Of a DNA stretch of 46,887 nucleotides, positions 1 through 46,887 are shown piece after piece. The translations under genes were made by a program, and so were the position numbers. Numbering within the stretch: position 1 is the first letter of the stretch; every line of letters begins with the position of its first letter. The stretch comes from Chiloscyllium plagiosum (taxonomy: Eukaryota): the NCBI RefSeq assembly GCF_004010195.1, contig NC_057719.1:6277054-6323940 (forward strand), read 5' to 3'. The notes under the pieces were generated by a model that worked only from the letters and a program-made list of their open reading frames with translations, was not told where the DNA came from and did not search any database.

Positions 1-350
1 TTGTACAAGTTTATAAGATAATGAGGGGGCATGGATAGAATAAACAGACAGTCTTTTTCCAGGGTAGGGGAGTCGAAAGCTCGAGGGCAGAGATTTAAGG
101 TGAGAAGGGAAAGATTTTTAAAAAAAGACCCTGGGGGTAACTTTTTCACACAGAAGGTGGTCCGTATATGGAACGAGCTGCCAGAGGAAGTGGTGGAGGC
201 GGATGCTATTCTAACATTTAAAAGGCATCTGGAAGGGTATATGAATAGAGTGGGTTTAGAGGGATATGGGCCAAGTGCTGGCAAATGGGACTGGATTAAT
301 TTAGGATACCTGGTCAGTATGGGCGAGTTGGGCTGAAGGGTCTGATTCTG
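1..350 (+). mobile_element. CR1-type LINE 3' end fragment
   Basis: Encodes the CR1 ORF2 C-terminus (RGQRFKVR…FFTQKVVRIWNELPEEVVEA) followed by a typical 3' UTR. Confidence 0.85.
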
Positions 351-781
351 ACCTGTCGCTGCAGCTGCAATAATTTTGTGTTTTGTTGGGGAACACCAGC
401 TTGTATTTGCATCGCACTGTTACTTAATCCAATGTCCCAGGGTGTTGTATTAGTGGGTTAATATAAATAAGGTTAAACAAGAAACAAAGAAGCACAGATA
501 CTGTAAATCTGAACAAAACAGGAATTACTAGTGAACATCAGCAGGTCTGACAGCATCTGCAGAGCGAAAGCAGAGCTATCATTTCGGGTCCAGTAACACA
601 CTGTTAGAGTTTCCAACCTACCACTCACCATCCTCCTCCCCCTTTGCAAAATGTGCCAAGATCCATTTCTGTGTTTGAGGGGGGGTGGCGGTGTAAATGC
701 AAACTGTTTGGGTTTTTACTCATTTTAACCTCTAACTCATGGTTCTTCTTAAAACAAGTCCTGTTGTGTTCATTCTCACAG

Positions 782-915
782 CAATTTTCCTGCAGCAGTG
801 TCACTTCTTGCGACAGACTGGCCATTCGGAAAAAGCCATTGCCCTCTTCCAGGCTCTCATTGACTTCACCTTCTTCAAACCTGACAGTGTTGCTGGCCTG
901 ATAACCAAGGCACAG
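782..915 (+). CDS. NRDE2: NRDE2 internal coding exon (first exon in window; phase 1 to phase 0)
   Basis: Acceptor ttctcacag|; encodes (A)IFLQQCHFLRQTGHSEKAIALFQALIDFTFFKPDSVAGLITKAQ, matching the vertebrate NRDE2 motif LFLQQCHFLRQAGHSEKA; donor cag|gtaaag. Confidence 0.93.
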
Positions 916-1068
916 GTAAAGGCAGCCTCTTCTCACCTGCTCCATAGATTTACAGACAGTCAACAAGCATTAAATAGCATGGTTAAGATGATCCAATAAC
1001 CCAGTGGTTAAGCATTGCTCTAGTGTATTGCTCTGCCATCTAGCAATACTGAGTGCTCTCTGGCCTAT

Positions 1069-1295
1069 GCTAAGGAAGGTTAGATGAGGGTTCGTTAGCT
1101 GAGATGGCTGGTTTGTGATGCAGAGTGATGCCAACAGCAGAGGATCAATTCCCACACCAGCTGAGGTTACCGTGAGAAAGTTTCTGTCTCAACCTCCCGT
1201 CGCCTGAGTTTAACCCTCTGGTTTAACCATCACCCATCATCTCTCTTTTAAATGAGAGAGCAGCCCTGTGGTCTGATGGGACTTTGGTGCTTTCT
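1069..1295 (+). mobile_element. Degenerate tRNA-derived SINE-like element (family unassigned)
   Basis: A-box-like gttagctgagatgg and B-box-like ggatcaattccc at the head, followed by a ~150-bp body. Confidence 0.45.
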
Positions 1296-1574
1296 AATCT
1301 CAGTGGGGTTTGTTGCCACCACTCTCCCAGGACTAGGAAGGATAGATCCTGTTCCCAATTGTGGTTTCCCAGTCACGTTTGAAATGTTGAGGGTGTTGCC
1401 TAATGGCCAGATCAGCCTTGCTTCTGGCTGACCCCCTCCTGGATCATCCAGCCTCTCCCTGCCAGTTTCCTCTTGTGGATCTGTACCTTCCAAGTGATCA
1501 TGCTTCCAGCGCGATTGAGCAGGCAAACTAGTGTAAACATTGTTCCTCCATGTGACCGGGCTCACAGAAAAAAG

Positions 1575-1957
1575 AAATCAAGAACTGTGGATGCTGGAGA
1601 TCTGAAACAAAAACAAATATTGCTGGAGGAACTCAGCAGGTCTGGTAGCATCTGTGGAGAGAAAGCAGGGTTCACCCTTTGAGTGACCCTTCCTCAGAAT
1701 TATTCTGTTATTCTGAGCATCAACTGCATTTCCCTCCCCTCAGATGCCCTTTATATTATTCTGAAACGAAAACCGAAATTGCTTAAGGAACTTGGAAAGT
1801 CTGGCAGCATCTGTGGAGCGAGAAACGCAGTTAATGCTCAGAGTTAACAGAACAATTCTGAGGAAGGGTCACTGGACTCAAAGGGTGGACTCTGCTTTCT
1901 CTCTACAGATGCTGCCAGACCTGCTGAGTTCCTTAAGCGAAGTCTGTTTTTGTTTTG
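1575..1957. mobile_element. Penelope-like short elements, family B (inverted-arm, degenerate hammerhead)
   Basis: Arms gctggagga(a)ctcagcaggtctggcagcatctgtggag / cagatgctgccagacctgctgagtt; degenerate CTGAGGA-A-GGGTC-ACTG-GACTC core at 1858-1879. Related copies at ~480-610, 9575-9700, 10610-10730, 12680-12850 and 38325-38465. Confidence 0.65.
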
Positions 1958-2158
1958 AAAATGTGTTGATGGAAAAGCGCAGCAGGTCAGGCAGCATCCA
2001 AGGAGCAGGAGAATCGACGTTTCGGGCATGAGCCCGAAGAAGGGCTCATGCCCGAAACGTCGATTCTCCTGCTCCTTGGATGCTGCCTGACCTGCTGCAC
2101 TTTTCCAGCAACACATTTTCAGCTCTGATCTCCAGCATCTGCAGTCCTCACTTTCTCC
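1958..2158 (+). mobile_element. Penelope-derived palindromic short element, family A, with 15-bp TSD
   Basis: 78-bp inverted arms (1958-2035 / 2042-2119, 2 mismatches) plus a 3' tail; direct repeat tctgtttttgttttg at 1943-1957 and 2159-2173. Confidence 0.85.
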
Positions 2159-2573
2159 TCTGTTTTTGTTTTGGCATAATATAAAGTTTGGTTGGCTTAG
2201 TTAGGGGCTCCATTAAAGCTCTTCGGTCAACTTGCACCTTTATCCCGGAGTATGTCACAGGCCCTCTACGTAGATGTACAGATCTTCACCAGGCCCACCT
2301 TCATGTGCCTGTATTTGCTCTGTAAATGCCAGAATATGCGCAACCCCAAACAACACTAATTGTTTGGCACTTGTTAGATAACATAAACATGGCTTTATGT
2401 CAGTGTCATGCAATTAAGATCAAACTGCTATTTAAAAAGGTTAATTCTTTTCTTGTCTCATTTATGGTCTGAGGTTTTGTCTGACTTCCTCTGTGGTAAA
2501 GTGCTGCGAGATGTTTTAGAATATTGAAGGTGCTCTCTAAATGCACCTTTAAATGAAATTTATACAGAGTATG

Positions 2574-2738
2574 CTGTGGTTCTGTTCGCCGAGCTGGAAG
2601 TTTTTGTTGCAGACGTTTCGTCCCCTGTCTAGGTGACATCCTCAGTGCTTGGGAGCCTCCTGTGAAGCGCTTCTGTGGTGTTTCCTCCGGCATTTATAGT
2701 GGCCTGTCCCTGCCTTTTCCGGTTGTCTTCTCACAAAC
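2574..2738 (-). mobile_element. 165-bp Penelope-like pLTR fragment (family D) with 15-bp TSD
   Basis: Perfect direct repeat tttatacagagtatg at 2559-2573 and 2739-2753; contains a hammerhead motif and an upstream TATAAA on the - strand (2693-2698). Confidence 0.8.
2609..2648 (-). ncRNA. Minimal type I hammerhead ribozyme motif (intact core)
   Basis: - strand reads GCA CUGAGGA U GUCACCU-AGAC-AGGGGAC GAAA C GUC^UGC: stem I GCA/UGC, conserved CUGANGA and GAAA, stem II with one mismatch, palindromic ACGU helix III, GUC cleavage triplet. Confidence 0.75.
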
Positions 2739-2835
2739 TTTATACAGAGTATGTTCATTTTTGGATCATTCCTGCAGACCAAGCCTTGCCCTAGATTATT
2801 CCAGCTTTTATGGATGTGCCTAATTTACCCAAGTG

Positions 2836-4985
2836 ATAGAGGATTGGAAAACTGCCAATGTGACAGCACTGTTCACAAAGGGAGGCAGGCAAAAAGGTGA
2901 CTGACTATAGCCTGATATTTGGAAAAGTATTATAATCAAGTATTAAGGAAATAATAACAGAACATTTGAAAAATCATAATCTAATCAAGCAGAGTCAACG
3001 GGGCTTCATGAAAGGGAAATTGTGTCTGACTAATTAGTGTTTCAAGGAAGTCTCAACCAGAGTGGATAGAGGGGAACCAGTAGACGGATTGTATTTGATC
3101 TTCGAGAAGGTGTTTGTCAAAGTACCTCACAGAAGGTTAGGTCACAGGGTTAGAGGCCACTGTGTTGGAGGTGGTATACTGGCATGGATAGAGGATTGGC
3201 TAATGGGCAAGGAACAGCGCGTGGGGAGAAGGGACACTGTTTCAGTTAGTGACCTGTGAACAGGGGGGGAGTCCACAGGGATCCGGGCTGGGACTGCAGC
3301 TGTTTACAATGTATATTAGTGACTTGGAGGAAGGAAGTGAATGTACTGCATCCACGTTTGCAGACAGCACCAAAATAGGTGCAAGGGCAGGTCACAAGAG
3401 GGATACAGTTAGTTTACAGGGAGGTATTGATAGATTAAATAAATGGGACAAAAGTTGGTAGATGGAATATAATGTGGAAAAATGTGAAGTTGACTCATTT
3501 TGGAAGGGAGAACAAAATATTACTTAAGTGGAGAAAACCTGCAGAAAGCTGTGACACAAAGGGACATGGGAGCACTTGGGCACAAATCCCAGAAAGCTAG
3601 CACACAGTTGCAGTAGGTAATCGGAGTCGAAAACTATCGTGTTGGGAAAGCACAGCAGGTCAGGCAGCATCCAAGGAGCTGGAGAATCAATGTTTTGGGC
3701 ATAGCTCTTCATCAGGAATGTGGGGAGGGGCAGGGGATGCTTAGAGATAAATAGAGTGGGGGTGGGGCTGGGGGGGGAAGGTAGCTGGGAAGGCTCTCGA
3801 TGTGGTCCCCTTTATATTAGGGAGAGAGGATGCCAACTCGCAGAACATTTCAGAGAACATCTCTGGGACACGTGCACCAAACAACCCCACCGCTCTGTGG
3901 CTGAACACTCCAACTCCCCCTCCCACTCTACCAAGGACATGCAAGTCCTGGGCCTCCACCACCACCAAATTCAAGCCACCTGACATCTGGAGGAAGAACA
4001 TCCCATCTTCCGCCTTTGGACCCTCCGACCACCAGTTTCCTCCCCTTCCCTCCCCCACCTCACCCCAGTTCCAACCCTCCAACTCAGCACCGCCCTCTTC
4101 ACCTGTCCTACCTGTCCATCTTGTTTCCCACCTATCCGCTCCTCCCTCCTCTCTGACCTATCACCATCTCCCCGCACCTCCATCCACCTGTCGCCTTCCC
4201 AGCTACCTTCCTCCCCGTTCCCCATTTATCTCTCTGCCCCCTTCCCTCCCCACCAACATTCCTGAAGAAGGGCTTATGCCTGCAACGTCGATTCTCTTCC
4301 TCGGATGCTGCCTGACCTGCTGTGCCACACCTTTCGACTCTGATCTCCATCATCTGTAGTCCTCACTTTCTCCCTGCAACAGCTAATCAGGAAGGCAAAT
4401 GGGATGTTGGCCCTTATTTCAAGGCTGTTGGAGAGTAAGAGTAGGGGGTCTTATTGCAATTATGCAACGTGCTGGTGAGACCACCTCTGGTGTACTGAGA
4501 GCAGTTTTGGTTTCCTTATTTAAGGAAGGATATTGAATGCAGTGCAGGTGAGGTTCACTAGGATAGTCCCTGATATGGAGGAATTGTCTTCTGAGCAAAG
4601 GTTAAACAGTTTGGGACTGTACTCACTGACGCTTAAAAGAATGAGAGATGACGTCATTGAAATACATACAGTTGTTAAGAGGTTTGACAGGTTAAGTGCT
4701 GGGAGGATGTTTGCCTCTTGGGAATGTCTAGGACCAGAGGGCATGGTCTCAGAATAAAGAGACACCGATTTTAGACTGAAATGAGGAATTTCTTCTCTTG
4801 GAGTGTTGAGCATCTTTGGAAGTCCTTGCCACAGACAGCTGTGTATATTTAAGGCTGAGAGAGAGATTCTTGATCAGTCGGGGATTCGGGGTTACGGGGA
4901 AGGACAGGAAAGTGGATATGAGAAATATCAGATCGGTCTTGAACCTAGTGATCGGGGCAATCTAGAGGGGCGGAACAGCCGCCTG
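2836..4985 (+). mobile_element. Degenerate 5'-truncated CR1 LINE (RT region to 3' UTR), interrupted by a Penelope element
   Basis: Fragments DRGEPVD…KVPHRRL, GSPQGSGLG…FADSTK, VQVRFTRIVP; many stops and frameshifts. Confidence 0.85.
3623..4374 (+). mobile_element. Penelope-like (Neptune-type) element, 5'-truncated with inverted 5' segment
   Basis: GIY-YIG remnant RCGPLYIRERGCQLAEHFREHLWD; inverted family-A termini (3640-3720 vs 4258-4325); degenerate TSD tgcagtaggtaatc/tgcaacagctaatc inside the host CR1. Confidence 0.82.
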
Positions 4986-5014
4986 AACCTCCCTCTGACA
5001 TGCTTCCTGCTCTC

Positions 5015-5255
5015 TCACGTGGATATAAATGATCCCTCATATTACTTTGACAAGTCACAGGGGCAGGTTTTCTGGTTTCTAAGCCAATATTTATCCCCCA
5101 GCTTACACCCCCTGAACCGATTGCCTGGTCATTATCCTGTTGATGTTTGTGGGTGTACTCTGTTTGCACTTGGGCTGGTGCATTTCCTCAAGGTCAATGG
5201 GGAGCACAGTATAATGTGCTTTGCAACATCCTGATGTGCTTATATAAATGTAATT
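5015..5255 (+). mobile_element. DeuSINE-like (SacSINE1/AmnSINE1-related) remnant
   Basis: Deu-domain-like gccaatatttatccc…ctggtcattatc…tgtttgtggg and tail tatataaatg. Related copies at ~10230-10520 (+), 21300-21660 (-), 30850-31070 (-) and 39705-39960 (+). Confidence 0.6.
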
Positions 5256-5929
5256 ACTCTGCCTTGAGCAATAGGAAGGAGATCATTAACCCAGTGCTAA
5301 TTGATTTCTGATCAATATTTTGTAATTCCCTGCAGTCGATGCAGAGTTTACAACTTTGTCCTCAGTCATTTAAACATTTATTCCACCCCCCCCCTCCCCC
5401 CCTCCCCACCGGCCACTAGCACAATACAGCTGCAGTTGTCTAACCCTGAAAGGAAACCTTGCAGCACCTCCCAACTGTGCAACCTAACAGCAGATATACA
5501 GGAAGGCCATTACCTTGGAAGTTCCCTTCCAAGTCACACACCATCCTTTGAACGAAATTGCTGTTCCCTCTCCTGGAGTTCCTTTCTATCAGCACTGTGG
5601 ATGTATCGACACCCCATGGACTGGAATGCTGAAAGATGGAGGTTCACTGACCACCTGCTCAAGGACATTCGGATCAGACATCAGCTGCTGGTCTTGCCAG
5701 TGAAGCCGACAACCATTGAATACATTTTTAATAAACCTTTCTCTGGCTGAAACCACCAGCAGACACTCGTCACGTCATCTCTCAGACATGAAGAATGGGG
5801 TCTGCAGAAACAACACAGAAGGAGGAAGGGAAGAATGTGTGTGTGTGAGCGAGAGAGAGAGAGAGAGAAAGCAGTTTTCCTGTTGATTGGGGCAAATTGA
5901 TTAGCATATATTTGAGGGACTCTTTGGTT

Positions 5930-6680
5930 ATAGAGTTAAACAGCATAGAAACAGACTCTTTGGTCCAACACCGATCATGTTCCCAAACTAAACCAGTCAC
6001 ACCTGCCTGTGATTGGCCTAAATCCCAATAACCCTTCCTATTCATGTACTTATCCAAATGTTTTTTAAATGTTGTAACTGTACCTGCATCCGCCATTTCC
6101 TCTGGCTGTTCATTCCACACACAAACCACGCTGTGTTTTTAGAAAAAGGTTGCTCCTCACGTCCTTTTTAAACATTCTCCTCTCACTTTTTAAAAAAAAA
6201 TAGCTCCCAAATTTTGAATACTTCGCCCCCCCCCCCAACCACCCAGGGGAAAAGACCCTTACTGTTCACCTCATATATGTCCCTAATGATTTTATAAACC
6301 TCCTATAGAGTCATACAGGACAGAAACCCCCTCAACCTCCTACGCACCGGTGGAAAAGAAAGTCCCAGACTATTTTAACAACCCAAACCCTCCTGGTAAC
6401 GCCCTGGTAAATTTCTTCTGAACCCCTTCCAGTTTAATAATATCCTTCCTATAACAGGGCGAGCAGAACTGAACTCTATTCCAGAAGAGACCTCACCAAC
6501 ATCCTGTACATCCTCAACATGACGTCCCAACTCCGAGACTCAAAAGGCCTGATCAGTGAAGGCAAGCGTGCCAAATGCCTTTTTAACCACTCTCTACCAG
6601 TGATGCATATTTCAAAGAATTATGTACCTGAACTCCTCGGGGGGGTGTCTCTGTTCTACAACAGTACCCTGAGCCTTCGC
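5930..6680 (-). mobile_element. CR1 LINE 3' fragment
   Basis: - strand VCVWNEQPEEMADAGTVTTFKKHLDKYMNRKG plus upstream ORF2 remnants. Confidence 0.8.
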
Positions 6681-7292
6681 GTTAATGGTTATTGGGACTG
6701 TGTTGGCTGGAGATTAACAAGCTGCAGGTTTACAATTGAAGTGGCATCTTTTAAATTGTGACAGCTGAGCATTTAATATTGAGAGCTGATTCTGTAAAGC
6801 TACACCAGTAATCTATCATTTCTGGATTAGCACTCCTGGCTATCTGCAGTGCAGTGCCAAATCCATATTAGTATGTACTGTGCGTGGCTGACTAAACCTA
6901 CATCAGTCGTAAGCAAGTGTTCCGTGGATACCTCTTGAAACCTCAACATAACTAAGAATTAGGAATGTGATACATTTTTTTCACTGCCAGTTTTGATACC
7001 AAGTGCTGGGTACAGTGTTGGAGTAGATCCAATGGGCAAGCACAGACCAGGAGCGCCCCCAAGTGGTTTTTAAGGTAACATTCTCTGCAGGATTGAAACC
7101 TTTCAGGCCGTGTTGATGGGTGGAGCTGAGTGTGGGCCACACCAGTGACAATCAGTGATTTTTCTTGCCCTGTAGCCCCTGAGCCGGTCACTGCCTGTAA
7201 GCACACCCTTCATTAGTGGGACAAACACTGCTCTCGCAGTCCCACCCTCGCACGCTTTCTGACACTGTCTCACGTTCTTACATTCTCTGGCT

Positions 7293-7435
7293 TAGTTAAA
7301 AATCACACAAAATCTGGGTACCTAATGAAGGAGCAGTGCTCCAAAAGCTTGTACTCTCAAATAAATGAGTTGAACTACAACCTGGTGTTGTGTGATTTTT
7401 AGCTTTGTCCACCCCAGTCCAACACCAGCACCTCC
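7293..7435 (+). mobile_element. Penelope-like short element, family C, degenerate hammerhead
   Basis: Inverted ends agttaaaaatcacacaa / ttgtgtgatttttagct; decayed core tac CTAATGA A GGAGC-AGT-GCTCC AAAA GCTT gta. Confidence 0.6.
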
Positions 7436-8699
7436 TCATCATTCTCTGTCTTGCACGCGCTCTTACACTCTGTCACTCTGCCTCTCTCACAGGTTCTCTT
7501 TCATCTATTCATACTTCTGTCAGCTTTCCACTAACTCCTGATTGGAGTAATGCTAGCACTGAGGATGATGGATTGTGGTTATTAGACACCAGTTCTCTCT
7601 ACCCCAGTACCTCGCTACAGGGGTTCCTCGGAGTAGGGCCTGAGGGCCACCCATCCACAACAATTTTAGCAAAGACTTTCCTTCTATCATAAGGTCAGAG
7701 GGAGGAATGTCCCTTATTGGTTGCATTGTTCATTCTCACACTCTCAGTTTCTCAGATAGTGAGTCCGTCGACTCTCCTCCTCGGATGCTGCCTGACCTGC
7801 TGTGCTTTTCCAGCACCACTCTTTTCGATTCTGACTCTCCGACATCTGCGGTCCTCGCTTTCTCCATGTTCATGCAGAGCATGATTTGGACAACATCCAG
7901 ACTTTATAAATAACACCCGCATCCCACAAATATTTGGCAGTCTCCATCTCTTGGAAAAGTGTACCTAACCATCCGGCCCATAATACAGTATTCAGAGGCA
8001 TTGCTATTGCTGCACCCCTCACCTTCAACCTGCTAGGGGGCAGTGCCCAGCCACTTGGTGGTTTCTCACACACAGCAATCGCCATGCTATCCCTCACATG
8101 GGCTAGTCACCCTACTAGCCACACCTCTCATAATCAGGTTGCCCCTCAGCCTCTGATACTCGAGCGAAAGCAATTTAAATATATTAAGGAGAGCACCCCT
8201 GCTCTACGAAATACAGGCTTGGGATCTCTTGCATCCTGCCAACTGGGCTTTGGATGAATATCTTTTAGGGGATCTTCTGTTTACATTTGGGATCTATATC
8301 CAGCACAGAACCGCCCAGGAGAGCCCACTGTGACCTGTTCTCTGTGCTGAGAGCTTAGTCTTACCCGTGGCCTTGCTGCTGTGCTGCAGTATGACAGTGC
8401 GACGCAGACAGTTTAATTGCTGCTGGTTAATAGCATTGATTTCCAGGGGTTAAGGATGAGCCAGCAATGCATGTTCCCAGTAGATTCTCCCAGCCGCACT
8501 TGGTGACAGGATTACAAATTGCAGGCTCTTGAGAAAATATCAAGCAGGATTAGATGTCAGCTTTTGCTGTCAGCACAAGGTGACATATCACTTCTCCACG
8601 TGAACAGTACAGATTGCTCTTTATTTTCTGTCTGGGCTTGATGAAGAAAACTCAACATCGTAAATGAGAGGAGTAGGAATAGGCCATTCAGCCCCTCAA

Positions 8700-8783
8700 G
8701 ATCAGAGTGGTGCTGGAAAAGCACAGCAGGGCAGGCAGCATTCAAGGAGCAGGAAAATCGACGTTTTGGGCGAGAGCCCTTCA
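8700..8783 (-). mobile_element. Family-A Penelope terminal fragment with 10-bp TSD, inserted into a CR1 tail
   Basis: agcccctcaa at 8690-8699 and 8784-8793 flanks an 84-bp family-A arm. Confidence 0.72.
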
Positions 8784-9959
8784 AGCCCCTCAAACCTGCC
8801 CTGCCCTACTCCAAGATCATGGCTGATCTGCCCCAGGCCTCAACTCCTCTCTTGTGCCTCCACCTGTTCTCTCTGGGAGAGAGAATTGCAGGCATTCAGT
8901 ACCCTCTGGGAGAGGAGCAATCCCTCTGGGTAACCACTTAAACTGCAGGGTGTTGTAGGCTATGGGGCAAGTGCAGGTACATGGTACAAGTATAGTTTGG
9001 TGTTGGTGGGTTGAAGGGCCTGTTTCTGTGTTCCATGACTCAAAGCAGTTCCTTTGCAGTTCATATTTAAATTGGTGTTCTCATATTCTGTAATTACGCC
9101 TCCTGGTTTGAGGCGTCCCCATAATGGAAACATCATCTTAACGTCTACCCTGACAAATCCATCATGCTCTGCAGACAGAAAGAACGTGTGCATGCGCCAC
9201 GTCAACTCTGCAAAACCAGAGGCAGCCATTTGCTGGATTATTTCAGGGCAATGTCCCGATCAGTCACAGGTACCCTTCCATGGCTTAAAACTTCATCTCA
9301 ACATCCACACAGCCCATCTCCGAGATCGTGAGGGTTTGATGTTTTCCGTTATTATCGTTTTACACTTCATGTCTGCATAACACAGAGATGCTTGTCACTC
9401 CGATTAACGAGTTATTAATGTAATGAATTTCTCATTCCTAGTCCATTGGCATCTTCCTGATTACGTTGGGATCATTGGAAGACAGCCGATTGGATATTAG
9501 ATTCACCAATGGGAGGAGAGGATCCTTTGGGGTGTGGCCCCTCTAATTCCACTGCAAGAAGCGTGGATCCTGTAAATCAGAAACTTGCAGGAAAAGCTCA
9601 GCAGGTCAGGCAGTATCTGTGGAGAGAAATCAGAGTTAATGTAACAGGACAACCCTTCCTCAAACCTGCTGAACTTTTCCAGCAATTTCTGTTTTTGTTC
9701 CCTTTGATTCCACATTCAGCAAGTCAGTCTTTTGTGTCATTGGCATAAGTTAGCAAACAGGAGGGAGACCCTGGTTCATATTTATAACACCACATATGAC
9801 TCGAAGAAATTCCTTTGCAGCTCAGTTTTAAGAGTGTTCCCCTATGTTGTAACTGTGTCTCCGTGTTTGCAATGCCCCACTGGTTATAACTCCATGATTT
9901 TCTAACACTTTGACCAGCCCTGCCTCTGTCCTGGCTGAATTGGCCCGGTGTAGCACTGA

Positions 9960-10104
9960 AAATGTGTTGCTGGAAAAACGCAGCAGGTCAGGCAGCATCC
10001 AAGGAACAGGAGAATCGACGTTTCGGGCATAAGCCTGACCTGCTGCGCTTTTCCAGCAACACATTTTCAGCTCTGATCTCCAGCATCTGCAGCCCTCACT
10101 TTCT
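9960..10104 (+). mobile_element. Family-A palindromic Penelope-derived element with 16-bp TSD
   Basis: cccggtgtagcactga at 9944-9959 and 10105-10120; inverted arms aaaatgtgttgctggaaaa…/…ttttccagcaacacatttt plus tail. Confidence 0.83.
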
Positions 10105-12115
10105 CCCGGTGTAGCACTGACCCAGTGCCCTGTTACACGACTCATTCTCTCATGGGCAGATCTTGTGTGTTAATTTCTCAGTGTTAGCTTTAATTAATTC
10201 TGGCTGTTGTCTCAAGTGTCAGCCTCGGCTCAGTGTCACTGCTGAATCCAAGTGTCATGGGTTTAAATCCTTAGACTGTGACTTGAACACACAAATTCAG
10301 ACTGACACCAAGGGAGTGAATGTAAGACGTCCCATTGCGCTATTTCAAACAAAAGCTGGAAAGTTCTCCTTGTTTTCTTGGGAAATATTTGTCTTTTACC
10401 TACCATCACCGAATTACCTCATCGTTGTTTGTGAAAGCTCGCTATATGTGGATTACCTTCAATGTTTCCTCCATTGAAGTATTGTGCTGGAGGGTGCTAT
10501 ATAAATGCAAGTTTTTACTCTTTCACTGATAGTAACCCAACCCTGGAGGAGGCACTTAATGAACTGCAGTGATTCTATATTCGTGGGGACATAAATTGTT
10601 TTGTGATTAAAAGCAAAATGCCACAGAAATCTGAAACAAACAAAATGCTGGAGAAACTCAGCGGGACTGGCAACATCCGGGGAGACAGAAAACAGTTAAC
10701 GTTTTAAGTCCAATGTAACTCCTCTTCAGAAATTGCTTGTCAGTTTGAATCTTCAAGCATGTCCCTGTGCTCAGCCAGATAAACAACCTGTTGTGTTACT
10801 GTCAGTTTGTCAACATTCTGATGTGCTGTTTGAGCAGTGAGCCAGAGATTAAATATTGAAATAATATTAGCAAGGCTGCTTTAATTGCTTTGTCTGTAAG
10901 GCCCAGCACCATTAATATAGTTCAGATTGCGGATAGCCTATGCGGTTAATATTCACCACACTCTCAGTAAGATGATACCATAATTAGTTTTGGAAGATTG
11001 ATGCATTTTCTTATTCCTTTTTTGTTCGGTGGCCTCTTTCCCATGTTCTCCACACCTAATGGAAATGACGTTCGATTTGACAGCAGATGGGATTGTGAGA
11101 GCAGAAAATAGATCACAGTGACATTACCAGAAACCGTTTGTAATCCACACGTCAGGGCTGCTTGATTGATCCAATTCATTTCTTTAGAATTGTGTCTTGG
11201 CTTTAAAGTCATCAGTCTCTCCTTCTGCAGGCTGTTTGCGAAGTCAGACTCTGCGCCATTTGACTCGAGGGTCTGAGTGGAGTGGAAGTGAGGTTCAGGG
11301 GGAACCTGCTGGGGTCTCTCTGAGGGCATGTTTATACACCACTGATGAAACCTTTTAACCACACACCAGGGGTGTTTTTAAAAAAAAATAAATTCATGTG
11401 TCAGCGAGCAAAGTCTTTTGTGCTCAGGAGTAGCTTTACAGCGAGATCATCACCGTTGTCAAATAAAGTAATCTATTTTTATCTCCTCCCTTCCCCACTG
11501 TGCCATTGGACTTTTGCTGTTTCTTCTCCCTCCTGTTTTTTCATTTTTGCATACTTCAGAATAAAGAGTAACAACTCCAGACTGAGGAAATATTGACGCT
11601 AACAACTCATGTGTCTCAAGACAGAATCTGAACAGTTCCCAAGAAAGCTATAAAACTAGATTGAGTGCAAGAGACTGTAGTTACTGCCGAGTGAATCTTT
11701 ATGAGACTCAGGTTTGCACAGGGATCTCTGAGCAGAGGTTAGAGTAAGCAATTGCCTTTGGTTCTTTTACTGCCGATAAAGTAATATTTTTGAGCTGAAT
11801 CAGCTGTAAAGTTCAGTAAAACATGGAGGGTGATCAGTTTTCAAATCAATCTCAACAGATGCAGCCCAGCCTGAATGGAATTGTTTCTCTTTTCCTCACG
11901 GTTGTGTTGTTTGTGTGCCAGGAGCTTTGGATGGGGGATTTCAGAAGGCATCCAAAACTACATCGCCCACAAAGCCTTCAAGGTTCTACACTCACCACAA
12001 TCGCCATTCTTCAATCTTTTCCACTCAGTTGTGACCATAAATGTTCTCTCAGGAAGGATGTGCTGGATTTAGAGATGGTCCAGAGGACGTTCACAAGGAC
12101 AATCCCGGTGATAAG

Positions 12116-13232
12116 AGCATAAGAACTAGGAGCAGGAGTAGGCCGCCTGGCCCTTTGAGCCTGCTCCACCATTCAATAAGGTCATTGCTGATCTTTCCAT
12201 GGACTCAGCTTCACTTACCCGCCCTCTCACCGTATCCCTTAATTCCTTTATTGTTCAAAAATCTATCTATCTTTGCTTTAACGAGGTAGCCTCAACTGCG
12301 TCACTGGGCAGGGAATTCCACAGATTTACAATCGTTTGGGGGAAGAAGTTCCTCCTCAACTCAGTCCTGAATCTGCTCCCCCTAATTTAGAGGCCACGCT
12401 CTCTAGTTCTAGTTTCACCCTTCCTGCTCCTAACTTATCTATTCCCTTCACGATTTTATGTTTTTGTAAGATTCCTCCCCCCCTCATTCTTCTACAATCC
12501 CAGTCTACTCAGTCTCTCCTCATGAGTCAACCCCCTCAACTCTGGAATCAACCCAGTGAGCCTCCTCTGCACCCCCTGTAGTGCCAGTCCATCCTTTCTC
12601 AAGTAAGGAGACCAAACCTGCATGCAGTACTCCAGGTGGGGCCTCACCAGCACCCTGTACAGCTTTAATGTAACCTCCTGGATAAAAGCAAATTACTGCG
12701 GATGCTGGAATCTGAAACCAAAAGAGAAAATGCTGGAAAATCTCAGCAGGTCTGTCAGCATCTGTTAGACTTGAAATGTCAGCTCTTTTCTCTCCTTACA
12801 GATGCTGCCATACCTGCTGAGATTTTCCAGCATTTTCTCTTTTGGTTTCGATGTAACCTCCTTGTTTTTAAACTCCATCCCTCTAACAATGAAGGACAAT
12901 GTTCCATTTGCCTTCTTAATTACCTGCAAACCAACTTTTTGTGATTCATGCACAAGGTCACCCAGGTCCCTCTGCACAACAGAATGCTCCAATTTCTCAC
13001 CATTTAAATAATAATCCATTTTGTTAGTATTCTCCCCAAAATGGATGACCTCACATTTACCAACATTGTACTCCATCTGCCAGGATTTGCCCACTCACTT
13101 AATCTATCTACATCCCTCTGCAGACTTTGTGTCGTCTGCACACTTTACTCCACCACTCATCTTAGTGTCATCTGCAAACCATGACACAGTACACTTGGTC
13201 CTCAACTTTAAATCATCTATGTCCATTGTAAA
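12116..13232 (-). mobile_element. CR1 LINE fragment nested in an opposite-strand CR1 (12045-12115 and 13235-13815, +)
   Basis: - strand KSWQMEYNVGKCEVIHFG…QRDLG; the flanking + strand pieces are colinear (RKDVLDLEMVQRTFTRTIP → GLSYEE). Confidence 0.8.
12680..12850. mobile_element. Family-B inverted-arm element with 12-bp TSD
   Basis: atgtaacctcct at 12668-12679 and 12851-12862; arms aaaccaaaagagaaaatgctggaaaatctcagcagg / cctgctgagattttccagcattttctcttttggtttc. Confidence 0.78.
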
Positions 13233-14333
13233 CAGTGAAAAAGGGCTTGTCATATGAGGAGTGGTTGGGGATTGTGTGTCTGTACTTAATGGAGTTTAGA
13301 AGAATGAGGGGGATTTTGACTGAAACTTAGACAATGCTGAGAGGCCGGGATAGAGTGGATGTGGGGAAGATGTTTCCACTAGTAGGAGAGACGAGGAACC
13401 AAGACAAAGCCTCAACAAAGAGGTAACCCTTTAGCACGAAGATGAGGAGGAATTCCTTCAGCCAGAGAGTGGTGAATCTGTGGGATTCATTGCCACAGAA
13501 GGCTGTGGAGACCAAATCATTGACTGTATTTAAGACAGAGGTAGGTTCTTGATTAGTAAGGGGATTGAGGGTTACAGGGAGAACTCGGGAATGGGGTTGA
13601 GAAATGTATCAGCAACGATCAAAAGGTGGAGTGGACTTAATGGACTGATTGGGTAGGTAAAAACAATGACTGCAGATGCTGGAAACCAGATTCTGGATCA
13701 GTGGTGCTGGAAGGAACTCGGGAATGGGGTTGAGAAATGTATCAGCAACGATCAAAAGGTGGAGTGGACTTAATGGACTGATTGACCTAATTCTGCTCCT
13801 ATAATCTCTGGTCTTGTGTTTCTCTTACCCATACGTTTCTTGCAAACTCCTGAACCTACCTTTGCCCTGCACATGAAGCAGGTTATGCCCCTATTTGGGT
13901 TTAGTGGAAAATAATCCCAGTTTCGGGATGTGTTATCACAGGATTTTGTCATTGTTGTCCTGCTTTAATCGGACTGTTGCTCCTTTTTCTTTCCCGTTGC
14001 TCCCTGAATGTACAGAATCATTCTGAAGGTTGGCATTCTCTGATGTGGCAGTGCAGCTAGGATTACTGGCAAAGTGGGTGAAATATCTGTCGCCATCTCA
14101 TTGTGGGTGATGAGTGATCCGGCTGGTATATCCAGAGACTTGGCCACCAACTTAACTGAGCTCCACTATCTCAGAACGCAGATCCCAGAACCAAAGCCAG
14201 TACAAACCTGGTCCATGTGTGGTCAAGACTGCACTGCTCCCTTATCTTTTAGCCCTTCAGAGAGATTTTGGTTACACTTCAGAAGCTTCTGAATTTATCA
14301 ATAACCAGGGGGTTTTGTGTGCTTCCTGTGAAG

Positions 14334-14457
14334 GTGGAGTTCTTTGAACCGTTCTGGGACAGTGATGAGCCCCGGTTTGGAGAAGGAGGGGCAAGAGGTT
14401 GGAGAGTTTGGATGCGACAGCAAGAAAGGGGCGGCTGGGTTGTCCTGAATGAGAAAG
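14334..14457 (+). CDS. NRDE2: NRDE2 coding exon (phase 0 to 1)
   Basis: cttcctgtgaag|GTG; VEFFEPFWDSDEPRFGEGGARGWRVWMRQQERGGWVVLNEK; donor g|gtgagt; continues the previous exon in frame (…KAQ|VEFFEPFWDS). Confidence 0.95.
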
Positions 14458-14645
14458 GTGAGTCTCTTCTGATCCCTCTGTGTTCCAGTTAAAACTGGAG
14501 CTTACATTTCACATTGCTGGATACTGCGCTGCTGGATGTGGTACTGCTGTCTGTTTGGTCTTTGACATTGAACTAAGTGAAGTTTTCATAGAACTCACAA
14601 ACTCAGCAACTTGTGCAGTAGAGTTCAGTTTTAATAATGTCCTGA

Positions 14646-14992
14646 ACACGGTGGCTGAGTGGTTAGCACTGCTGCCTCGCAGCGCCAGGGACCTGGGTTC
14701 GATTCCAGCCTCAGGCGACTGTCTGTGTGGAGTTTGCACATTCTCCCCGTGTCTGCGTGGGTTTCCTCCGGGTGCTCCGGTTTCCTCCCACAATCCAAAG
14801 ATGTACAGGTTAGGTGAATTGGCCATGCTAAGTTGCCCATCGTGTTTAGGGATATGTAGATTAGGTGTATTAGTCTGGGTTAATATAGGATAATTGGGTA
14901 GGGGAGTGGAACTGGGTGGGTTACACTTCGGAGGGTCGGTTTGGACTTGTTGGGCCGAATGACCTGCATCCACACGGTAAGGGTTCTATGAT
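14646..14992 (+). mobile_element. HE1-like tRNA-derived V-SINE
   Basis: A box tggctgagtgg, B box ggttcgattcc, V-domain tgtggagtttgcacattctccccgtgtctgcgtgggtttcctccggg, CR1-like tail. Confidence 0.88.
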
Positions 14993-15514
14993 GATGATAC
15001 ACCCAAAAAATGGTGTTGCCATGAGATCCCCTCAAGACCCAGCTGGAACTCGCACCTTTGTTAACCCTGGGAAGGGAGACATCAGTAGAATTACCACCAA
15101 GCTCCTAGCCCTCGTTTCCAATTGTTTTAAATGCATCAAAACATTTCTTACAACACCTTAATAAACTCAACACCAGTATCCTGGCAGGGAGCTTTGCAAG
15201 TGCCACTCAGGAGGGTTTTAACCAGGCTGTCAGGGGATGGGAACCAGAGCAGTAGGTCAGCATGTGAAATAACTGAAGAGCAGTTCGAGACTGAAGCCAG
15301 AAAGGCTAGGAGGAAAAACCGACAGGGAGAGGTTACTGAACACAGCCAGGACTGGCGGTCTGAGGTGTGTTCGTTTTAATATGAGGACCGTGATAGGTAA
15401 GGCAGCTAAACTCAGAGTTTGGATTAATATACAGAGAAACCTCAATTATCCGAATGACACGGATGGCGAGTATTTGGTTCGGATATTCGGACACTCAAAT
15501 GCCGGATAACACAA

Positions 15515-15792
15515 TTTAGATTAGATTAGATTAGATTTCCTACATTATGGAAACATGCCCAACAAGTCCACACCTACCCTCCGAAGAGTAACCCACCCAG
15601 ACTCATTCCCCTACCCTACATTTACCCCTAACTAATGCACCGAGCACTCTGGGCAATTTAGCATGGCCATAGCCAGAGGAAACCCACGCAGACACGGGGA
15701 GAATTTGCAGACTCCACACAGACAGTCGCCTGAGGTGGGAATCGAACTCAGGTCCACGGTGCTGCAAGGCAACAGAACTGACCACTGAGCCA
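15515..15792 (-). mobile_element. HE1-like V-SINE (internally deleted)
   Basis: Reverse-complement A/B boxes at 15738-15792 and (ttaga)n tail at 15515-15540. Confidence 0.82.
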
Positions 15793-17202
15793 AGCATCAG
15801 GACCTTGTGATCTTGCTGGATAATCCAAAATTCCTCTGTATATACAGTGATGTTGTAGCGATTACAGAGACTTGATTGAAAGAGAGGCAAGAGTGGCAGC
15901 TTAATGCTTCAGGAATTAGATGTTTCAGGTGAGATAAAGAGACGGGGGGAGTTATATTACCGATAATCGCAGAATCTCAGAATATCGCAGCTGTACTGAG
16001 TGAGGTCAGGAGCTGAGGTACTCACCTCTGACCTGTTCCTGGAGCCCATGAATTTACACAGCTTCTCCAGTTCAGTTCCTGGGGGTTGCTGGTAGGTGAG
16101 TCAGCCTTGATAATGCTGTTAAATATTGAGCGGCAATGGTTGGATTCTCATGTTTTGAGATGGACATTGCCTGGCTCTTGTGTGTCAGAATTGTTATTTG
16201 CCATTTGTCAGACTAAATCTAATTGGTGTCCGGGTACAAACTGGTTCAGTTGCTGAGGGGCTGTGAGTGGTAGTTATACTCTAATCATTCAAGAAGTGTC
16301 AGTTCAGGCCCCTTATGGAGGGATGGGAGTTGAATCAGTTAATGCTAATCCAAAAATGTCGCCGAAGGTCTTGGGGCAAATCCCAAAAGCATACTGAGAC
16401 ATTCCACGCTGATACAGCACACTCTTTAATTGCTCCGCATGACGAGGGAATGTCAGGGTGTGACATTGGAAATGCTAGGGGCTGCTGGCTCAGCAGGATG
16501 CCACTATTTGTCCAGGATTTCCCAGGATGGGATAGGCCCTTGACTCTCTCGTACTGGCTCTTTAAGAGGAACTATCCAATTAGTCCCATGCCCCAGTTTC
16601 TTCCCCATAGCCCTAAAATTATCTCCTTTTCAAGATTTGTTCAGTTTATTTCCAGATTATTACCGAACTGCTTCACCTTGAGCAGAACATGGAGCTGCAT
16701 TTCAAATGTTTTCTCTCTATCTCTTTTTGGTTCTTTTGCCAGTTACCTTGAATGTCTGCCCTCTGCTCCCCAACCCTTCACTGTATGCATGCTGCAGAGA
16801 TACTGCTGTTCCAAAAGCCTGGAAAGGCAGTGCCTGACGGAGACCAGCTGCAGCTTCTCCTGTTTCTTCCTGTAGCTAAAGACGTACAGCCTTGGAGCCA
16901 TTGCAGTAAATCTCCTGTACACCTTGCCAAGGCTTTGACAACCTTCCTAACCCTTTGAAGCACAGAATTAAACAGAATACTCCAGCTGGGACCTAACAGT
17001 TTTGAATGACTTCCTTTTTGAGCCTGATTTGGAAAGCGCAGGCTGCTGTCAGCCTTTCTGACCTTCTGTAACAGACGATCATCCCCAAGGGTGTCTGAGC
17101 ACTGACCTACCCCCGATATTCATCCTGAGCACCACTCCTTCCAGGTCTCCCCGTTCCTGCCTGCCACTCACCTTTACATTTGTACCTTTTGAATTTGAAT
17201 AG

Positions 17203-17375
17203 GCGACGATGAGGATGAGGAGGAAGATGGGGAGGAGGTCACGGACAAGACACTGCCCAAGTGGCAGCTTTGGTTACATGTGGAGAGCAGCCGTGACTCC
17301 AAGCACTGTTTGCCATGGCGAGCTGATAAGGCGAAGGGTCAGACTGAAGAAGACTGTGAGGATCCTGACAGACAG
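17203..17375 (+). CDS. NRDE2: NRDE2 coding exon (phase 1 to 0)
   Basis: tttgaatag|GC; (G)DDEDEEEDGEEVTDKTLPKWQLWLHVESSRDSKHCLPWRADKAKGQTEEDCEDPDRQ; donor cag|gtgagc. Not in the ORF track; translated by hand. Confidence 0.94.
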
Positions 17376-18164
17376 GTGAGCTAAGTATTGGCCCCCACCC
17401 CCCTCGAACGCTAATCATTGGATGAGGAAGGTAAGCCATTTGATCCACTGAGTTTGTGCAATTCGTCCTTTGGTGCTCATGTCTTGGAGAGAGAGCTGCT
17501 GATAGTTCCCAGAAGGCAATGCTTTGACGTTTCTTCCCATTTGAAAATTCCTCCCCCAGTCTCATCCACATCTGTTCCTATTTCCTCATCTTCCACCCCC
17601 CCCCACCCCCCCCCGCAGAAATATCAACCCATCCCAAACCATGCTGCCTGGATCTGTTCTCGCACCAAGTCCCGTTCACTCACCACCATTGGACTTTCTG
17701 TCCTGGACTGGCTCCCAGTCTGGCAGCGGCCAGGGTTTTAAATCTCTTTACAAATCTGCCAGGGCCGAGGGGCCCCTCTGCATCTTTGATCTTAGTCATT
17801 AGATTCCAGATTGAAAGACCAGAATGTACAAAGCTATGGGCCAGGTTCTGGGAAATGGGACTGGAATAGATGGATGTTTGATGACCAGCACAGATTCATT
17901 AGGTAGAAGGATCATCCTCCATGCTGTAGGAACTGGCTGTAATCTCCTTCAGCCCCAGAATCTGCTGAAATGTCTATTCCCATCCAATTCCCTTCCCTTT
18001 GCACATAGCTCTGATGTTAGTGTAACCCACTGCTGTTGGCCAAGCCTTCAGTTACTGGTGTTCTCTGTCTCCTCCTTAAAAACCTACCTCTTTGACCTAG
18101 CAGTTGGTCACTGACTCTAATGTCTCATTCTGAAATCCAGTGGAGCCTCCCAAAACTGGTGGGC

Positions 18165-18440
18165 ATAAGTTTAAGGTGGAGAGGGGGCGGGGGGAAGATT
18201 TGAAAGGAACCCGAGGGACAATGTTTCACGCAGAGGGTGGTACGTGTATGGAATGAGCTGCCAGAGGAACTGGTGGAGGCTGGTACAATTACAGCATTTA
18301 AAAGGATGGGTACGTGGACAGGAAAGGTTTAGAGGGATGTGGGCCAAACACAGGCAAATGGGATGAGTTCAGTTTGCGATACCTGGTTGGCATGGATGGG
18401 TTGGACTGAAGAGTCTGTTTCTGTGCTGTATGACTATGAT
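18165..18440 (+). mobile_element. CR1 LINE 3' end fragment
   Basis: ttcacgcagagggtggtacgtgtatggaatgagctgccagagg plus 3' UTR, homologous to 1-350. Confidence 0.8.
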
Positions 18441-18619
18441 ACTGATAACCTCCTCAGTTTGGGTTCCACCAGGGCAGGTCCGCTCCTGACCTCACTACAG
18501 CCTTGGTTCAAACATGGACAACAGAGCATGAAATCCAGGGTGGGCGGAGAGAGACAGCCCTGGAATTTAATGCCGCATTTGTCCAAGTGTGGTTTAAAGG
18601 AACCCATTTGTCTTTAGAA

Positions 18620-19580
18620 ATATAAAAGGTAAGAGCGAGGCAAGAGTTGGGTGTTCACCTGCTGGAAGATGATGCTGGAGGAGTAGTAAGGGGGAATAAA
18701 GAAATAGTGGAGGAACTTACCAGAGAGAGCCAGGGGCAGGGTTACGTATCATAACCATTACAAAGGAGACAGCGCTGAGGGAGCTGAAAGGTCTGAGGGT
18801 GAATAAATCACCCAGACCACCTGGATTATACCCCAGAGTTCTGAAGGAGATAGCTGAGGAGATTGTAGAGACTTTGGTGATGATCGTTCAGGAGTCACTG
18901 GATTCAAGAAGGGTCCCAGAGGACTGGAAGATGGCTAATGTCACACCCTGTTTATAAAGGGAGGGAGGTGGAGGATGAGAAACTACAGGCTGGTTAGCCT
19001 GATCTTGGTCATTGGTAAGATTTTAAAGTCTGTTATGAAGGATGAGATTGTGGTGTGCATGGTAAAATAGGGCTGAGTCATCATGGTTTCGTCAAGGGAA
19101 GGTCATGCCTGACAAGTCTGTTAGAATTCATTGAGGAGGTAATGAACAAGTTAGACAAAGGAGAGCCAGTGGACTTGATTTATGTGAATTTCCAGAAGAC
19201 CTTTGACACATTGTTGTACGAGAGGCTACTAAATCCGGTAAAAGCCCATGGTGTTCGAGGCAAGGTGCTGGCATGGAGAGAGGATTGGCTGATTGGCAGA
19301 GAGTAGAGATGAAAGGGCCTTTCTCAGCTGGTGGAGTTCCACAGGGGTCAGTGTTGGGACCACAGCTATTCACATTATATATTAAAGATCTGGGTGAAGG
19401 AACTGAGGGCGTTGTTGCTAAGCTTACAGATGATACAAAGATAGGTGATGGGGCAGATAGTGAGGTGGCTGCGGAAGGACTTGGACAGGTGAGGAGAGTG
19501 GCTAAAGAAGCAGCAGATAGAATACATTATGGGGAAGTGTGAGGTCGTGCACTTGGATAGGAAGAATAGAGACGTCAATC
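18620..19580 (+). mobile_element. Degenerate CR1 LINE RT fragment
   Basis: [40 protein letters not shown]. Confidence 0.85.
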
Positions 19581-20735
19581 ATTGATTTGTGGTTAAAAGT
19601 CTGTCTGGTTTCCTTGTGTTTGTTAGGGAAGGAAACAGTTGTATTTACCTGGTCTGGCCTATAGTAGACCCATAGCAATGTGGCTGATTCCAACTGCTCT
19701 CTGGCCTCAGCAACCATCAGTGTGCAAGGGCAACTCGGGAGGGGTGGCAATGAATACTGGCCTCGCCACAAATTCCCATGGAGATTTTTCTTTTAGATGG
19801 GTCGTGGAATCCCCGAATTGGACATGGATTCAAGGAGAGTTCCCTGACCATTGTTGCAATTATAGAAAAGCAGGAACTTGTAATGTGAGCCCTCCCCCCC
19901 CCCCCCCCATCCCCTCCTTTTGAGAGGACTATGACACTATTTAAAATGTATTCAAAGCATTCGCTTGGAAGGTTATCCAGCAGTCGGGGTGGTCCAGCAG
20001 TAAAGCATCATCCGTTTCCAATCCTTGGCGGGAACATAGGTAAAAGACACACTTTTTCTCTAACATGTCGAGATGCATCCACTGAGTTTCGTATCAAGGA
20101 ACCTTTCAGGATAAAATGAGCACATTAAGTCTCGCACCCAACCAATGCGCCACATCCTTGCCTTCACTGGCGGGATATTTTCCCAGGTGACATCCTCTGT
20201 CGTTTGTAATGTGTTACTTAATGGCTATTTGAATGTATTTCAATTTGAGAAGTAGTTTTGTGTCATCCTGGAACTATGACTCTGTTCTCGCAGTTTGAGA
20301 GTGTCCCCATTTCATCCTGTCAGCGTGTCTCTGACCTGCCCCGCAGACTGCCGTTGAAAATCAGCGAGAGGGCAATCGATAGAGAACACCGAGGAGGCCA
20401 TTCTGCCCCTCGAGCTATTTCCGCCATCCTCTCTTAACATGTTTGTCGTCTTGTCCATTTGCTCGCCTTTGTTCCATAACCGATTGATGTCATTACCTAA
20501 CAAAAGTCTATCGATCCTTACGTCAGAAATTGCAGCTGAGCCCAGCAGGTTTTTGGTGAAGAACATTCTAGATCTGCTCTGTGCTTTGTGTGGTGCTTTA
20601 ATGTTACTGTCTCCTATTCCCATCGAACGCTCTGAATTAATACAGTGCTTCATTTGCACAATAAATTGAACGTGTGGCTCCATCTACTGGCCACATACTG
20701 AACCTGCTTCGGGGTATGGTCGTGCAGTGGTTATG

Positions 20736-20880
20736 ATTAAATTAGATTCCCTAGTGTGGAAACAGGTCCTTCGGCCCAACACGTCTACACCGACCCTCCA
20801 AAGAGTAACCCATTTCCCTCTGACTAATGCACCTAACACTATATGGGCAATTTAGTATGACCAGTTCACCTCACCTGGCT
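20736..20880 (-). mobile_element. HE1-like SINE 3' half inserted in the head of an LF-SINE-like element (20712-21050)
   Basis: attagattccctagtgtggaaacagg… matches the reverse complement of the HE1 tail; the flanks gtgcagtggttatg…ttactggactaat and gggaaagaaacctgctgtcctt belong to the host. Confidence 0.6.
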
Positions 20881-21674
20881 ACATTACTGGACTAATAAGC
20901 CAGTCCCATACTGAGTCAGGTTAAGAATCTGGACTTGTTGATCTTAAAAGGTGACCCTGAGCCATCAGATTGGACGTGAAAGCCCACCCAGACCACTAAT
21001 CTCTCTTAGGGAAAGAAACCTGCTGTCCTTGCCCTACCTAGCCCACAGTCACACACCGGAAGGCTGAACCAAGTCTAACCGGTGGATCGAAAAGAGATGA
21101 AAGGCTCACCATGACCTTCGGGTGTCTCTGGGTTGGGTGGTAATTCCTGACCTGTCTAAAAGGAGCCATGCTCCCCAAAAACACTGTTGCCGGTTTACTA
21201 AACAGGTGAGGAATTTCATCCAGTCAGTTTTCACCTATTTTTACATGACAGACATTAGCCACAAAACGTTGAAATGAGACACAGGAACTGACTGGACAAT
21301 ATGTCCAGGTGACCTGCTTTTAGAGGCCAGTGACTTGCACCATCTCGGCACCTTCCAAACTGCTTCCTGCCCAATAACTAACTTCAGAGGTGACATCAGT
21401 GTTGTAGTACAGGAAACCCAGCAGCCACACTTTCACAGCAACTGTCTCCCATGATGACAAGGTAATGACTGGAGGTTTGCTGAAGGAATAGGCCAGGGCC
21501 CCAGGGAGAATTCCTCTCTTTGTTTTGAGTAATGTCATGTGAGCTTTAAAAATCCAACAACTTTAGCTTTATCTTTGATACAAAAGATGACACTGTTGAC
21601 AGTGCAGCACTTCCTCAGTACCACACTGGAGTGACAGCCAGCATCATGTGCTTGAGTCACTGGATAGGACCGGG

Positions 21675-21960
21675 ACAGTGTGGTGGCTCAGTGGTTAGCA
21701 CTGCTGCCTCACAGCGCCAGGGACCTGGGTTCGATTCCACCCTCAGGCGACTGTGCACACTCCACACAGACATTCTCCAGATGCTCTGTTTTCCCCCCAC
21801 AATCCAAAGACATGCAGGTTAGTTGGATGGGCGATGGGAAATGCAGGATTACAGGGAATAAAGTTGGGGAGGATGGCTCTGGGTGGGATGCTGTTTGGAA
21901 GGTCGGTGCAGACTCGATGGGCTGAATAGCCTGCTTTCTGCACTGTCGGGATTCTACAGT
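21675..21960 (+). mobile_element. HE1-like V-SINE (degenerate)
   Basis: tggctcagtggttagcactgctgcctcacagcgccagggacctgggttcgattcc head. Confidence 0.8.
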
Positions 21961-22338
21961 TCTGTGTTACAGAAGAGGGAGGGAGTGAGGTTTATGTACT
22001 TGCTCTTCGCAGGCTGCATTTCTGTAGCCATCTGCCCAGGAATGTTTGGAGTGGCTGTTACTGTGCTGAGGCCGCCTGAGCCCACCGTTACAGGTTCTGA
22101 TTGCAAACCAGTCAGCAGCCTTTATGTCTGGGCAAAGCTGCTGGGAGCACACCCAGGCAGGGCCACTCTGTCGAGAATTCTGCCTCACTGCCCATCGTAC
22201 ATACATATGTGTTTCAGGAACTGCTTTTTAAAACTACAAATGTTTCCCACAGTTTCCTGGGTTTAAAGCAGTATCTTTTCCCATTTAAAGTCCACAGGAT
22301 TTTATTTTATTCTCTTTTTTTTAAAAAAATCAATACAG

Positions 22339-22725
22339 GTGCTGTTTGATGACATTGGTTCTTCAATGTTCAAAGTATCCAGCCCAGAACTGAGGTTCCA
22401 GCTCATGTCATCGTTTTTCCAGTTGCTGGGAATTCCAACAGGATTCAGCCTGCCTCCGTGCTGCCTGAATGTGGTGCTGGATGATCCTGGAGTGTTTGAC
22501 TGTGGCTCAGCTGATGAGAGACCTCTGTCTTGCTGTCCCCCTCCAGCTGCTGGGGTCAGCACCATCGGCTTCATGCCAGCAATGCCTAATGCCAGGCAGC
22601 CAGTCAGCCACTGCCCAGAAGGGGAGGACTTCATACAAACCGCGTTTCACCAGGCGTTGCCCCTGTTCACTGGGAAGGAGCGGTCAGAGCTCGCCCTGTA
22701 CTGGCTGCAGTATGAAAAATCAAAG
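22339..22725 (+). CDS. NRDE2: NRDE2 coding exon (387 bp, phase 0 to 0)
   Basis: aatacag|GTG; VLFDDIGSSMFKVSSPELRFQL…LYWLQYEKSK; donor aag|gtaaga. Confidence 0.94.
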
Positions 22726-22797
22726 GTAAGAATGCTGGGTGGGCTGGAGATTACACACCACATGCAGCGCAGGAACAGTGGCAGCATTCAGTCTCCA

Positions 22798-22998
22798 TCT
22801 CTCGCCCTCTCTGTGTCTCTCGCCCTCTCGGTGTCTCTCGCCCTCTCGGTGTCTCTCGCCCTCTCGGTGTCTCTCCGCCTCTCGGTGTCTCTCGCCCTCT
22901 CGGTGTCTCTCGCCCTCTCGGTGTCTCTCGCCCTCTCGGTGTCTCTCGCCCTCTCGGTGTCTCTCGCCCTCTCGGTGTCTCTCGCCCTCTCGGTGTCT
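22798..22998. repeat. 18-bp minisatellite (tctctcgccctctcggtg) x~11, followed by a CT-rich tract to ~23150
   Basis: Directly visible near-perfect tandem array in the intron between two NRDE2 exons. Confidence 0.92.
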
Positions 22999-23490
22999 CC
23001 TCTTTCTATCTTTCTCTTTCTCTCTCTCTCTCACTCTCTCACTCTCTCTCTGCCCCTCTCTTTCTTTCTTTCTGTTTGACTCTTTTTTTTCTCTCACTCT
23101 CTCTTTCTCTCAGTTTCTTTCTCTTGTTCTCACTTTCATGCTCACTCTTGCTCATGCTCGCACTCGCGTGCGCTCTCTTGCTTGCACTATCTTGTCATTG
23201 TGTGCGCCATCATTCTTGCTCTCTCGTACTCTCGCCCTCCCTCTGTTTCCTCCATTCCCTCTCCAACTCCTCTGTGCCTTGTGCTCCCCATCCCCACTCT
23301 GCCCATGTCTCCCCAAGCCTGGCTGCATGGACGAATTACAGGAAGGAGCTGTGTTGCCCACGTACGAGTCAGTGTTTGTGTTTTTGAGGAGAGAATGAGG
23401 GCACGGTGTTAGGGGGCACTTGGGATGGGGAAACTGGTATACTATGTGTGAGGGCTAGTTTTTAAAAAATCTCATTCTGGTAACGTGCAG

Positions 23491-24416
23491 GTGGTGAGGA
23501 GCTTGCAGCTCAGGAGAAAGAAGCAGCTGAAATCTCTGGGGAAGAGGAGCAAGAAACTCGCTAAAAACCTTCTGAAAGAGGGTGAAAACCGGAACAATCT
23601 GTCCCTGTGGAGGGAATACGCCCATTTGGAATGGCTGCTGGGGAATGTGGAGGACTCGAGAAGGGTTTTTGACACGGCCATTGCTATGTCTGTCTCTCAG
23701 GGCCTGCAGAGCTCCACCCTGTGTGACCTCTGCTTCCTGTACTCCTCACTGGAGCTGGAGTCAGTGCAGAGTGTCAGCGCGTCAACAACAATGCGGGCGG
23801 TTTATATCCTCACCAGCCTTGCCCTGGGTATCACCTACTCACCTTACGCAGGTGAAGTGCTGCCAGTTAATGTGCTGAAGGCTCGAAAAACATACGAGCG
23901 ATCTTTCCGGGACTCGCCCACCCATGACGCAGCTTTAACCGGCAGCCAGAGGCCTGGCCAGCTCATAAGCCTGATGGGCTGCTTCGCCCTCTTCCAGTAC
24001 CTGACGCTGGGCATCCAGGCTGCCGACTCACTGTACGGGCAGGCAGCTGAAAGGCTTGTAGGCCTCTCCTCGGTGGAAAAGGCCCAGCCCAAGCCGAGCG
24101 TGTGGCGACAGAGTGTGATGTGTGCGTTGGAGAGGCTGACCGTGATGCACGTGAGGCTGCTGGGGTTCCACATGCAGGCCAGCGTGTATCCCCTGGGCCC
24201 TGTCCGCCACACGCTCACACACGCTCTGGGCCAGTATCCTGGCAGCCTCCAGCTCTGGAAGCTCTACACGCAGGTTGAAAGCCGCTCTCACGATGCCAGC
24301 CGAGCGCGAAGGTTCTTCGACGCCACTGCCAGGTCAGCGCAAGACCTCATCGTGCCGCGGCTGTTTGCCATCTACGCAGAAGAGCGGAGAAAGGAGCGTG
24401 TCGACGCTGTGCAGCG
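23491..24416 (+). CDS. NRDE2: NRDE2 large coding exon (926 bp, phase 0 to 2)
   Basis: gtgcag|GTG; VVRSLQLRRKKQLKSLGKRSKKLAKNLLKE…LWREYAHLEWLLGN…RVDAVQR (HAT/TPR-like helical region); donor cg|gtaaga. Confidence 0.94.
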
Positions 24417-24619
24417 GTAAGAGTTACTGTGAGGGGACGTGTCTCACCAGCTGCATGCTGAGGAAGCCCCTGCTCACCCCTGAACCCCTCCACTCCCTCT
24501 GGTTTCTCAGTACCCTCCCTCCGAATCCCACTACCAAACCTGACCCCACTGTCCGCTGTCAGACTGCAGCAGAGCGTTTACAGCCTTGGAGCTGGGTTTG
24601 CCTCAGGATGGTTTCAGTG

Positions 24620-25400
24620 CAGCAAAGGGCCATTCAGCCCATTACATCTGTGCTGGCTCTCTGACTGAGCAATGCACCTACTCCCATTCCTCACCTTTCC
24701 CTGCAGCCCTGACTTGCTTCATTTTCAGATAATAACCCACTTACTCTCTGGACACCTCAATAGAACCTGTCTCCACCAAACTGTTTATTCGCTGCTCAAA
24801 AGCACTTCTCTTTGTGTCTCGTTGCACCGTTTGCCAATTATCTTGGATATGTTCCATCTTGCTTGGGATATTCCACCACGTTTCTCCCTGTCTGCCCAGA
24901 CCCCTCCTGATTGTGAATACCTCTCCCAAACACCACCTCCAACCTCCTCCGTAACTTCTCCATCTGTTGGCATCACTGACATTCCTCATCCCTGGAATCC
25001 TTCTCTTCTGTAGTCTCAATCCAAGTGCCTTCACTCCTTTCCTACAATGTGGTGCTCGGAACTGGATGCAGTATTGAGGCAGGCCAGTGTTTTATAAAAG
25101 TTTAATTTAACCTTCTTGCTCTTGTATTCTATACCCCTTTTAAGAAAGCCGAGAATACTGACAGCTTTGTCAATTGCTATCTTAACCTGTCTTGTCGTCT
25201 TTAAGACTTGAGACTTATGCATCAGGCTTCTGCGTCCCTCTTTAGAGTTACATTGTGTTTTATATAATCACTACAATTGTTTTGCTCATCAGTAATAATC
25301 ACTTCGCGTTTTTCTGCATTGAACATCATCTGCAACTCTTCCAGCTGTAACCCTGACCTGTCTATGGCCTTTTGAACTTCTTCACTGTCCTCTTGTTGCG
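24620..25400 (-). mobile_element. Old CR1 LINE fragment
   Basis: - strand KAVSILGFLKRGIEYKSK…LNFYKTL, QMMFNAEK. Confidence 0.7.
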
Positions 25401-25990
25401 TCATGTTGCAGCTGTACAGGACATTGGTTAGGCCAGTGTTGGAGTATTGCCTTCAATTCTGGTCTCCTTCCTATCAGAAGGATGTTGTGAAACTTGAAAG
25501 GGTTCAGAAAAGATTTACAAGGATGTTGCCAAGGTTGGAGGGTTTGAGCTATAGGGAGGGGCTGAATAAGCTGGGCTGTTTTCCCTGGAGCGTTGGAGGA
25601 TGAGGGGTGACCTTATAGAGGTTTATAACATCATGAGGGGCATGGATAGGATAAATAGGCAAAGTCTTCCCCCTGGGATCGGGGAGTCCAGAACTAGAGG
25701 GCACAGGTTTAGGGTGAGAGGGGAAAGATATAAAAGGGATCTAAGGGGCAACTTTTTCATGTAGTGGGTGGTATGTGTATGGAATGAGCTGCCAGAGGAT
25801 GTGGTGGAGGCTGGTACAATTGCAACATTTGAGGCATTTGGATGGGCAAATGAATAGGAGGGGTTTGGAGGGATATGGGCCGGGTGCTGGCAGGTGGGAC
25901 TAGATTGGTTTGGGATATCTGGCCAGCATGGACGGGTTGGACCGAAGGGTCTGTTTCCGTGCTGTACATCTCTATGGACTCTATGACTCT
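25401..25990 (+). mobile_element. Young CR1 (HER1-like) LINE 3' end
   Basis: MLQLYRTLVRPVLEYCLQFWSP…LERVQKRFTRMLP; ends in (ctctatga)n-like tail. Confidence 0.88.
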
Positions 25991-26105
25991 TCACAGTTTG
26001 CAAAGCTTGGACTGTTCTCGGGGGAGTGGTATTCCCACAGGGTGGTACAGTCGACCCCCTTCTGTGGAAAGGCTAATCGTTTCTTTCTGAATCCTTTCTC
26101 CTCAG

Positions 26106-26244
26106 GGCAGATCTTGGGATTTTGTACAACACTTTCCCAGAAACTGGGCTCACCAACCGGATCCGAGCGCTGTTTGAGTACGCTGTTCAGACAGAGGCTG
26201 GTGCACACTCTGTTTTACTTTGGAGGATGTACCTGAACTTCACG
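26106..26244 (+). CDS. NRDE2: NRDE2 coding exon (phase 2 to 0)
   Basis: Polypyrimidine tract + ctcag|G; ADLGILYNTFPETGLTNRIRALFEYAVQTEAGAHSVLLWRMYLNFT; donor acg|gtgaga. Confidence 0.93.
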
Positions 26245-26769
26245 GTGAGAACAAACCCCAGCCGTTCGTGTGGGCAGCAACAGAGGTCTCCAGTTCTCCA
26301 GACCCTGTCACTGTTCATTTTCTATCTTTCCCATTGCTGTGTAGAGCCCTCAAACCAGAACCCCAGCAGTTAACAGAGAGTGATTAATGAAATATCCTAT
26401 GGGTGAATCTCTCATTTAAACCTTCATAAAATAACTTGCAGTTGGCTAATGGCCTTTGGTTTTAAGTCATGGAACCATCCTGTTTTGGCCGCTCAGCCCA
26501 TCGTGGCTATACTTACTCTCTGAAAGAGCTCATCCCACAACCCTGTGCATGTAAAGACAGTGTGCAACTCTTTTATAAAGAGCCAAAGTTCTCAAATAAA
26601 GCGAAGATTGCACTGTAGTTGAGGAGTAGGAATGTGTGTTTGGAAAATTCACTCAAAAATGTAATCACGGATAACCATTAGTCCCTGTGGCTCTCTTGAT
26701 TACCTCCTGGAATCTGAGGTGGGTTTTGAGTGGATTAGTAGATGCTATTTGTTATCTCGACAGAGTTAG

Positions 26770-27195
26770 TGGGGTTACTTTGTGGTTCAGAATGCATTTG
26801 GATCAAAGACCTTGAAGATGCAGAGCAGGTTTACTAGAATGATATTAGGGATGAAGGGATTCAGTGAGGGCTGTCTTTGGGACAGAGGGGTTTGAGGGGA
26901 GGTTTAGTTGAGGTTCCAAATTACCTTCAGTTTTGTTAACCAAGGAGAAACTATTCCACTGGCAGGTGGCTCAATAACCAGAGGACCCAGAATTAGACCT
27001 GCTGAGAGGCAGAGCTGAGTCATTAAGCATATTTAAATCTGAGATCCTGATTAAAAAACCTGTCCAAGGGAATCTGGGATTCTAGGAAAAGGCAGGAATG
27101 TGGAGGTGAGGATTATCAGATCAGCTGTGATTTAATTAAATGGCAGAGCAAACTCAGTGGAGCAAATGGCTTTCTTCTGCTCCTCCTTCTTAAGG
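26770..27195 (+). mobile_element. Degenerate CR1 3' fragment
   Basis: tgcagagcaggtttactagaatgata…ataaccagaggac…gatcagctgtgat tail. Confidence 0.65.
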
Positions 27196-27476
27196 TGTAG
27201 GAAACTTAGCAAAGAGCCAGGAAAGATGAGAATGTTTTGCAACAGCAGCACAGAAAGAGGGTTAGAAACAGACTTCTTAGTAACTTCTGGAAGAGAATGG
27301 CAAACTATTTACAAAGGAAACATTTACTGGTCTATGAGACAGAGGGGGGATATATTCTTACAGATATCTGGAATGATTCCCATTGTGTTCCAATCTTCTG
27401 TCACTTTGAATTACAATGCTGAGATGTTCATACTGAAACTGTGTTTCTCATGTTTGTTATCCTTCCCATAAAACAG

Positions 27477-27548
27477 GTGACTCAAGGAAACATTGAGAAG
27501 ACAAAGGGTGTATTTTACAGAGCACTGCAGGCGTGCCCATGGGCAAAG
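27477..27548 (+). CDS. NRDE2: NRDE2 penultimate coding exon (72 bp)
   Basis: aaacag|GTG; VTQGNIEKTKGVFYRALQACPWAK; donor aag|gtaggg. Confidence 0.93.
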
Positions 27549-27679
27549 GTAGGGCAGGAATTGAGGTTCTTAACCATTAACGACAGCGGCTACAGCGTTG
27601 AGCCCTGAATTACTAGCTTATTGATTTTGTATCGCCTGGATACCACTTTAGATATCATGTGTTTTATTTCGGTTATTCA

Positions 27680-30010
27680 TTCATGATTGGCTAGCTGGGG
27701 CAGCATTTATTACCCATTCCCAGTTGTCCTTGTAAAGGTGGTAGGTATGCTGTATTTTTGAACCACTGCAGTCTATTTGGTCAGTACACCCACAGTGCCA
27801 CAAAGGAGGGGTCTGCAGAATTATTACCTGCTGACGCTAAAGGATGGCAAATATATTTCCAAGTCAGGATGGTCTGGTGCTTGGAAGGGAACTTGCAGGT
27901 AGAGGTGTTCCCATGTCATCCTTTTTAGGTGGTAACGGTCACAGGACATGTACTATCGGAGGAGCCTTGCTAATTTATTACAGTACATCTTGTAGATAGT
28001 TTTTATAATCCCAGTTGATGTTATTACTGGACTTTTCAGATGCCAGACTGCAATCTGGCTTGATCGTATTTTTTTTTTGCTTTGGTTTTAACGAAGTCAC
28101 TCACTGAATCATAAGCATGCAGTGTTTCAGATTTGGTTTTAGCAATAAAACTAAAATTTATTAAGCAAAGGCAATGAAGATGAAATAGAATGGACCCAAC
28201 TATTTCCTCAATATGTCTTTTAGGATTTTGAAACATGTGGTAGGGTATAATTCAATGAATTCCAAACCATTCTCTGTACAATACCCAAAAGCACCCTTTG
28301 TACAGTACTCACACCAGAGAAAAATCTTTTTCTACCCCCTCCAGAAGCTTAAATTATTATAAGCCCGTTACTTCTGAAAGCTACTTCCTCAGACTAATTT
28401 TATTTTAAAATCACCATGGCGACAGAAATAGATGCAAGCTAATCATTAACTCTTCAGACCCATAGAAAAGCCCAAAAGCCTGAATTTAAAAATCCAAACT
28501 TAATATAACCGATATTAAAAATATATATAAATCTCTGATCACATGGAACACATTGATGTATTGTGGTGGAGAGAGTGAATGTCAAAGGTTTCAGAAGTAT
28601 GGGGAGACAACATGAACAGGGTACTGGATGTTGGTCCATGGTCATGGCCGACTTCTGCTCCTATTTTCTGTGTTTTTATGGTGCACCAATCCAGACAGTG
28701 TTGGGTTTCTTGAGTGTTGTCGGAGTAGCACCCAACCAGGCAGCAGCATTCCCTCTAATTTTCTTCCCAGTTTTCTGGGTCTCTGAGAGTCATGGGTGCA
28801 GCAATGTCTGAAACCAGAAGGCCGTGTCATGGTTACCAAGCTGATCGCTGTGTGTGGCATCTTGGAGCAGCTATGTATGCGAACAGTCGAGAGGGAACGT
28901 TGCAGGTTAGTGGGAAAGATTCTGTTGCACTCCTGACCTGTGCCTTATTGATGATGGACAGGCTTTGGGGAGTCAGGAAGTGAGTTACTCACGCAGAATT
29001 CCCCAGCTCCTGACCTGCTCTCATCGCCACAGTATTTCTATGGCTAGTCTGGTTCAGTTTCTGATCAATGGTAACCTCCATGATGTCGATAGTGAGGGCT
29101 TTGACAATGGTGATGCCATTGACTGTCAAGGGGTAAGAGTTAGATTCTCTCTTGTTGGAGATGGTCGTTGCCTGGCACCAGTAGGCAATGTTTCATGCCA
29201 CTTGTTAGCCCAAGCCTGAATGCAACGCAGGTCTTACTGCCAATGGGCATGGACCGTGCCAGTATCTGAGGAGTCCCAAGTGCTGCTTAACCTTGTGCAA
29301 TCGTCAGCAAACATCCCCATTTTGGACCGAATGCCAGAAGGGCTGTCCACTTTGGGTCAGATTTGGGCTAAAGCCCCAGACGAAGATTAGAGTTCATCAC
29401 TTAGAGGAACAGGGTAAAACAATTCAGGGCTGTGGACCTGTTCAGTTTGATCAGTGCTTACCACGCCAGCCCCTATGGTGTGATTCCATCTCAATGCCTC
29501 AGACTTGGCCCTGCTGTTGGAGGAGACGCAGTGTAAGAGAGCTGATGAGGGATGGAGTAAACGAAAAACAGGATAGCAAACCTTCGATTTAATCATTTAA
29601 TGTTTATGCACGCATTGAACATTCACAAATCTGTGATTGTAATTTTGAACTATTCTGTGAACATGCTGTTTATGACTGGGTCTAATTCAGGGGCAGATTC
29701 TGTACATTGACTCTTTCGAAATGGCCCAAATTAGCATAAAATAAATCCATAATTTAGATCTTTGGAAAACACATTGAAAAGAACTTAAACAAGAACACAT
29801 GATGCTGGAAAAGTGGAACATCTGTAAGGATTGGTAAAGGTTGAGCAGCCATGTTGGATAGCCTGGGAATGAATGGGCCTTGCCTTGGGCGAGGACATCG
29901 ATGAGCTGAAGGTTTGAAGAGTACAATGGAGTGAATTGGAGAGGCAGTCAGGTGCACCCTCTTCAGACACTGCCAATCATTCTTCTGCCATCCTCCAGTG
30001 TATGGAGAAC
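27680..30010 (-). mobile_element. Scattered fragments of a second CR1/L2-like LINE family (27680-28000, 28830-29320, 29800-30000)
   Basis: Reverse-complement matches to 35340-35910 (cagcatttattacccattccc, cttggaagggaacttgcagg, gagtgagttactcacgcagaattccc). Confidence 0.55.
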
Positions 30011-31352
30011 TGAAGGTAAGGGCGAACATTCCAATCATGAGCCCTCTGAGCCTGAAAGATATGCTGTCTGTTGGCTGTTGTCTTTTAGATCATGTCTCTT
30101 CACCCCGCCCCCCCCCCCCCCCCGGTGTAGGCTTGCGTTTTACAGTTGGAGGCCCTTGAAATAGGCCATGCCTAAACTGTACCCGTTGTCCCATTTACGG
30201 CAGTCTTGTTCCTTATCTGTTCATAGTCTAGGCTCAGGTCAGATGGTTTCTGTTTGGTGAGAGCTGTTTTTGGCACACAGAGTCCCAGCTCTCCAGTATT
30301 CCTTGCAATAAAAAGTACTTCCTGACTTTATCCCTAACCCCAGCAGTGCGCTAAAATACATTGGAAGTGGAGTCATTGCTGTGTTCTGATCTCCCCCCCC
30401 CCCCCCCTCCAGCTGGATAAGTTAGATCCTGGACTAAAATCTGGATTGATAGATCATATTTTGTTGGGTTTTTTTCTATTTAACAGGATAGTCACCGATT
30501 GAAACATGAATGCCTAATGTGCATATTTGGTTTTAACAATAAAACAGAGACTTATTAAGCAAAACAAATAAGGATAAAATAGAATAAACCAAGCTGCCTA
30601 CATATGACATAACTTGAAGGATTTTTGAAACACTTCGTAAAATACAATGTGCCATCTCTCCTGACAGCACCTCTTTACTCGAACACCAGAGATAATTTCC
30701 TTGTCTACCACATCTATAGGTAACAGCTAATACCTTCGTTTCCTTGTCATGACGGCTTAATGGCCTCTTCCTTGAGTATTCATACAACTGAGCTTAAACT
30801 TCCTCAGCTTCAGATAAACTCTTTGGCACAAACAGTATTGAGGAAATAACCATTTTGGTGATGTTAAGGATAAACATTGGCCATAGTATCAGGACACCTC
30901 ACTGCTTTTCTTCAATAATGTCTTTTCTATGCATTTGAGCAGACAGGAGTTTGGGTTAATGCCAGACCTTTTGACAATACAGCACCCCCTCGGTCCTGCA
31001 GTTGGAATGTCAGTTTAGGTATACTTTTTGTTTTGAACTTAAACCCACGAACTCTGTGTCTCAGAGGCGAACGTCCTATGTCCTAGGAGTAGCAGATTTC
31101 TCTCAACTTTCTGGAAAAACAGTTGATTTATTGTTGTCATTCTAAGTATAGTGAAAAGTTTTGTTTTGCGAGCAGTACAATCAGATCATAGCAAACAAGG
31201 ACATACCGATTTTAGGGTGCTTAGACAGAGTGAGGCACACAAGGCTACAGCTACACAGGAGGTGCACAAATGCAAGATCAGCATTAGATTTGAAATTAGA
31301 GAGGTCCAGTCTAATAACAGCAAATACTAAATTCCTTCTCTCTCGTTCCCAG

Positions 31353-31478
31353 GTGCTATACTTAGATGCAGTCAGCCACTTACCTGGACAACTCCAAGAA
31401 ATAATAGACTTAATGACGGAAAAGGAGATTCGGATCAGAGCTCCTCTGGAGGAGTTGGAAATTCTTATGGAAGATTGA
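31353..31478 (+). CDS. NRDE2: NRDE2 terminal coding exon with stop codon
   Basis: ctctcgttcccag|GTG; VLYLDAVSHLPGQLQEIIDLMTEKEIRIRAPLEELEILMED-TGA, matching the conserved NRDE2 C-terminus. Confidence 0.95.
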   Translation: MLYLDAVSHLPGQLQEIIDLMTEKEIRIRAPLEELEILMED

Positions 31479-31888
31479 TTGGGGAGAACAAAGCCGTACA
31501 TTTACTTAACACCTTTCACAGCTCCTGGGTATCCCTACAGCATTGGATCCACCATTGTTGGAAATGAGGCAGAGAGCCAGAGCTCAGTCAAGCTGTGACA
31601 AACAACAATGATCTAAGTGACCAGACTAGGTGTGGTTTAAGGGCCGAATGTTGGCCAGGACAGCTGTTACCTAAAACTGGAAGCAGATTGGCAGGAAGCC
31701 AGGTGCTCCGGGCAGTGAATTTGGTGACTGGTTTGGTGATCCTGGTTGGGTGAGGGAGACCAGTCAGTATATCGAGAATAATTAGCTTTCAAATGATGCC
31801 ATGTAGCCTTTGACATCTGTCCATCCTAAGGATGGGTTATTGGACACTCATTCAGAGGATTTAAAGGAAGTTAAAATATCTATTTTGT

Positions 31889-31894
31889 AATAAA
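31889..31894 (+). terminator. Candidate polyadenylation signal of NRDE2
   Basis: AATAAA about 410 bp after the stop, followed by T/GT-rich sequence (tttgtatcgttttct). An alternative AATAAA lies at 33454-33459. Confidence 0.5.
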
Positions 31895-32019
31895 TGGTTA
31901 AACGTGTAAAGTTACTGCTTATTTGTATCGTTTTCTGAACTAGATAGTCATGATTACTGGGTTTGTTTTGTAAACTTGGTGAGGTGTATGACATTACAGG
32001 TTATTTTTTGAATCTCTGA

Positions 32020-32530
32020 GATGCTCTTCAATCCTCTGGGGCCTCTCCTGTGACTAAAGAGAATATACAACGTCCCAGCAATTTCCTGACCCGCCTCCCT
32101 CAGCATTCTGGGATATGTCCTATCAGGTCCTGGGGACTTGTCTCCCTTAAAGCTTTTCAAAACATCTAACACCTTTTTCATATCCTGTATGCACTAGAAT
32201 ATCGACTCACCATCCACCAAGTCCTTCTCCTTTGTGAGTACTCATGTGTTCATTAAAGATCTCAGCCAATTTCTCTGGCTCTACACATAAATTCCCTTCT
32301 TTGTCCTTAAGTGAATGTCTCCTTTCCCCAGCTATCTTCTTTCTCCTAATGTGTTTACAAAATACCTTGGGATTTTCCTTAATGCTGTTTGCCAAAGACA
32401 TGGCCCCTTTGAGTCCTCCTAGTTCCTTGTTTGAGTTCTTTCTTTCTATCCTGGTATCCTTCAAGATCTTTCTGTCTTCAGTTTCTTAAACCTCACGTAG
32501 GCCTCTTTTGTTTTAAACTAAGCTCTCAAT
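32020..32530 (-). mobile_element. CR1 LINE ORF2 fragment
   Basis: - strand LANSIKENPKVFCKHIRRK…, DKSPGPDRTYPRMLRE. Confidence 0.8.
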
Positions 32531-34071
32531 TTCAATTCCTAGCCAGCTGGTTGGATATTGGATATGAGTCACGTCAGCATTCCTTGGAATTTTTCTTCAT
32601 CCTACATGGACCTAACAGTTCAGCAGCTGAAGAAAAGAAACTGCGGGTCTACAGAGAACGGGGAGGGAGGGAGGATTAGTGGAGCTGCTCTTGCAGAGGG
32701 TCAGCATGGACATGTCCGGCTGAATAGCCTGCTAGGTTGTAATGTGCTGGCCTCCTGTCAGTTTGTAGCATAGTTGTTATTCGGTGAAATACAGTGTAAC
32801 TAGCTGGCAACATGGTAAAAGCATGTGCTTTTCTCTCAGGTGTTTGTTAAACACCATTTGCCCCTTAAATTGTCCAACGTAAACTCCTTGTTTTTAAGGA
32901 TCCAAGCATAACTCAGGCACCCATTTATAGATTATTAGCCCAGAGCATTACCATCACACCACACTGAACTAAAGAAGGAATGGGATAGTAGGAGGGGGAG
33001 GTATCTAAAAACTTAGTGAAGAGATTGGATTTCAGGGGAGGGGGCTCTTTAAGAAGGAGAGGCAGAGAGGTTTAAGGAGACAATTCCAGAAGGTCGGAAT
33101 TAAATGGTTGAAGATCAGTTGTAGAATGGAGAGAATATGTGGAGGCCAAATTTACTGCAAGGTGGAACACGTGGAGGCTGTTCGGGTGCCAAGGGAAGGC
33201 TGAGGCAATGGATGGATTTGAACATTAAAGATGAGATCTCCAAATCAGAGTTCAGTCCATTAAACCCATTTGGCTCAATTTACAGGAGTCTGAAGGGCTG
33301 AATAGATCAGTTTGATGAACTGCTTGGTACCTGTGTAACTGCCCCAGCTGCAGCAATATGTTTGTCACTGATTCTCACAAACTGGTTTCTCAGAATTGAA
33401 TAATCCTGCGTTGAATTTGATATAGCTAATGTAAGTTTTAATTTTAAAATTGGAATAAATGATTGTCAGTATTGACCCTTTTCATCTCATATTGCGAAGA
33501 CACATTGAAGTTTGTCATGTTGATTAAAACTGTTCTGATCTAATGAAAGCATGCAGCTTTTGGATACACTAATGAGTATTCCCATGTATCTCTCGAGAAT
33601 GCTCTGTCTCATTATTGTCTTTAGTGAGTTTCCTTTTGTCATTTCCGAATTCACCAGCAGTCTTTATCTTTGAACTGATACCTTGAACATATTCATTATC
33701 CTGGAGTTCCTTATTTGTACCCTGTGGAGACAACCAGCTATTGATTACTCTCTCTGCTTTTCTTAAACAAGTTACACCCTGCCCTAGATACAGACCTCTT
33801 CTTCCCTTAAGCCTCTTGTTTTGATTGGAACTTATACTGGATGAGCAAAAGGCTTGGCAGGAAGGATTAGGGAGAACCCAAAGGCATTTTACTCATACGT
33901 GAGGAATAAGAAAGTGATCAGGGAGAAGGAGGGCTGATCAGGGATAGCGTAGGGAACTTGCGCATGTAGTCTGAGCTGATGGGGGAAGCCCTAAATGAGT
34001 TTTTTGCAAAGGAAAGGGACCTTGTTGTGAATGAGCACTTTGAGGAGCTGGGAAACAGGCTTGACCAGATT

Positions 34072-34882
34072 AAAATGTGTTGCTGGAAACGCGCAGCAGG
34101 TCAGGCAGCATCCAGGGAACAGGAGAATCGACATTTCGGGCATAAGCCCTTCTTCAGGTGCAGGTACCTTACCGGCACCTTCCCCTGCAACCGCAGGAGG
34201 TGCAAGACTTGCGCCCACACCTCACCTCCCTCCAAGACCCCAAAGGAAACTTCCATATCCGCCACAGATTCACCTGCACCTCCACACACATCATCTATTG
34301 CATCCTCTGCACCCGATGTGGCCTCCTCTATATTGGGGAGACAGGCCGCCTACTTGCGGAGCGTTTCAGAGAACACCTCTGGGACACCCGAACCAACCAA
34401 CCCAATTACCCCGTGGCTCAACACTTCAACTCCCCCTCCCACTCCACCAAGGATATGCAGGTCTTTGGACTCCTCCATCGCCAGACCACAACAACACGAC
34501 GGTTGGAGGAAGAGCGCCTCATCTTCCGCCTAGGAACCCTCCAACCACAAGGGATGAACTCGGATTTCACCAGTTTCCTCATTTCCCCTCCTCCCACCTT
34601 GTCTCAGTCAAATCCATCGAATTCAGCACCACCTTCCTAACCTGCAATCTTCTTCCTGACCTCTCCGCCCCCCACCCCAGTCTGACCTATCACCCTCACC
34701 TTGACCTCTTTCCAACTATCGCATTTCTGACGCCCCTCCCCCAAGTCCCTCCTCCCTACCTTTTATCTTAGCCTGCTGGACAAACTTTCCTCATTCCTGA
34801 AGAAGGGCTCATGCCCGAAACGTCGATTCTCCTGTTCCTTGGATGCTGCCTGACCTGCTGCGCTTTTCCAGCAACACATTTT
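34072..34882 (+). mobile_element. Penelope-like (Neptune-type) element: Zn-finger linker + GIY-YIG endonuclease between ~87-bp inverted repeats
   Basis: GTFPCNRRRCKTCAH then (frameshift) FTCTSTHIIYCILCTRCGLLYIGETGRLLAERFREH…VAQHFN…LEEERLIFRLGTLQPQGMN; inverted repeats 34072-34158 / 34796-34882. Confidence 0.9.
34793..34828 (+). ncRNA. Minimal type I hammerhead ribozyme motif (intact core) in Penelope terminal repeat
   Basis: AUUC CUGAAGA A GGGC-UCAU-GCCC GAAA C GUC^GAUU; stem I has one U-U mismatch; palindromic ACGU helix III. The mirror copy on the - strand at 34126-34158 has GAAAU. Confidence 0.7.
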
Positions 34883-35339
34883 CTGCAAAGAAGGTTTACC
34901 AGAATGCTGTCTGGACTGGAGGGCTTGCCTTATGAAGGAAGGTTGACTAGCTCAGACCTTTCTCTCTGGAGAGGAGGAGGAAGAGAGGAGACCTGATCGA
35001 GGTATACAAGATAGTAAGAGGCATGGATAGAGTCAATAGCCAGAGACATTTCCCCAGGGTAGGATTGACTGGCACGAGGGGTCATAGTTTTAAGGTGTTA
35101 GGAGGAAGGTTCTTTACATAGAGTTGTGAATGCATTGCCATGGGAGATGGTGGAAGCAAGTCATTAGGGACATGTAAACGACTGCTGGACATGAACATGG
35201 ATAGTAGTGAGTTGAGAGGAGCATAGGTTAGGTTATCTTAGTTTAGATTAGGATTGATCCTCAGCACAACATGGTGGGCCAAAGGGCCTGTTCTGTGCTG
35301 TACTTTTCTATGTTGTATATTAATACTGTGCCTAGATGA

Positions 35340-35910
35340 GCAAGTCAGAGGTTAGGAGTACTGCTGCAAATAACTCACCTCTTGTCCCCCTTAAAGCCTG
35401 TCCACCATCTACAAGGCACAAGTCAGGAGTGAAATGGAATACTCCCCACTTCCATGGATGAGTTTGATTTCACCAACACTCCAGATGCTTGACAACATCC
35501 AGGACGAAGCAGCCTGCTTTATTGGCACCACATCCACAAACGTTCACTCCTGTTCCAGACGCTCAGTAGCAGCAATGAGTGCCATCTACAAGATGCATTG
35601 AAGAAATTCACCAAGGCTCCTTACAGCACCTTGCAAACCCAGAACCACTTCCATCTAAAAGGACAAGGACAGCAGATACATGGGAACGCCATCCCCTGCA
35701 AGTTCCCCTCCAAGCCATCCTGAATTGGAAATATATCGCCATTTCTTCACCGTCGCTGGGTCAAAATCCTGGAATTCCCTCCCTCGGGGCATTGTTGGTC
35801 AACCCACAGCGCGTGGACTGCAGCGGTTCAAGAAGGCAGCTCCCCCCCACCTTCTCAAGGGGCAACTAGGGATGGACAATAAATGCTGCCAGTGACACCC
35901 ACATTTCTGT
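35340..35910 (+). mobile_element. CR1/L2-like LINE 3' fragment (YKAQVRS-type)
   Basis: LSTIYKAQVRSEMEYSPL…, FFTVAGSKSWNSLP…LQRFKKAA; tail gggcaactagggatggacaataaatgctg. Confidence 0.75.
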
Positions 35911-36850
35911 GAAAATTGTTTTTTAAAGCTCAAAGCAAGTATTGAAGCCTATCAAGACTCATTAGTCCCTCAAGACCCTGAATTTCCTCGCCCCAAAGGT
36001 GGGTTTTGAGGCAATGAGATGGCATCAGGTTGGCATAGCTCCCTCAAATGGGCATGTTTCCCAGATATAGGCACTGGACAGCAGGAGGTTGGCAGACACA
36101 TAAGCTGATTAGTGTTGATGTGGTCTCCTTGGCACATTACCAGGGTGATGGGACCCCCGTCCCAGCGCACAAAGAGGCTCCAAGCCCCAAAGATGGGGGT
36201 CAGCGTCCTGAAAGCTTCAGCTACGGATTTTCCCTCCACTTCTGACTTCAGGACACGCCTCTGAGGAGATCTCCCTGCTCTCACTCTCTGAGCACGCTCA
36301 GGGACGCTGCTGAGGCTCCAGCTGTCACGATCAGGGTGTGCGGGCCGCCCTGAATCACACAGCCACTGCGAGGATGGGCAGGCCAGAAGGCTGCTGCTGT
36401 GCAAGATAGCAGGAGCTTGTGGTCAGGATCCCAGAGTCCATGGGAAAATCCAGCCAAGGTTCCTTAAATAAGTCTCTCCGCAAATGTCACCATTGCTGTA
36501 TTAAATATGCACTTGTCTTTCTATTAACAATAAAAATTGTCACCTCAGTACCAATGATGATGCCTCAATCTTCCGAAATGCCTGTGTTGCTCCAATCTCA
36601 CTGTCCTGTACAGTCCTGGGGTGGGGAGAAGGGGAAGGGGAAGGGGTTTCCCTTTGTTCTACCCCCAGTAGCCCACACTATCAGCTGTCTGGGCTGTAAA
36701 ATCCAGAATCCCCTTCTCTCTGGTTCTCTAGTCCCCTCTTAACTCTCTCGTTAAAGATAATTTCTTTGACTTTGGTCACTTAAATGCTCCCAAAATTTGC
36801 TGTCACACTCTGACCTCTCTGACCTTAACTTGCTCCAGTTTTAATGGTAA

Positions 36851-37701
36851 ACAGGCAGGAGGCTGGGGGAACACAGCAAGGCAGGCAGCATCGGGAGGGA
36901 CAGGCAGGAGGCTGGAAGAACACAGCAAGGCAGGCAGCATCAGGAGGGACAGGCAGGAGGCTGGGGGAACACAGCAAGGCAGGCAGCATCAGGAGGGACA
37001 GGCAGGAGGCTGGAGTAACACAGCAAGCCAGGCAGCATCAGGAGGGACAGGCAGGAGGCTGGGAGAACACAGCAAGCCAGGCAGCATCAGGAGGGACAGG
37101 CAGGAGGCTGGAGGAACACAGCAAGCCAGGCAGCATCAGGAGGGACAGGCAGGAGGCTGGAGAAACACAGTAAGGCAGGCAGCATCAGGAGGGAGAGGGA
37201 GGAGGCTGGGGGAACACAGTAAGCCAGGCAGCATCAGGAGGGACAGGCAGGAGGCTGGAGGAACACAGCAAGCCAGGCAGCATCAGGAGGGACAGGCAGG
37301 AGGCTGGAGGAACATTGCAAGCCAGGCAGCATCAGGAGGGACAGGCAGCATCAGGAGGGAGAGGCAGGAGGCTGGGGGAACACAGTAAGGCAGGCAGCAT
37401 CAGGAGGGACAGGCAGGAGGCTGGGGGAACACAGTAAGGCAGGCAGCATCAGGAGGGACAGGCAGGAGGCTGGGGGAACACAGTAAGGCAGGCAGCATCA
37501 GGAGGGACAGGCAGGAGGCTGGGGGAACACAGTAAGGCAGGCAGCATCAGGAGGGACAGGCAGGAGGCTGGGGGAACACAGCAAGGCAGGCAGCAGCAGG
37601 AGGGACAGGCAGGAGGCTGGGGGAACACAGCAAGCCAGGCAGCATCAGGAGGGACAGGCAGGAGGCTGGAGGAACACAGCAAGCCAGGCAGCATCAGGAG
37701 G
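36851..37701. repeat. 49-bp minisatellite, ~17 copies (aggcaggaggctgggggaacacagcaaggcaggcagcatcaggagggac)
   Basis: Period 49 (36852 to 36901), high identity, one truncated unit near 37341. Confidence 0.95.
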
Positions 37702-38887
37702 TGGAGAAGTCAATGTTTCAGGTGTAACTCTTCTTCACAGTTTTGATTGGAGCTCATTGGGAATTTTCAGATGACCTTTTTGCATCCTTCAGGACTAAAC
37801 ATTTGTTTCGGAAATGTTGGTCGGAGAATCGGCTGCGTTTTGTTGGATGATGATTGTGCTTTGTCCATTTACATTTTCTCTAGACTCGTTTTCTTTCTTG
37901 ACTCTGCCAACTCATTTGGGCCATTATCCCTTTCATTACAGAATCTCTACCATATCTCTGCGTTGCCCTCTCGCCCTTTTTCCCTCCCTCTCTTCTCTCT
38001 CTGTTTCAATAACCACCATCCGGTCCACCCTTTTATCTGCCTTGAACCAGCTCCATCTCTAACCTTCCCCGGATCTGATGAAAACTCGTTGCACTGGAAT
38101 GTAACTCATTCTTTCATTGTTCATGATTCAGTGCAGCAGCTAATTAGCCAGCCGCTGTAACTCTGTGGTAGTGTCCCTAACTCTTGTGCCAGGTTCCGTT
38201 ACTTCCTGGCCATTTCACTAGATCTCTGTCACTAGATCTCTGAACAGGTTGATCAGAAAATATCTTCGATCAACTCAGCTTGTAACATTACATTGTTTTA
38301 AATCCCCTCATAGCCCAGGGGGAAATCTGAAATAAAGACAAAGTGCCAGAGAAACTCAGCAGGTCTTGGAGAGAGAAACAAAGTTAATGATTCAAGTTAT
38401 TTTAACCGATTTCTTGTTCCACAAAAGCCAACAGACTTGCTGAGTATTTTCAGAATTTTCTGTCATTTAAAAAACTGATGTCCTTCAGGGAAGGAAATCT
38501 GCTGTCTTTACCATGACTGGCCTACATGTGACTCCAGACCCAAGCAATATAGCTGACTCTCAAATGGCCAGGAAGTAACGGAATTGTCAAGGGAAGTGAG
38601 TAACCACCTTCAGGGAATTTAAATACTCACATTCTCTGAATGAATGCAGAAATGTTAGCACGCCTGTTTAATCTAGAATGTCCGATGAGCATTTTTTTTC
38701 TGCTTTTGTTTGTGTTCACAAGTCTACCTGTGCTGTCTTGAGTCCCCCTGGTATGAGCGTGGCTATTTATAATTTATAACTGTGACGAAATGGGGACACA
38801 TTAACTAAACTCTGGGCAAGTGCGTGGTGACTGGCCTTAAAAGACCGGTCATGCCTTGAAGGTGTAGCAACAATCCAGGCTGTTAAA

Positions 38888-38893
38888 TATAAA
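38888..38893 (+). promoter_or_regulatory. Candidate TATA box of the EpCAM-like gene
   Basis: TATAAA about 130 bp upstream of the ATG of the signal-peptide exon, in repeat-free sequence. Confidence 0.45.
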
Positions 38894-39018
38894 CCAGGGG
38901 GGATTTGCCTGACTGCTTTAACCTGCTAAAGCTGAAGGTGATTTGGTCACTAGGCTGTTAGGCTGGCATTTTGCTGAGAGTGGCAAGTGAGGGGGGTCCC
39001 ACCCTGAGGAGCACAGCG

Positions 39019-39088
39019 ATGGGCAGGACTGGCTGTCTGTTTGTGTTGCTGCTAACTGATTATGTTCGCGCCGTGTTGGCGATACCAG
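39019..39088 (+). CDS. Putative exon 1 (signal peptide) of an EpCAM/TACSTD2-family gene
   Basis: gcgATGG Kozak-like context; MGRTGCLFVLLLTDYVRAVLAIP (basic N-terminus, hydrophobic core, V-L-A cleavage-like motif); strong phase-1 donor cag|gtaagc, the same phase as EPCAM exon 1. Confidence 0.62.
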
Positions 39089-39149
39089 GTAAGCTGACCA
39101 GGTGAACAACTTGAGCGGGAGATCTTCATTGCTCAGACCTTTGAGAATC

Positions 39150-39620
39150 AGCGTTGGAACGTCAACTTGAGGTTGTACAAGACGTTGGTGAGGTCTCTTT
39201 CTGGAATGCTGTGTCCAGCTGTTCGCACTGTTAAAGGAAGGAAATTATTAAACTGGAGAAGGTCCAGAAAAGACTCACCATGATGCTTCTGAGACTGGAG
39301 GGTGTGAGATATAAAAATAGACTGGAAAGACTGAGACCTTTTCATTTGGAGCGTAGGAACTTGAAGGGTGACCTTTATAGAGGTTTCTAAAATCATGAAG
39401 AGCAGAGTGAAGGTGAATGACAAAGGTCTTTTCCCTTCGTGGGGAGAGTTCAAAACTAGGGGAACAGTTTTAAGGTGAGAGGAGAACGATTTAAAAAGGA
39501 CGGGAGGGGCAACATTTTTACACAGAGAGTGGTTCATGTGTGGAATGAACTGCCAGAGGAAGTGATGGATACATGTACAGTTATAATGTTTAAAAGACAT
39601 TTGGATAAGTTTGTGAATAG
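39150..39620 (+). mobile_element. CR1 LINE 3' fragment
   Basis: GERFKKDGRGNIFTQRVVHVWNELPEEVMD. Confidence 0.82.
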
Positions 39621-40239
39621 CTCCTGTGTGTTCCTGAGGGAGAGCTGCGCCAACCCCAGATGCCAGCCTTCAGGGGGACATTGAACCCTACCAGCTCCCT
39701 GGGCTGGGTCCCATGGCACTAATCTGGAGAAGAGTACGGGAATTTTCCCTGTTATCTCTGCACCAATACTCATCCCTCTACCAACATCACCAAAGCAGAC
39801 AATCTGCCACATCGCGGTAGGTGGGATCCTGCTGTGCACCCCGTGGATTGATGCGCCTGCTAAGTTACAGCCCGGGCAATCTGACCACACCCCTGTAGAA
39901 GAGCTCCATTGGCTGTAGAGTGCATTGGGATACCCGAAGGTTGTCAAAGATGACCCTGGCACTGGAAAGATCCTTGACCAGGGATTCAGTGGGTACAGAA
40001 TGAGTTCAGCATTGGTGAGTGGGTTGGGGGAGGGGTGAGGAGTGTGCGGCTGGCTAATGGACGGAGGGGAGTAGAGAGCCGAGGGAGGTCTGCAAAAGAG
40101 TGCAAATGAAGTTGTGCAAGTTGGTGAGGCCTCTTTCCTGAGTACGGTGTCCCGTTCTGGTCGCCCTGTTACAGGAAGGAGATTATTAAACTAGAGAAAC
40201 GTTACGGAGGAGTCACTGAGGGCCTAGAGGAAGTGACAG

Positions 40240-40332
40240 TCTCTCTCTCTCTGTGTCTGTCTCTCCCTCTCACCTGCCTCCCTCTTCCCCTCACCTCTCT
40301 CTCCTCTCATTATATATCTCTCTCTCTCCCCC

Positions 40333-40367
<35 letters not shown>

Positions 40368-40402
40368 GGACTGTGAAGCTGCTTTCTGTCTCTCTCTCTC
40401 TC
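40240..40402. repeat. (CT)n-rich microsatellite tract
   Basis: Directly visible. Confidence 0.85.
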
Positions 40403-40812
40403 TGGACAGTCAGTGAGTCTCTGGCATTTGCCATGCTGCTCACTTCAGAAAAAACCAAGAGGATCCATGAGATTGGTCTGCAGGTAAACCCTGTTTTTAT
40501 CTCTTTTTGGATGGTTTTCTGGAACTTTCTCCAATTCTGGCCAACCAGGGAGACAGAGTTAATAGTTTGAAACATTGACAATCATTTGGATGGCTTGCTA
40601 CTGCTTGTTTCTTTATGTAGCAGGATCCTGTGCCTTTCTGTCTGGGCCTTCCTTTATTTAGTCGATAAATTGTTGGGGATTTGTCTATCCCAGGATAACT
40701 TTACTTTTTACATTCTGCTGATATCATTAGCAACTTTAGACTTTTGCTTAGCTAATGTACCCAGCATCCCTTGCTGTTTGGCTAAGATAGCAATCTGTGT
40801 TTTAACAGCCAG

Positions 40813-40920
40813 GACACTGCTGCAGTAGATGCTTTTCAGTAGTCAATGTCATGCCCACAGCATGTACCTGCAGGTGTGCAGCAAAATCACTGCACGAGCT
40901 GCAAAGAAATGGCCATCTCC
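40813..40920 (+). CDS. Candidate exon 2 (Cys-rich N-domain) of the EpCAM-like gene
   Basis: ccag|GA…CTCC|gtaagt; 108 bp, phase 1 to 1, open frame (G)HCCSRCFSVVNVMPTACTCRCAAKSLHELQRNGHL with 6 Cys; joins exons 1 and 3 in frame. Cys spacing differs from EPCAM and there is a competing AG 4 nt upstream, so the call is tentative. Confidence 0.33.
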
Positions 40921-41800
40921 GTAAGTTAAACTTGAATAATCTTCAATGGAGAGAAGGGAGCTATTTTTCCTCAATTAGGTTACCACTACAGCCAGTTAAG
41001 GAACTCATCCAATCCCACTCTGAGGAGTTGACCACAACATGCCAGGTGCTTGATCCTGCTGGAGTCTGGGATTCTGTGTCCTTGCAGTTTGGGGATTGGG
41101 CCATCGTTTGTCATGCTGGTCAAGTACAAGCAGGTATGTCAGTCAATGTGCTGTGGAAATGACCATCCGGGTGCTGGGCTGTTCTCAGCTGGGGCTTTCC
41201 TGCCAGCAGCTGTGCCACAAAGGGGCTTATCATGGGGTCGTCCATGAAGTCCTGTGGAAGGTGTGGGGATGGGGTTCATGGTAATACAGGGATGGCTCCT
41301 GGGAGCCAATAAAGGGGGCACGTCCTGGATGCAGAGGAAATGCAGGATTGAAAATAATCTTCTAAGGATGAAAGCAGAAGGGACATCTAGGAAACCATGA
41401 TAGAGCTGTGCACTGTTGAGCACATGAGGCCAGACAGAATTTCATTGAATCCCACTCCCAGCAAGAAGAATCCATGTTTGGACTTTGTCATTGAGTAACT
41501 TTCTGTTGGTTTAAAGGAAAGCAGCCTCTGGTCAGTTCACGTGGACCTGGTTATTTCTGTATGCATTAAAAAGAGTTGCTGAATAAAAGTTTACCTGTCC
41601 ATGTGATTGCATGTGTGATATCTTTCGGTGATCTCTCTGTAAAGAATCTGTACATTACTGTCTTACACACCATGAGTAAGAAAGCATCAGCCAGTAGAAG
41701 TCGTCCAAAGCATTGTATTCTGCTCACGTTAATTGGCTTTTAAGGTTTCAATTAACATATGATATTTGAATATTGTACAGTGACGTGCCTCATGATAGAC

Positions 41801-42788
41801 NNNNNNNNNNNNNNNNNNNNNNNNNNNNNNNNNNNNNNNNNNNNNNNNNNNNNNNNNNNNNNNNNNNNNNNNNNNNNNNNNNNNNNNNNNNNNNNNNNNN
41901 NNNNNNNNNNNNNNNNNNNNNNNNNNNNNNNNNNNNNNNNNNNNNNNNNNNNNNNNNNNNNNNNNNNNNNNNNNNNNNNNNNNNNNNNNNNNNNNNNNNN
42001 NNNNNNNNNNNNNNNNNNNNNNNNNNNNNNNNNNNNNNNNNNNNNNNNNNNNNNNNNNNNNNNNNNNNNNNNNNNNNNNNNNNNNNNNNNNNNNNNNNNN
42101 NNNNNNNNNNNNNNNNNNNNNNNNNNNNNNNNNNNNNNNNNNNNNNNNNNNNNNNNNNNNNNNNNNNNNNNNNNNNNNNNNNNNNNNNNNNNNNNNNNNN
42201 NNNNNNNNNNNNNNNNNNNNNNNNNNNNNNNNNNNNNNNNNNNNNNNNNNNNNNNNNNNNNNNNNNNNNNNNNNNNNNNNNNNNNNNNNNNNNNNNNNNN
42301 NNNNNNNNNNNNNNNNNNNNNNNNNNNNNNNNNNNNNNNNNNNNNNNNNNNNNNNNNNNNNNNNNNNNNNNNNNNNNNNNNNNNNNNNNNNNNNNNNNNN
42401 NNNNNNNNNNNNNNNNNNNNNNNNNNNNNNNNNNNNNNNNNNNNNNNNNNNNNNNNNNNNNNNNNNNNNNNNNNNNNNNNNNNNNNNNNNNNNNNNNNNN
42501 NNNNNNNNNNNNNNNNNNNNNNNNNNNNNNNNNNNNNNNNNNNNNNNNNNNNNNNNNNNNNNNNNNNNNNNNNNNNNNNNNNNNNNNNNNNNNNNNNNNN
42601 NNNNNNNNNNNNNNNNNNNNNNNNNNNNNNNNNNNNNNNNNNNNNNNNNNNNNNNNNNNNNNNNNNNNNNNNNNNNNNNNNNNNNNNNNNNNNNNNNNNN
42701 NNNNNNNNNNNNNNNNNNNNNNNNNNNNNNNNNNNNNNNNNNNNNNNNNNNNNNNNNNNNNNNNNNNNNNNNNNNNNNNNNNNNNNNN
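41801..42788. other. Assembly gap (988 N)
   Basis: Run of N; the right edge resumes inside a CR1 fragment (42789-42990). Confidence 1.
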
Positions 42789-43446
42789 CGAGCAGATAGG
42801 GGAAGCCCTAAATGAGTATTTTGCTTCGGTTTTCACCAAGGAAAGGGAACTTGTTGTAAATGAAAACTTAGAGGAGCTGGGATACAGTCTTGACCAGCTC
42901 AAGATTGATGAAGATGTTGTGCTAGAAATTTTGGAAAACATTAAGATTGATAAGTCCCTAGGGCCAGACCAGCTTTATCCTAGGCTGCTCGGGAATTCGA
43001 TTAACGAGCGAAATACTCCCCACCTGTGTCCTTTGGATAACTGACGATATGTAGTGTATACAGACACACGTACATAGCGTGTATGATCCTGTCTGTATCA
43101 CATCACATAACCCCACTGTGTGGCTGACTACATGGCACAGCTGTTTCTGGGATCCAGATCCACTCCAGAACTTAATCACAAAAGCCACGGCAGGACTGAG
43201 GGTGACAATTTCCGATTGAGATGAGGAGGAATTTCTTCCCTAAGAGGGCTAAGAGACTTTGGAACTCCTTGCCACAGAGAGCTGTGGGGGCACAGTCCTT
43301 ATGTATATTTAAGGCTAACAGAGAGAGAGTCTTGATCTGTCAGGGAATCCAGGGTTACAGGGCAAAGGGCAGGAAGGTGGATGTGAGGAATGTCAGATCA
43401 GCCATGATCCTGTTGAGTGGCCGAGCAGGTTCAAGGGGCTGACCTA

Positions 43447-45630
43447 TAGTCATGGAGTGGGAAAGGGGCAGACGGTGTAGGAAAGTGTTTAATTGGGAGA
43501 GGGGAAAAATACAATGCGATTAGGCAGGAACTGGGCACCTAAATTGGGAACAGATGTTCTCAGAGAAATGCATGACAGAAATGTGGAGGTTGTTTAGGGA
43601 GCATTTGCTAATAGTTTTGGATAGGTTTGTCCCACTGAGGCAAGGAGGGGATAGTCAGGTGAAAGAACCTTGGGTGACAAGGGATGTGGAACATCTAGTC
43701 AAGAGGAAGAAGAAAGCTTACTTAAGGTTGAGGAGGCAAGGATCAGACAGGGTTTTGGAGGGTTTCAAGGTAGCCAGGAAGGAACTGAAGAATGGACTGA
43801 GGACAGTTAGATGGGGACAGGAAAAAGCTTTAGCGGGTAGGAATAAGGAAACCCCTAAGGCATTCTACACTTATGTGAGGAACAAGAGGATGGTCAGAGT
43901 GAGGGTAGGGCCAATCAGGGATAGTGGAGGGAACTTGTGCCTGTATTCAGAGGAAGTAGGGGAGGTCCTTAATAAATACTTTGCTTCAATGTTCACTCCT
44001 GAGAGGGACCTTGACGATTCTGAGGACAGCATGAAACAGACTACTATGTTCGAACAGGTTGATGTTAAGAAGGAGGATGTGCTGAAAATTTTGAAAAATG
44101 TAAGGATAGATAAGTCAAGGTTTCTACAGGAAGTGAGGGAAGACATTGTTGCGCCTTTGGCAATGATCTTTGTGTCCTCACTGTCCACTGGAGTAGTACC
44201 AGATGATTGGAGGGTGGCAAGTGTTATTCCTTTGTTCAAGAAAGGGAATAGGGATAAGCCTGGGAATTACAGACAAGTTAGTCTTACATTGGTGGTGGGC
44301 AAATTATTGGAGAGAATTCTGAGAGACAGGATTTATGATTACTTGGAAAACCATAGTTTAATTGGAGATAGTCAGCATGGCCTTGTGAAGAGGTCATACC
44401 TCACAAACCTTATTGAATTATTTGAGGATGAGACAAAATACGCTGATGAAGGTAGAGCAGTGGGTGTGATGTACATGGATTTTAGCAAGGCATTTGATAA
44501 AGTTCCCCATGGTAGGCTCATTCAGAAGGTAAAGAGACATGGGATACAAGGAAACCAGTCTGTCTGGATACAGAATTGGCTGGGCCATAGAAGACAGAGG
44601 GTGGTGGTAGATGGAAAGTATTCAACCTGGAGCTTGGTGACCAGTGGTGTTCCGCAGGGATCGCTTCTGGGACCTCTGCTCTTTGGGATTTTTATAAATG
44701 ACTCAGACAAGGAAGTGGAAGGTTGGGTTAGTAAGTTTATCGTTGACACAAAGGTTGGTGGAGTTGTGGATGGTGTGCAGGGCTGTTGTAGGTTGCAATG
44801 AGACATTTTCAGGACACAGAGCTGGGCTGAGAAGTGGCAGATGGAGTTCAACTTGGAAAAATGTGAAGTGATTCATTTTGGAAGGTCGAATTTGAATGCA
44901 CACTACAGGGTTAAAGGCAGGATTGTTGGCAGTGTGGAGGAACAGAGGGATCTTGGATCCATGTCTGTAGATCCCTCAAAGTTGCCACCCAAGTTGATAA
45001 GGTTGTTAAGAAGACGTATTGTGTGTTGGCTTTCATTAGTGGTGGGATTGAGTTTAAGAGCCGCGAGGTTATGCTGCAGCTCTGTGGAGTCCTAGTTAGA
45101 CCACACTTGGAATATTGTGTTCAGTTCTGGTCACCTCATTATAGGATAGATGTGGAAGCTTTAGAGAGGATGCAGAGGAGAGTGACCAGGAAGCTGCCTG
45201 GACTGGAGGGCATGTCTTATGAAGAAAGGTTGAGGGAACTAGCAGTTTCTCATTGGAGCAAAGAAGGATGAAAGGTGACTTGGTTGAGGTGTACAAGATG
45301 TTGAGCGGCATAGAAAGAGTAGATAGCCAGAGACTTTTTCCCAGGGCAGAAATGGCTATCACAAGGGGACATAATTTTAAGGTGACTGGAGGAAGGTTTA
45401 GGGGAGATGTCACAGGTAGGTTCTTTACACAGAGAGTGGTGGGTTTGTGGTGCCCATAGTGGTAGTAGAGTCAGTTACATTAGGGACATTTAACCCACTC
45501 TTGGATAGGTACATTGATGATAGTAAAATGAAGGGTAGTTGGGTATTTTGATCTTAGAGTAGGATAAAAGGTCGGCAGCACATCAAGGGCCGAAGGGCCT
45601 GTTCTGTGAACTACTGTTCTGTGTTCTAAA
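43447..45630 (+). mobile_element. ~2.2-kb 5'-truncated CR1 (HER1-like) LINE, RT pseudogenised
   Basis: 415-aa ORF 43554-44801 (DWRVASVIPLFKKG, YMDFSKAFDKVPH, SGVPQGSLLGPLLF); catalytic FADD motif mutated to FIVD; stop and frameshifts downstream. Confidence 0.92.
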
Positions 45631-45674
45631 GAGCTGCCCAAATGATGGCTGTCAATTGCTTTTTTTTAAAAATC

Positions 45675-45865
45675 CTATCTGGTTCACTAATGTCCTCCAG
45701 GGAAGGAATTTGCCATTCTTACTTGGTCCGGCCTACATGTGACTCCAGACCCAAAGCAACGTGATTGATGTTTACCCGCCCTCTGTGATTGGCTCAGTCC
45801 GAGGGAAATTAGAGACGGATAATGAATTCTGGTCTTGCCCGTGACACCCACATCCCATGAAAGAA
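45675..45865 (+). mobile_element. LF-SINE-like core/tail remnant
   Basis: ctggttcactaatgtcctccagggaagg…ggcctacatgtgactccagaccc…cccacatcccatgaaagaat. Related copies at ~19620-19780, 20940-21050 and 38475-38645. Confidence 0.55.
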
Positions 45866-45962
45866 TGTGTTAACCCATATCGTCTGTGTTTATCTCCGTG
45901 TCTGAGACACGTCGTATGGACTGCCTCCGTTTTGATGCACTGGTTCATTCCGATCTTTCCAG

Positions 45963-46203
45963 TGACCCCGAAATGCCGGCTATTGCACCTGGAGATGCTT
46001 CACAAGATGCGGACAGCGAGCAGCCAGCCTGGGGGTAGGAGGGTGGATGACCTGTACGACCCGGACTGTGAGACCAATGGCACCTTCAAGGCCAAGCAGT
46101 GTGATGATGACTCCAACCTCTGCTGGTGTGTGGACAGTGCAGGGGTCAGGGTCACTGACAAGACTGGCGACGACCCCAAATGTGACCAGCTCGTCCGTGT
46201 CCA
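45963..46203 (+). CDS. Thyroglobulin type-1 domain exon of an EpCAM/TACSTD2(Trop2)-family gene (EPCAM exon 3 equivalent)
   Basis: atctttccag|TG…CA|gtgagt; 241 bp, phase 1 to 2; TPKCRLLHLEM…DDLYDPDCETNGTFKAKQCDDDSNLCWCVDSAGVRVTDK…KCDQLVRV has the family signature YDPDC…G.FKAKQC…CWCV..AGVR and 6 Cys. Confidence 0.9.
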
Positions 46204-46299
46204 GTGAGTTCCACTCTGTGATGTTCAGAATGAGTCGGGCTTCCCCTGAGGAAAACTCCCTGCCTGGCATCGCTGCCCACCTCGCACTCCGCTATTATC

Positions 46300-46620
46300 A
46301 CGGCAGCATGATGGCTCAGTGGTTAGCACTGCTGTCTCACAGCGCCAGGGACCTGGTTCAATTCCTGCCTTGGACGACTGTCTGTGTGGAGTTTGCACAT
46401 TCTAACTGTGTCTGTGTGGGTTTCCTCCGGGTGCTCCGGTTTCCTCCCACAGTCCAAAGATGTGCAGGTCAGGTGAATTGGCCATGCTAAATCGCCCATA
46501 GTGTTAGGTGCATTTGTCAGGGTAAATATAGGGAAATGGGTCTGGGTGGGTTACTCTTCGGAGGGTCGGTGTGGATTTGTTGGGCCAAAGGACCTGTTTC
46601 CACATTGTAGGGAATCTAAT
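46300..46620 (+). mobile_element. HE1-like V-SINE
   Basis: A box tggctcagtgg, B box ggttcaattcc, V-domain, tail gggaatctaatct. Confidence 0.88.
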
Positions 46621-46625
46621 CTATA

Positions 46626-46887
46626 TACTGAAATCCCCCCTGCTATCACCATGATATTAACAAAATCCCCCCGGCTATCACCATGGTATTACCGAAATCC
46701 CCCCTGCTATCACCATGGTATTTACTGAAATCCCCCCCGCTAACACCATGGTATTTATTGAAATCCCCCCTGCTATCACCATGGTATTTACTGAAATCCC
46801 CCCCGCTAACACCATGGTATTTACTGAAATCCTCCCTGCTATCACCATGGTATTACCAAAATCCCCCCCGCTATCACCATGGTATTT
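46626..46887. repeat. 32-33-bp minisatellite (actgaaatcccccctgctatcaccatggtattt), ≥8 copies, runs off the window
   Basis: Directly visible tandem array starting immediately after the SINE tail. Confidence 0.92.

Follow-up and report, generated by a model that had tools for sequence, protein, structure and literature searches.

The locus analysed here raises the question of whether vertebrates carry a third member of the EpCAM/Trop2 family, lying beside NRDE2 and related to EPCAM through genome duplication. EpCAM and Trop2 serve as major markers of carcinoma and as drug targets; their normal function is still debated, and much of the present knowledge comes from zebrafish and Xenopus. In two 2024 papers, the family is described as consisting of two members, only one gene being present in fishes and amphibians, and Trop2 as an intronless EPCAM retrogene that arose in amniotes (PMC10797630, PMC11696905); the former also places no family member in invertebrates.

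In this study, we analysed a 46,887-nucleotide stretch of the Chiloscyllium plagiosum genome (the window, on contig C10), for which a sequence-only reading had proposed an EPCAM ohnolog. The gene is called EpCAM-L here as a working name; its RefSeq name is 'epithelial cell adhesion molecule-like'. Our analyses supported the ohnolog reading, with corrections concerning its annotation, its presence in alligators and its age, which goes back before lampreys. The best explanation, which we consider very probable, is that EpCAM-L is a functional third member of the EpCAM/Trop2 family and an ohnolog of EPCAM.

Structure of the EpCAM-L gene

EpCAM-L comprises nine exons over 33.7 kb and extends 26 kb beyond the end of the window. 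Exons 4 to 9 were located by tblastn and splice-junction search in the downstream stretches of G000:C10, and their coordinates continue the numbering of the window.

38888-38893, + strand: TATAAA, candidate TATA box read from the sequence, 126 nt 5' of the ATG
39019-39088, + strand: coding part of exon 1, signal peptide (tblastn to P0003 residues 1-25)
39089-45962, + strand: introns 1 and 2, flanking the unassembled exon 2 (171 contig letters between 39088 and 45963)
41801-42788, no strand: run of 988 N, the likely site of exon 2
43524-44798, + strand: intronic remnant of a LINE reverse transcriptase (425-aa open frame; Pfam RVT_1, 79.4 bits)
45963-46203, + strand: exon 3, thyroglobulin type-1 (TY) domain, 241 nt, entered in phase 1 and left in phase 2
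46204-46887, + strand: start of intron 3, where the gene runs off the window
53471-53542, + strand: exon 4
55832-55895, + strand: exon 5
59829-59927, + strand: exon 6
64037-64219, + strand: exon 7
68698-68757, + strand: exon 8
72679-72732, + strand: exon 9, with the stop codon

The upstream TATA motif and phase-1 signal-peptide exon of the earlier reading were both recovered, the former as a candidate promoter, and a transcript contig from runs presumed to be RNA extends 5' to 38944. The coding part of exon 1 starts with the ATG at 39019 and covers 70 nt, i.e., 23 codons plus 1 nt, ending in phase 1 at a G followed by the donor GTAAGC; its peptide equals the N-terminus of the RefSeq protein P0003 (residues 1-24) except for one missing residue. 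Exon 3 is preceded by AG at 45961-45962 and followed by GTGAGT from 46204. Its third frame alone is open (79 codons), so that the exon is entered in phase 1 and left in phase 2, and its peptide is 100% identical to P0003 residues 83-161. Open frames run through exons 1 and 3-9, and GT/GC-AG splicing yields P0003.

Domain organization and predicted fold

Exon 3 matched Pfam Thyroglobulin_1 (PF00086) with 61.1 bits (E 7e-17; 56.8 bits for full-length P0003), and its best whole-exon matches in the PDB, over residues 3-78, were Trop2 (E 4e-15) and EpCAM (E 2e-14), which bears out its proposed EpCAM/Trop2 type. The domain carries the CWCV motif and six cysteines, at P0003 positions 86, 117, 128, 135, 137 and 155. 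The downstream exons proved to belong to the same family, encoding the EPCAM/Trop-2 C-domain (EPCAM-Trop-2_C, PF21283, residues 178-268 of P0003, 33.1 bits against a cut-off of 25.9), a transmembrane helix and a tail.

The N-domain of EpCAM-L differs from that of the EpCAM type in having eight cysteines rather than six and an acidic extension of 20 residues. Pfam EpCAM_N (PF18635) gave no match in P0003; shark EPCAM itself scored 25.5 bits, just below the 27.5-bit cut-off. Four N-domain cysteine columns are common to at least 90% of the aligned sequences, with C79 present in all rows, so that the region is a variant N-domain.

The AF2 model of P0003 reached a pLDDT of 75, with low confidence at residues 22-43. 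It contained predicted helices at residues 4-21 (signal peptide) and 281-324, and the hydrophobic stretch aligned with the EPCAM transmembrane helix, in which the A-x-x-x-G motif was kept. All 10 top Foldseek matches of the model in the PDB were EpCAM or Trop2 (E 2e-19 to 6e-17; target TM 0.74-0.81), led by the human EPCAM (TACSTD1) ectodomain 4mzv (E 2e-19, TM 0.77). The model thus has the family ectodomain fold, and EpCAM-L is predicted to be a type I membrane glycoprotein with signal peptide, N-domain, TY domain, C-domain, a single transmembrane helix and a short tail, arranged in the order found in EPCAM. The tails of EpCAM-L proteins consist of RRR followed by acidic residues and, unlike that of EPCAM, lack a basic K/R-rich segment.

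Phylogeny and age of the split from EPCAM

The maximum likelihood tree of 40 proteins separated an EpCAM-L clade (96/96), including lamprey, sharks, ray-fins, coelacanth, lungfish, amphibians and alligator, from a clade of EPCAM and TACSTD2 (96/88) that holds two further lamprey genes; EpCAM-L did not nest within EPCAM, and lamprey genes are found on either side of the split. The tree was rooted on a single very long branch (3.5 changes per site), the 'EpCAM-like' protein P0229 of the crinoid Antedon, which was used solely as outgroup and was the only crinoid representative among the best 150 of 966 profile matches. This echinoderm protein contains a TY domain and aligned with positions 28-311 of the family profile (E 8e-24), but it is only 25% identical to EpCAM-L and 18% to EPCAM and has no EPCAM-Trop-2_C Pfam match.

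EpCAM-L shares 33% identity with the EPCAM-type protein P0049 of the same genome. Between shark and sturgeon, Xenopus and lamprey, EpCAM-L identity amounts to 74, 68 and 56%, respectively, compared with 41, 36 and 32-33% for EPCAM between shark and sturgeon, the frog Leptobrachium (not Xenopus) and lamprey. By these identities, EpCAM-L evolves about half as fast as EPCAM.

On this rooting by one long outgroup branch, the split between EpCAM-L and EPCAM predates the lamprey divergence. It could instead date from the second genome duplication, confined to jawed vertebrates, if the lamprey genes were misplaced by long branches or arose by lamprey-specific duplications. We consider this timing unlikely. 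It draws on the long branches of the EPCAM-side lamprey genes (0.65-1.05), on their EpCAM-L-like set of eight N-domain cysteines and on the root hanging on one crinoid; against it, the lamprey protein P0045 carries the N-domain specific to EpCAM-L, its identity to shark EpCAM-L far exceeds that of the EPCAM-side lamprey genes to shark EPCAM, and the clade uniting it with the other EpCAM-L proteins is the well-supported one described above. Furthermore, a gnathostome-only duplication was rejected by the AU test (p = 0.0055, log-likelihood difference 23.1) for a group chosen after the tree was seen.

TACSTD2 (Trop2; PDB 7pee, 7e5n) has the family Pfam domains and fold in common with EpCAM-L (E 3e-18, 32% identity to the EpCAM-L model). 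In the tree, it (rodent P0155) nests within amniote EPCAM, far from the EpCAM-L clade, whereas EpCAM-L has nine exons and predates the lamprey split; the exon number and the separate clade rule out a TACSTD2 ortholog. No intronless copy of the family was seen in this genome.

Paralogous blocks around EpCAM-L and EPCAM

As the earlier reading stated, NRDE2 lies upstream of the gene on the same strand.

775-31433, + strand: part of NRDE2 within the window, with exons at 775-915, 14280-14453, 17238-17378, 23488-23577, 26125-26247, 27477-27548 and 31338-31433

These exons were assigned by Pfam NRDE-2 (PF08424) at 775-915 and 14280-14453 and by tblastn with the NRDE2 part of P0139, a fused whitefish model. 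Measured from the last matched exon (31338-31433), the ATG of EpCAM-L is 7.6 kb and its TY exon 14.5 kb downstream, within the 7.5-15 kb first given. In whitefish, fused gene models combine an NRDE-2 domain with EpCAM-L, which is the sole linkage evidence from outside this shark.

The more distant flanks also followed the prediction. The order on C10 is TTC7(+) at 5.72-5.85 Mb, calmodulin(-) at 6.20 Mb, NRDE2(+), EpCAM-L(+) at 6.316-6.350 Mb, PSMC1(-) at 6.369 Mb and a THIK channel(-) at 6.457 Mb. A separate, true EPCAM, encoding P0049, was found at C9:28526398-28534821(-), directly upstream of MSH2 and on the same strand; read in reverse, C9 carries TTC7, EPCAM, MSH2, a THIK channel and MSH6. 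EpCAM-L thus differs from EPCAM in lying between NRDE2 and PSMC1 rather than beside MSH2, and at 33.7 kb against 8.4 kb, it is fourfold longer than shark EPCAM.

The two genes have identical intron phases over the first seven introns compared (1,1,2,2,0,0,0). The earlier claim that EPCAM exon 3 equals the 241-bp exon in both length and phases stands for the phases only, the shark EPCAM exon being 256 bp long. Because EpCAM-L and EPCAM reside on different chromosome-scale contigs and share their intron phases, the pair is neither a tandem duplicate nor a retrocopy.

The TTC7, EpCAM-family and THIK genes have the same order and relative strands on C10 and C9, so the two EpCAM-type genes lie within collinear blocks that share further pairs of paralogs, as expected of ohnologs. 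A small segmental duplication, or one preceding the vertebrates, is less probable still than the jawed-vertebrate timing: only two flanking families, TTC7 and THIK K2P, have copies in both blocks of this genome, and the family is already represented in an echinoderm, but the paired genes keep their order and relative orientation over some 0.74 Mb of C10 and 0.96 Mb of C9, both chromosome-scale contigs, and the single crinoid, when it serves as root, lies outside the two clades. For NRDE2, PSMC1, MSH2 and MSH6, the opposite block contains no partner. No calmodulin was found beside EPCAM on C9, and the only other calmodulin exon match was on C98835, a small unplaced contig, so that the CALM pair is confirmed on the C10 side only.

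With EpCAM-L as an ohnolog of EPCAM, an ancestral block containing TTC7, CALM, the EpCAM ancestor and a THIK channel would have been copied during an early round of vertebrate genome duplication, prior to the separation of lampreys and jawed vertebrates. One EpCAM copy would have become EPCAM, later giving rise to the intronless retrogene TACSTD2 in amniotes, and the other would have remained between NRDE2 and PSMC1 as EpCAM-L.

The missing second exon and integrity of the gene

Exon 2, corresponding to P0003 residues 25-81, gave no tblastn match in the window or in the whole assembly. Spliced contigs from public runs of two studies, one in X1 and one in X7, nevertheless join 39088 to 45963 with GT..AG borders, bridging 6874 bp of genomic distance with exactly 171 letters in between; the source runs are only guessed to be RNA. 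The X7 contig has 0 mismatches to the window, and contig pieces in X1, X2 and X7 begin or end exactly at 45963 and 46203. The 171-nt stretch is the predicted exon 2 encoding the 8-Cys N-domain. Since exon 2 must fall within 39089-45962 and the readable part of that interval does not contain it, it is probably hidden in the N-run. A mis-join of the scaffold across this gap had been named as a possible pitfall; because single spliced contigs carry exons from both sides, the scaffold is correctly joined there.

The absence of exon 2 from the assembly could also mean that the exon was truly deleted and that this shark carries only a decaying copy without function, and P0305 (292 aa), the RefSeq model for this very sequence, indeed starts at an intronic ATG and omits exons 1 and 2, i.e., the signal peptide and N-domain. 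Such decay is highly improbable given the joined contigs, the position of the 988-N run within the correct interval, and the eight assembled exons, all of which have open frames and match the sister-species model at 99% identity across residues 82-338. EpCAM-L is a real and functional gene in this shark, and expressed on the evidence of the runs presumed to be RNA, and these results correct the truncated model annotated in this assembly.

Distribution and annotation

EpCAM-L was found in lampreys, cartilaginous fishes, non-teleost ray-fins, some teleosts, coelacanth, lungfish, amphibians and alligators. None of the 47 matches of a word-seeded protein search came from mammals or birds, an absence for which statements in two papers also speak; the loss of EpCAM-L did not extend to every amniote, as shown by partial models in two alligators. 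It has already been annotated automatically in RefSeq, under automatic names, in dozens of species, and the proteins called 'epithelial cell adhesion molecule-like' (P0003, P0305, P0006, P0040, P0045 and others) represent the same gene or its orthologs, with 56-100% identity. No published description of EpCAM-L was found in our literature searches.

These names, and that of the Xenopus ortholog, which is even called 'epithelial cell adhesion molecule', might suggest a relocated true EPCAM or a shark-specific duplicate, an explanation with next to no probability that is already refuted by the separate EPCAM adjoining MSH2 and by the tree, the two proteins being only 33% identical and EpCAM-L orthologs spanning lamprey to alligator.

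Proposed function and significance

EpCAM-L may act at the cell surface like EpCAM, probably via its ectodomain and transmembrane helix. Xenopus EpCAM acts through the basic segment RRKKGKYR of its tail (PMC3003323), and because the EpCAM-L tail has no such segment, its intracellular output probably differs. The slow evolution of EpCAM-L, at about half the EPCAM rate, suggests a tightly constrained partner or ligand.

A more far-reaching reading, on which we are evenly divided, is that EpCAM-L may be an undescribed third founding member of the family. It would stem from the first of the vertebrate genome duplications, lie nearer than EPCAM to the echinoderm homolog and be under much stronger constraint, have a distinct function on account of its acidic 8-Cys N-domain and non-basic tail, and have been lost independently in mammals, birds and most teleosts. 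If this is true, the presence of EpCAM-L in Xenopus, axolotl and salmonids would make the assumption of a single EpCAM in fish and amphibian work wrong.

Our data place a second, older and more conserved member of the family in sharks, many fishes and amphibians, and they reveal a homolog in a crinoid. The family history is revised to one genome-duplication pair plus one retrogene. EpCAM-L and EPCAM offer a natural comparison for telling which regions of the protein are important, in which the transmembrane helix and C-domain are conserved and the N-domain and tail differ. In studies of Xenopus, axolotl and salmonids, this additional gene of the family may contribute to EpCAM phenotypes or conceal them.

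Exon Structure and Splicing of EpCAM-L

The gene beside NRDE2, here EpCAM-L (L), comprises nine exons, one of them missing from the assembly, across 33.7 kb of the window's contig C10 (G000:C10:6316072-6349785). Both exons proposed from the sequence alone were recovered. The thyroglobulin type-1 (TY) exon is 241 bp long (window 45963-46203), is preceded by AG and followed by GTGAGT, and carries a single open frame of 79 codons matching Pfam Thyroglobulin_1 at 61.1 bits; the best solved-structure matches of the whole exon were Trop2 (E 4e-15) and EpCAM (E 2e-14). Among 5.8 billion proteins searched, the 338-aa RefSeq model of a bamboo shark (P0003, "epithelial cell adhesion molecule-like") proved 100% identical across this exon, and 44 of the 45 matches among 75 candidates were proteins of the same kind, with 51-100% identity. 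The signal-peptide exon was found by tblastn of P0003 on the window, with its ATG at 39019 and its donor after 39088 (70 nt, phase 1), and encodes one residue less than P0003. The remaining exons were sought in the 80 kb downstream of the window, where exact GT/GC-AG junctions reproduced P0003.

Exons of EpCAM-L downstream of the window (window-continuing numbering; junctions of each reproduce P0003)
53471-53542, + strand, exon 4
55832-55895, + strand, exon 5, with a GC donor
59829-59927, + strand, exon 6
64037-64219, + strand, exon 7
68698-68757, + strand, exon 8
72679-72732, + strand, exon 9, with the stop codon

Residues 25-81 of P0003, the cysteine-rich N-domain encoded by exon 2, had no match in the window by tblastn (E up to 10, word size 2), nor anywhere in the 3.56-Gb assembly in two whole-genome searches. 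We aligned contigs of four public sequencing runs (X1, X2, X4, and X7, only guessed to be RNA) to window 38800-46887. One contig each in X1 and X7, which belong to different studies, connects 39088 and 45963 across GT..AG borders, with 171 letters in between, the exact exon 2 length predicted from the phases and P0003. The X7 contig (655 letters) consists of 38983-39088, the 171 letters, 45963-46203 and 137 more letters, with 0 mismatches to the window. Contig pieces of X1, X2, and X7 end exactly at 45963 and 46203, and X4 crosses the intron-exon border (45897-46047), as expected of DNA or unspliced RNA. Such a 6.9-kb GT..AG skip is the pattern of spliced mRNA, so exons 1 and 3 belong to one transcript. 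A scaffold mis-join across the run of 988 Ns at 41801-42788, which the sequence-only reading had named as a danger, is rejected, since the X1 and X7 contigs connect the exons on both sides; exon 2 therefore exists though unassembled, and most likely sits in or near this run. The RefSeq model on the window's own sequence (P0305, 292 aa), whose N- and C-terminus match the coding of this sequence, starts at an intronic ATG (window 45857) and omits exons 1 and 2, hence the signal peptide and N-domain; the signal exon read from sequence alone is better than this annotation.

Several repeats surround the TY exon. A LINE remnant lies in the intron on the sense strand (window 42789-45620) with a 425-aa open frame (43524-44798, RVT_1 79 bits). 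Contigs from each of the four runs map to it densely and with numerous differences, in keeping with a repeat family. A (TC)n tract occupies 40240-40364, a short tRNA-derived-SINE-like element at 46290-46620 peaks at a summed contig depth of about 700,000, and a 33-bp tandem repeat of 8.2 copies (46622-46887) runs to the window end.

Protein Family and Predicted Fold

P0003 contains the Pfam TY and EPCAM-Trop-2_C domains, each above its cut-off, and no match of Pfam EpCAM_N was obtained on it. The possibility that the downstream exons belong to another TY-domain protein is rejected, since they complete P0003 with its EPCAM-Trop-2_C domain. An AlphaFold2 model of P0003 built from a 31-sequence alignment reached a mean pLDDT of 75.2, dropping to low values in residues 22-43 and 321-338, and all 10 of its 10 best PDB matches were EpCAM or Trop2 (top 4mzv, E 2e-19, TM 0.77, 30% identity). 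Of the 14 cysteines in the L ectodomain, 8 belong to the N-domain and 6 to TY; cow EPCAM has 12. In the transmembrane helix, L292, A293, and G297 are kept in at least 90% of aligned sequences, giving an A-x-x-x-G motif, which may have a role in claudin-7 binding. Dimer prediction with two copies of residues 46-275 scored 0.00, which speaks neither for nor against a dimer. The protein would presumably localise to the surface, and its partners and any adhesion or junction role are likewise presumptive.

A Separate EPCAM and Two Paralogous Blocks

EpCAM-L is a paralog of EPCAM, not its displaced copy. Among the best candidates scored in the genome search, only two loci matched beyond the TY domain, and no intronless family copy was seen. 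The second locus (C9:28526398-28534821, - strand, on another contig) encodes P0049 (323 aa), which is EPCAM-like by sequence and Pfam content and shares 33% identity with P0003. MutS_V exons matching human MSH2 (E 7e-47) follow downstream in its orientation, then a THIK-type K2P channel on the opposite strand and MSH6 (E 2e-23); a TTC7 gene lies upstream (29.21-29.32 Mb). A translocated true EPCAM is thus rejected for EpCAM-L, because a separate EPCAM adjoins MSH2 on C9.

The flanks agree with the claim, made from the window sequence, that EpCAM-L is a third EpCAM/Trop2-family gene and an ohnolog of EPCAM on the CALM1 block: calmodulin lies upstream, and PSMC1 and a THIK channel matching KCNK13 lie downstream.

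Genes of the C10 block
5.72-5.85 Mb, + strand, TTC7
6.199-6.205 Mb, - strand, calmodulin
between calmodulin and EpCAM-L, + strand, NRDE2
between NRDE2 and PSMC1, + strand, EpCAM-L
6.369 Mb, - strand, PSMC1 (E 5e-37 to Rpt2)
6.457 Mb, - strand, THIK channel (E 9e-121 to KCNK13)

Read in reverse, C9 gives TTC7, EPCAM, MSH2, THIK, and MSH6, and genes common to both blocks are on the same relative strands; the two blocks would match human gene order at 2p21 and 14q32. No calmodulin was found beside EPCAM on C9, the sole other calmodulin exon being on the small unplaced contig C98835, where a second calmodulin gene was observed (G000:C98835:9323-10591); its proper place may be next to EPCAM. EpCAM-L and EPCAM share their first seven intron phases (1,1,2,2,0,0,0), but exon lengths are unlike. 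Accordingly, the proposed likeness to EPCAM exon 3 stood for phase and failed for length, as exon 3 of L measures 241 bp and that of shark EPCAM 256 bp.

Phylogeny and Age

Searching 1.84 billion representatives with the family profile yielded 966 matches at E up to 0.001, from which a rodent TACSTD2, two further lamprey genes, and a crinoid "EpCAM-like" protein as outgroup were taken. In the careful maximum likelihood tree (40 rows, 353 columns), which has a very long outgroup branch, the L clade (support 96/96) placed lamprey as sister to jawed vertebrates. In the E clade of EPCAM-type genes (96/88), a lamprey group (99/93) was sister to jawed-vertebrate EPCAM (100/100), and TACSTD2 nested among amniote EPCAMs. 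When all L and E sequences of jawed vertebrates were constrained to a single clade, a grouping chosen once the tree had been seen, the log-likelihood fell by 23.1 units (AU p = 0.0055). A quick tree of 49 rows recovered both clades (SH-aLRT 94 and 80); nine rows (P0141, P0064, P0146, P0158, P0154, P0172, P0180, P0178, and P0164) were left out of the careful tree for redundancy, incompleteness, lack of a name or very long branches. A shark-specific EPCAM duplicate is rejected, as the L clade stands apart from EPCAM and TACSTD2 and holds both lamprey and jawed vertebrates.

In lampreys the family numbers at least three genes: P0045 is of L type, and P0159 and P0161 fall on the EPCAM side. The latter two proteins still have an L-like cysteine-rich N-domain (about 7-8 cysteines), suggesting a loss of two cysteines in jawed-vertebrate EPCAM. 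The crinoid Antedon protein P0229 aligns along the full EpCAM profile (E 8e-24), contradicting the published claim of no such genes in invertebrates, and is nearer L (25% identity) than EPCAM (18%). Six proteins of 1800-2950 aa (P0205, P0207, P0209, P0224, P0230, and P0247) align to nearly the whole profile through their C-terminal ~280 residues; P0205 additionally carries 7 TY, 3 Kunitz, and 5 WAP repeats, besides antistasin and lustrin repeats.

Distribution Across Vertebrates

In the full-length search, 47 of 2533 candidates matched P0003, with identities of 45-100%. They comprise seven cartilaginous fishes, three lamprey models, sturgeon, bichir, gars, bonytongues, eels and relatives, salmonids, coelacanth, lungfish, many frogs, a salamander, and caecilians. 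Alligator sinensis was the sole amniote, to which its 90% cluster adds an A. mississippiensis model, both partial. No mammal, bird, squamate or turtle L was among the 47 matches of this word-seeded search, a good but not conclusive indication that L is absent from these groups. The alligator models (P0143, P0303, and P0304, from two species) are partial with odd substitutions, and L may be decaying in crocodilians. Salmonid L proteins (P0140-P0142) have branches of 0.5-0.7 and 51-57% identity to shark L, compared with 70-74% in other ray-fins, which suggests relaxed or changed constraint. Whitefish models P0139, P0308, and P0309 (580-585 aa) fuse a C-terminal NRDE2 part to EpCAM-L, either by read-through annotation or as a real fusion transcript, and thus in a teleost, too, NRDE2 and EpCAM-L are neighbours with the same orientation.

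Constraint, Cytoplasmic Tail and Significance

EpCAM-L is constrained: the shark protein shares 74% identity with sturgeon, 68% with Xenopus, and 56% with lamprey L, and shark EPCAM 41% with sturgeon, 36% with the frog Leptobrachium (not Xenopus), and 32-33% with lamprey. EpCAM-L is no new kind of system and is already public under automatic annotation names, but its evolutionary reading appears unpublished. No description of a third EpCAM/Trop2 paralog was found in the openly accessible article texts searched; PMC7349879 mentions Trop2 alone as a paralogue, and the exact RefSeq name turned up in just three papers, all on fish proteomics or RNA-seq.

The studied Xenopus EpCAM acts, according to PMC3003323, via a short basic tail segment, RRKKGKYR, whereas in L tails, that of X. 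tropicalis P0040 included, acidic residues come after an RRR. The studied Xenopus gene is therefore of E type, and the L type is a different and apparently unstudied gene, whose intracellular output, judging from these tails, probably differs from that of EPCAM. Xenopus L-type records exist in X. tropicalis (P0040) and X. laevis (P0311), and RefSeq names this L-type gene "epithelial cell adhesion molecule", a trap for users, since it is the studied Xenopus EpCAM that has the E-type tail.
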